A DNA stretch of 57,921 bases from contig NC_068987.1 of NCBI RefSeq assembly GCF_001194135.2, positions 88,539,954 through 88,597,874 on the forward strand, read 5' to 3'. Positions 1 to 57,921 of the stretch are shown piece after piece; the first letter of the stretch is position 1; each line of letters opens with the position of its first letter. This DNA is from Octopus bimaculoides (taxonomy: Eukaryota). The position numbers and the translations under genes are program-made. Under the pieces are notes generated by a model. That model did no database searches. It had not been told where the DNA came from and was given only the letters and a program-made list of their open reading frames with translations.

Positions 1-110
1 TATATATATATATATATATATATTTACATACACACACACATATATATATATCTTTATATATATATACATATATATATATATATTTGCATGAATGTAGAAT
101 GCATATATAA

Positions 111-149
<39 letters not shown>

Positions 150-322
150 CGTGTGTTTGTGTGTGTGTGTGTGTGTGTGTATGTGTGTATGTATGTGTAT
201 GTATATATGTATGTATGTATATGCGAATATAATATGTATATATAAGTTTTTAAAAGCAAATGGGCTGACGGAAGACAGCGTTTGTTTAAACATTTTCTCT
301 ATACGTTCGATAACAGTTGTCA

Positions 323-950
323 CTAATTCTGATTTAGTTTTGGATTTAAAATCTTTACACAAAAGAATTTTGTTTTCTTAATTGATAAATCATTCCTATA
401 TTTTGAAAAAGAATACATTTTGAAAGTCCAGTTAGCACAAAGGTGTAGAGTTTCACAACCAGGAACATTCCTAACCGACGGACCTTTGACTTGTTCTTTA
501 TGTTCTCTGACTCGGTCCAGTAATTCGCTCCGTATTTGGCCAATGTCGTTCTCATTTCACTATGGGCATATAATACAGTAAATGAGATATTTTGTTAGAT
601 ATTCCGTAAATTTGATGATTGGTGTAAGATGACTGGCTATCATTTTGGTAGATGTAAGGCGTTGTAGTTTCTGGAAGTGTGGGTTACTACAAGTGGGGTA
701 TCTTTGTTTGTATCTTCCTCCACATGGTGAGAAATTCTCCGTAGATCAGGAATTAGGATTTGTTTTGCTTTGATTATGGCATTATGTTTGGCATTTTTGT
801 CTCTAGAGGAATATTTTTCTTTTAGACACCCCCAGAGACAAACATATCTGAAAAACTTAATATGTAAATGTTCCAGAATAATCTGAATTGGGTATAAACG
901 ATACTGTTTGAAATATTTTGAAATTTCTCAGCCTTGCCAAGTAACTCGGT
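323..950 (-). mobile_element. Penelope-like element fragment, GIY-YIG endonuclease region, decayed
   Basis: Minus frame reads SPCGGRYKQRYPTC...YLIYCIICP**NENDIGQIRSELLDRVREHKEQV...KLNQN*, the GIY-YIG pattern (IYCI.C..C...YIGQT...L..R..EH) with stops. Confidence 0.75.
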
Positions 951-1011
951 TTATAGGAAAAGCATAATACGAGAAAACGAATTGCGGGGCGTGGGGGAGA
1001 GTATCTTCCAG

Positions 1012-1048
<37 letters not shown>

Positions 1049-2361
1049 ATATAACGGCTTCCGAGGAGGTGAAGAGAAAGATTTCGTAATGTTTCTATAA
1101 CTATTACGCGATTATTTCAGCATTTTCATGAAACGCGTGTCCTATAAAGCTTTGAGCACCATACTTGTTTTCTGATCTCACACACACACACACATATGTA
1201 TATATATATANNNNNNNNNNNNNNNNNNNNNNNNNNNNNNNNNNNNNNNNNNNNNNNNNNNNNNNNNNNNNNNNNNNNNNNNNNNNNNNNNNNNNNNNNN
1301 NNNNNNNNNNNNNNNNNNNNNNNNNNNNNNNNNNNNNNNNNNNNNNNNNNNNNNNNNNNNNNNNNNNNNNNNNNNNNNNNNNNNNNNNNNNNNNNNNNNN
1401 NNNNNNNNNNNNNNNNNNNNNNNNNNNNNNNNNNNNNNNNNNNNNNNNNNNNNNNNNNNNNNNNNNNNNNNNNNNNNNNNNNNNNNNNNNNNNNNNNNNN
1501 NNNNNNNNNNNNNNNNNNNNNNNNNNNNNNNNNNNNNNNNNNNNNNNNNNNNNNNNNNNNNNNNNNNNNNNNNNNNNNNNNNNNNNNNNNNNNNNNNNNN
1601 NNNNNNNNNNNNNNNNNNNNNNNNNNNNNNNNNNNNNNNNNNNNNNNNNNNNNNNNNNNNNNNNNNNNNNNNNNNNNNNNNNNNNNNNNNNNNNNNNNNN
1701 NNNNNNNNNNNNNNNNNNNNNNNNNNNNNNNNNNNNNNNNNNNNNNNNNNNNNNNNNNNNNNNNNNNNNNNNNNNNNNNNNNNNNNNNNNNNNNNNNNNN
1801 NNNNNNNNNNNNNNNNNNNNNNNNNNNNNNNNNNNNNNNNNNNNNNNNNNNNNNNNNNNNNNNNNNNNNNNNNNNNNNNNNNNNNNNNNNNNNNNNNNNN
1901 NNNNNNNNNNNNNNNNNNNNNNNNNNNNNNNNNNNNNNNNNNNNNNNNNNNNNNNNNNNNNNNNNNNNNNNNNNNNNNNNNNNNNNNNNNNNNNNNNNNN
2001 NNNNNNNNNNNNNNNNNNNNNNNNNNNNNNNNNNNNNNNNNNNNNNNNNNNNNNNNNNNNNNNNNNNNNNNNNNNNNNNNNNNNNNNNNNNNNNNNNNNN
2101 NNNNNNNNNNNNNNNNNNNNNNNNNNNNNNNNNNNNNNNNNNCGTTTAGGGAAAAATTTGTAGTTTAGAATCAGTAGTTCTTTGACTGCTATTTCTAAAT
2201 TTTCAGTATGTTGGAGAAGCAAATCAATGCTAATCCCTGTATATTTATGATGATAAATGGTTTTACCGATAAAGGTTTTTTCATACTGAACTACTTGGCA
2301 AAATTGTTAATTATTAATTCTATTATTAATTGACGACTCCCTGCCCTTATTCTTGTATATA

Positions 2362-2401
<40 letters not shown>

Positions 2402-3139
2402 CACATCTATATATAAACACATACTTACGCATATTTACACATGCATAGACACTCGCATACATATGTACACACGTAACCGATGCATATTGAAGAGAGAGAA
2501 ATGGATGTGTGTGTGTGTGCGCGGGAGAGAGAAAGCGACAGAAAGAGAGAAACAGAGAGAGAAACAATCAGACAGTTAGAAAGACAGAGACAGTGAGAAA
2601 GAGCGAGAAAATGAGGGAAAGAGAAAGAGAGAGAGATAGATAAAGAGAGAGTTTTTTGTTTTCTTTATTCAAGTATATTGAAGTGTTCTCTCTTGAGTGG
2701 TGGTGGTGGTGGTGGTGGTGGTGGTGGTATGTGTTATCAATCATTTAGACAAATAGCAAATTCGACAGTGTGAAAAATGTCTGAGCAAAACGGCAAAGTA
2801 TGGGCATGGAATATGAAATAGCAACTCAATGTCAATGTAGAAAGACATAGATGTATCAACGTGTGGGTTTATGTCTCATTCTATAAATAAAAATAGAGTT
2901 AGGTTCGTGTAAAAGAGAAGAGTGTGGGTAAATGAATGGGCGCTTATACGTCTATGAGTGAATGAGTGAATATGTGTGCGTGTGCGTGTGCGTGCACGTG
3001 CGCGTGCACGTGCGCGTGTGTATAAGTATATATATGTCTACTTATTTGTTTATATAATAATAATAATGATGATGATGATGATGATGATGATAATAATAAT
3101 AATGGTTTTAAATTTTGCCACAAGAGTAGCAGTTTTTTG

Positions 3140-3323
3140 TGGCGGGGGAAGGATGAGTCGATTACATCGACCCCCAGTGTTCAGCTGGTACATATTTTAT
3201 CGAGCCTGAAAAGAGGAAATGTAAAGTCGACCTCGACGGAATTTGAACTCAGAACGCAGCGACGAGAGAAGTACCGCTAAGCATTTCGTCCAGCGTGCTA
3301 ACGATTCTGCCAACTCGCTGCCT
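3140..3323 (-). mobile_element. SINE family A (tRNA head ggcggcgagctggcagaa)
   Basis: A-box/B-box-like head and shared core ctttcatcctttcggggtcgataaa; about 22 copies in window. Confidence 0.85.
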
Positions 3324-3341
3324 TATTATTATTATTATTAT

Positions 3342-3405
<64 letters not shown>

Positions 3406-3406
3406 T

Positions 3407-3472
3407 CACAGACACGACAGAGCTGGGACCTATATACACTGGAAGCTATGCCAACACTATGGAATAACAACA
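3407..3472 (+). mobile_element. R4/Dong-like LINE fragment (5'-truncated, runs into gap)
   Basis: HRHDRAGTYIHWKLCQHYGITT (RHD motif upstream of the RLE endonuclease), starting directly after (AAT)n. Confidence 0.7.
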
Positions 3473-3803
3473 NNNNNNNNNNNNNNNNNNNNNNNNNNNN
3501 NNNNNNNNNNNNNNNNNNNNNNNNNNNNNNNNNNNNNNNNNNNNNNNNNNNNNNNNNNNNNNNNNNNNNNNNNNNNNNNNNNNNNNNNNNNNNNNNNNNN
3601 NNNNNNNNNNNNNNNNNNNNNNNNNNNNNNNNNNNNNNNNNNNNNNNNNNNNNNNNNNNNNNNNNNNNNNNNNNNNNNNNNNNNNNNNNNNNNNNNNNNN
3701 NNNNNNNNNNNNNNNNNNNNNNNNNNNNNNNNNNNNNNNNNNNNNNNNNNNNNNNNNNNNNNNNNNNNNNNNNNNNNNNNNNNNNNNNNNNNNNNNNNNN
3801 NNN

Positions 3804-3862
<59 letters not shown>

Positions 3863-3884
3863 TAATGATAATTATAATAATAAT

Positions 3885-4029
3885 ATGGGTACTGCACACA
3901 TTCTACGTAAAACACTTTCAATACAGTAAACATAAGAGCACCACAGCAAACCACAGCACATATCCAAGGCGCACAGAGCTGCGCTCGGTAGTGAAGTGAA
4001 AGCACGTTATAAAAATAAAACTACTGAAC

Positions 4030-4030
<1 letters not shown>
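3885..4030 (+). mobile_element. R4/Dong-like LINE extreme 3' end plus 3'UTR
   Basis: MGTAHILRKTLSIQ* then UTR; (AAT)n on both sides. Confidence 0.65.
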
Positions 4031-4085
<55 letters not shown>

Positions 4086-5285
4086 GGGGAGCATCAGAGC
4101 CATGTGTTGAGCGGAATTCTTTGGGGTTTGGATAATTCACCTTTGGAAATATGGGTGTTTCGTTTGACATCCTTGAACAACCCTTATTCAGGGACTTTTG
4201 AGCGGGATGGGCTACTCGACTTGAAGGAAATTCAAACTGGGTCCCACCTCGAGGTCATGCACTCACACACACATACGCATACATAAATGTATATTGTGTT
4301 TGAATACATCTTCGAATTTTAAAGAAGTAACGACGTTTATGCTACCGACAATAAAGTAGCTAAATGTATGTAGATATAGAAATTTGCAGAGAAATATTTC
4401 TTTGGTCATAGATCTGTCATCTTGCTTCAATGTAAAGTATGAAAAATGATAGTACGACGTTACTTCTAAAACACACACCATTGTCATTTCACTAACAAAA
4501 CATAACATAAAACACAAAGATAAACACATTTACATTCACAGGCATCGTGAATTCACTTGTCTGTCCTCCTGTTTACTTTTCTATGTATGTTTACGTATGT
4601 ATGTATGTATTATACACACACAGAGACACATACATATACATCTGTATACGTATAAACACACACATGCACACGCGCATATATACACATTTATACATGCATA
4701 CATATAAATACACACATATACATAACGGATGCCTATTGACGAGGCGGATAGAGAAGTGGTTGTATATATATCTATATGTGTGTAGGGAGAGAAAGAAAGA
4801 GGGGGGAGAGAGGGAGTTTGTCTAATTTTTCTTTAACGAAGTATTTGAAACAATGCAACATATCAAAATAATGCTTCTACATCTCCATTCAGAGTTGAGG
4901 GCCGCCATCTAGTCATGATCAAGTATGCTCTAGTTATACGTTGGTCCAGAGGTTCTCAAGCTTTTCACAGTGGTTTTCAACAGTGGTTCTCAAACTTTTA
5001 TTCAAATGAGTCTTCACACGGACCTCTTTTAATATGTCTCTCCTTCTGTATATATATATTGCATTTCTAAATCTCTGAGAGAGACTTATAGAGTAGCAGC
5101 ACGATAAAGTGATGGTATGTTGCCAACTTAATGTGGAAGTCTCAAGAAAGGAAGAATGCTACTGCTATTTAGCCTCTGGAAACACCGTTATATATATATA
5201 TATGAAATTTTGAATTTAGTTCACGGATCCCCGGTACTACCTTTTATTTAAATGAGTTTTTCCCACGGACCTGTTTTAATATGCT

Positions 5286-5337
<52 letters not shown>

Positions 5338-6118
5338 CATATATNNNNNNNNNNNNNNNNNNNNNNNNNNNNNNNNNNNNNNNNNNNNNNNNNNNNNNNN
5401 NNNNNNNNNNNNNNNNNNNNNNNNNNNNNNNNNNNNNNNNNNNNNNNNNNNNNNNNNNNNNNNNNNNNNNNNNNNNNNNNNNNNNNNNNNNNNNNNNNNN
5501 NNNNNNNNNNNNNNNNNNNNNNNNNNNNNNNNNNNNNNNNNNNNNNNNNNNNNNNNNNNNNNNNNNNNNNNNNNNNNNNNNNNNNNNNNNNNNNNNNNNN
5601 NNNNNNNNNNNNNNNNNNNNNNNNNNNNNNNNNNNNNNNNNNNNNNNNNNNNNNNNNNNNNNNNNNNNNNNNNNNNNNNNNNNNNNNNNNNNNNNNNNNN
5701 NNNNNNNNNNNNNNNNNNNNNNNNNNNNNNNNNNNNNNNNNNNNNNNNNNNNNNNNNNNNNNNNNNNNNNNNNNNNNNNNNNNNNNNNNNNNNNNNNNNN
5801 NNNNNNNNNNNNNNNNNNNNNNNNNNNNNNNNNNNNNNNNNNNNNNNNNNNNNNNNNNNNNNNNNNNNNNNNNNNNNNNNNNNNNNNNNNNNNNNNNNNN
5901 NNNNNNNNNNNNNNNNNNNNNNNNNNNNNNNNNNNNNNNNNNNNNNNNNNNNNNNNNNNNNNNNNNNNNNNNNNNNNNNNNNNNNNNNNNNNNNNNNNNN
6001 NNNNNNNNNNNNNNNNNNNNNNNNNNNNNNNNNNNNNNNNNNNNNNNNNNNNNNNNNNNNNNNNNNNNNNNNNNNNNNNNNNNNNNNNNNNNNNNNNNNN
6101 NNNNNNNNNNNNNNNNNN

Positions 6119-6187
<69 letters not shown>

Positions 6188-7206
6188 CCTGTGTATGTGA
6201 AGTAAAGTTTAAGTAGTGTTTTTACAAGGCGCCAGAAAGTGTATGGATGTGTGAAGCGGGGAGGGATTTGTAAAGGAAGTAAAATGTGTGGGAAGTATGT
6301 TTGGGATATGTACGAGGCGTCTTCGGTGAATGTGTGTATATAAGATATTTGTATACAAGGTTGGATCGCCATATTTATTGGTTATATAGCTTATGTAAAG
6401 GTTAAGTCCAGTGTATAAATTGTTTATATATAGTGTTAGCACAAGATTTGCTGCATAGATTATTTTGAGGGTTCATCTGTTATATAAATTGTTTATACAC
6501 AATGTCGGCTTCGGATATGAACTGGATATTCTCAAAACTGGATATACACAAAATTAGGGAAGTGAATAGGCTTTATATTTTTCTTTTCTGTTTTATTTGG
6601 TTTAGTCATATGATTGTGGCCATGCTGGGGCATCCCCTTGAAGGGTTTAGTCGAAGAAATTAAATCCCAGGATTTATTTTTTGAAGTCTCGTTCTTATTC
6701 TGTAGGTGTTTTTTGCCGGGGTTATGTTACAGGGACGCAAACAAGCCAACACGGGTTCTCACACACACATATATATTCATACATACATTATTTTCCATTC
6801 CCTTTCGAAATTAACCCTAATAGCGGTTTGGATTTTAACTATTCCTTCTAGCGGGTTAGATGTCCTATTATGGCCATCTCTTATGTGTTTACATGTACAC
6901 TGTATTTATATGAATAATATATAGACTATTGACTAGCTTTTTTCTTCAAGCTAGACCACTGGTAGCAAAAAAATTTCTAAATAATTTCTTGGTACCCTGA
7001 AAAAAAAAAAANNNNNNNNNNNNNNNNNNNNNNNNNNNNNNNNNNNNNNNNNNNNTATATATATATATATATATAATTTCAATACGGAGCAAATAATTCA
7101 GGAGAAAATATTTGCGAAGATATTATTGACTCTATTATTATCTAGTTTAATAATTAAAAATGATAATAACAGAATCAATAATTTATATATATATATATAT
7201 ATATAT

Positions 7207-7360
7207 ACGGTGGGCTTTCACACAGTTTCCGTTTACCAAATTTACTCACCAAGTGTATTGGTCAGCCTGGAGCTAGAGTAGAAAATAACTGCTCAAAATG
7301 TCGCGCAAAGGGATTGAACCACTGACCACTTGGTTGCAAAGCGAACTAATAAACCGCACA
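7207..7360 (-). mobile_element. SINE family B 5' half, diverged
   Basis: Reverse complement of head and core; similar copies at 18620-18772 and 35580-35730. Confidence 0.65.
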
Positions 7361-7541
7361 AATACGTCTATATTACAAATTTAACAGAAAATTACTGTTA
7401 GTTTTTCTGTTCTTTTGCTTTTTAGATTATCTTTTTTATCGTCCAATTAGAAAGCGAGGACGTTGATTAATTCTAAAATGAATTATCAACTTCATAAAAT
7501 CCATTTCAGTGACGGATTGCTTTTAATTTAATATTGTAAAG

Positions 7542-7947
7542 AAATAGAAGATTATCAGAGATGCATTTTACTTGAATGTAATAATGTTACCGTTGTTGAG
7601 GGTTCATTGATAAATTCAAAAACGAATAAATAAATTAATTAATTAATGAATTCATCATTTTGGCATGCAAGATATGTTTTCAATTATACTTGATAGAGAT
7701 TTTGAAGTGATAAAATACTGTAATGTTATTTATGCGAAAACTACACCGCAAATAACTGAAAAAGAAACAATTGCATTTATTGAAGCTGATCTTTTCAATA
7801 GCGTTGGTAATGGAAACACTGAGGAGAATACAATAATATAAATTAAAAGACTTGATTGCTACTTTATGTGCTATAAATAATCTGTTCAAAGAAAAGACGT
7901 TTGCAACAACAGATACTCAAATACAATTGGCCAGGTTTATGTTTCTG
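7542..7947 (+). CDS. Three possible short exons (7542-7601, 7672-7806, 7892-7934/7947) separated by 70 and 85 nt AT-rich introns
   Basis: Phase-1 junctions keep one open frame; donors GTAATG and GTATGA are good, the first donor GTTCAT is weak. Confidence 0.25.
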
Positions 7948-8161
7948 GTATGATGCCATCTTCATCGTCTGCATTAATGTCTTCACGTTTTGTCTTTTTA
8001 TGAAAATCAGTGAAAATAAATTTATTAAAATCATCTTAAAACAAAGATCATAAAAGATGAAAATAATTACTTTGGTCTGTAATATTTATAGAAATGTTCG
8101 ATAAAAGAAATTAGTTTAATGACACATTTTTACAATACCTTTTACAAAATATTTCTGCAAA

Positions 8162-8830
8162 TATTGGGTTGTTAGATAAATTTGTTCGTTTCTTTCATTT
8201 ATTTTAATCCTTATTTTTATCAACAATTTTAACAAATCAGTCAAAAACATATCCTCCGTCATTGTTCACGACTTCTTGCCCAATGCTCCACTAACTTATC
8301 AATGCGTTGTCTCTAGAAACCACGGTCCTGATTGGAAGAATTCATCAAGTCATGTTTTCAACTCTATATCATTGTTAAACGAAACGCTTCATAGACTGTT
8401 AGAAAGTCACTGCAAAAGATGATAACCTGAAGGCCCTACATAAAAAGAATATGGTAGGTGCAATAGACCTTACCAACCTAGCTATTGCATAGCATTTTTG
8501 GTCAAATTAGCAACGTTGTGATGAGCGTTATCGTGTTGAATAAGCACGTCGCTGGTCGGTGTGTTTGGACTGTACTCATCGAGTGAAAGTGACGGCCGAC
8601 GGTATCACGAGAGCATCCCATCTGCTGACCCAATTAGTTAGTGGATTGGTGCGGATCCACGAGGATGAATTCGACCAGTCACGCCTCATTGAACTGAATA
8701 GGTCAGCCGGAACGCAAAGTTTGTGAGGTTGAATTTCCACTCCTTGAAGCGTGAAAACCATTTTTGTGCAGTTCTTTCAGTAATAGCACCTTCTCTATAG
8801 ACAGCACAAATATCTCAAGTGGCTTGGTTG
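8162..8830 (-). mobile_element. Mariner transposon, internally deleted
   Basis: Minus: DICAVYREGAITERTAQKWFSRFK (HTH), then QHDNA, PSGYHL, IDKLVEHWA..NNDGGY; TIR-like tattgggttgttagataaatttgttcgttt at 8162-8191. Confidence 0.8.
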
Positions 8831-9086
8831 ATGCGCACAAGGATTGTGAGAGAGTAGCAGACAGAAAAGGGGCGGGTACAAAAAACAAAACCCTACAGAA
8901 TGGTTCAAGGTGTAGAGTTTGTCTGACATCGTCTGGATTTCATGAATGCACCAAATTTTTATGTCACCTTTGAACTGTCCCAAATTTATTGGGCCATTGT
9001 GGCCAATAAAAAAATGCACAATATTGTTGTTGTTGTTGTTATTATTATTATTAATATCATCATCAACATCATCATCATCATCATTA

Positions 9087-9256
9087 AGGCGGCGAGCTGG
9101 CAGAAACGTTAGCACGCCGGGCGAAATGCTTAGTGGTATTTCGTCTGCCGCTATGTTCTGACTTCAAATTCCGTCGGAGTCGACTTTGCCATTCATCCTT
9201 TCGGGATCGATAAATTAAGTACCAATCAAGTATCCCCCTTCCCACAAATTATTTAC
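9087..9256 (+). mobile_element. SINE family A
   Basis: Same head and core. Confidence 0.85.
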
Positions 9257-9259
9257 CTT

Positions 9260-9321
<62 letters not shown>

Positions 9322-9324
9322 TTA

Positions 9325-10470
9325 TTTTTAATCTGCAAATTTGCTACAATCACTTACTGAGACACACCCAGCGTCCTAGGGCGAGTGAAGGATAAGAGAT
9401 GTTACAGTATGATTGAAAGCTTGGGAAGGGGAAATGGCAGGGGCAATAGCGAAATATTTTCATGTAATATAACACAGATATTTAAATAAATAGGCCTTTT
9501 TCTAAGGTTCTGGGCAGCACAATCTATCGGATTTCTCTGAGACATGGTTCTCCTGGGATCTTACCTAGATGTTTCTGACATCGCATTTTTATCATACCTA
9601 GGGCACCTACAATAACAAGAACATTTCCGCTTTAAGATTCTACATCTTTTGTTTTTCAATTTCCAGGTCCTTATATTTACTAAATTTCTCAAATTCTTTT
9701 ACAGATATATTTTTATCAGTGGGAAGACTTAGATCTATCAATCTACAAGTGTTTTTTTTTTCTGTCTTTAATAACTATGTCTGGTCAATTAGCCTGGATC
9801 GTCTGGCTGTGTTGACTGGAAAATCCCAGATAGTGACATTTTTACCTTCAACGACAAGCTCAGGATGATGTTCATACCAGTAAGCAGGAGTGTTGATCAT
9901 GTAGTGTTTACATACTTTCCAATGTAAAAACTGTCCTACCCGATCGTAGCGATTTTTGTATTAGTTTGGTGTCTCGAGACGAGATGGTCTACTGTTTCGT
10001 CAAATGTGTCACAAAATCTTCATTTAGGGTCAGAATCATTTTGAAGAACGTTAGCCTGGAATCTTTTGGCAAGCAAGCTTTGATCTTTTGCCACTAATAT
10101 GAAACCTTCAGTCTCTGCTTTCAGTCCTGAATTTCTCAGTCACTGATGGGCTGATGCGTTATCTACATCAACATTTCGACTTCGTAGTATATTCTGTCCA
10201 TGCAGAGGCTTCTGGCTCCACTGATCCTCAATTTGTTTCTGGCCTTTCTTTTCGCAATCTGCTTGATCCATTTTGGTTACTTTGTGGCAGTGGTTTCAGG
10301 TTCTTTATCTGTTCCAGGGTTAATGCCAAGTTCCCTTGAGAATTTGCAAGCTTCCTTGACAATAGAATGTCGTTTTTTGCTGCTTTCGTGTTTGCACACA
10401 AGCACCTCTTGTCTTGTAGTTGTAGAAGTGGTATGCTGCTGGATGGTAGAGGTAGTTGGGCGCTAATCAA
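9325..10470 (-). mobile_element. R4/Dong-like LINE 3' fragment (CCHC plus RLE region), pseudogenised
   Basis: Minus: LRNSGLKAETEGFILVAKDQSL, K*RFCDTFDETVDHL, YDRVGQFLHWKVC, HHPELVVEGKNVTIWDFP, VIVGALGMIK..HLGKIPG; tail runs into (AAT)n (TTA on +, 9262-9320). Confidence 0.85.
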
Positions 10471-11905
10471 TATACCTTACTGTGATATATTCGTGTAAAG
10501 TCATATAACGTGTTCGAATACACCTGGATGTGAGAAGAGCGTCTGTTGCTCTGCTAGTCTCAGGAGAACATTCTTCTCTTAGTCATGGGTAAAATACAAA
10601 ATGGACCGTGAATAACGTGATTGGATCATACAATGCATGCGTTTCTTTATCGAGACACATTGTTAGCTACGAACACCAAATCTGTCACTTTTAGCCCGAT
10701 AAGTAGAGATTATTCTAGTTAAAAGAGTATATGAAGAGTTTGCTGAAGTGCATAAAGGTTGGTAAACAGAGAATTAAATAAATACTGTCATACGAAGAAG
10801 ATTTGAATAAAATATGTTTCAAATAAAGTCATATTCAACGCTTCGAATGCACTCGGATGTGCGTGGGCCTTTCGCTGTGGAGCTAGTCTCGGGAGAGAAT
10901 TCTCGTCGAGTGCACTAGAACGTGTTTAATATAACTTTATACCATTATATTTCATTCAACGCTGCTTCGTGTGGCGTTATTTACATTTTTCTTTATTTAG
11001 TTACGTCCTTGAACTCAAATCTAGGAGTCAGCATTGCATAGTTTTTCTTTGTAGGTCGATAAAAACATATAAATCATGGCTAGTTGCCGGCAAATTTTTC
11101 TGCTCTGAAAAAGGATTTTATCCTTTATATATACACTTCAGTATTTACGTGTTAAAAAAAAATATATCTTTCTACTTGTTCTATAAAAATCAAATATTGA
11201 TAAGCGATTCAGTAAAACTACAGTATTTCACTAAAATGTGTGCTGTTCAGAAAATGAAACTCTGAGTGGTCGCTCGATCTGCTGAGAACAGTTCCTAAAT
11301 TACTCTTAAATCATACATTATTTTCTTAAAGAAAAAACAGTATCGCATTACAGATTGTAGTTTCGTTGAATGTGTCTGAAAATAAGAAAGAATAGTTGAT
11401 AAGACTATAGATTTTTAGGATAAGACGAAACAACAGCAACAATAACAACAGCAGTAGCAGCACCAGCAACAATAACGACACAACAAGATGTATTGTGTCA
11501 ATATAAAACAGAATTATAAGCGGTTGTATTAATTTTAGTAACAACGGTATTTATCTATATCCATTATTCTTCCATCTTTGTGTGTCTTTGTGTCGTGTAT
11601 GTACATATATGTGTATGTGTGTATGAGAGGAAATGTGTGCGTGTGTGTGCGCGCGTAGGAGGAGAAGAAATGAGATAAGTGTTTTTAAAAAAATGTTTTC
11701 TATTGAGCATAAAATCAGTTTGTGTGTGTGTGTGTTTGTATGAGCAACTACATACACACGCATGCACCACAAATACACACACACACGTACACGCAAACAC
11801 ACACAACACATGCGTACATACACACACGCAGATAGATGCAAATCCTCAATGAATCGTTTATTTGTATAGCCTTGTATTTATCGTAGAATTTGTCTTTGTA
11901 CAATA

Positions 11906-11956
<51 letters not shown>

Positions 11957-12072
11957 GCTGTTGCTACTGCTGTTTTTCCTTATTGGCCACAAACATATTG
12001 CGTTAGACGTGTTACACAAAGGAGGTGCAACCCTTATGGGATGTATATTCATACCTCGTATATGGATTGTAG

Positions 12073-12150
12073 TCAAATGTGATACGCAAAAATATTGAAG
12101 CGAGTTATGAATATTGTAAAATAAACAAAGGCCAAAACATCTGCGAATGG
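12073..12150 (+). CDS. Candidate exon (SNVIRKNIEASYEYCKINKGQNICEW)
   Basis: Strong donor TGG|GTAAGA, weak acceptor ggattgtag|; 78 nt phase 0-0; C-x8-C-x-W pattern. Confidence 0.3.
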
Positions 12151-12480
12151 GTAAGACTAGGGAACTTCATCACCCTAACTATATTCTACTCCGTTGATTT
12201 ACTGCAAAAAGGATCTGCCAAAATTATCCGTGTATTCTGTCGGTTTTCGCCAAACCGCGAAGGGCCCTTTATCGTATAGACCAATGATTCTCAACCATTT
12301 TCACCAGGTAGATGCCTTTGGTTCCTATTTTATTGTAATGGACTTCCATAGCCATTTGCTGTGTTTGAAACGAAAATCTTACTGTATTTTTATGATTAAA
12401 TATTATTAGGAATTCTATTTAAAAAATTATAATATCTGGTGTGTTGTAGACGTACAGCCAATTTATTTCATGTAAATATT

Positions 12481-12648
12481 GGTTTCAAATTTTGATATAA
12501 GACCAGCAAGATCGGGCGGAGTTGGGTAAATCGATTATATCGACCCCCAGTACTCAACTGGTACTTTTTTTTATCGACCTCGAAAAGATGAAAGGCAAAG
12601 TCGACCTCGGTGGAATTTGAACTCAGAACGTAAAGACGGACAAAATGC
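12481..12648 (-). mobile_element. SINE family A, 5'-truncated
   Basis: Core and 3' tail present; abuts a family C copy. Confidence 0.75.
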
Positions 12649-12649
12649 A

Positions 12650-12850
12650 CAACAGAAACAGGAAGAAAGAGTGAGAGAAAGTTGTGGTGGAAGAGTACAG
12701 CAGGGTTCGCCACCATCCCCAGCCGGAGCCTCGTGGAGCATTAGGTGTTTTCGCTCAATAAACACTCACAACGCCCGGTCTGGGAATCGAAACCGCGATC
12801 CTATGACCGCGAGTCCGTTGCCCTAACCACTGGGCCATTGCGTCTCCACC
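12650..12850 (-). mobile_element. SINE family C 5' half
   Basis: Reverse complement of head. Confidence 0.8.
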
Positions 12851-13568
12851 AAGCACCAATGGCCTAGACAGTTAATTCTTTAGCAGTCCATAGACCACTG
12901 ATGTGGTCTTCAACAGTCGTATAGTCTACAGTTATGTCTCGTATTCGTGACTATTTCTCTTTAACCAGTACGGTAGGTAGGTGTTTTTTTTAGTCCCGTC
13001 ATTACATCGAGTAATATGCGTTAACTTTCTCCTGTTCTTGTACTCCGAGGAGTGAGAAACCTTATGTTTTTGTTTAGGTATTCCCATTCTCCTGTTAACC
13101 TGTTTTCTGGGCTTATTTGTTGTGTTCCATCTTCCTTTTCTAATGTCCTTTACGGTTTCAGCTCTTCATTTCATCGACCTCATTGACCCATGACGATGGG
13201 AAGGAAATGGTCGGTCGGGTCATTCGCGGGAGGCAAAGACATTTTCTTCTCCATCTGACGTCGTTGAAACTGAGAACGAATGTAATTTCTTCATCTCTCT
13301 CCTCAAAGCTGCAATCAGTGATGCTATGGAAACAACAGCAACCATAATATATTCATATTCATATCATGGTTTTGTTTTGAACTCACGACCTAAAAATTTG
13401 TAACAAATATTGAGAAGCATTTCGTCAGACATTCTCGTAATTCTTCTAATCCACCGCCCTGTATATAATAATAGCGATTTATTCTAACACAAGCAGAATT
13501 TTGGTCAACTGTGTTTTTTATTCTTCTGGAATCATTGAATAAAATACTAATTAAAAACTAAGGACAGA

Positions 13569-14207
13569 GGTGACGAGCTGGCAGAATCGTTACCGGCCGG
13601 GCAAACTGCTTAGTGACATTTCGCCCGTCTTTATGCTTTGAGTTCAAATTCTGCAGAGGTTGATTTATAGTTTTGAGGTCGATAAATTAAGTATTAGTGA
13701 AACACAGAGGTCAATGTAATCGACTAGCCCACCACCACTAAATTTTAGGCCTTGTACCTTCAGTAGAAAGGATTAATATTATTGTTGTTATTGTTAAGGT
13801 GGTATAACATGCCGGGGAAAATGTTTAGCGGCATTTCGCTCCGAGTTCAAATCCCACCGAGGCCGACTTTACTTTTGATCCTTACGGAGTCGATAAATGA
13901 AGTAACAGTGAAACACTGGGGTCGATGTGATCGATCAGTCCCCTCCACCAAAGTTTCAGGCCTTAGTAGAAAATATTATTACAAGTTGTAGTATTAAGGC
14001 CGCGAGCTGGCAGAATCGTTGCCACACCGGACAAAGTGTTTAGCGGCACTTCTTCCGGCTTTAAGTTCTGAGTTCAAATGCTAGGGCAGTTGGTTTTGCC
14101 TTTCGTCCTTTTTGGGTCGATGACATAAGTCACAGTCAGGTACTGTGGTCGATGTAATTGACTTCCCCTTCCCCTCAAAATTGTTGGACTTGTACCAAAA
14201 ACTAGAA
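13569..14207 (+). mobile_element. Three tandem SINE family A copies
   Basis: Heads at about 13569, 13797 (partial) and 13997. Confidence 0.8.
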
Positions 14208-14344
14208 AGAATTATTATCAGCGAGATAATTTTTTTGCGAACTACCATTTCAGCTAAATTGTTTTATTTATTCTTCTCTAATCATAAATGTTTACAGCAT
14301 TAAGCTAATTAGACATGCTATCAGTAGTAGTAGTAGTAGTAGTA

Positions 14345-14407
<63 letters not shown>

Positions 14408-14815
14408 GGCGCAGGAGTGGCTGTGTGGTAAGTAGCTTGCTTACCAGCCACATGGTTCCGGGTTCAGTCCCACTGCGTGGCATCTTGGGCAAGTGTCTTC
14501 TACTATAGCTTCGGGCCGACCAAAGCTTTGTGAGTGGATTTGGTAGGCGGAAACTGAAAGAAGCCCGTCGTATATATGTATATGTGTGTGTGTGTGAGTG
14601 TGTGTGTGTGTGTCTGTGTTTGTCCCCCTAGCATTGCTTGACAAACGATGCTGGTGTGTTTATGTCCCAGTCACTTAGTGGTTCGGCAAAAGAGACCGAT
14701 AGAATAAGTACTAGGCTTACAAAAGAATAAGTCCCAGGGTCGATTTGCTCGACTAAAGGCGGTGCTCCAGCATGGCCGCATTCAAATGACTGAAACAAGT
14801 AAAAGAGTAAAAGAG
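14408..14815 (+). mobile_element. SINE family B, full length with internal (TA)n(TG)n
   Basis: Head ggcgcaggagtggctgtgtggtaag, B-box ggttcagtcc, core cttgggcaagtg, microsatellite, 3' module ending ctgaaacaagtaaaaga. Confidence 0.85.
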
Positions 14816-14958
14816 AGAATAATAATAATAACAACGCGCAACGGAGATATAAATATTTCTAAGAATATGTTTAATACAGACTATCAAATAATATGAATAA
14901 AAATTGTCGAAAACATGAAGTCATACGATTTTTATATAGGATAACGTGTTATTGCAAT

Positions 14959-14995
<37 letters not shown>

Positions 14996-16715
14996 NNNNN
15001 NNNNNNNNNNNNNNNNNNNNNNNNNNNNNNNNNNNNNNNNNNNNNNNNNNNNNNNNNNNNNNNNNNNNNNNNNNNNNNNNNNNNNNNNNNNNNNNNNNNN
15101 NNNNNNNNNNNNNNNNNNNNNNNNNNNNNNNNNNNNNNNNNNNNNNNNNNNNNNNNNNNNNNNNNNNNNNNNNNNNNNNNNNNNNNNNNNNNNNNNNNNN
15201 NNNNNNNNNNNNNNNNNNNNNNNNNNNNNNNNNNNNNNNNNNNNNNNNNNNNNNNNNNNNNNNNNNNNNNNNNNNNNNNNNNNNNNNNNNNNNNNNNNNN
15301 NNNNNNNNNNNNNNNNNNNNNNNNNNNNNNNNNNNNNNNNNNNNNNNNNNNNNNNNNNNNNNNNNNNNNNNNNNNNNNNNNNNNNNNNNNNNNNNNNNNN
15401 NNNNNNNNNNNNNNNNNNNNNNNNNNNNNNNNNNNNNNNNNNNNNNNNNNNNNNNNNNNNNNNNNNNNNNNNNNNNNNNNNNNNNNNNNNNNNNNNNNNN
15501 NNNNNNNNNNNNNNNNNNNNNNNNNNNNNNNNNNNNNNNNNNNNNNNNNNNNNNNNNNNNNNNNNNNNNNNNNNNNNNNNNNNNNNNNNNNNNNNNNNNN
15601 NNNNNNNNNNNNNNNNNNNNNNNNNNNNNNNNNNNNNNNNNNNNNNNNNNNNNNNNNNNNNNNNNNNNNNNNNNNNNNNNNNNNNNNNNNNNNNNNNNNN
15701 NNNNNNNNNNNNNNNNNNNNNNNNNNNNNNNNNNNNNNNNNNNNNNNNNNNNNNNNNNNNNNNNNNNNNNNNNNNNNNNNNNNNNNNNNNNNNNNNNNNN
15801 NNNNNNNNNNNNNNNNNNNNNNNNNNNNNNNNNNNNNNNNNNNNNNNNNNNNNNNNNNNNNNNNNNNNNNNNNNNNNNNNNNNNNNNNNNNNNNNNNNNN
15901 NNNNNNNNNNNNNNNNNNNNNNNNNNNNNNNNNNNNNNNNNNNNNNTATATATATAAGACAAGGCATGAATAATGTTCATTACATATTTTTCTTTATTGT
16001 AGTAAATTTGACTTACTGAGTAAACATGTTGTTGCTTCCCTTTACGTCCCCCAGTTTTGATGCAGTAACCGATTAATGACTGCAGCCAGTGTAATAATGA
16101 AAGAATTAAAAAAACATATATCTGTGTATGTTTATACATTTGAACCTGTATCTCTTCCCAGATGCTTGTGTATTAGTGTAGAGGCCCTGTGTACAGATGC
16201 TCTGTATATATGTATGATATATGCTATATGAATCTGATGAGGAAGAGCCATTTCATTGACTCTGTCTATTTTTGACGCTTGCATCAGATTGTCTAGCTGA
16301 CTGAAACTTCCTAGGGTAGTCTTGAGGCACCGATCGTCAGCGATATTTCAGGAATGGCCGAAATGAAAGCGGTTGTAACATTCAATGTATTTCTATGAAG
16401 ATATTAATAATGTACCTGTAACCGTTCCAAATAGAAAATAAAATCATCATATTTCCACTAATTATTCGAAATAAATTAATCAAATTGCTTTATAGCAAGA
16501 TATACGAATTAAATATGTATAATTTGTGGCTTCAAGTCACAAACAAATTTCCAATTATAACATAAATATATTGGAAACGTATCAACCATTAATCGATTCT
16601 AAGCCACCGTATGGCAATGAATATGGCTGTGTGGTTAAGCTTCTGTCGTTGCAACAAAGTACAGAGTTCGTTACTACTGAGGAGCATTTAGAATAAGTGT
16701 TTTATTTTTGTACAT

Positions 16716-16877
16716 GTGCAGGAGTGGATGTGTGATAAGTAGATTGCTTACCAACCACATGGTTCCGGGTTCAGTCCCACTGCGTGGCAGCTTGAGCAGG
16801 TGTCTTCTACTATAGTCTCGGGCCGACCAAAGCCTTGTGAGTGGATTTGGCAGACGGAAACTGAAAGAAGCCCGTCG

Positions 16878-16912
<35 letters not shown>

Positions 16913-17110
16913 GCATGTATGTATATGTTTGTGTCTATGTTTGTCTTCCCACCATCGCTTGACAACCGATGTTGGTGTGTTTACGTCCCCGTGATCTAGC
17001 GGTTCGGCAAAGGGATTCGACAGAATAAGTACTAGGCTTACAAAAGAATAAGTCTTGGAGTCGATTTGCTCGACTAAAAGCGGTGCTCCAGCATGGCCGC
17101 CGTCAAATAG
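16716..17110 (+). mobile_element. SINE family B, full length
   Basis: Same bipartite layout. Confidence 0.85.
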
Positions 17111-17254
17111 TTGACACAAATACAATAAAATAATACAAGTTGACCATTATATTGTGATTGGCTTTTGGTGTGGGGAAAAGAAAGAAAGCCACTGATCTCT
17201 CTCTCTCTCTCTCTCACTCTCTCTCCCTCACTCTCTCTCACTCTCTCTCTCTCG

Positions 17255-17293
<39 letters not shown>

Positions 17294-18126
17294 TCTCTCT
17301 CTCTCTACATACATTGTATGTATGTATGTATGTATGTATGTATGTATTTCTCTTTTGGAGTAAATTTTAAACGGCCGCTGGCTTGGCAGCAAGGTTGTAA
17401 AGGAAAGTTCTTTTGATTTATCTGTCATCCTTTAAATCTCTAGAAGCTTTTGCAGATTTTTATAGTCCCAGATATCGCCATCATTTCTGGTGTATGAATT
17501 AAGGATTTGCATTCTCTCCCCATGATCCCAAGTTGAGCCATACTTTGGTCCAGACGTATCGATATGTATCCTGTTGCCCCTATAATAATAAAGCCTATGT
17601 AACTGAAAGTGTATCTTGGGTACGAGATTTGCAAATTGTCTTGAAGAATTTCAGTCAAACGAATCGACCGTAATTGTTTTTTTAAGCCTGGTATTTATTC
17701 TATCGATTGTGATTGACTTTTGGTGTGGGGAAAATTCAGGCTAATTCAATGAGTTGGCCGTTCCAATGGTTGAACTTTGTAATAGTCATCGTTAGAACCG
17801 ACTAGAATCCATGTACTATTTTTTTTTTTTACGCTGACGCACATAGTGAAGGTGGAATAAGTCTTGTATTTTAACTGTTCTGTTCACTGATTTATTTTAC
17901 TGAACCAGTATTTAGCCTTTGTTTTTCATTCATCGCTGAACAACTGCTGACTTTTCAAAATATTTATAGCTATAAATGCAATTTTATACTCTGGGCACAC
18001 AATATATTAGTTACGAGACCATAAACACTCCAACACTCTTTGTCAAGAAACAGTAGTGGGGGACAAAGACAGACACAAAGACGCCCCCTCCCTTATATAT
18101 ATACACACATATATACATATATATAT

Positions 18127-18578
18127 GGTGAACAAAAGTGTGGAGTGGAGTGAAAGTGTTTGAGGAGGTCAGGATAACACATGCAAAACTAAAGAGAGAT
18201 TTAAAAAAGAATGTTGCGATCGAGAAGGTGAATCTTAGTGACCTTTTTGTGTGCACAGTGTGTGACAGACCGTGCCTTTCTTTTGCTGGGTTCAAATCTC
18301 ATTTGCGGACCCATGAAAAACCGAACCTCCACTAACTATTCTGCCTATGTATATCTATACACCTTTCAATGCTGTGTATGCCATAAGGTCTGCAAATCTA
18401 ACGGAAGCCACAATGGTAATTTTAAGATCCACAAAGATCAGAACTTAACTGCAGCTTTTGGTGGTCCAAGTCGGATATGCAATCTATGTGGGTGTCTTTT
18501 CAATACATTTCCTGGTTTAGATAGCCACAAACACCATGATGGATCTAAGGTGTAGTCCATAAGGAGTAGACAACACCA

Positions 18579-18585
<7 letters not shown>
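18127..18585 (+). mobile_element. RTE-like LINE 3' end with three C2H2-like zinc fingers, frameshifted
   Basis: WSGVKVFEEVRITHAKLKR..CTVCDRPCLSFAGFKSHLRTH; CCVCHKVCKS..KIH; CNLCGCLF..SHKH; followed by (AT)n. Confidence 0.7.
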
Positions 18586-18621
<36 letters not shown>

Positions 18622-19306
18622 GATAGGCTTCTTTCAGTTTCTATCTGCCAAATCCACTCACAAGGCTCTGGAAGTCCCGAGGTTATATTAGAAGGCACTT
18701 TCCCTATGTGTCACGCATTGAAACTGCACTTGGAACCATGTGGTTGGAAAGGAAGATTCTTACCACACAGCTGAAACAAGATTTTGAGAGTGCTATTCTG
18801 TGGACAAAAGACACACACGTTGCTGAATTAATTTACTACAGCTTTTAGCTCGTAGCGTTTTCAGTGAGTTCCCTGTAATGTGTCTTTGTACAAATTTGTT
18901 TTTAATAAGCACAGCTATAATACAATATCACTTAGTCACGCAATTAACCGTAATATCAAACCCGCCAGGACAGATTCCACTTACATTCTTTTGCTGGTGA
19001 AATGAACTTTTACAAATAAACCAACTGAGATTACTTCAGCACATAAGTCGTGTAAGTTGTACCTTCTTATACACATACACAACAGCCAAGAGTGAACAGT
19101 AATGACTTCAATTTCATGTTTCTGTATGAATTTGTATTGTTTTATTTGGAACTACGACACAGATTAAGTGGGTATTTCTGACCGAAGGATAATACTTAGG
19201 GAAACAAAATTTAAAGAAGAAAAAATTCATAATAATAATAATAATAATAACAACAACAACAATGATGGTGGTTATGATCTTGATGATGATGATTTTGATG
19301 ATTAAG

Positions 19307-19360
<54 letters not shown>

Positions 19361-19361
<1 letters not shown>

Positions 19362-19549
19362 TAGGGCTGCAATTACATGGAACAAATAGGGGCTGCAATA
19401 AGGGTGGAGCACTTGCAGAAAACAGCACTGCTTGGAACCGCTCGAATACTCCGGAAGGTGCTCGAAAAATAAGAGGTGTTACCTTAGTTCACTGGTAGTG
19501 AACAGCTGACACCATAGTACATCTCCAGCGTTTGAAGCTGTGCAAAGGC
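19361..19549 (+). mobile_element. R4/Dong-like LINE 3' end
   Basis: YMEQIGAAIRVEHLQKTALLGTARILRKVLEK* plus UTR, flanked by (AAT)n on both sides. Confidence 0.8.
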
Positions 19550-19598
<49 letters not shown>

Positions 19599-19609
19599 GT
19601 AATAGTAAT

Positions 19610-19860
19610 CCAATTATTGTTGGGTTCTTAGCGACAGTATCAGACAGCATCAAGACGAACACAAAAGAAATAGGAATCGAGTGCCCAGTAGAGCTGTTGC
19701 AAAACAAGGTTTACCTCCTTGCCACGGCCAGAATAATCAGGAAAAGTATTAGATAGTTAAAAAAGAACAGATTGCATGGTACCGTAGGCTGTAAGTAGCA
19801 AGCCCGCTATGCATGCAAGTCTCCAGGAGTTCCTATAAAAAAGAAAAGATATCTGAGTTA
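19610..19860 (+). mobile_element. Second R4/Dong-like LINE 3' end, different subfamily
   Basis: PIIVGFLATVSDSIKTNTKEIGIECPVELLQNKVYLLATARIIRKSIR* following (AAT)n. Confidence 0.75.
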
Positions 19861-20494
19861 AAAATAGTAATAATAACGCATCAGCAAATTCTATTTCTTA
19901 TATCCCAGTTGTTTAAATCTATTGATTTGAAATATCTACTTCCTAATCCAATAGAACGGGGACACTTTTTAATTTCTTTTCTCAATAGATTTTTAAAGAC
20001 AAAAGTGCAACTTTAGGGAGGTGAGAATAATACCAACGCCATCACTTAAAAGGAAGAGAGGAGATTAATTCAATATAATTTCCTGTCACTAGCGATTCTG
20101 AAGGTAAAACTTATTCAGTGATGTGACAGCATTCATATTAATAATAAATATTTCAATGATATGCAGTTAAAAGAATGCAACAATTTCGCTGTTGCAATAA
20201 AGAAAATGAAATTTAGTGCACGTCGTTTGCCCATTAATATGGAATGGCAGTAGCATATGCTACTGATACTTATATTCAGGGAATGTGCCAAATCTACTTA
20301 GCATAGAAATGGTCCCGGAGGAAATGCCAGTATGGTTTTAACTGCAAAAGAAAAATTGGAAAATATGCTAAAAATATTTAGTATTAACACGTTAACGACA
20401 TTTTGCGGTAGCTGAGTCTCTAAAGTGCTTCAGAACTGGTTACAGCTGGATAATTTTTGTATATATTAATACATTTTAATAATGTTTCTGAGAG

Positions 20495-20934
20495 GAGGGG
20501 TCAAGTTGAGTACAGCGATCCCAGTGTTCAACTAGGACATCATTTTATCGACCCCGGAAGGATGAAAGGTAAAGTTGACTTTGGCGGCATTTGAACTCAG
20601 AACATAAAGAGTCGGAAAATATGCCGCTGAGCTTTTTGTCCGACGTGCTCACAATTCTGCTAAACTTGCAGTCCCAGATTTGAAATTAATTTGAAGTGAA
20701 GATTATATATTGGACTAACCATGATTCCAAATTTTGGCACAAGGCCAGCAATTTCGAGGGAGGGGCAAGTCGATTGCACTGACCCCAGTGATCAACTGAT
20801 ACTTATTTAATCGACCCCGAAAGCGTGAAAGGTAAAATCGACCTCGGTGGAATTTTAACTCAAAACGCAAAGACGGGCGAAATGCCACGAAGCAGTTTGT
20901 CCGGCGTGTTAACAATTCTGCCAGCTCGCTGCCG
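20495..20934 (-). mobile_element. Two SINE family A copies
   Basis: About 20495-20668 and 20717-20934. Confidence 0.8.
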
Positions 20935-20999
20935 TATAACAATATATAATACCGGTTTCAAATTTTGGGTACCACGTATAACTAGAAGAACTGCATATT

Positions 21000-21215
21000 T
21001 TTTTCTTTTCTACTCTAAGCACAAGGCTCGAAATTTTTGGCGGGAGCCAGTCGATTAGATCGACTCCAGTACGCAACTGGTACTTAATTTATCGACCCCG
21101 AAGGGATGGAAGGCAAAGTCGACCTCGGCGGAATTTGAACTCAGAACGTAAAGGCAGAAGCAATACCGCTAAGCATTTCGCCCGGCGTGCTAACGTTTCT
21201 GCCAGGTCGTCACCT
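21000..21215 (-). mobile_element. SINE family A with 17 bp TSD
   Basis: tagaagaactgcatatt at 20983-20999 and 21216-21232. Confidence 0.9.
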
Positions 21216-21247
21216 TAGAAGAACTGCATATTATATAGAGAGATCAC

Positions 21248-21440
21248 AAGGCGGTGAGATGGCAGAACTATTAGCATTTGGTACGCCTCTACGTCCCGAG
21301 TTCAAATGCCACCGAGGTCGACCTTGCTTTTCTTTCTTTCGGGATCGATAAAATTAGTACCAGCTGAATACTGAGGTCAATGTAATCGACTTACCCACTT
21401 TCCAGAAGTTGCTGACCTTGTGCCATAATTTGAAACCAAT
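21248..21440 (+). mobile_element. SINE family A, inverted relative to upstream copy
   Basis: Head ggcggtgagatggcagaa. Confidence 0.8.
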
Positions 21441-21479
21441 ATAGAGAGGTCATGAATGTTGGGTAACGACCGAAGGAAT

Positions 21480-21760
21480 ACGATGCGCGAACACGTGCGG
21501 CTGAAATAGGGTTCCCTCGAAGAAGGAGCAACGTTACTCGAAAGGGTAGGTAGCTCGGAGACTAGGGAATCTTTCCCCTTCTCCGCAATATGAGGTCACG
21601 GCTCCGATACGACAAACATGTGGGTAAAATGTCGTAGGGAAGAATCGCAAGCTGGATTCTTCAAGCCGAGATAACCAATCAGATCTAGAGATAGCCAAAG
21701 ATCGTGATGGCTGGATAACATTCATAGTCTCAATTGGTTATTGGAATCCAGCATGAAATG
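21480..21760 (+). mobile_element. Possible RTE-like LINE 3' remnant
   Basis: SRLRYDKHV and LEIAKDRDGW resemble the RTE C-terminal RPRLRWKD and AQDR..W motifs; heavily decayed. Confidence 0.3.
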
Positions 21761-22415
21761 TTAATGACAGATAATTTTGACAGGACCCTGTGGAGCAGGC
21801 ATCTGAGGGCTCCGCCCCAACGAACTTCGCAGAAATAATGGGAGGAGAAGATGAATGGATAAATTGATGATGGTCGCGGCAACAAAAATCGCGACTTTAG
21901 ATTCATTAGAGAAATATTAAAAAATTTGCGGCGATCTAATTACCCTTCGACTTTCGTTAAGAGAGACATAAACAACCAGAAGCTGAATCTAGTACGTAAC
22001 TAGCAAAATTATATGATTCTTTTTTTTTTTTTTCCTTCTAGACTACTACCACAGACAAAAGTGTCGTTGGTGTTAACTAACAGGGAATTAAAATGGAAGT
22101 GTTAATATGGTATTCTTGTGGGGAAATAGTTTATGCTTTTATAGACATTTTCAGTTGTTCCAATCTAAGATTTCAGATTTAATGACAAGCAGATCGTAAA
22201 GGTATTTGATAGGTTTTCAGAAAAAGTTATGCAAATAATTTTCTCTCTCACTCTCTTCTTCCTCCTCTCGCTTTCTCAAACAACACATACATACATACAT
22301 ACGTACGTACGTACATACATACATACATACATACATACTACGAACGAGCCTTGGATCTAGGTTCCTTCTCTATCGGCAAAAAATTGTGATATAAAACTTA
22401 ATAATGACGTCTATC

Positions 22416-22470
<55 letters not shown>

Positions 22471-22483
22471 ACTGCAAACACAT

Positions 22484-22524
<41 letters not shown>

Positions 22525-23151
22525 CACACACACACACACACACGCACGCACATATATATATTGATACGTATGAAGATGTGTTTATGTATACATATAGATA
22601 TCAAAAATAGATATGTTTATATGTATATATAGTTACATATGTATATATATATATATATATATNNNNNNNNNNTATATATATGAGCTTTTAAATAAGTTCT
22701 CCATCAATAATGGTGGTTTCATACCGATGGGCTTGGTAAAAATTATTAATTGTTAATTGATTTATTAATTAATAAATTGATAATCCTTTACCCTTTTAAT
22801 TTGTATATATATATATACATGCGTGTGTGCGTGTCTGTGTGTATACGTGCGAACATAAATACATGCACACATTCAAATATTAATTAATACAGATGTAGAT
22901 AATATTTACATACATATACGTATATATTTATAAATTAGTTTCTTTACATATACTTTATATATGCCTGCATATATATGCACACATGCATGTGTGTGTATGT
23001 ACGTGTGTGTGTTTGTGTTTATATTTATATATATATATTTATATGTAGATGTATATAGCAGTGATATATTCACACTTATGCAGGTAAATGAGCATATACT
23101 TACATGCGTGAGTTACATCAATATGAATGTATGAGTATGTGTATGTTATAA

Positions 23152-23300
23152 ATATACACGCTGAATCTCCCCGAGAACTACGTTAAGGAAATACGTGTCT
23201 GTGGAGTGCTCAGCCATTTGCACGTTAATTTCACGAGCAACGTGTTCTGTTGATGGTATCAGCTGAGACCCTCGACGTCGTAACCGACGGAATGCTCCAT
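23152..23300 (+). mobile_element. SINE family C 3' part
   Basis: ctgaatctccccgagaactacgttaagg...gtcgtaaccgacgga. Confidence 0.8.
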
Positions 23301-23326
23301 ATGTATGTGTGTATATATATATATAC

Positions 23327-23371
<45 letters not shown>

Positions 23372-23552
23372 CGTAAAGGAGATTCATACAGTTTCACTTG
23401 AGAGTCAAACTGTGAATCTACTTGTAATTCTCGTTGAATACTTTATATTTCTGCAGAAAAACGGATGATAAAAAAAACCTTGCTACTCGATATAGTTATA
23501 ACAAAAGCTCTGATATTCTCATGCACTTTTCCTCCTCTATACCAAACTTTAG

Positions 23553-23716
23553 AAAGATCAACTTCAACAATATGTATGCTACGTCTAGCGAAGGATATCG
23601 TTTATCAATGTAGAGTTGTTGTTCTGACACCGCCAAATACTAGATATAAACCAACGCGTATCCTTTTAAGTTACGTCTCAACCAAGAAAACGATATCTTC
23701 TTCAACCGCATTTGAC
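23553..23716 (+). CDS. Candidate exon, FN3-like C-terminal strands plus S/T-rich linker (ERSTSTICMLRLAKDIVYQCRVVVLTPPNTRYKPTRILLSYVSTKKTISSSTAFD)
   Basis: Acceptor ttttcctcctctataccaaactttag| and strong donor GAC|GTAAGG; open frame, phase 1 to 0. L-x4-Y-x-x-R-V resembles the FN3 E-F strand signature (by eye only). Confidence 0.45.
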
Positions 23717-24052
23717 GTAAGGCTTCCGCATTGTCCTAATATATCTGGAAGGTTAAGAAAGATCATATAATTTACTCTGTAATATAATATCTAGATATAA
23801 AGTTGGAAAAGAATAGCTAGGAGCAAATTCTATCATGGTGACTTCGGACTTTGGAATATATATTGATCAATGAGATTTGCCACATTTCTTTTCCTTTAAG
23901 CCTATCGTTATTTCCCATCTGATATTTCAGATATACATCCAGCATCCTCAGGCTCAACTAAAGATAAATATCATGTCCCGACCATCCTTCGCCTTCACCC
24001 CAACGACCCATTTCAAGCTAACTTCCACCTGCACAAAATCATAACTACGAAC

Positions 24053-24095
<43 letters not shown>

Positions 24096-25284
24096 CAGAT
24101 ACACGCAAACACGCTCACGCATACACTCGCATACACGCATACACACAAAATATGCATCCCACATCACCATTCTGTTCGAAGAATCTGTAATTTCAAAATG
24201 CCTTATTTTACAGCTATGAGATGTATTATTATTGTCATGATTTTATCTTACTATAATCAACATCAGACACATTTTGTCAATATAAAAGTTTTTATTAGAT
24301 TAAAAGGACATTATCAAAACATGAAGGTAAAACAAAACAAATAGCAGCTTATACACCGAAAAATATGGTAATTGTAGTGGCAGTGACAAGTTCGCTCGCT
24401 GGTTGCTAGTCGATTGTATAGTCGGGAGGGAAGAGTAAGGAATGGACGGTGCTGACTAGAAAGGAAAAAAGAATAAAGGTGGCATCGTCTTCGCTCGCTA
24501 TACGAATAGAACAGAGTGGTGACATTTAGTAGAGATGACCCGGAAGTTATTGCTCTTCGATTACTATTGCAAACAGCAGTAACTTTCTTCAACCGAATAC
24601 ACGTCGTTGATTGGTTGAAATTACCCAAATACGACAATTTTAACATGAAATAACTTCTAAAATACGAAATTTTGTCAAAAACGTTCTGAGTAAACCGTGT
24701 TTTACGTGAGAAATTCTACCAGTATTCGAAATTTCAAACTGTTTAGTTAAAAAAAATTAATTAAAAAATCTGTGATTGAGATGGAATAGATCCTAAGTCA
24801 CAACTGAAAGAGCCTATCCAGGTACTCTCACCCCCGACATGAATAATAACATCCACAGTTGTAAACAAGCGTGTCCATAGCCGTGTTTTCACAGCTACAC
24901 GCATGCAAAGTACCATTGACATTGATTACATAAACATTCATATTCAGGAAATATAATCCTCGTCCTTCTAAACGTGTTACTGCTTTCCTCACACTCTCAC
25001 TTCCCCTTCACAGCATAATATACTTCACTGGATACTGTTGCCTGCGTTGCATTCTCTTATAATTTATTGTATAAGTATATATATATATATACACACACAC
25101 GCACACACACACACACACACACAAACAAGCACGCACACACACATACAAGCATGCACACACATACATACAAGCACGCACACACATACACACACACATGTAT
25201 ATCTATCTATCTATATTTATCTCTCTCTCTCTATCTATATCTCGCCCCCCTCTCTCTCTCTCTCTATCTATATCTCGCCCCCCC

Positions 25285-25323
<39 letters not shown>

Positions 25324-25547
25324 ATGTGTACTTGCATGTGTGTGTATCTGTGTATATCTGTTATGCAGGAATGCATGTATTTGCATATTTCTATCATTAG
25401 TATCTGAAGATAATTCACTCCTGCCCTTGTCTTATCAACGACTCTTGATAAATTCATTATCCAGACTGTATACATTTTGGAATCTGTGTCATTGCCATAT
25501 CAGCTGGCTATAATGTTGATGCATGTTTGTTCGTGTGTACACACATA

Positions 25548-25585
<38 letters not shown>

Positions 25586-25594
25586 GAGAGAGGC

Positions 25595-25635
<41 letters not shown>

Positions 25636-25744
25636 GCGAATCAATGTGTATGCGAGCGTTTTGCATATCTTATATATGTGTATGTATATGTATTTATGTA
25701 TGTGAGGGTGCTATAATATTCCTGGCTTTGGGTAACAGAAAATA

Positions 25745-25905
25745 CAGGAGGATCAATTAATTATGATGTTCTTCAGCATATTCCCCTTCTCCGATTCACA
25801 TGCTTATTGTAGCGGTCCTTCTGATTTCCGAAGCCCTGTAAAAGGACTCGGAATTCTGAGCCTCCAGCCAGGCGTTTCGTGACACCCTCAAACCCAGGGA
25901 CTTCA
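25745..25905 (-). mobile_element. Mariner transposase C-terminal remnant
   Basis: Minus: NAWLEAQNSESFY and KDRYNKHVNRRREYAEE resemble mariner C-termini. Confidence 0.45.
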
Positions 25906-25962
25906 CAGCGCCCCCTCATACCTATTACATGCAATCGAGTGTGTTACCGCCGCCCTGTTTGT

Positions 25963-26200
25963 AAAGGCGCGTAGCCATGTGGTCACCGTGTTTCCCTCCC
26001 GATCACAAGATCGTGGTTAAGATTCCTGGACCGAGCAGTGCGTTGAGTTTTTGAACAAAACGCTTTATTTCACCTTGCCTCAGTCCACTCAGCTGTAAAC
26101 TGTAACCCTGCGATGGACTGACGACCCGTTCAGGAAGAATGGTGTGTTCTCAGTCATGGAAATCGAGAAACCGGCAATACGAGTCGAAGAATTCGAGACA
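25963..26200 (+). mobile_element. SINE family D (tRNA-like head, central accctgcgatggactg domain)
   Basis: Degenerate A/B boxes then cagtccactcagctg and accctgcgatggactgacgacccgttcagg. Confidence 0.6.
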
Positions 26201-26449
26201 ACAATATCCAAGAGACTTAATTATTTTTGACTTGTCTGTGCAGCGAAAGTGAACACTATTCACAAACGACAAAAACTGCAACTTTCTTCTGTGTCTGACA
26301 AAAAATTCTGTGAGTTTGCTTTGTTATGTGCGTGCGTCAAATTAAAACTATTGATCAAATACCTTGCTCAGGGGTCGATACACATATCGACGGAAAATAT
26401 AAAATGTGAATTAAAATGTCTTTACATGTTATTTAATTGTTTTATTCAT

Positions 26450-26599
26450 CAGACTGCGGCCATGCTGGGGTACCACCTTAAAGTTATTAGTCGAACAAGT
26501 CGACGCTATTAGTTATTTTTAAGTCTGATATAATTATCTGTCTAATTTGCCAAACCGCTGAGTTAACGGGATCGTAAAGAAAGCAATACATGTTGTCAA

Positions 26600-26631
<32 letters not shown>

Positions 26632-26790
26632 GGGGTTGCCGAGCAATTTCTATGTATAGAATTCGCTCACAAGGTATTGTTCAAACTTCGGTTAAAGTAA
26701 AATATATTAGCCCCAGGTGCCTGCCACGTGGTGGGACTGAACCAGAAACCAAGTGGCTGACAAAGTGTGCTTCATCACCACACAGCCTCA
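26450..26790 (-). mobile_element. SINE family B, diverged
   Basis: Head half 26625-26790, (CA)n, 3' module 26450-26590. Confidence 0.7.
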
Positions 26791-27359
26791 CTTTCGTCAT
26801 GTTGACACTCGGCAAAAGTACAACATTTATCATTTATTACAATCTTTATTAAATATTCAAAGTTCTTTTTGAATGAAGATTACATGTCTATTCCATACCT
26901 GTCGAGATTTTCCGATTCTTTGACAAAAGCTGATCTCACAAATAAAACTTCAAAAGATTGGCTTCACACTTTATAAAACTTTCTTTTTATTATTGTTGGA
27001 TTTAAAATGAAAGTTAGATTCTTCCAGTGGTGTATGAAGTATAGAGGAGCGAAGAGTGATAGATTTCTAAGCTTAGCTAGAAGCGTTTAACAACACTTAA
27101 GATTCATTCATAGGATTGGTTTCTTTAATCTGGCGACGCTTTGCTCGCTAAGAATGAAATCTGTATCTGTTGTTCAGTAGAAATGTTCTCTTACGTAGAC
27201 AGGGCTCTTCCACTAATAGCGAACCGCTGTTGCTTCCGATCCCTGATTTAAAATGACGACCAACATTTTCTGTCACTAACGTAGCATGCCAGTAACTTTT
27301 CCCTACCATTTTCTATCTTTTGTCTATTTTGAGGAAAAGAAAACCAGCGCATACATGTC

Positions 27360-27392
<33 letters not shown>

Positions 27393-27516
27393 TTGCGCGC
27401 GCGTGTGCGTATAATATAATAATATATGTATACACATATATATGTATCTATATATATACGCACATAAGTGTATATATATATATATATATATATACGTACA
27501 TGCATACATATACATA

Positions 27517-27567
<51 letters not shown>

Positions 27568-27809
27568 CAGACATGCATACATATTTATATATATGTATAT
27601 ATATAGTTATGTTATATATATACCATAACTATAAGGACGTAGTAAAGTACAGTATAAAGCACGCCCGACTTCCGATTTCATCCTGTGCTATCCACTAGAA
27701 GTATCATACGCACTTCCATGTTTGCATTTGGGCATCTGTCGTGTGTGCATAGGTAACTGAAAAAATTTGGAGTCAACAAGAAGTAATACGTTTGAACATT
27801 TTTCAATTA

Positions 27810-27852
<43 letters not shown>

Positions 27853-28725
27853 NNNNNNNNNNNNNNNNNNNNNNNNNNNNNNNNNNNNNNNNNNNNNNNN
27901 NNNNNNNNNNNNNNNNNNNNNNNNNNNNNNNNNNNNNNNNNNNNNNNNNNNNNNNNNNNNNNNNNNNNNNNNNNNNNNNNNNNNNNNNNNNNNNNNNNNN
28001 NNNNNNNNNNNNNNNNNNNNNNNNNNNNNNNNNNNNNNNNNNNNNNNNNNNNNNNNNNNNNNNNNNNNNNNNNNNNNNNNNNNNNNNNNNNNNNNNNNNN
28101 NNNNNNNNNNNNNNNNNNNNNNNNNNNNNNNNNNNNNNNNNNNNNNNNNNNNNNNNNNNNNNNNNNNNNNNNNNNNNNNNNNNNNNNNNNNNNNNNNNNN
28201 NNNNNNNNNNNNNNNNNNNNNNNNNNNNNNNNNNNNNNNNNNNNNNNNNNNNNNNNNNNNNNNNNNNNNNNNNNNNNNNNNNNNNNNNNNNNNNNNNNNN
28301 NNNNNNNNNNNNNNNNNNNNNNNNNNNNNNNNNNNNNNNNNNNNNNNNNNNNNNNNNNNNNNNNNNNNNNNNNNNNNNNNNNNNNNNNNNNNNNNNNNNN
28401 NNNNNNNNNNNNNNNNNNNNNNNNNNNNNNNNNNNNNNNNNNNNNNNNNNNNNNNNNNNNNNNNNNNNNNNNNNNNNNNNNNNNNNNNNNNNNNNNNNNN
28501 NNNNNNNNNNNNNNNNNNNNNNNNNNNNNNNNNNNNNNNNNNNNNNNNNNNNNNNNNNNNNNNNNNNNNNNNNNNNNNNNNNTATATATATATATATATA
28601 TATATATATCTTTCATCTTCTACTTGATTAGACTGTGGCCATTCTACGGCACTGCCTCGAGGAGAATTTTAGTGAAACTAATCGACCTCATTATATTTTT
28701 TTATAAGCCTGATACTTGTTCTATC

Positions 28726-28937
28726 TTTTCTACTCTAGGCACAAGGCCCGAAATTTTTGGGGAGGAGGCTAGTCGATTATATCTATTCCAGTACGTAACT
28801 GGTACTTAATTTATCGATCCTGAAAGGATAAAAGGCGAAGTTGACCTCGGCGGAATTTGAACTCAGAACGCAATGACGGACGAAATACCGCTAAGCGTTT
28901 CGCCCGGCGTTCTAACGTTTCTGCCAGCTCGCCGCTT
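28726..28937 (-). mobile_element. SINE family A nested in a family B 3' module
   Basis: Flanked by tacttgttctatc (28713-28725) and tacttattctatc (28954-28966). Confidence 0.85.
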
Positions 28938-29544
28938 TGATAGTTATTCTATCTACTTATTCTATCGGTCCCTTTTCCTGGACCGTTAAGTTACAGGAAC
29001 GTAAACAAACCAACTCCAGTTATCAAATGGTGGTGTGGTGGGGTGATAAGCGCAGACATGAAGATACCCATATAAAAATACCGTGATAGTCTTTGACAAT
29101 GATAAGAAAATGTTAAGAAATAGAATATTTGCCACTGATAAGAAAATGTTACGAGGTGCTTTCTGTTTTAACAGTTTACATAAAAGTGTTCAAAACCGGG
29201 AGTAAAATAAATTCATAGTTACTTATATGTCCATCAAAAATCATGATTGTATAAAAGCATATATACAGAAAGTATTTGTAGACAGTATTTGATAGGAGAA
29301 AGCGTGTATTGCTTAGTTAAAACTTCATCAGAAATCATATTTAAGTATTTATACAGAATTTTAGGGGAATGACCAACCTTGGTTGTTATTTTTAGAAATA
29401 GTGTGAGAGGTTGGTTGGTGGTGGAAAACATTCACATGATCTGATTTCGAATAGTTTGTGGAATCAAAAGGGTTTTTTGGTTCTGGACTAGTCTGCCATG
29501 GTTCGGTGGTTCTTGGACTGGTTTTAGAGTTCAACATGGTGTGA

Positions 29545-30025
<481 letters not shown>

Positions 30026-30194
30026 CATGCGTTTTACATTTAACAGGGTGGAGCTTGAAGCATATTTGAACCCATAAAAAAATAATTAAAACATTCATTG
30101 TCTTTTCTCTGACAAAATACAGAGAATGGCTTTCTTACAAGTTTAAATAAACCCAAAGCATATTTGTACTGGTAATAATATTTGTATATATATA

Positions 30195-30415
30195 GGGCGG
30201 CGAGCTGGCAGAATAGTTAGCACACCGGATGAAATGCTGAGAGATATTTCGTCTGTCTTTACGTTCTGAGTTCTAATTCCGCCGAGGTCGATTTTGTGTT
30301 TATTCTTTCGGGTTCGATTAAATAAGTACCAGTTACACACTGGGGTCGATGTAATCGACTGAAAACCCTTGTTTGTGCACTCTATGTTTAGCTCCGTGTG
30401 GACAATAAAGAAATT
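30195..30415 (+). mobile_element. SINE family A (tail type 2)
   Basis: Head and core, then gtttagctccgtgtggacaataaagaaa. Confidence 0.8.
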
Positions 30416-31101
30416 AATATTTGCATCTGTATGTCATTAGTCAGTTTTATTTCAAAATTTCTTGCCAACAGAGAAAGGGCTGGTTTCTAACTTAGATCCA
30501 ATGTCTCTTCATTGGAATTTCAATACAATCAACAAGGTATTTTTGTATGTATATATAAATATGTGTAGATTTTTATGCTTTGTCTAGACATTCTCATATA
30601 TACTAAATAATGATAAACTTCTGGAAAGTTTTAGATTTTTAGTTTGCGCAGAGTCCAGCATGGCGAGATGATAGGAAAAAAGGAGAGGCTGAATGAAAGA
30701 TTGATAATGATAATAATAACAACAAAAACAACAGTTGTGGCAGTTGAAGAGAGGTAGTGAGTTGAGCCGATAGGGGGAAAAGGAGCGAAGGTATATATAT
30801 ATATATATATNNNNNNNNNNNNNNNNNNNNNNNNNNNNNNNNNNNNNNNNNNNNNNNNNNNNNNNNNNNNNNNNNNNNNNNNNNNNNNNNNNNNNNNNNN
30901 NNNNNNNNNNNNNNNNNNNNNNNNNNNNNNNNNNNNNNNNNNNNNNNNNNNNNNNNNNNNNNNNNNNNNNNNNNNNNNNNNNNNNNNNNNNNNNNNNNNN
31001 NNNNNNNNNNNNNNNNNNNNNNNNNNNNNNNNNNNNNNNNNATATATATATGAGAGAGAGAGCGAGAGAGTAAAGGAGAGGCAGTACAAAGTGACAGAGA
31101 C

Positions 31102-31157
<56 letters not shown>

Positions 31158-32844
31158 TGTATTTATCAAGAGTTACGCATGCATACACACAAACACATGC
31201 ACATTAATAAGAATAGATATTAGTTTCATCTCTCTGCTCATGGAAAGATAAAACTTGATGTGTAACCATATTATTTACTTCTCACAGCAAAGATAAATTG
31301 TATGTTTATTTGTAAAAGCATAACTTACTTAAAACACGCGCGCAAGATTTGAAAAAATGTGTCTTTTATGTACCTTCTAGATTTATTCCAAGATTGTATA
31401 TCATCGTTAATATCATATTGTTAGCGTGTTTAAAATGTTAAAATATTTTGATGTACATTTAGTTTTAGGAAACTATTACAACCAAACTTTTGGGTTAATA
31501 GCAGTGTACTTCAAGTGGGATTTGGTGTAAGGCATTCTATGAGTAAGCAAGGCAGTGCACATCGGTTTAAAAAGTAGTTATACCGTTTAACGCTTTCAAT
31601 CATGGAATAATTATATTCTTGCACTTTATCTATTAAGCCCTTTCCTGCGCCATATTTTCTTTTGCGCCAGTGGTCAAAGTTTGTTACAAATTACGTGTTT
31701 TATAACTTAACCATACAAGGGTGCAGGTGTGGTGTGTAATAGACGGCATCAGATAAGTTGTCCCTATTGGAAATCAGGTACACTGTAACATGTTTCTAAA
31801 GATGGGGATATATTCATGGAGTAAGTGAGTGAGAGAGAAAGCGAGAAAGAGAGAGAGAATGAGAGAGCTGATAAACAGAGAGAGCTGAAGAAATTGGTAA
31901 GCTGGGAGATTAGCTTCGAGGAACAGTCTGTGAGAATGTTAGAAAAGACAGTGCTAGAGTTATTGACCCTGTTCGTCGAAGTTGTATGGCGGTACTTTGA
32001 CATTTGCAATATATGTACATATGATGTACCACAAGTCTGAATAATGGGAGCTGGTTGCAAAGCGAGCAAAAAATGTGGAAGCCTTTTTCGTAGGCGTGAT
32101 AATTACGGAGGAGTGACGAGTCGGACGATTCCATACAAGTTAGTTACTAATACTTGTGGCAGGTGGGGACGGCCTACGGGCTGTGCGATACATGAATATA
32201 AACTGCACGTTTCAGATATCGGTCTTGCAAGAGTTACAGTGTTCGGTAAAATGGTCAAGTTAATAGGATTCAGATATCTTCGAATAGAATAGTTAAGTAA
32301 TTTAATACCAGATTATTCTTATGTCAGCGTTACCTTTCAAAATCATAGAAGCGTTTACCTGATTTGAAGAGAACAATGAGTGCATTATCTTGTCAGATTA
32401 TCCTTCGGCGTCCCTTTTCAGCCTAATCTCTTCCGTAACTGTCAAAACCATTTTCTCTTTTGTATATTACCTCTAAGTATACTTTACTGCAAGTCACTAG
32501 CAGAGATTCGCTACAATAACACACGTGCCACAATAATACTGATTACACATTCGCTTTTATGATGCCACTATTAATCAATATTATTATCTAAGTACTCTAC
32601 TTCTCTTATTGTTTAATTGGACAGTTTCTATGGTGTACACTGCGTAGGGTGACCTTTGACATGTATTCAACATGTAATCATGTTATATTTGTAATGTTCG
32701 TTCTTATCTGTTCAGTATCGCATCTGTTTGCAAGCAATACTTTAAATCAATTGCTGTCATTGAATGTTTAACTGTTAGATTTGATGAATTATTCAATTTT
32801 TATATAGATTCATACATTTTAGGTTATCAATAACTAAACACACA

Positions 32845-32968
32845 AGATGGTGAGCTGGTAGAATCGCTGGCACGCCGGACAAAGTGCTTAGCAGCATTTC
32901 GTCTGTGTTTACGTTCTGCGTTCAAATTCCGATTTTGCCTTTCATCCTTTCGGGTTCGATAAAATAAA
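32845..32968 (+). mobile_element. SINE family A truncated at a foldback element
   Basis: Core stops at gataaaataa where the palindrome begins. Confidence 0.75.
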
Positions 32969-32970
32969 CT

Positions 32971-33119
32971 TTCATAGTGTACTTTTCTTTTTCCTGCAAG
33001 ACCATTAATTTTCGTGGCATTGCTCAGATAGCAGCTGAAGTTGCTACTAGCAATGCCGCGAAAATTAATGGAATTTACCACGTGCTCTTGCAGGGGGAAA
33101 AAAAGTACACTATTATGAA
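32971..33119. repeat. Foldback palindrome about 150 bp
   Basis: ccattaattttcgtggcattgct / agcaatgccgcgaaaattaatgg plus outer arms ttcatagtgtac..cctgcaaga / tcttgcagg..gtacactattatgaa. Confidence 0.85.
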
Positions 33120-33819
33120 CATTTATTTTATTAATAAGTTTATTAATATATTTTTTCTCTACATATTTCATTTAAGTACATATTTTTGATAAGGTTTATA
33201 AACAACCGAAACATGTAAAACAAAAACATTTTTTCAATGTATTTATATAAAGAAATTTAAACGTACCTAATTTTAGAAAAGTAGCATTTTCGTTCTTCTT
33301 TTTCATAAATATCTACTTACTCGTGTGTTACCTCTACATTTTTAAATATATATACNNNNNNNNNNNNNNNNNNNNNNNNNNNNNNNNNNNNNNNNNNNNN
33401 NNNNNNNNNNNNNNNNNNNNNNNNNNNNNNNNNNNNNNNNNNNNNNNNNNNNNNNNNNNNNNNNNNNNNNNNNNNNNNNNNNNNNNNNNNNNNNNNNNNN
33501 NNNNNNNNNNNNNNNNNNNNNNNNNNNNNNNNNNNNNNNNNNNNNNNNNNNNNNNNNNNNNNNNNNNNNNNNNNNNNNNNNNNNNNNNNNNNNNNNNNNN
33601 NNNNNNNNNNNNNNNNNNNNNNNNNNNNNNNNNNNNNNNNNNNNNNNNNNNNNNNNNNNNNNNNNNNNNNNNNNNNNNNNNNNNNNNNNNNNNNNNNNNN
33701 NNNNNNNNNNNNNNNNNNNNNNNNNNNNNNNNNNNNNNNNNNNNNNNNNNNNNNNNNNNNNNNNNNNNNNNNNNNNNNNNNNNNNNNNNNNNNNNNNNNN
33801 NNNNNNNNNNNNNNNNNNN

Positions 33820-33889
<70 letters not shown>

Positions 33890-33943
33890 GGAAAGTGGCT
33901 AGGAGTCAATACAAATAAAAAATTATACTTTAAAAAAGTGAAT

Positions 33944-34219
33944 AAAGTTGGAAATGACACAGAAGTATATTTTAGAGAATGTTTGATAGAAAATTACCGA
34001 TTTCGGGGTGAGTTAGAGAGAGAAAAAAACATTTTTGGGCAGGGTTTAACAATTTGTGCCCAAATCTGAGTTTTTGATTAAGAATTTGGGTACAAACTGA
34101 TACACCCCACCAAAAGTTCTTTCTAATAATTTCTAATATTTCATAAGCTGGATACATCGAAACTGGTAATATTTTATTAAACATTCTCTAAAATATACTT
34201 CTGTGTCATTTCCAACTTT
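33944..34219. mobile_element. MITE-like element with about 65 bp terminal inverted repeats
   Basis: aaagttggaaatgacacagaagtatattttagagaatgttt... inverted at 34158-34219. Confidence 0.75.
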
Positions 34220-34221
34220 TA

Positions 34222-34850
34222 GTTTGTTTAACTTTTTGCCCGACCCCACCTTGAGTACTGTACCCACTGTGGTCCCCTCATACGAAACAACTCATTATGA
34301 AAGTAGAAGCACTCCAGAGGTCAATGACAAGATAGACGGCATGAGAGGCATTGATTATTGGGGTCGACTAAAAAAACTCAATCTTTACTCTCCCCCAACG
34401 CCGCCAGGAGCGCTACATCAATTGTGTTATGTGGAAAATATTCCATCAATATTGCACAAATGATGTTGGCATCAATTTTAAAATCCATCCAAAACTTGAC
34501 CCCTTCGCAATCCGCCCACTACAAAAATTGAATTCGGTACACATAGCAACATTACGTCACAATTACTTTATCTCAACCGGTTCAGCTCTCTTTAATACCA
34601 TACCAAAATACGTCAAAACGGAAACGGATCCCATAAAATTCAAATGTTCACTGAACAAATTTCTTCAAAAAATCCCGGACCTATCTCCTACCCCCGGATA
34701 TGCCTCCAACAATAATATAATAACTCTTTGCTAGAGTGGGCTATGGTGCCCCATATATGACTAAAAGACTTCACCAGGTGGTGCTATTGAGTTAGACATG
34801 GCCTGGGCCTACACTGGCCGAAACCTACCAAAGTTATTAAAGTTATTAGA
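34222..34850 (+). mobile_element. CR1/L2-like LINE 3' end
   Basis: ARPHLEYC, IDYWGRLKKLNLYS, RRQERYI, KFKCSLNKFLQKIPD (frameshifted); short (aaagttatt)2 tail. Confidence 0.8.
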
Positions 34851-35468
34851 TATGTTGTGTGTGTGTGTGTGTCTATGTGTATAGATAGANNNNNNNNNNN
34901 NNNNNNNNNNNNNNNNNNNNNNNNNNNNNNNNNNNNNNNNNNNNNNNNNNNNNNNNNNNNNNNNNNNNNNNNNNNNNNNNNNNNNNNNNNNNNNNNNNNN
35001 NNNNNNNNNNNNNNNNNNNNNNNNNNNNNNNNNNNNNNNNNNNNNNNNNNNNNNNNNNNNNNNNNNNNNNNNNNNNNNNNNNNNNNNNNNNNNNNNNNNN
35101 NNNNNNNNNNNNNNNNNNNNNNNNNNNNNNNNNNNNNNNNNNNNNNNNNNNNNNNNNNNNNNNNNNNNNNNNNNNNNNNNNNNNNNNNNNNNNNNNNNNN
35201 NNNNNNNNNNNNNNNNNNNNNNNNNNNNNNNNNNNNNNNNNNNNNNNNNNNNNNNNNNNNNNNNNNNNNNNNNNNNNNNNNNNNNNNNNNNNNNNNNNNN
35301 NNNNNNNNNNNNNNNNNNNNNNNNNNNNNNNNNNNNNNNNNNNNNNNNNNNNNNNNNNNNNNNNNNNNNNNNNNNNNNNNNNNNNNNNNNNNNNNNNNNN
35401 NNNNNNNNNNNNNNNNNNNNNNNNNNNNNNNNNNNNNNNNNNNNNNNNNNNNNNNNNNNNNNNNNNNN

Positions 35469-35507
<39 letters not shown>

Positions 35508-36151
35508 ATATGTGTGTGTGTGTTGTGTGTGTGTGAGTGTGTATGTGTGCGTGTGTACGTGTGTGTACGTATATGTATATGCGACGGGCTGCTGAACAAT
35601 TACTGTCTACAAAATTCGTTCGTCTCGCAGGGAATTGCTCAATCTGTTGCAACAGAAGACACGAAGTTGCCGCGCAATAAGATCGAACCCAGAAATATGC
35701 GGTCAAAGCAAATTTCTTCACCACATAACTATGTCTGATGCACCTCATTGTCAAGGCTTTTACGTACAGTGCAACAGCATTTCTTCAAAATCTGGAATAC
35801 AACACCAAACTTCAGCTAGACAGATCAATACGTTCAGTAGACTGTTTATGATATTAAATACTTTGTAATTATCGGATTGTGACCTACAAGGAAACTACAT
35901 TGACACGCGTGTACATTAACATATCTCCGTTTATACAAATATACACCTTTTCTTTCACTTCATTTGAAGAAACTATTCTCTAATTAAAGTTATTTCCGGA
36001 ATTATGGAAATGAATTAATACAAATTATTGATGATAATCCATAAATTATCTTCAATGATTTAGTAACAGAAAATGTCATTCAATTTCAAATATGGTTGGA
36101 TCGCTCGTATGTCTCACTGTCAGTAGAAATGCTGCGATCAAATGCGATTAT

Positions 36152-36369
36152 GTTCTTTTCTACTCTAGACACAAGGCCTGAAATTTTGGGGGAGGGGGCC
36201 AGGTGATTAGATCTACCCCAGTACGCAACTGGTACTTAATTTAATGGTCCCAGAAACGGTGAAAGGCAAAGTCGACCTCAGTAGAATTTGAATTCAGAAC
36301 GTAAAAACAGACGAACTACCGCTAAGCATTTCGGCCGGCGTGCTAACGTCTCTGCCAGCTCGCCGCCTT
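36152..36369 (-). mobile_element. SINE family A with 13 bp TSD
   Basis: caaatgcgattat at 36139-36151 and 36370-36382. Confidence 0.9.
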
Positions 36370-36452
36370 CAAATGCGATTATATTAATGTGCATTATAGC
36401 GTTTCTGCTTCTAGTGTTGTTATTTTATATGCAATGTTATGATTGACAAAGC

Positions 36453-36640
36453 AAGGCGGCACACTGGCAGAATCGTTGGCACGCCGGACAAAATCACCAA
36501 GGGTCATTTCATCCGTGTTTACGTTCTGAGTTCAAATTATGCTTAGATTCACTTTGCCTTTCATCCTTTATGGGGTCAAAAAATAAGTAGCAGTTGAACA
36601 CTGGGGTCGATGTAATCGACTTGTCCGCCCCACCCCTCAA
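36453..36640 (+). mobile_element. SINE family A, inverted relative to upstream copy
   Basis: Head and core. Confidence 0.8.
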
Positions 36641-36671
36641 ACTACTAACTTAACTGACATAACATATCTGC

Positions 36672-37112
36672 AATGTCTGTGTGGTTAAGACGCTCGCTTG
36701 GTAACCACGCAGCTCCGAGTTCGGTCTCGCTACACAGCACCTTGGGCAAGTGTCTTCTATTAAAACTGCTGATCGATGAATGTCTTGTGAATGAGTTTGG
36801 TAAACGGAAACTGGAGGAAGCGAGCGAGGTGGCAGAAACGTTAGCACGCCGGGTGAAATGCTTAGTAGTATTTCGTCTGCCGTTACGTTCTGAGTTCCAA
36901 TTCCGCCGAGGTCGACTTTGACTTTCATCCTTTCAGAGTCGGTTAAATAAGTACCAGTTATGCACTGAGATCGATCTGATCGACTTAATCTCTTTGTCTG
37001 TCCTTGTTTGTCCCCTCTGTGTATAGCCCTTTGTGGGCAATAAAGAAATAAGGAAACTGGAGGAAGCCAATCGTATATACATGTATGTGCGTATGTATGT
37101 GCATATGTGTGT

Positions 37113-37153
<41 letters not shown>

Positions 37154-37163
37154 NNNNNNNNNN

Positions 37164-37214
<51 letters not shown>

Positions 37215-37255
37215 TTATCACCATCCCTTTACTTGACAACCGTAAGAAATGACAA
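36672..37255 (+). mobile_element. SINE family B interrupted by family A
   Basis: Head at 36672, resumes at 37068, then (TG)n and partial 3' module. Confidence 0.75.
36822..37051 (+). mobile_element. SINE family A (tail type 2) nested in SINE family B
   Basis: 16 bp TSD ggaaactggaggaagc at 36806-36821 and 37052-37067. Confidence 0.9.
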
Positions 37256-37669
37256 TAACTATGAAAAGTTGTTATATCGTCCACGAAATTAGTCAATAGA
37301 AATCTGCTTCCATATGTGTTCAAGTTCTAAATTAAAGCAGAGGAAATAATTCCGTTGGTCAACACATTTGGCTTATATAGAAAATGCAGATTGGAGTGGA
37401 TCTGGTCTTTCAATCCGACTGATGAAGCCACACACCTGTTTCGTTCTCAATAAGCGTCGTCAGTGAAGTATATTTTACTTACGTCACTCATATATATAGA
37501 GTTCCATGGATAGTTCCATGGATGCCAATGTAGGTAAATAGCATTGCAGGTCTTTAATAACGTACGTGTTTATAAACATTACGCGATTAGTACTCGAAGC
37601 TCAAAAATGCTGCAAATAATAGCATATAAACATTTCGTTGAAAACCCGTTTGGAACAGAAAATGTCAAC

Positions 37670-37738
37670 GGCTTTATTCCAATGGTAGAACGTCTGTCAT
37701 GTCTATAGGAGAAGTGGGCTTGAGTCCCACAGGCAGCC
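37670..37738 (+). pseudogene. tRNA-like pseudogene or solo SINE head
   Basis: D-arm ttc-caatggta-gaa, T-arm gtggg-cttgagt-cccac, ends ggct...agcc; acceptor stem broken. Confidence 0.45.
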
Positions 37739-37912
37739 CTTAATCTTTTCTGTTTGAAAGGGTTTTTCAAGCCAATAGTTACACATGTTATCACTTATAC
37801 CACTTATGTGTTTCGAGAACCAATTGCAAAATATTAAAAAAATAAAAGAATTATTTCACATTCTCTCGAAAGCTTATAAATTCTTATGACATCAACAGAT
37901 ATATATATATAT

Positions 37913-38255
37913 GGCAGTGGTTCTCATGGCTTCTGATCTTAATTGATTGGAAGCGTTATCATGTACATTGTTTTTTCTTGGTATAAAAGATGGGCTACAG
38001 CAAATATTCTGCTCAATACCACAGATTTGCTTGTCAGTTGTTTGACTTTAACCAGTTTAGCATGTCCCTTAGTGGCTGACGATATGTGCATCTCTGATCA
38101 CGAGCAGAAGTAGTGGGGGAGCATCATAGCCATGTGTTGAGAGGAATTCTTTGGGGTTTGAATAATTCACCTTTGGAAACATGGGTATTTTGTTCAACAT
38201 CCTTAAACAACCCTTATTCAAGGACCTTTTCAGCGGGATGGGCTACTCAACCTGA
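37913..38255. repeat. Unclassified interspersed repeat; part also at 4088-4258
   Basis: ggggagcatcatagccatgtgttgag...cagcgggatgggctactc occurs twice at high identity. Confidence 0.75.
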
Positions 38256-38440
38256 NNNNNNNNNNNNNNNNNNNNNNNNNNNNNNNNNNNNNNNNNNNNN
38301 NNNNNNNNNNNNNNNNNNNNNNNNNNNNNNNNNNNNNNNNNNNNNNNNNNNNNNNNNNNNNNNNNNNNNNNNNNNNNNNNNNNNNNNNNNNNNNNNNNNN
38401 NNNNNNNNNNNNNNNNNNNNNNNNNNNNNNNNNNNNNNNN

Positions 38441-38508
<68 letters not shown>

Positions 38509-38717
38509 GGGAATAAATTATTATTCCAACCTTACAGGTAAAATTCAGTATAATAATATTAGACCGAATTTCGTAATATATAATATATATGTATATAACT
38601 GATTTAGAAACGAACCACCATTCCACAATTCAGTCAATGAAAAACCCGTCAAAAACCATGTTGTGAGATATATACCATACAAAATGCTAATCTAAAATAC
38701 TAATCTAAAATTTTAGA

Positions 38718-38874
38718 TCGACCGCAGTTTGCAACTGTTTCTTAATTTATCGATCCCGAACGGATGAAAGGTAAAGTGAACCTCGGCAGAATTTGAACTC
38801 AGAACGTAAAGACAGACAAAATACCGCTAAGTATTTTGCCCGGCGTGCTAACGTTTCTGCCAGCTCGCCGCCTT
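38718..38874 (-). mobile_element. SINE family A
   Basis: Head and core. Confidence 0.8.
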
Positions 38875-39064
38875 AGATGCTTAGCAGCATTACGTCCGTC
38901 ATTTCGTTGTGTGTTCGCATTCGCCAGGACCCTGAAATGGGTCGAGGAGGGAACAACCGCTAGTAATTGGGAGTCGGGATAATGGAATATTAGTTAATCT
39001 GAAAGTAATATACTACAAGGGTATTCAGTTCACCATTGTATTGCTGTAACCAATTTACCAATCT

Positions 39065-39217
39065 GGTTGTGGTAGTAGTGGTGGTGGTGGTGGCGGTCAA
39101 TAACATTGCTAATGATATCAAAAACTGTGGTGACGGTGAGGTGGAGGCGGCGGAGGAAGGTGAGGTCACCACGACGGCGACGACGACAGCTATGACAACG
39201 ACGACGACGACGACGAC

Positions 39218-39260
<43 letters not shown>

Positions 39261-39267
39261 GCGATGG

Positions 39268-39308
<41 letters not shown>

Positions 39309-39320
39309 GTGATGATGATA
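39065..39320. repeat. Compound trinucleotide microsatellite (GTG)/(GAC)n/(GAT)n
   Basis: Direct reading. Confidence 0.9.
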
Positions 39321-39767
39321 ATGGGTAAAAAAACACACCAAAGGAAAGAAAAGAAGTAGTTAATTATTTCAAATGTTATTTGATCTGACTTCTAGGCATC
39401 GTTAGAACAAGAGAAATTTGCAGAGCTTTTAAGTGTAATCTTACACGCATTATTATTATTTTATTTTTATTTTATTTAAATACCATAGTTTTATTTCACC
39501 CTCGAACTAAAGATAGGAAACTCGAAAATCTCGAATCTGTTGTATCGTTCACTTAGATTTCTGTTATCGCTGTTGATAAGAGAATGATCAAAGACGAGAA
39601 AATGATTTTACGCCTGAAAAGATCTGCGGAAGAATTTGGGTGTAAATTTGAGAATTATCAAAACATTATAATGTTGGAAGAAAAGAAAACACAGATGAAT
39701 TGAATGAGTTGATAGTTTGCTTTATAACTAATATCAAGTTAAATTAAAGTTTGTTTTATAAGCAATT

Positions 39768-39978
39768 CTTTCTACTATGGGCGCAAAGCCTGAAATTTTG
39801 GGGCGCGGGATAATTGATTACATCGACCCCAGTGTTTTACTGGTACTTAATTTTTCGACCCCGGCAGGATGAAAGGTAAAGTCGACCTCGGCGGAATTTG
39901 AACTCACAACGTTGCAACAGGCGAAATACCGCTAAGCATTTCGTCCAGCGTGTTAACGATTCTGCCAGCTCGCCGCCT
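39768..39978 (-). mobile_element. SINE family A
   Basis: Full head, core and tail type 1. Confidence 0.85.
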
Positions 39979-40146
39979 GTATCTTATGAGTAATACCAAA
40001 CTAAAATAAATTAGTAATGGACATGCTAATGAATTCAATAGTGTCTTCGTTGTAAACTAGGGAATGTTCTTTGACCAAGATAACTTTTATTTTTTAATCG
40101 TTGGTAGAGATACCGTATTTCGTTTTGTAGCCATAATATGATATCA

Positions 40147-40183
<37 letters not shown>

Positions 40184-40241
40184 ATGTGTGTGTGTGCGTG
40201 TGTGTGTGTGTGTGTGCGCGTGTGTGTGTATCGTCGTATAC

Positions 40242-40275
<34 letters not shown>

Positions 40276-40324
40276 ATGTATGTATCGTCGTATACAGACT
40301 GTGTATGTGTGTACGTTTTTGTGT

Positions 40325-40510
40325 TTGTTTTTGTCCCTCTACCATCGCTTGACAACCGACGTTGGTGTGCTAACGTCCCAGAATCTTAACGGTGCGGCAA
40401 AAGAGAACGATAGAATAAGTACTAGGCTTATAAGTGCTGGGGTCGATTTGTTCGACTAAAGGCAGTGCTCCAGCATGGCCGCAGTCAAATGACTGAAACA
40501 AGTAAAAATA
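40325..40510 (+). mobile_element. SINE family B 3' module
   Basis: accatcgcttgacaacc...ccagcatggccgcagtcaaatgactgaaacaag; reverse copies at 6605-6760 and 28630-29040, partial at 57860-57921. Confidence 0.8.
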
Positions 40511-40679
40511 ATGAGGTTCTGGATTTGGTCTCATTGCGTGGAATCTTGGGTACTACATATTTTCTACCAAATCCTTCGGGTTGACCAATACCTCGTGAGT
40601 ATAAATGGACAGAGGGAAACTTTCCGAACGACCACCACGTCATATATATGATGTGTAAGTAAATATGTGGGCATATTTA

Positions 40680-41010
40680 GCCAATCCATAACGGTAGCTC
40701 CTCTTTCTACTAGGCTGGAGTCTTTGGTTCATCTTCGTAATGCTTGTATCTTAGTTGAGTCTTTTTCCCTAAGTATTTACTGTCCATGGCCATTGCTCTG
40801 ATGAATTTTCTGGTCTTGTGCCTATTGTCAAAACCTTTAAAAGTGTTTACCCGTTTCTTTTCACAGGCGCGACTTCCAGTAATCCATAGCTTCTTTCCTC
40901 GAACTTTTGGTCCCTGGAACTCCTTACCACTATCTCGGTTCCCTTTGCTTTTCCTCTAGCATTTGATAGTTAGTCCTTGAAGCTTTCTATCAATCGGCAT
41001 CTTTTGAATT
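40680..41010 (+). mobile_element. CR1/Jockey-group LINE 3' fragment
   Basis: HGHCSDEFSGLVP and SFFPRTFGPWNSLP motifs across frameshifts. Confidence 0.65.
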
Positions 41011-41635
41011 AGAAGGCCCCTCTCCCCCACACTTTTTGTAGTCCCTTACACTACTGTAGCCTCCAGCCTTTTTGGGGACAAAATCGTCATATAAAAAAAA
41101 GGATGTGACCACCAACAAAACCAAACAGGTAATTTTCGAACGAAGTCCCTTGCGATGTTTGTTTTGCACCGATTTACACAAAACTCATATAATGAAGCGT
41201 TGATTCCCCTCTTCTCCGTTCGCTACTCCACTTGAATGTTATTCTCTTTTTATTTTGGAGCCATGTCTAACATCAGTATCACCCACAGAAGCACTGAAGA
41301 ATCGCTGCTAAAACCTTGTATTGTTCTGACTAATTGCTAATTTCTTCCTAGTCATCAAGGATTAATTACAGACACAAGAAATACCGTTGGGATAAATATT
41401 CTCAGTTACCGGAATAAGCGAAGGGAAATATATCAACACGTGTTACACATAGAAAAAGAAAAACTAAAAAACTACCATTAAAATCGGAGTTTCAAAACAC
41501 ATGAACTCACATAATGTATGCTAGTGCCATCTGCTTTTGTTTTTGGTTGTTCATTCATGTGATAGAATTTAAATAATGTGATCAAGACATATAAACAATC
41601 CGACATTCATGGAGAAATGAACAGACTAATTCTCG

Positions 41636-41678
<43 letters not shown>

Positions 41679-41688
41679 NNNNNNNNNN

Positions 41689-41755
<67 letters not shown>

Positions 41756-41912
41756 TTATAAGTGTGTGTGTGTGCCTACGGGCATGTTTGGGTTGCTAAA
41801 CGTAAAGTATACGCAGATATATACATATTTATACAAGCATACATACACAAACACGCGTACACGCAAACACAGATACACTTATAAGCAGAGAGAGAGAGAG
41901 AGAGACAGAGAC

Positions 41913-41955
<43 letters not shown>

Positions 41956-42020
41956 GAATATGTAAAAATGATAGACAGACAAGGGAGAGAAAAGTCTATG
42001 TATGTGTATGTGTGCGCGCT

Positions 42021-42058
<38 letters not shown>

Positions 42059-42456
42059 AGTGATAAGACAATGCTATAAGAAAATCCCATGGGCCCAGGA
42101 TGCAAAATTCCAACTTATTTTATTATTATAATAGTTGCACTTACGAGTGTATATATAGTGTTTATAAACTATTATTACAGTTGCACTTTGTGTTTGTGTA
42201 TATGTAGATATATATTCTCTGCATGAAGTATGATGTATGATAGTATAACATAAATAGGCTGTGAATTGTATCAGAAAATGTCTGCATATAAAATTTATAC
42301 ACACACACACACACACACACACATACACACACACACACACACACATACACACACACACATACATACATACATACATACATACATACATACATACACACAT
42401 AAATATAGATAGATAGACAGACAGACAGATATATAGATAGACAGACAGACAGACAG

Positions 42457-42514
<58 letters not shown>

Positions 42515-43739
42515 GGACAGACGCGTTGACACGTACAGCTAAACAAACTACATGCAAGTACTACGAGAATCAATCGAAAAACCTACCGACCTGATATTAT
42601 CTGCAATAAACAAACTAGCAAGAGTACAACTAGCAGAGATCGAAAATTCCATCTTTCAGATATTGAATGTTCTACTTTACTTTGCTGCGTTTACGATTCA
42701 CCAATAGATAGAAGTAACGGAGATCGATCGCAGCGAGAAGAAACAACCAAAATGGATGACCTTTCCCAGACTTATATGAACATGCTATAAAAATATAACT
42801 GGAGGCATTAGACTCTATAATGATGTGCTAAGTAAACAATAAATTTACTTGTCACCAACTGCGACCTTATGATAGATTATCGAACGTCGATAGTAAATGT
42901 CTACTAAAAATACTGCCGCAAAAAATGAACAGTGATAATCCTTTGGTGAAGGAACCTAGAATTATAAACAAACAGCGTAACCCTGACGCATTGTGGTGAA
43001 GAATGTTTGTGTTAACTTCTCCCAAAGTTTAGAATATAAACAATGAAAATCTCTTGATGGTTGTTTAAACTCCCAGACAGAAAATCGCTTAGGAGAGAGA
43101 CTCGGTAGTCGTTAAGCGGTACAGAGAACTCACGTTCTACAGAGGAGACTTCGTTAAAAGTGTGTAAAATGGTAAAAAAGCAAAAACAGTGAACGCTGAC
43201 CTTGATGTATTAGGCTGGCTGACAGTTGTATATATATCACTACGAGCTAGAAAAAAAAAAAAAAAACGAAAAAAGGCAAGAAACACATGCGACCAAAAGC
43301 TACAGACCCGCTGCATTCTTGAATTGTCTGTATAAGGTATATACAAGTTGTTTAAAAGTATTCCTGCCAGGATCACTGTGAGATGTACAGTGTGGTGATT
43401 GAGGAGCAGGCAGACGGAAAGAAAGGAGTCTTGGTCTGCTCTGTATAGTTACACACCCACAAAATAATAATATAAATAATATATAAATATATGCATATAT
43501 CCATACATATATGTACATACTTACATCTATATGTATACATATATGCATATATGGGTACAGGACATAAAAAAAAAGAAAAAGTTAAACACAATGAGAAACG
43601 AAAACATAAAAACGAAAACATAGAAAACGAACATTTTTCGAACAACGAGAAAAACAGAGAAACGAGACATACAACATAAAGAGTATACTCCTTCGTCAGT
43701 TGTCCCTGTTTCATCTACTCCAAGTTTCGAAAAAGTTGT

Positions 43740-44015
43740 TCTAAAGGAAGTGAAAGGGGACTGTTGAAAGCTGCTGATTGTATGGCTAGACTAAAAGGTG
43801 TTTGGTTCTGCTCGTCACTTATAGATTAGCCGATGCTATTAACAGAGTGACAACAACATCGTCTACAGGACCATCCATAACAACTGGCGTTTCTACTATA
43901 GTCACAGCAGGAATATTTCAATGTGACGTTTTGTCTGTATTTCTTTTCGCACTAGTAATGAATCCCTTGTCATCCTTGTTAGGGAAATACGAAGGGGACA
44001 TAAGATCTGCAGATG
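43740..44015 (+). mobile_element. Non-LTR reverse transcriptase fragment (R4/Dong-like)
   Basis: GIFQCDVLSVFLFALVMNPLSSLLGKYEG resembles the RT motif GIFQGD.LSP.LF...NPLS. Confidence 0.7.
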
Positions 44016-44077
44016 AAAGAAAACTTAGGGTTTTCTGGATGACCTTGGACAATTTCTTTGTAATATTTACAACACTC

Positions 44078-44287
44078 AAGGCGGTGAACTGGCAGAATCG
44101 TTACCGCGCCGGGTAAAATGCTTAGTCGCATTCTGTCTGTCTTTACGTTCCGAGTTGAAATCCTGCCAAGGTCGATTTTGCCATTCACCCTTTCGGAGAA
44201 ATAAGTACAATTTGAGTACTTGGGTCTATCTAATCGACTTAGCCCACCCCAAAATTGCTGGCCTCGTGCCAAAATTTGAAACCAATA
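44078..44287 (+). mobile_element. SINE family A
   Basis: Head and core. Confidence 0.8.
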
Positions 44288-44299
44288 TTCCCAACACGA

Positions 44300-44720
44300 A
44301 GAAACTAGGTATTATAAAAAAATCTCGGGTGAAACCATAATGGAGTGTTGCTCTCACGTCTGGGACGGTTCTGTTGCTACTCACACAAGTCCTAAATCGA
44401 AACCAGAAAAGAACCAGCCTACAGATTTGCATCAAGTCACTCACAGATATACCTCAACCCGTGGCTCACAGATACATTCTCTCTTCTCTTTACCATTTCC
44501 ACGACTATTATAATGGCCTCTGCTTCTTGTAACCAGCTGAGCTGCATGTCGTGTTCAGTCAGATACTTCCATCCTACTCATCTCTTCTCTGCTCATTATC
44601 CTTGTTTTGACTAACTCCACCACCAGATCCCGCAAAGGTCACTACACCCACGCGTTCCTTCCGAGTATGCTGGTCTTCTGGAATCCCTTCTATGTTTATA
44701 TCTTTATTGCAGGTGTTTCA
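44300..44720 (+). mobile_element. CR1/Jockey-group LINE 3' fragment
   Basis: VKPIMECCSHVWDGS, QPVAHR..LSSL, YYNGLC motifs; similar to the 40680-41010 fragment. Confidence 0.65.
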
Positions 44721-44878
44721 ATACAAGGATCCATTCACTTAACTTTTTGAGGGCCTACAAAGTGCATGAAAACAATCTCTTTATCCAGACTCAAGTTAAA
44801 AAACCGTGTATCACATATTTAATTCCATTCAAGACAACTATTTCTCTTAAACTGTCTTATATATAACAATCATAAAAA

Positions 44879-45051
44879 TAATTCGTTATTAACGGTAGAA
44901 CTCGAAGTAGATAAAGCTATAAAGATAGCGTGAAGATATTAGGTTAAAACATTCTTTGTTTTTTTCTATCCAAAGTGTTTTTTAACCCAATATTTATACG
45001 CTATTTTCTATAGATTTATCTACTTCGAGTTTCACCGTTAGAGACGAATTA
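44879..45051. repeat. Foldback palindrome about 173 bp
   Basis: taattcgt..aacggtagaactcgaagtagataaa.. mirrored by ..tttatctacttcgagtttcaccgtt..acgaatta. Confidence 0.85.
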
Positions 45052-45239
45052 CTTCACGTCTTTCTAAATTCTTATGATATTAATTCATAACGATTTTATT
45101 TTTCTTCAAAATGTAAGTTTTTTTTCTCCATTTTTCACGTTTCGTCTTTCAATTCATCAACAACAAATATGTAACCATGGTTATTCATTTCATCTCATAT
45201 TACAAAAAGATTGTTTACGCCAAAATATGTTTCTATAAC

Positions 45240-45408
45240 AGGCGTAGGAGTGGCTGTGTGGTAAGTAGCTTGCTTACCAGCCACATGGTTCCGAGTTCAG
45301 TCCCACTGCAAGTGTTTTCTACTCTAGCCTCGGGCCGACCAAAGCCTTGTGAGTGGATTTGGTAGACGGAAACTGAAAGAAACCCGTCGTATATATATAT
45401 ATATATAT
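45240..45408 (+). mobile_element. SINE family B 5' half, runs into gap at its internal (TA)n
   Basis: Head and core. Confidence 0.85.
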
Positions 45409-45969
45409 NNNNNNNNNNNNNNNNNNNNNNNNNNNNNNNNNNNNNNNNNNNNNNNNNNNNNNNNNNNNNNNNNNNNNNNNNNNNNNNNNNNNNNNNNNNN
45501 NNNNNNNNNNNNNNNNNNNNNNNNNNNNNNNNNNNNNNNNNNNNNNNNNNNNNNNNNNNNNNNNNNNNNNNNNNNNNNNNNNNNNNNNNNNNNNNNNNNN
45601 NNNNNNNNNNNNNNNNNNNNNNNNNNNNNNNNNNNNNNNNNNNNNNNNNNNNNNNNNNNNNNNNNNNNNNNNNNNNNNNNNNNNNNNNNNNNNNNNNNNN
45701 NNNNNNNNNNNNNNNNNNNNNNNNNNNNNNNNNNNNNNNNNNNNNNNNNNNNNNNNNNNNNNNNNNNNNNNNNNNNNNNNNNNNNNNNNNNNNNNNNNNN
45801 NNNNNNNNNNNNNNNNNNNNNNNNNNNNNNNNNNNNNNNNNNNNNNNNNNNNNNNNNNNNNNNNNNNNNNNNNNNNNNNNNNNNNNNNNNNNNNNNNNNN
45901 NNNNNNNNNNNNNNNNNNNNNNNNNNNNNNNNNNNNNNNNNNNNNNNNNNNNNNNNNNNNNNNNNNNNN

Positions 45970-46261
45970 GTTGTAAGTGTTTATTGTGCGAAAACACCTA
46001 AAGCACCACGAGGCTCGGCAGCGGATAGTGGCGAACCCTGCTGTACTCTCTCACCACAACTTTCTCTCACTCTTACTTCCTGTTTCTGTTGCGCCTGTAA
46101 TTCAAAGAGTCCGCCTTGTCATGCTGAATGTCCCCGAGAACTACGTTAAGGGTACACGTGTCTGTGGAGTGCTCAGCCACTTGCACGTTAATTTCACGAG
46201 CAGGCTGTTCCGTTGATCGGATCAACTGGAACTCTCAACGTCGTAAGCGACGGAGTGCCAA
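45970..46261 (+). mobile_element. SINE family C, head lost in gap
   Basis: Body matches 52145-52441. Confidence 0.8.
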
Positions 46262-46583
46262 CAATCAAGTGATTGGAATGTAAGCAATTTGTGGAAAGAA
46301 AATTGGTCTTTTTATCTTTAATATCATCTACTTTTATCACTTGTCTCTTATTGGGAGGAGACGATCTACAATATCGATATACTGAGATTTCTGGATAAAA
46401 TGAGAGTATTATTACCGTTTGAAAAGCAGGCTAGTCAGCTCCTGTAGTCTTTGATTGAATTATTGTCTTGAAGAAAATAGAAAGCAAGGTTAACTAGGCT
46501 GTCATTTTGTGTGTTATTAAGTGCCTTAACGATATATCTGGAAATACGAATTACGGAAAATACCAGTGTTTTCTCTATTCCAG

Positions 46584-46718
46584 TTTAGTGGAAAATGTGA
46601 ACGCCAATGACCTAGAAGTTACACTGGGCGTCGAGGGAAAGAAGCACAACATAAATTGTAAAGAATGCTTTCAGGTGGATGAAAATGGATATATGCCAAA
46701 CCCATTAGTCTTTAAATG
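46584..46718 (+). CDS. Internal coding exon (xLVENVNANDLEVTLGVEGKKHNINCKECFQVDENGYMPNPLVFK)
   Basis: Acceptor gttttctctattccag| and donor TG|GTAATA; 135 nt, open, symmetric phase 2-2, compatible with the downstream exons. Confidence 0.6.
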
Positions 46719-47205
46719 GTAATAGATTAAAGTAACTAGAAGCAAGACGGGATTCGACAACGGGGGAATTCTGTGTCAGAGAAGATGCACTGAAATGATC
46801 TGAACAAAATGATGAAGCTGGCATTTATTCTTTCGTACAATGTTTGTGGATTGTTGCCTTATGTTAAGAAAAAAATTACTGTTTTTTACATGAAGAAACC
46901 AGAGCTTAATTCAGTGTGAATCAAACTAGATTGTTGCTGTCTTCTTGTCCTTGTTGCCGTCGTCAATATTGTTTGTTTAGCCCTTGGTTAGCCTTGGTCG
47001 AGAAGACCCGTGATCAAATGTGCTCCAGCTGTAACTGTCTGTTTTATTTGTTTGAGAGGTAGTTTACATAAATTTACATAATGCCATGAGTCTCGAGGGA
47101 GATTTGGTCATTATTTCTAGCAGGCTGAATGACCACATACAGTACTGCTTCGCTCGATCGACAAGTTGTTTCATGTGGCAACAATGTGTGTGTATGTGTA
47201 TGTAT

Positions 47206-47236
<31 letters not shown>

Positions 47237-47409
47237 TANNNNNNNNNNNNNNNNNNNNNNNNNNNNNNNNNNNNNNNNNNNNNNNNNNNNNNNNNNNNNN
47301 NNNNNNNNNNNNNNNNNNNNNNNNNNNNNNNNNNNNNNNNNNNNNNNNNNNNNNNNNNNNNNNNNNNNNNNNNNNNNNNNNNNNNNNNNNNNNNNNNNNT
47401 ATATATATG

Positions 47410-47449
<40 letters not shown>

Positions 47450-47554
47450 CACACATGTGTATATGTATGGATGTATGTATGTATGATATTTAAATTTTTG
47501 TTTACAAATTTTAGAACCATTTCTCTGTAACTTTGGTTCCTTCTCTGCAATTTA

Positions 47555-47690
47555 TTTTCCTCCGAGGTCGACTTTGCCCTTCATCCTTTCGGGGCCGACA
47601 AAAATAAGTACCAGTTGCATACTGGGATCAATGTGATCGTCTTATCTCCTTCCCCCGGAATTGCTGACTTTCTACCAAAATTTGACCCCC
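47555..47690 (+). mobile_element. SINE family A, 5'-truncated
   Basis: Core gaggtcgactttgccct... Confidence 0.7.
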
Positions 47691-47784
47691 CCTCATACAC
47701 GAATGGTCTTCAGTATATTCCTCCCGTTTATCTTTTCCTCTCTGCTACATCACCTCCGTTGCCTTCAACAACCGCTTCGCTCTT

Positions 47785-48395
47785 TTTGTTGTTGTTGTTG
47801 TTGTTCTTCTTCTTCTTCATATTTTTCTCCCTTTACTCGCCTCCTCCTCCTCCTCCTCTTCCTCCTCTTCATCCTCCTCCTCCTCTTCCTCCTCCTCTTT
47901 CTTCTTCTTCTTCTTCTTCTTCTCCTCCTCTTTTTTCCTTCTTCTTTTTCTTTCTTCTCCCTTTCCTCCTTTCCTTTTTCTCCTCCCCTTCTTCTTTTTC
48001 TTCTCCCTTCCTCCTTTTCCTTCCCCTCCCCTCCTACTGCTTCTCCCCTTCCCCTTATCCTCTTCCTCCTCCCCTTCCACTTCTTCTTCTTCCTTCTTCT
48101 TCCTTCTTCTTCCATTTCTTCTTCTTCTTCTTCTTCTTCCAATTCTTCTTCTAATTCTTCTTCTTCTTCTTCTTCTTCTTCTTCTTCTTCCAATTCTTCT
48201 TCTTCTTCTTCTTCTTCTTCCAATTCTTCTTCTTCTTCTTCTCTCCTTTTTCTTCTCCCTTCCTCCTTTTTCTTCCCCTTCCCCTCCTACTGCTTCTCCT
48301 CTTCCCCCTTTCCTTCTCCCCCTTCTTCTTCTTCTTCTTCTCCTCCTCCTTCTCCTCTTCCTCTTCCTCCTCCTCTCCTTCCTCCTCCTCTACCA
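47785..48395. repeat. Compound (CTT)n/(CCT)n polypyrimidine tract with internal block duplication
   Basis: About 600 bp almost purine-free on +; block ccctcctactgcttctcc at about 48028 and 48281. Confidence 0.95.
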
Positions 48396-49315
48396 CAAGG
48401 CTTTTCTTTTTCTGAAGATCATCATAATAATAAAAACAACAATCAACATATTTATATAAAATATTATTGCAAGTAAAATTCAAAACAAAACCTATTTAGA
48501 TATTATTATTATCTTCTCTTCATTTGCAATCAACTTCGTCGTCATTTTCGACGACATTTATAAGAGAAGAAAATCTCTTTCAGCACCACCGCCCTTTCAT
48601 ACATTTCTACTCTCATTTCCTGTTCCTTTCCTCTCCTTCCTCATTCGCCTTTATCTCTCCCTACCTTTTCCTCGTCTCCTTTCTCCTCTCTCCCCTCTCC
48701 CCCTCCCTCTTCCCTCCTCCTTCTAATCTCCGCCATTATAATTGCTATCACTCCAATAATTCCATTTTGTATGACTCCCAGTGAAATATCCTCACATTCA
48801 TCTCTATATAATTAATGCTAATTCAAACATAGCCAAATAAATGAAAATTTCACAAGGAGAAGAAAAATAAAAAAAAGACTCTAGATTGAAAAAAAGAACA
48901 AATAAATTTATAAAGAGAATGAAGTTAAAAAGTAAGTCGCCATTGTTTATCGGTTTTTAAAGCTAAAGAACCCGCGGTACAAATTTTGGGGGATCAGATA
49001 CTGTTTCTCTAACATAACTTAAATTCGCTGTTTTCCGTTTAATTGAATAATCTCGACAATAACATTGTAGTCCAAGAAAGAATTAGGCATGAGTTTTTAA
49101 CAGAAGTTATAAAGCTGCTTGATATTTATACATATATATGTACATAAATGTATACACATACACGCACACATATACATAATCTTTTATATATATATATACG
49201 CATATATATGTATATACATATACGCACATATATACATATCTATATATATATGTAGACATAGGTACATATATGTATAAACATGTACATATATATATATATA
49301 CACATATATATACAC

Positions 49316-49348
<33 letters not shown>

Positions 49349-49696
49349 NNNNNNNNNNNNNNNNNNNNNNNNNNNNNNNNNNNNNNNNNNNNNNNNNNNN
49401 NNNNNNNNNNNNNNNNNNNNNNNNNNNNNNNNNNNNNNNNNNNNNNNNNNNNNNNNNNNNNNNNNNNNNNNNNNNNNNNNNNNNNNNNNNNNNNNNNNNN
49501 NNNNNNNNNNNNNNNNNNNNNNNNNNNNNNNNNNNNNNNNNNNNNNNNNNNNNNNNNNNNNNNNNNNNNNNNNNNNNNNNNNNNNNNNNNNNNNNNNNNN
49601 NNNNNNNNNNNNNNNNNNNNNNNNNNNNNNNNNNNNNNNNNNNNNNNNNNNNNNNNNNNNNNNNNNNNNNNNNNNNNNNNNNNNNNNNNNNNNNNN
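49349..49696. other. Assembly gap (348 N) covering the predicted start of the transmembrane exon
   Basis: N-run between a (TA)n tract and the hydrophobic coding fragment. Confidence 0.9.
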
Positions 49697-49758
49697 ACAG
49701 CGTTTGGCATCTTCTTCATTGTCCGACACCAGGAACGAAAAGCGGGAAAGAGAAAAAA
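49697..49758 (+). CDS. 3' part of putative transmembrane exon (TAFGIFFIVRHQERKAGKRK), 5' part hidden in N-gap
   Basis: Hydrophobic run followed by a basic stop-transfer cluster. Donor AA|GTGTGA at 49758/59 is phase 2 and matches the phase-2 acceptor at 50355 (AA+G=Lys). The donor is only moderate. Confidence 0.6.
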
Positions 49759-50354
49759 GTGTGAAAGAAAGAAGGAGAAAGACAGAAACAGAAATAGAGA
49801 GAGAAGGGGATGGAGAGGGAGTGAGAGGATGCCAAAAAGGAAGAGAAAATGAAGAGAGAAAGAGAGAAAGAGAGAAAGAGAGGAAGAGAGAAAGAGAGAG
49901 AGAAAGGGTAGTAAATATATGATGCAAGGGTTAAATTAAATTCAACTTAGGTTGATTGCCAGTTTAAACAGCAAAACGTCTCTCAAAAGAGTTTCATTAT
50001 TGAATTCACCATCTATTTTTACACGCAGCATTTAAAATAATGTCTACGCTTTCAATGGAACCGTCAAAATGTACCTTCCGTAGCTCGGAAAATGTTTTAT
50101 AAAAGTATTTAGCGCCATAGATCAGAGATTGAATGTGTCACGCTGCTTTGTGAGTTGTATGACGTCATAGAATACTATGATGTCATCGGTTGTTAGGAAA
50201 ATAGCCTTTTACCAACCTGATTTCAAAACGGATTTTACGGCGTAAAAGGGGCGCCAAACATTTAAATGCCATTGCAACTTTGTGCTGATCGACAACAGCA
50301 ACTTTCGCCCTTTACCGATTCTTGAAGAAATCGTTTCTATTTCCTTTATATTAG

Positions 50355-50898
50355 GATGAATTATGTAAATAAACGTGTCAACTACAACCGGGCAAACAAT
50401 TTAGCAAGGGAAAACCTGTCAGTAAAATATGGAATGGTAGTGCCCACGATCAATTCAGTTCCGCACTATATGCTCAATTTTTGCTACACAGGTTCCAGGA
50501 AACGACGCGACAAGAAAGGCCACGCCAACACATGCCCACCCTACGCTACTCTAAAGGATGATAAGATTTCAAGTAGTCCAGACTTTCGCCTTCATAGTCC
50601 GTATGCTACAGATTCGAATTACTCTTGTAAATCTTGTCCTTCGAACACAACTTGTAATTTCTACTTGCATGATAAGGAATTATATTCTCCCAGAGCTCCT
50701 TATGCTGTTTTCGATGAATCAGAAGAATATAGATCGATGACAAAAGACGGTAACTATGTACTACAATACCCGTATGCAACCAGCCTAACAGCCTCAGGTT
50801 CGAAGACGACGTGTCAAAGCGCGCAAGTTATACCTCCCTACGCTTTGGATGTCCAACAAACTTTAGGTATGATGCAACAAAGTGACTGTGTGTATTGA
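50355..50898 (+). CDS. Terminal coding exon: Tyr-rich cytoplasmic tail (180 aa, five xPYA motifs) of a putative single-pass receptor
   Basis: Stop-free 180-codon frame in unique, non-repetitive sequence. It starts right after a polypyrimidine acceptor (tttctatttcctttatattag|G ATG, phase 2), ends at TGA 50896-50898, and AATAAA follows about 95 nt later. Confidence 0.75.
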
Positions 50899-50993
50899 AG
50901 ATGTAATATTTGCTTTTAGAAACATTTTAAAAACATACGCTTTTGAGTTTTCATTTTTGTCATTCGTTCCATACAATGTTTATCAAATTAGTC

Positions 50994-50999
50994 AATAAA
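50994..50999 (+). promoter_or_regulatory. Polyadenylation signal candidate for the receptor-like gene
   Basis: AATAAA 95 nt after the stop, followed by a T-rich tract. Confidence 0.5.
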
Positions 51000-51170
51000 T
51001 CTTTCTGTCATTTTCCGCCCCGCCATAATTAGACTTGCTCTTTACTTATTGTCTTCATTTACATTTAAGCTTACTTTAAAAACAAATTTTGACAAAAGCT
51101 GTAGATTTCTGCAAGTACACACACACATACAAACACACATACAACTACACATACATATATATACGTATTT

Positions 51171-51264
<94 letters not shown>

Positions 51265-52071
51265 ATATGTATACATATACATATNNNNNNNNNNNNNNNN
51301 NNNNNNNNNNNNNNNNNNNNNNNNNNNNNNNNNNNNNNNNNNNNNNNNNNNNNNNNNNNNNNNNNNNNNNNNNNNNNNNNNNNNNNNNNNNNNNNNNNNN
51401 NNNNNNNNNNNNNNNNNNNNNNNNNNNNNNNNNNNNNNNNNNNNNNNNNNNNNNNNNNNNNNNNNNNNNNNNNNNNNNNNNNNNNNNNNNNNNNNNNNNN
51501 NNNNNNNNNNNNNNNNNNNNNNNNNNNNNNNNNNNNNNNNNNNNNNNNNNNNNNNNNNNNNNNNNNNNNNNNNNNNNNNNNNNNNNNNNNNNNNNNNNNN
51601 NNNNNNNNNNNNNNNNNNNNNNNNNNNNNNNNNNNNNNNNNNNNNNNNNNNNNNNNNNNNNNNNNNNNNNNNNNNNNNNNNNNNNNNNNNNNNNNNNNNN
51701 NNNNNNNNNNNNNNNNNNNNNNNNNNNNNNNNNNNNNNNNNNNNNNNNNNNNNNNNNNNNNNNNNNNNNNNNNNNNNNNNNNNNNNNNNNNNNNNNNNNN
51801 NNNNNNNNNNNNNNNNNNNNNNNNNNNNNNNNNNNNNNNNNNNNNNNNNNNNNNNNNNNNNNNNNNNNNNNNNNNNNNNNNNNNNNNNNNNNNNNNNNNN
51901 NNNNNNNNNNNNNNNNNNNNNNNNNNNNNNNNNNNNNNNNNNNNNNNNNNNNNNNNNNNNNNNNNNNNNNNNNNNNNNNNNNNNNNNNNNNNNNNNNNNN
52001 NNNNNNNNNNNNNNNNNNNNNNNNNNNNNNNNNNNNNNNNNNNNNNNNNNNNNNATGTATATATGTATAGT

Positions 52072-52441
52072 GGAGGCGCAATGGCCCAGTGTTTAGGGTA
52101 GCGGACTCGCCGTCTTAGGATCGTGGTTCGATACCCAGACCAGGCGTTGTGAGTGTTTATTGAGCGAAAACACCTAAATCTCCGACTGGGGTTGATGGCG
52201 GACTCTGCTGTACTCTTTCACCACAACTTACTCTCACTCTTTCTTCCTGTTTCTGTTGTATCTGTTTTTCAAAGGGCCAGCCCTGTCACTCACTTTGTCA
52301 TGCTGAACCTCCCTGAGAACTACGTTAAGGGTACATGCGTCTGTGGAGTACTCAACCACTTGCACGGTAATTTCACGAGCAGGCTGTTCCGTTGATCAGA
52401 TCAACTGGAACTCTCGTAACAGTAACCGACGGAGTGCCACG
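52072..52441 (+). mobile_element. SINE family C, full length (tRNA head ggaggcgcaatggcccagtg)
   Basis: A-box tggcccagtg, B-box ggttcgatacc; body shared with 45970-46261, 12650-12850 and 23152-23300. Confidence 0.85.
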
Positions 52442-52473
52442 ACGATATATATGTGTATCTGTGTGTTTGTATG

Positions 52474-52543
<70 letters not shown>

Positions 52544-53551
52544 TACATACATATATTTATATATATAATCATTTATACGCGCATATAAACATATATGAAC
52601 GACAAAGCTATTCACTGCTTCCCCTCCTCCTCCTCTCCTCCTCCTACTGTTGTGACTTTTGTGTTGTGTATCGGTTTAGACATTCGAGATTGTTTCCCGA
52701 ATGTACTAGAATCACACATACAGCTCAGTATCCGTACAGTCTGATTGAATTTCTAATGCAACCATTCTATCTTGCAATACGGGACTGTATTGTCTATAGA
52801 GTATGATTTGATCTCATCTCTGCAGCGAAACACTCTTCCATACCATGTCTTCTCTCTTTTGTTCTTTCTGATCAAAATTTAGCCTTAAGCTAATGATATT
52901 CTTCTCATTACAGATTATTCCTACCCCCCCCCCACACACTTTTATTCTATGTTTTCATTTGTTGTGTCAAGATACTTTTCAAACTCGCAAAGGTTGATGC
53001 TCCACTGCTTCGCTTTAACTGTTGCAAGTCGACACATGAAAGAAAATCACGAGGAGCTCTAAATGGTAAATATTCCAGGTAGGGAGTTACTAAGGGACCT
53101 GGGGGTGATTACGGCGTAAAAGGGACGCCAAATCTCTAAATGCTATTTGCAGCTTTGTGTAGATTGTCAGTAAAAACTTTTGCCCTCCTCAGATTCTTAA
53201 AAAATTCATTACTGTTTCGTTTGTATTTGCTTTATATTTCCTTCTACTAAATATTGTCGAAGCAAGCAGGATTTTTAGCGTGTTGGACAAAATGCTTAGG
53301 GGTTAAACTTGGGACATATTTCAACTCTTAAAGGTAAATGCACTGTAGTTACTGTGGAGAAAAAAAATTCTCTCGTAGTTAAAAGTGTAAAAGCACCCTA
53401 TCTGTCCAGTGCTACGCCCGGTCGGATTCTCAGACGCGTTTCTATCTCTTTAGCAATTTTCAATGAGAAATACGGAAGAGAAGCTTAATTAAAACCGTAG
53501 CTTTAAATAAAACACAATCAATAACATTGATTGAGTTGTGCCACTTCACCT

Positions 53552-53772
53552 CAGTATCAGCGCCAAGCAGTGTTTAAGCATAAGTGAACTTTAGGTTAGT
53601 TAAAATATATTGGGACAGAAAGGGTGTTCTTATATTATATGCCATAGAAAAGAGAGTTTTTTCTCCACGATAACTACAGTGAATTTGCTTTTAGAAGTTG
53701 AAATATGACACAAGCATATATTAAGTAACCTAAAGTTCGCTTATGCCTGAACACTGCTTGACGCTGATACCG
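53552..53772. mobile_element. MITE-like element with about 55 bp TIRs
   Basis: gtatcagcgccaagcagtgtttaagcataagtgaactttaggtta / taacctaaagttcgcttatgcctgaacactgcttgacgctgatac. Confidence 0.8.
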
Positions 53773-53834
53773 CTGTAATATGCAAAAGTTTTATTATTAT
53801 TATTATTCTCTCTCTGTTTATTTCCTCGTGTTCC

Positions 53835-53869
53835 TTTCTGTTGAAGAGCGTAGGCTCGAAACGTAAAAC
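53835..53869 (+). ncRNA. Minimal hammerhead-ribozyme-like motif (Penelope type, variant core)
   Basis: ttt CTGTTGA A GAGC gtag GCTC GAAAC GTA aaa: stem II 4 bp, GAAAC, palindromic ACGT stem III, GUA site; core deviates (A6>U). Confidence 0.45.
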
Positions 53870-53962
53870 ACTTTCTCACCTTCCCGAGCGTTAAACTAAT
53901 ACACCTGCTTGTTGTTTATACACGTGTCTTCGTCTTTTGTTTTTCTGTAAATTTCAACTATA

Positions 53963-54006
<44 letters not shown>

Positions 54007-54071
54007 ATAATATAATATAATATTATATATATATATATATATATATGATATAATATAATATTATATTATAT

Positions 54072-54107
<36 letters not shown>

Positions 54108-54519
54108 GCATACATACATACTTACGTACATACATACATACATACATACATACATACACACAAAATAGATGGGACGGTCCAAACTGGGAGCATCTTTCAT
54201 CATGGGTCTACTTGAATTGACCTTGTTAAACAAACAACAACGATTTTGTTTCAGCTTTTCACTTGGTTAACAGCCGAGGTTATAAAAACTAGGAATGACG
54301 GCAGCACCGTTTAAAAATTATACGTCTAAACGCGTACTCACAATTATTACTCGCTTACTTGGTTGTCTTAATAAGGGCTTAGGACTTAGAAAATATTGGA
54401 ATATTTACCTAAAGAAAGCGACTAACTCATCTCGTCTAAATCCGATCTGTAAGCAAAACAATGAAAATATACACAAAACTCGGTGGTAGCAGTACTACCT
54501 TTAAGATTGTTCCATATTT

Positions 54520-54749
54520 ATTTCGTTATTGCCCACAGGGGGCTAAACATAGAGGGGACAAACAAGGACAGACAAAGGGATTAATTCGATTACATCTACC
54601 CCAGTGCATAACTGGTACTTATTTAATGGACCCCGAAAGGATGAAAAGCAAAGTCGACCGCGGCGGAATTTGAACTCAGAACGTAATCACAGACGAATGC
54701 CGCGAAGCATTTCGCCCAGCGTGTTAACGATTCTGCCAGCTCGCCGCCC
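54520..54749 (-). mobile_element. SINE family A (tail type 2)
   Basis: Head, core and type 2 tail. Confidence 0.8.
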
Positions 54750-55306
54750 TAGCTTGTTCCATATTACAAATGATACCTTTATCTGAGCTTTTACAAGGCG
54801 GAGTTTCCTTTCGACCCGTTTTTCAGTCACTTCCTAATGTCGCTTTCCGTTTAACCTGTGGCGTAGTACGGGTTATCAGCGCCCTGAGTTAAAAACACTT
54901 CTGGCGCTCCCATGTTAATTAACAGGCATTAGCAGCAAAAAAATGTTACGCCTCCTCACATTATACGCCCTAGGAGTCTGCCTACCCCACCTCACTCTTG
55001 CTAAGCCTCGGAGCTTAAGAACGTTTTCTCCTGTACAAAAATTGCCGAAAGAGATGTACTTGAAATCATACTCTTTCATCAAGTTACAAAAGATTGATAA
55101 ACACTTTAGACAATACAAAAGATACTGCCACGTGCTATCTGGGTTATGGATTTATTTATGATTCCTTGTAGCTATTCTTCTGAAAACATGGACGCAGACG
55201 ATAGAATAAATTTAAGTTAAATGCTTTGACGGAAACATTTAAGAGTAGCATGGCAGAAAAATAAGGTAAATAAGAGTGGAAGCACGCACACACATGAATA
55301 CTATGA

Positions 55307-55346
<40 letters not shown>

Positions 55347-55391
55347 GTCTGTGTGTCTGTCTGTGTGTCTATCTGTCTGTCTGTCTATCTT

Positions 55392-55454
<63 letters not shown>

Positions 55455-56326
55455 GACAAGAAATAATTTTTGCCTCTTTTTATGGAGACAAAAGGGTTTA
55501 CAATACTACAAAAAAGAAGTGCTCAAATGAAATTGAGACATGAAAAAGAAACATTGATTAGAGAACGAACATCAAATTCGAGTCAACGACTTTATATCAC
55601 ACCGTGCTTCCATACATTTGATCATATATAAATATTACCATGGCCTTCAACATATGAAAAGAATACATATATAAAAAAAACACACAAGGTAAAAAAATAT
55701 ATATGCAAATAAAAATACAAATATATAGAACGGCCTATCAAGAAGGTATATACAATCGACTAAAAATTCTAAAGCGTGTCATGCGACTAAAAACCTAAAT
55801 AAAATAAAATATCAATCGACTAAATTTTTTTTTATTCCCCTCAATTAAAAATATGTCAAAAAAGTTCATTTCATAAAAACCATGATAGGCGTCCAGAAGC
55901 GTCAGAGAATTCCACAAAATCAAGACAAATACATCTATAGCCATTTTGAGAGTTCACTGCCACGGTCAGATTACGAGTTAAGGTGCCACTCGGCAATGAC
56001 TCCCCCTCATCAGGATGAACAGAAATCTCAACAATTAGTCGTTCACAATTTACTCTTCCATCATAGAAAATTCAACAAAGTACTTTCTATGTTGGCTTTT
56101 CAGTTTTTTCGCGTTTCTTCTCTTAATCAATTTGTTAAAGTTCGTTATGATATGTAGTTTGTGCCTGAAAAATATGTCTGAGAAATTTTCCAGCATATGA
56201 AACTATTAGTAGCACTTAACGACATGTATTGTGTCCTTTAAATAAATTATAAATATATTTGTATCCTATTTTACGCATGTGTGTGTGTATGTATCCATAT
56301 TTTTGTACATGCTATATATATATATA

Positions 56327-56364
<38 letters not shown>

Positions 56365-56770
56365 GCATTTATTTTCTCCTAATTAATAAATAACTCGGAC
56401 AAAATAAATTGGTTAATAGATATCAGGGTAGCAAAGATCACCTTTTCCAACTATAGTTCTCATATTCGGTTAAAATGTCTTACGTTTAAGCTGGTACCCA
56501 TGCATTTCCCTGAAGAGAAGATTACATTTTTAACATCACCGATTCCTATGGAAGGTATAATTTGTAATCTTCGAAACATATGTTGGAAATAAAAGTATGC
56601 AGTTAACATATGCGTTTTACTCCATTCACTAAATTTATATATATATATATGAATACATACCCATATTTAGAAAATTACTATTTGTAAATCTCAGAACGAG
56701 AATATTCAGCAACAGTACTTTGTAGTAAAGCTTGTTTGCCAACATAACATGGCAGTCCTGGTTTAGGACG

Positions 56771-56910
56771 AATGTTGCTGTAATTTAGTTCCAGGAGACA
56801 TCGTCTCCAGCTGGCTATACGACATGATCTAATATAAATATAAGGACATAGACCGTGTCATATAGCCAGCTGGAGACGATGTCTCCTGGGGCTATATTAC
56901 CGCAAACATT
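56771..56910. repeat. Foldback palindrome 140 bp, about 61 bp arms
   Basis: ccaggagacatcgtctccagctggctata / tatagccagctggagacgatgtctcctgg perfect core. Confidence 0.9.
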
Positions 56911-56974
56911 GAAGTATCTAAATTTCTCGATGAGTTTTTGCACCGATCTTCCAGTTTGTAAACCCGATCATTTT

Positions 56975-57172
56975 AACTCCAGCAGCTAACCACTACAGGC
57001 CAGTAATTTCGGGAGAGGATGTAAGTCGAATATATCGACCCCGGTGCCCAACTGGTCTTATTTCATCTACCCTGAAAGGATGAAAGGCAAAGTGAACCGC
57101 AGGGTAATCTGAATTCAGAATATAAAGACGGACGAAAAGTCGCTAAGCGTTTTGCCCCGTGTGCTAGCGATT
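56975..57172 (-). mobile_element. SINE family A, diverged
   Basis: Core recognisable. Confidence 0.7.
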
Positions 57173-57610
57173 CAATATTACCCCCTAATTTTGCAGTGTT
57201 TTTGTTTTTACGCTTTCTAATAAACCACCTTTTGTGGTTCATTTACAGCTGATTGAGCAGGTGAACCCAATAATAGTAACCTCCAAATACAGTGAATAGT
57301 TTTTGCAATATTTGTTCTTGCTTACAACTGTGAACTGTACCTTCATGTGACACCTAACTACGTCATGATGGACTGTATCGTCAATTGTTGAGTATTACGT
57401 CCATAGTGGAAAAAAAATGAAGCTCAGATGAAAGAATAAGACCCATTGACCGCTCTGCTGTGCTATGTTTAGTTTCATGAATTAATTGTCCATGATATAA
57501 AAGATCCTACGCAATTTGAACGAAAATCGCAAAATTTGAGTATACAGATAGAAAGCGTAGTCAACACGATGTAAGATATGACATACAATATATTCACACA
57601 CGCACACACA

Positions 57611-57707
57611 GCACAACACAATCTTACACACACAAAGCACAACACAATCTTACACACACAAAGCACAACACAATCTTACACACACAAAGCACAACACAAT
57701 CTTACAC
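57611..57707. repeat. 26 bp minisatellite, 3.7 copies
   Basis: Unit gcacaacacaatcttacacacacaaa. Confidence 0.95.
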
Positions 57708-57921
57708 GCTCACGGTGTGGGGTGGGGGTGGGGGGTAGATGTTTTCACGAAAAAACCTGACCTGTTGCTATCTAAGATCCCAGATGAACCAATATCAAAG
57801 CAGGAAACTCAAAAGAGAGCAGCGGTATCAAACTTTGACCAATTAAAAGGTGATTACACTGGCGGTACCCCAGCATAGCCACACCCTCAGGGCTGAAACA
57901 TATAAAAGAATAAGAGAATAT

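Follow-up and report, generated by a model that had tools for sequence, protein, structure and literature searches.

The CC1 motif of Robo reads PYATT, Tyr221 of Crk is preceded by Pro (GPYAQP), and the ITSM of PD-1 is TEYATI, with YATI as its core. ITIM-ITSM pairs are read by tandem SH2 phosphatases, at a spacing like the 20-30 residues found at the locus described here. Robo CC0 has the form YAx-hydrophobic, the tyrosines of CC0 and CC1 are Abl targets, and the order and spacing of the motifs are flexible (PMC8045725). A tail exon of Dscam, EICPYATFHLLGF, contains CPYATF in shrimp, fly and Daphnia; this exon is not among the SH2 sites predicted in the same paper (PMC6851185). In Crk, an SH2 domain recognises Tyr221 (YAQP) once this residue is phosphorylated (PMC2689226).

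The window analysed here is a stretch of 57,921 nucleotides (58 kb) of the Octopus bimaculoides genome, in which the ORF 50356-50898 carries five xPYA motifs, all in the ORF's own frame. As in Robo, a short Tyr-Ala motif lies within a poorly conserved, presumably disordered region; motifs 1 and 3, PYAT(L/I) and PYAV(F/L), resemble CC0/CC1, the match spanning 3-4 residues, too few to assign the protein to the Robo family. The cephalopod protein contains 4-5 copies compared to 2-3 in Robo, and has none of the other Robo features, i.e. five Ig and three FN3 domains, a membrane span and the proline-rich CC2 and CC3; no LPPPP-type motif (CC2/CC3) was seen in the family alignment. Motif 1, as TCPPYATL, recalls the C-P-Y-A-T-hydrophobic string of Dscam. 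That string is present in one copy in a large IgSF receptor, whereas the cephalopod protein is devoid of Ig and FN3 domains and of a membrane span, and no homology was found outside the motif. The likeness to Robo and Dscam tails drawn by the initial annotation reduces to a common motif of 3-4 residues, exhaustive phmmer giving no homology. Crk Tyr221 is similar in that it has Ala at +1 and belongs to a flexible linker, but its +3 Pro is a determinant for both SH2 (pYxxP) and Abl, and all the PYA motifs lack this residue, which an optimal Abl site has at +3. The Y-A-T-I/L core is that of the PD-1 ITSM; the ITIM/ITSM consensus, (I/V/L/S/T)-x-Y-x-x-(I/V/L), is not matched, because the -2 residue is P, A, S or Y and not I, V, L or T, and a hydrophobic +3 is restricted to motifs 1 and 3.

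In its general organization the protein is like the p130Cas substrate domain, Dok, Gab and LAT, with disordered, repeated, individually conserved tyrosine motifs tens of residues apart: it has four invariant motifs, no signal peptide or membrane span, and a mean AlphaFold2 pLDDT of 31-37, a weak indication of disorder because the alignments behind the models had one and four sequences. These known scaffolds bear a PH, PTB or SH3 domain or a membrane span, whereas the cephalopod family has an N-terminal block and a basic cluster only; no PH, PTB, SH3, membrane span or lipidation module was found in the protein, and a myristoylation start (MG) is absent.

Five PYA motifs in one reading frame

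The array of five motifs that the initial annotation had located at 50536-50850 was recovered in frame, with the tyrosine numbering of Table 1 (spacing of 20, 33, 24 and 22) when counted from the ATG at 50356. The count of 17 tyrosines in 180 aa was the same, and EEYRSM corresponds to residues 123-128. Shuffling of residues did not reproduce such an array: no set of at least four PYA arose in 200,000 shuffles of the 134-aa part of the protein, 100,000 shuffles of the 180-aa ORF never yielded five, and any tripeptide at five copies appeared in 2 of 20,000 shuffles. At the nucleotide level, the pattern CCNTAYGCN has five copies on the + strand of the window, all inside the ORF and in one frame, compared to an expectation of 0.02 for 405 nt. 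The copies are encoded by three kinds of Pro codons, two of Tyr and two of Ala, and comparison of the exon with itself (blastn) gave matches of 8-12 nt only, at the motif codons; both observations bear out the earlier statement that this is not a simple DNA tandem repeat. An origin at the DNA level, as a tandem repeat or as an array of binding sites, was rejected in view of this codon diversity, of the strict single frame and of the restriction of the pattern, within the window, to this ORF.

The ORF is almost certainly a real, conserved gene under purifying selection, judging from its pattern of substitutions. With the orthologous contig of a second octopus (L001), dN/dS is 0.167 and 28 of the 41 differences fall at codon position 3; this bias is confined to the frame of the ORF, the other two frames giving a ratio of ~2. 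Between two decapodiform genes dN/dS is 0.17, for a dS of 0.58. The reverse reading would be that the frame is open by chance or that the DNA is conserved as a non-coding element, the database protein being a prediction artefact. It can draw on the fact that the database model is clearly mis-built, and that flanking non-coding DNA exceeds the ORF in conservation between the two octopuses. Against a non-coding exon, which the initial annotation had itself considered, stand the third-position bias and a dN/dS of 0.17 in two independent lineages, and a frame that stays open across the octopus-cuttlefish divergence with indels in frame; this reading is effectively refuted.

Table 1. Features of the locus, given by position in the window
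Feature	Position	Strand	Basis or conservation
13-nt 'first exon' ATGAAGTTAAAAA, followed by GTAAGT	48919..48931	+	used by 139-aa model A0A0L8IHV9
Promoter-like elements	50134..50185	.	AP-1-like, CRE and CRE-like sequence matches
Non-coding block before ATG	50239..50355	+	near-identical in the two octopuses
Coding sequence, 180 codons and stop (50896-50898)	50356..50898	+	uninterrupted ORF, dN/dS, homologues
N-terminal block, aa 20-53	50413..50514	+	highest conservation in the protein
Motif 1, PPYATL (Tyr63)	50536..50553	+	ancestral; TC(PPL)PPYAT(L/I) in 6/6 sequences
Octopus-only insert, ~aa 71-101	50566..50658	+	gap columns in family alignments
Motif 2, SPYATD (Tyr83)	50596..50613	+	only in the two octopuses
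Motif 3, APYAVF (Tyr116)	50695..50712	+	ancestral; Y...APYAV(F/L) invariant
Motif 4, YPYATS (Tyr140)	50767..50784	+	ancestral; (Y/F)V(L/I).(Y/S)PYAT(S/N)(L/F)
Motif 5, PPYALD (Tyr162)	50833..50850	+	ancestral; PPYAL(D/H)
Octopus-only C-terminal extension VQQTLGMMQQSDCVY	50851..50895	+	family alignment; comparison of the two octopuses
Likely 3' UTR	50899..51020	+	AATAAA at 50994-50999, conservation drop

Gene limits and upstream block

The homologues each begin at an ATG of their own, 19-21 codons before the N-terminal block, in both lineages. An in-frame TGA (50323-50325) is located 10 codons 5' of the octopus ATG and this stop is kept in both octopuses; in-frame translation upstream shows no conservation in decapodiforms. 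The 117 nt preceding the ATG (50239-50355) contain stops in all three + frames and exhibit a single mismatch (50292) between the two octopuses, while dS is 0.25. They carry GGCGTAAAAGGGGCGCC (50239-50255) and a TATA-like TTTAAAT (50261-50267), and a similar GGGCGTAGAAGCCCGCC followed by TT(A/T)TAAT is present upstream of the cuttlefish gene. From these sequence features, the block is likely to comprise the core promoter and the 5' UTR. A reading of the same 117 nt as RNA structure or editing duplex was discarded: they contain inverted repeats of 12-13 nt only, have no Rfam match, and give a fold z-score of -0.6.

Further upstream are found an AP-1-like TGTGTCA (50134-50140; TGAGTCA in the second octopus), the CRE palindrome TGACGTCA (50160-50167), which is the only perfect one in the window and lies 196 nt before the ATG, and the CRE-like TGATGTCA (50178-50185). 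Neither AP-1 nor CRE is a perfect match in both octopuses; each has its perfect form in one of them only. In the decapodiform genes the conserved upstream block opens with AP-1 then CRE, in the same order and 19 nt apart, and the succession AP-1, CRE, GC-rich element and TATA-like box is common to both lineages. On the 3' side, identity between the two octopuses is 93% over 50896-51030 versus 77% over 51031-51164, conservation dropping to background ~20 nt past the AATAAA. From conservation and motifs we infer that the gene is its own transcription unit. With AP-1, CRE and a TATA-like box ahead of the ATG in octopus and decapodiforms alike, and an AATAAA after the stop in octopus, the gene may be inducible by a stimulus; a promoter responding to cAMP, Ca2+ or activity is a real, if tentative, possibility. 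A functional promoter would make this a candidate for an activity-regulated gene, a kind of marker that is sought in these animals.

This organization bears on the initial annotation, which had placed the motifs in a cytoplasmic tail. The ORF would then supply the final exon of a gene for a single-pass receptor (Robo-, Dscam- or other IgSF-like), with its 180 residues forming the tail. Several elements are compatible with this: an acceptor-like tatattAG followed by G ends at 50354 in octopus, two bases before the ATG; RKRRDKK looks like a stop-transfer sequence; PYAT-type motifs are present in Robo and Dscam tails; and upstream exons could hide in the 17 assembly gaps or in long octopus introns. 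The acceptor-like site and the upstream translation are however not conserved in decapodiforms, and the ATG occupies the same position in both lineages, with the AP-1/CRE/TATA promoter-like block before it and, in octopus, a poly(A) signal after the ORF. A run of 46 conserved and non-hydrophobic coding residues stands ahead of the basic cluster, which accordingly does not adjoin a membrane span, and no transmembrane segment was detected in any homologue (highest 19-residue Kyte-Doolittle mean 0.5-1.02). DNA alignable across species is limited to the ORF and ~150-280 nt upstream, and the homologues include no receptor protein. Pfam scans, which covered the non-repetitive ORFs of the window, gave no domain in ORFs of at least 45-50 aa on either strand, with low sensitivity to short exons and none to the 17 assembly gaps; a hydrophobicity scan of the + strand matched only in low-complexity DNA. 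Repeated tyrosine motifs beside a basic cluster are, alone, no sign of a receptor tail. We consider that the ORF is very probably not one, the last-exon reading retaining a small residual probability. As to the acceptor-like site, it makes an octopus 5'-UTR intron possible; such an intron may exist on sequence grounds, an upstream coding exon being less likely.

An extracellular exon was the other case considered by the initial annotation. It would correspond to a secreted protein with RKRR as a furin-type site and with tyrosine-rich repeats of structural or adhesive function. R-K-R-R does fit R-x-K/R-R, and the octopus protein has the sequons NLS, NYS and NTT, seven Cys and a CxxC-x5-C stretch. 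None of the homologues, however, has an evident signal peptide or any N-terminal hydrophobic signal sequence, a single Cys (TCPP) is conserved beyond octopus, the Cys-rich stretch lies within the octopus-only insert, and the cuttlefish basic cluster is DRKKKPK, which holds no furin site. At the sequence level, a secreted protein is thus highly improbable.

The 139-aa UniProt model A0A0L8IHV9 (MKLKS, then an acceptor at 50491) misplaces the start. It was rejected because its splice excises the N-terminal block, conserved in cuttlefish, which it puts in an intron; the 13-nt 'first exon' is probably a gene-prediction artefact.

Protein family and possible role of the motifs

Homologues, of 148-180 aa, come only from contigs of the two octopuses, of cuttlefish and of one related decapodiform-like animal. 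The cuttlefish homologues were reached only by a profile including the N-terminal 46 residues. Profile search gave P0005 and P0006 (E = 1e-14), and P0004, P0007 and P0008 are further family sequences from clusters; P0005-P0008, from cuttlefish or decapodiforms, align with octopus residues 20 to 164, and ERR12945500, one source of P0005, is Acanthosepion esculentum. Neither 1.84e9 representative proteins nor 5,237 candidates selected by word match yielded a further homologue, and a second profile search added no family member. A single-sequence search with the 134-aa part returned only its own database entry; exhaustive phmmer returned this entry and two repetitive bacterial proteins, which are spurious, being matched via DGRYVLF-type repeats. 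Exact-product look-ups for the window ORF and P0001 gave no match, nor did a literature search for accession A0A0L8IHV9, and the libraries searched contain no named homologue from another species. Pfam and PDB gave no valid match for the family: a match to AglB_L1, under the family cut-off and missing from the orthologue, and one to an antibody hinge in PDB (E = 1.2) are attributed to chance. As far as searched, the product is by its sequence a small, stand-alone protein of an undescribed, cephalopod-only family, and model confidence suggests that it is probably disordered. Cephalopod genome work has centred on expanded families (protocadherins, zinc fingers), and conserved genes that are confined to the lineage and bear clear functional signatures are less common and more difficult to detect; in the present case a short ORF, mis-modelled in its one database entry, is a constrained gene common to octopus and cuttlefish.

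The N-terminal block has the consensus NLSVKYGM(V/L)VP.I....Y.LNF..TG.RK(R/K), with 20 of 35 columns identical between octopus and cuttlefish, and is closed by the basic cluster RKRRDKK (50497-50517). Motifs 1, 3, 4 and 5, each taken with its +2 residue, show no change between octopus and cuttlefish in any of 16 columns (hypergeometric P = 1.8e-7), for a family identity of 41% overall and 25% in the spacers. The check proposed with the initial annotation, that PYA be kept while spacers drift, comes out positive for these four motifs, the Tyr83 copy being limited to the two octopuses. Spacing is also similar: 24 residues between motifs 3 and 4 in both animals, and 22 between motifs 4 and 5 in octopus versus 20 in cuttlefish. 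In the alignment the ancestral copy number is four, and the Tyr83 copy is lineage-specific.

The tyrosines of the four ancestral motifs are never Phe in 6 sequences, whereas Tyr-Phe interchange is common elsewhere in the protein (Y125F, Y134F). A role for the hydroxyl group of the PYA tyrosine is favoured by this absolute conservation. The best explanation of the whole, which we hold tentatively and at slightly less than an even chance, is that the motifs belong to a small gene of its own and that PYA are multivalent, phosphotyrosine-type docking motifs. The copies would act as short linear motifs binding one partner multivalently, the favoured mode being tyrosine phosphorylation followed by SH2-type reading. 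Phosphotyrosine docking in itself is, by analogy with the systems above, possible but far from assured; if it does occur, tyrosine-kinase signalling would have gained a component specific to this lineage. Motifs 1 and 3 are of the form Y-A-x-hydrophobic, the +3 residue of the four ancestral motifs being L/I, F/L, S/N and D/H, respectively. To our knowledge, Pro at -1 is no recognised SH2 determinant.

The copies could also be linear motifs independent of phosphorylation, in which the tyrosine would serve for packing: ligands of a repeat or peptide-binding domain, Yxx-hydrophobic adaptor signals or beta-strand contact points. YATL/I and YAVF/L of motifs 1 and 3 are indeed Yxx-hydrophobic; the invariant core consists of P(-1), Y, A(+1) and +2 with a variable +3, while recognition by SH2 domains rests mostly on +1 to +3 and rarely involves -1; and the conserved NLSVKYGM.VP module, together with the basic cluster, suggests other binding modes or nuclear targeting. 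The lack of any Phe in four motifs of six sequences, though Tyr and Phe swap elsewhere, points the other way, as does Tyr-Ala being a documented Abl target context. We regard a phosphorylation-independent role as possible, though less likely than the main explanation. Other motif readings, judged by eye, are not conserved between lineages and were put aside: PPxY/LPxY WW ligands and PY-NLS, calcineurin LxVP/PxIxIT, PP1 RVxF and ALIX YPxnL.

Returning to phosphotyrosine docking, a more complete scheme can be drawn. An intronless, AP-1/CRE-driven gene would be induced by activity or cAMP; its small disordered product would be phosphorylated on four or five PYA motifs and would then recruit an SH2 protein multivalently, either a tandem-SH2 phosphatase or an Abl/Crk-type module. 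That the family is a coleoid invention in this full sense, with an inducible intronless gene whose phospho-PYA product serves the cephalopod nervous system as an immediate-early signalling adaptor, is speculative and, taken as a whole, unlikely.

Octopus-specific features

The octopus-only insert, missing from the decapodiform homologues, holds motif 2 and the Cys-rich CKSCPSNTTC. The decapodiform proteins stop 4 residues past motif 5, and the octopus C-terminal extension displays three non-synonymous and no synonymous changes between the two octopuses. The number of tyrosines is 17 in octopus compared to 8-9 in cuttlefish, and tyrosine richness is, in the sequences compared, an octopus trait. 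The YxxM described by the initial annotation is present as EEYRSM, but its proposed role as a PI3K site is not supported, Met and Tyr both being changed in relatives: the second octopus has EEYRSI (M128I) and decapodiforms have EEFRKK or DDFHKN.

The sequence flanking motif 2 is similar to that of motif 4 as found in cuttlefish (L.SPYAT...Y), so that motif 2 may have arisen by internal duplication.

A repeated PYA motif in a short coding sequence

The five motifs PPYATL, SPYATD, APYAVF, YPYATS and PPYALD described in the initial annotation, together with 17 tyrosines and the string EEYRSM, are borne out in the translation of a single open reading frame, which encloses the region 50536-50850 and places the motif tyrosines at residues 63, 83, 116, 140 and 162. 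The repetition of PYA far exceeds chance: 200,000 residue shuffles of the 134-aa part never produced as many as four PYA and 100,000 of the full-length ORF never produced five, and any tripeptide appeared five times in 2 of 20,000 shuffles. On the forward strand of the entire window, CCNTAYGCN is found five times, each time within this ORF and in a single frame; the expectation for the exon is 0.02. The motif codons vary (Pro CCC/CCG/CCT, Tyr TAC/TAT, Ala GCT/GCA) and self-comparison of the exon gave nothing beyond matches of 8-12 nt, all at motifs, in agreement with the earlier statement that this is not a DNA tandem repeat. The constraint is on the peptide, not on the DNA.

Among database proteins, the ORF is matched solely by UniRef A0A0L8IHV9 (139 aa), annotated as an "uncharacterized protein" from Octopus bimaculoides. 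The second member of its 90% cluster, P0004 (179 aa), comes from a 1.6-kb Logan contig, collinear with window positions 49730-51164 and evidently from another Octopus species. The two octopus ORFs show 41 differences, 28 of them at third codon positions, and one indel, 3 nt long; dN/dS (Nei-Gojobori) is 0.167 in the ORF frame versus about 2 in the other two. These observations show that the PYA ORF genuinely codes for protein, and purifying selection in its frame speaks against a non-coding exon, one of the outcomes that the initial annotation had named as refuting its reading. The signal holds in codons 1-46 too, where 5 differences are synonymous and 2 non-synonymous. In the A0A0L8IHV9 model (MKLKS...), an A-rich "exon" of 13 nt is spliced to an internal acceptor and these 46 codons become intron, although purifying selection acts on them and part of them is conserved in cuttlefish; the model is likely a mis-annotation.

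Features of the PYA locus and of the surrounding DNA (window coordinates unless a contig is named)
Feature	Position	Remarks
A-rich "exon" of A0A0L8IHV9 model	48919-48931
AP-1-like TGTGTCA	50134	TGAGTCA in second octopus species
AP-1 to CRE TGACGTCA	50134-50185; L003 495-521; L002 about 9733-9759	gap 19-26 nt; L003, L002: decapodiform-side contigs
CRE	50160	only perfect CRE palindrome in window; 196 nt before ATG
Octopus conserved unit	~50207 to ~51016
GGCGTAAAAGGGGCGCC	50239
Block adjoining ATG	50239-50355
TTTAAAT	50261	95 nt before ATG
Acceptor-like site	ends at 50354
PYA ORF	50356-50898 (+)	ATG at 50356, stop at 50896-50898; 180 codons
Internal acceptor of A0A0L8IHV9 model	50491 (50491/50492)
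Octopus-only insert	50566-50658	~30 residues; Tyr83 motif copy and Cys-rich stretch
AATAAA	50994-50999
Rejected Rfam matches	51119-51284 (-)	mir-3149, mir-297, SCARNA7
Transposon-like open frames	18132-18552 (+), 43790-44113 (+)
SINE-like copies (examples)	3156-3325, 9085-9224, 12531-12635, 20981-21360, 28724-28931, 36147-36369, 38713-38877, 54586-54752
LINE-type ORFs	L002 1-2366 (-)	RVT_1 and endonuclease-like N-terminus

Homologues in coleoid cephalopods

Searched exhaustively by phmmer, the C-terminal 134 residues gave no genuine homologue. With a profile built from the full 180-aa ORF and P0004, two more clusters were retrieved at E about 1e-14. One, P0005 (152 aa, cluster members P0007 and P0008), derives from many Logan runs, among them ERR12945500, short reads of the cuttlefish Acanthosepion esculentum (bioRxiv 10.1101/2025.04.22.649952). 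The other, P0006 (148 aa), lies on a 659-kb ENA contig (L002), whose source animal is taken to be another decapodiform. A final four-sequence profile found no further homologue among 5,237 candidates, Pfam and PDB gave no relationship, and no paralogue was present in the window or within the 20 kb surrounding P0006. The decapodiform genes are constrained (dN/dS 0.17, dS 0.58). On present data, the family appears restricted to coleoid cephalopods and unnamed.

Octopus and cuttlefish proteins are 41% identical over 143 aligned columns. All six sequences share four unvarying motifs, and in each the position following Ala is fixed as well: (P)PYAT, APYAV, PYAT and PPYAL. The motif columns are identical in 16 cases out of 16 (hypergeometric P = 1.8e-7), with just 25% identity in the remaining columns once the N-terminal block is set aside, so that, as the initial annotation had proposed to verify, PYA is kept while the spacers drift. 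Motifs 3-4 and 4-5 are 24 and 22 residues apart in octopus, 24 and 20 in cuttlefish. The octopus pair alone is uninformative on motif conservation, 15 of 15 unchanged PYA residues having P = 0.21. Seven tyrosines are invariant across the family.

The five-fold array is thus ancestral for four copies, the Tyr83 copy belonging to an octopus-only insert. To a family otherwise poor in cysteine this insert also brings two N-x-S/T sequons and four cysteines, three of them in CKSC...C; the octopus protein has seven cysteines, all of them shared by both octopuses. Since the flanks of the Tyr83 copy (L.SPYAT...Y) resemble motif 4 in its cuttlefish form, this copy may plausibly have arisen by internal duplication. 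The YxxM string fares poorly as a PI3K site, being altered by M128I in the second octopus and by Tyr to Phe in cuttlefish, and tyrosine richness proves to be an octopus feature (17 Tyr versus 8-9 in cuttlefish).

A probable stand-alone gene with a promoter-like upstream block

The motifs had been read as belonging to the cytoplasmic tail of a receptor, a reading which we abandon. The family's best-conserved part is the N-terminal block NLSVKYGM(V/L)VP.I....Y.LNF..TG.RK (aa 20-53), and therefore the basic cluster, a stop-transfer look-alike, has conserved non-hydrophobic coding sequence before it. Across homologues the maximal 19-residue hydropathy mean is 0.5-1.0, a membrane span usually reaching about 1.6, and an N-terminal signal sequence is absent. 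An ATG in good context stands 19-21 codons ahead of the block in both lineages, and no Pfam domain was found in non-repetitive ORFs of at least 45-50 aa on both strands of the 58 kb. Together with the compact conserved unit and the promoter-like block upstream, this argues for a small gene that stands alone, its coding sequence uninterrupted. A good acceptor-like site just before the octopus ATG makes a 5'-UTR intron possible; that an upstream coding exon is spliced to the ORF is much less likely than such an intron. Octopus has an in-frame TGA 10 codons upstream of the ATG. In decapodiforms the frame ahead of the ATG does not translate into a conserved peptide, and an acceptor-like site seen in cuttlefish is missing from the ENA contig.

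The octopus conserved unit is bordered on either side by background (about 77%), its 3' edge lying ~20 nt past AATAAA; in decapodiforms the unit is the ORF with some 280 nt ahead of it and 57 nt behind. The order of upstream elements is common to both lineages. In decapodiforms TGAGTCA (AP-1) stands at the start of the conserved block and is followed 19 nt later by the CRE TGACGTCA and, ~80 nt past the CRE, by GGGCGTAGAAGCCCGCC and TT(A/T)TAAT. The block looks like a promoter, and its AP-1 and CRE sites, each perfect in just one of the two octopuses, suggest stimulus-inducible transcription (cAMP, Ca2+ or activity).

The block adjoining the ATG shows 1 mismatch in 117 nt between octopuses whose synonymous divergence is 0.25, far above the conservation of the coding sequence (91.5%). 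It contains stops in all three forward frames, has no Rfam match and is not predicted to fold in any unusual way as RNA (z = -0.6); our guess is a core promoter and 5' UTR.

Possible mode of action and surrounding DNA

The protein (148-180 aa) is under constraint, its composition polar and basic. It combines a conserved N-terminal module with a basic cluster and 4-5 evenly spaced xPYA(T/V/L) motifs; AlphaFold2 gave no recognisable fold (pLDDT 31-37, very shallow alignments). The motifs would be short linear docking sites acting multivalently. We tentatively favour phosphotyrosine docking, because the motif Tyr is never Phe, while Tyr and Phe swap at residues 125 and 134, because motifs 1 and 3 are Y-A-x-hydrophobic as in the PD-1 ITSM core, and because a Tyr-Ala context occurs in documented Abl sites, namely Robo CC0 (YAx-hydrophobic) and CC1 (PMC8045725) and Crk Y221, YAQP (PMC2689226). 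Against such docking, the motifs lack the +3 proline that Abl and Crk prefer and the -2 residue of ITIM/ITSM. Their invariant Pro at -1 is, moreover, not a usual SH2 determinant. For these reasons ligands working without phosphorylation are a serious rival, judged only slightly less likely than phosphotyrosine docking.

Under phosphotyrosine docking, the protein might act like the multi-tyrosine docking regions of Robo/Dscam tails or Cas/Dok/Gab scaffolds, but it belongs to none of them: it has no detectable sequence relationship to any, and searches for the defining ectodomains, membrane span, CC2/CC3 motifs and targeting modules came up empty. The proteins form an unnamed family, apparently restricted to this lineage, whose motif follows a consensus of its own. 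The locus offers a clean, conserved, apparently cephalopod-only gene, whose motif array and promoter are testable and whose public model is probably wrong.

It is the only sequence with coding evidence in a window whose 17 assembly gaps, microsatellites and many SINE-like copies fit octopus genomic DNA. The SINE-like element, about 170-220 bp, is present in both orientations at ~20 sites, with 30 blastn matches of 71-89% identity, which fits the octopus-specific SINE expansion (Sepia genome preprint). Two open frames resemble decayed transposon parts: they show CxxC...HxxxH strings of C2H2 type and a segment, ...IFQCDVLSVFLFALVMN..., reminiscent of reverse transcriptase; in the concatenated scan neither matched a Pfam family at E <= 0.1. 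Rfam matches at 15-30 bits (gathering scores 65-100) were rejected as low-complexity artefacts on a CA/TA microsatellite beside an assembly gap. On L002, LINE-type ORFs lie about 8-10 kb upstream of the decapodiform homologue, and no other recognisable gene was found within 10 kb on either side; there, likewise as in octopus, the PYA gene stands alone among repeats.
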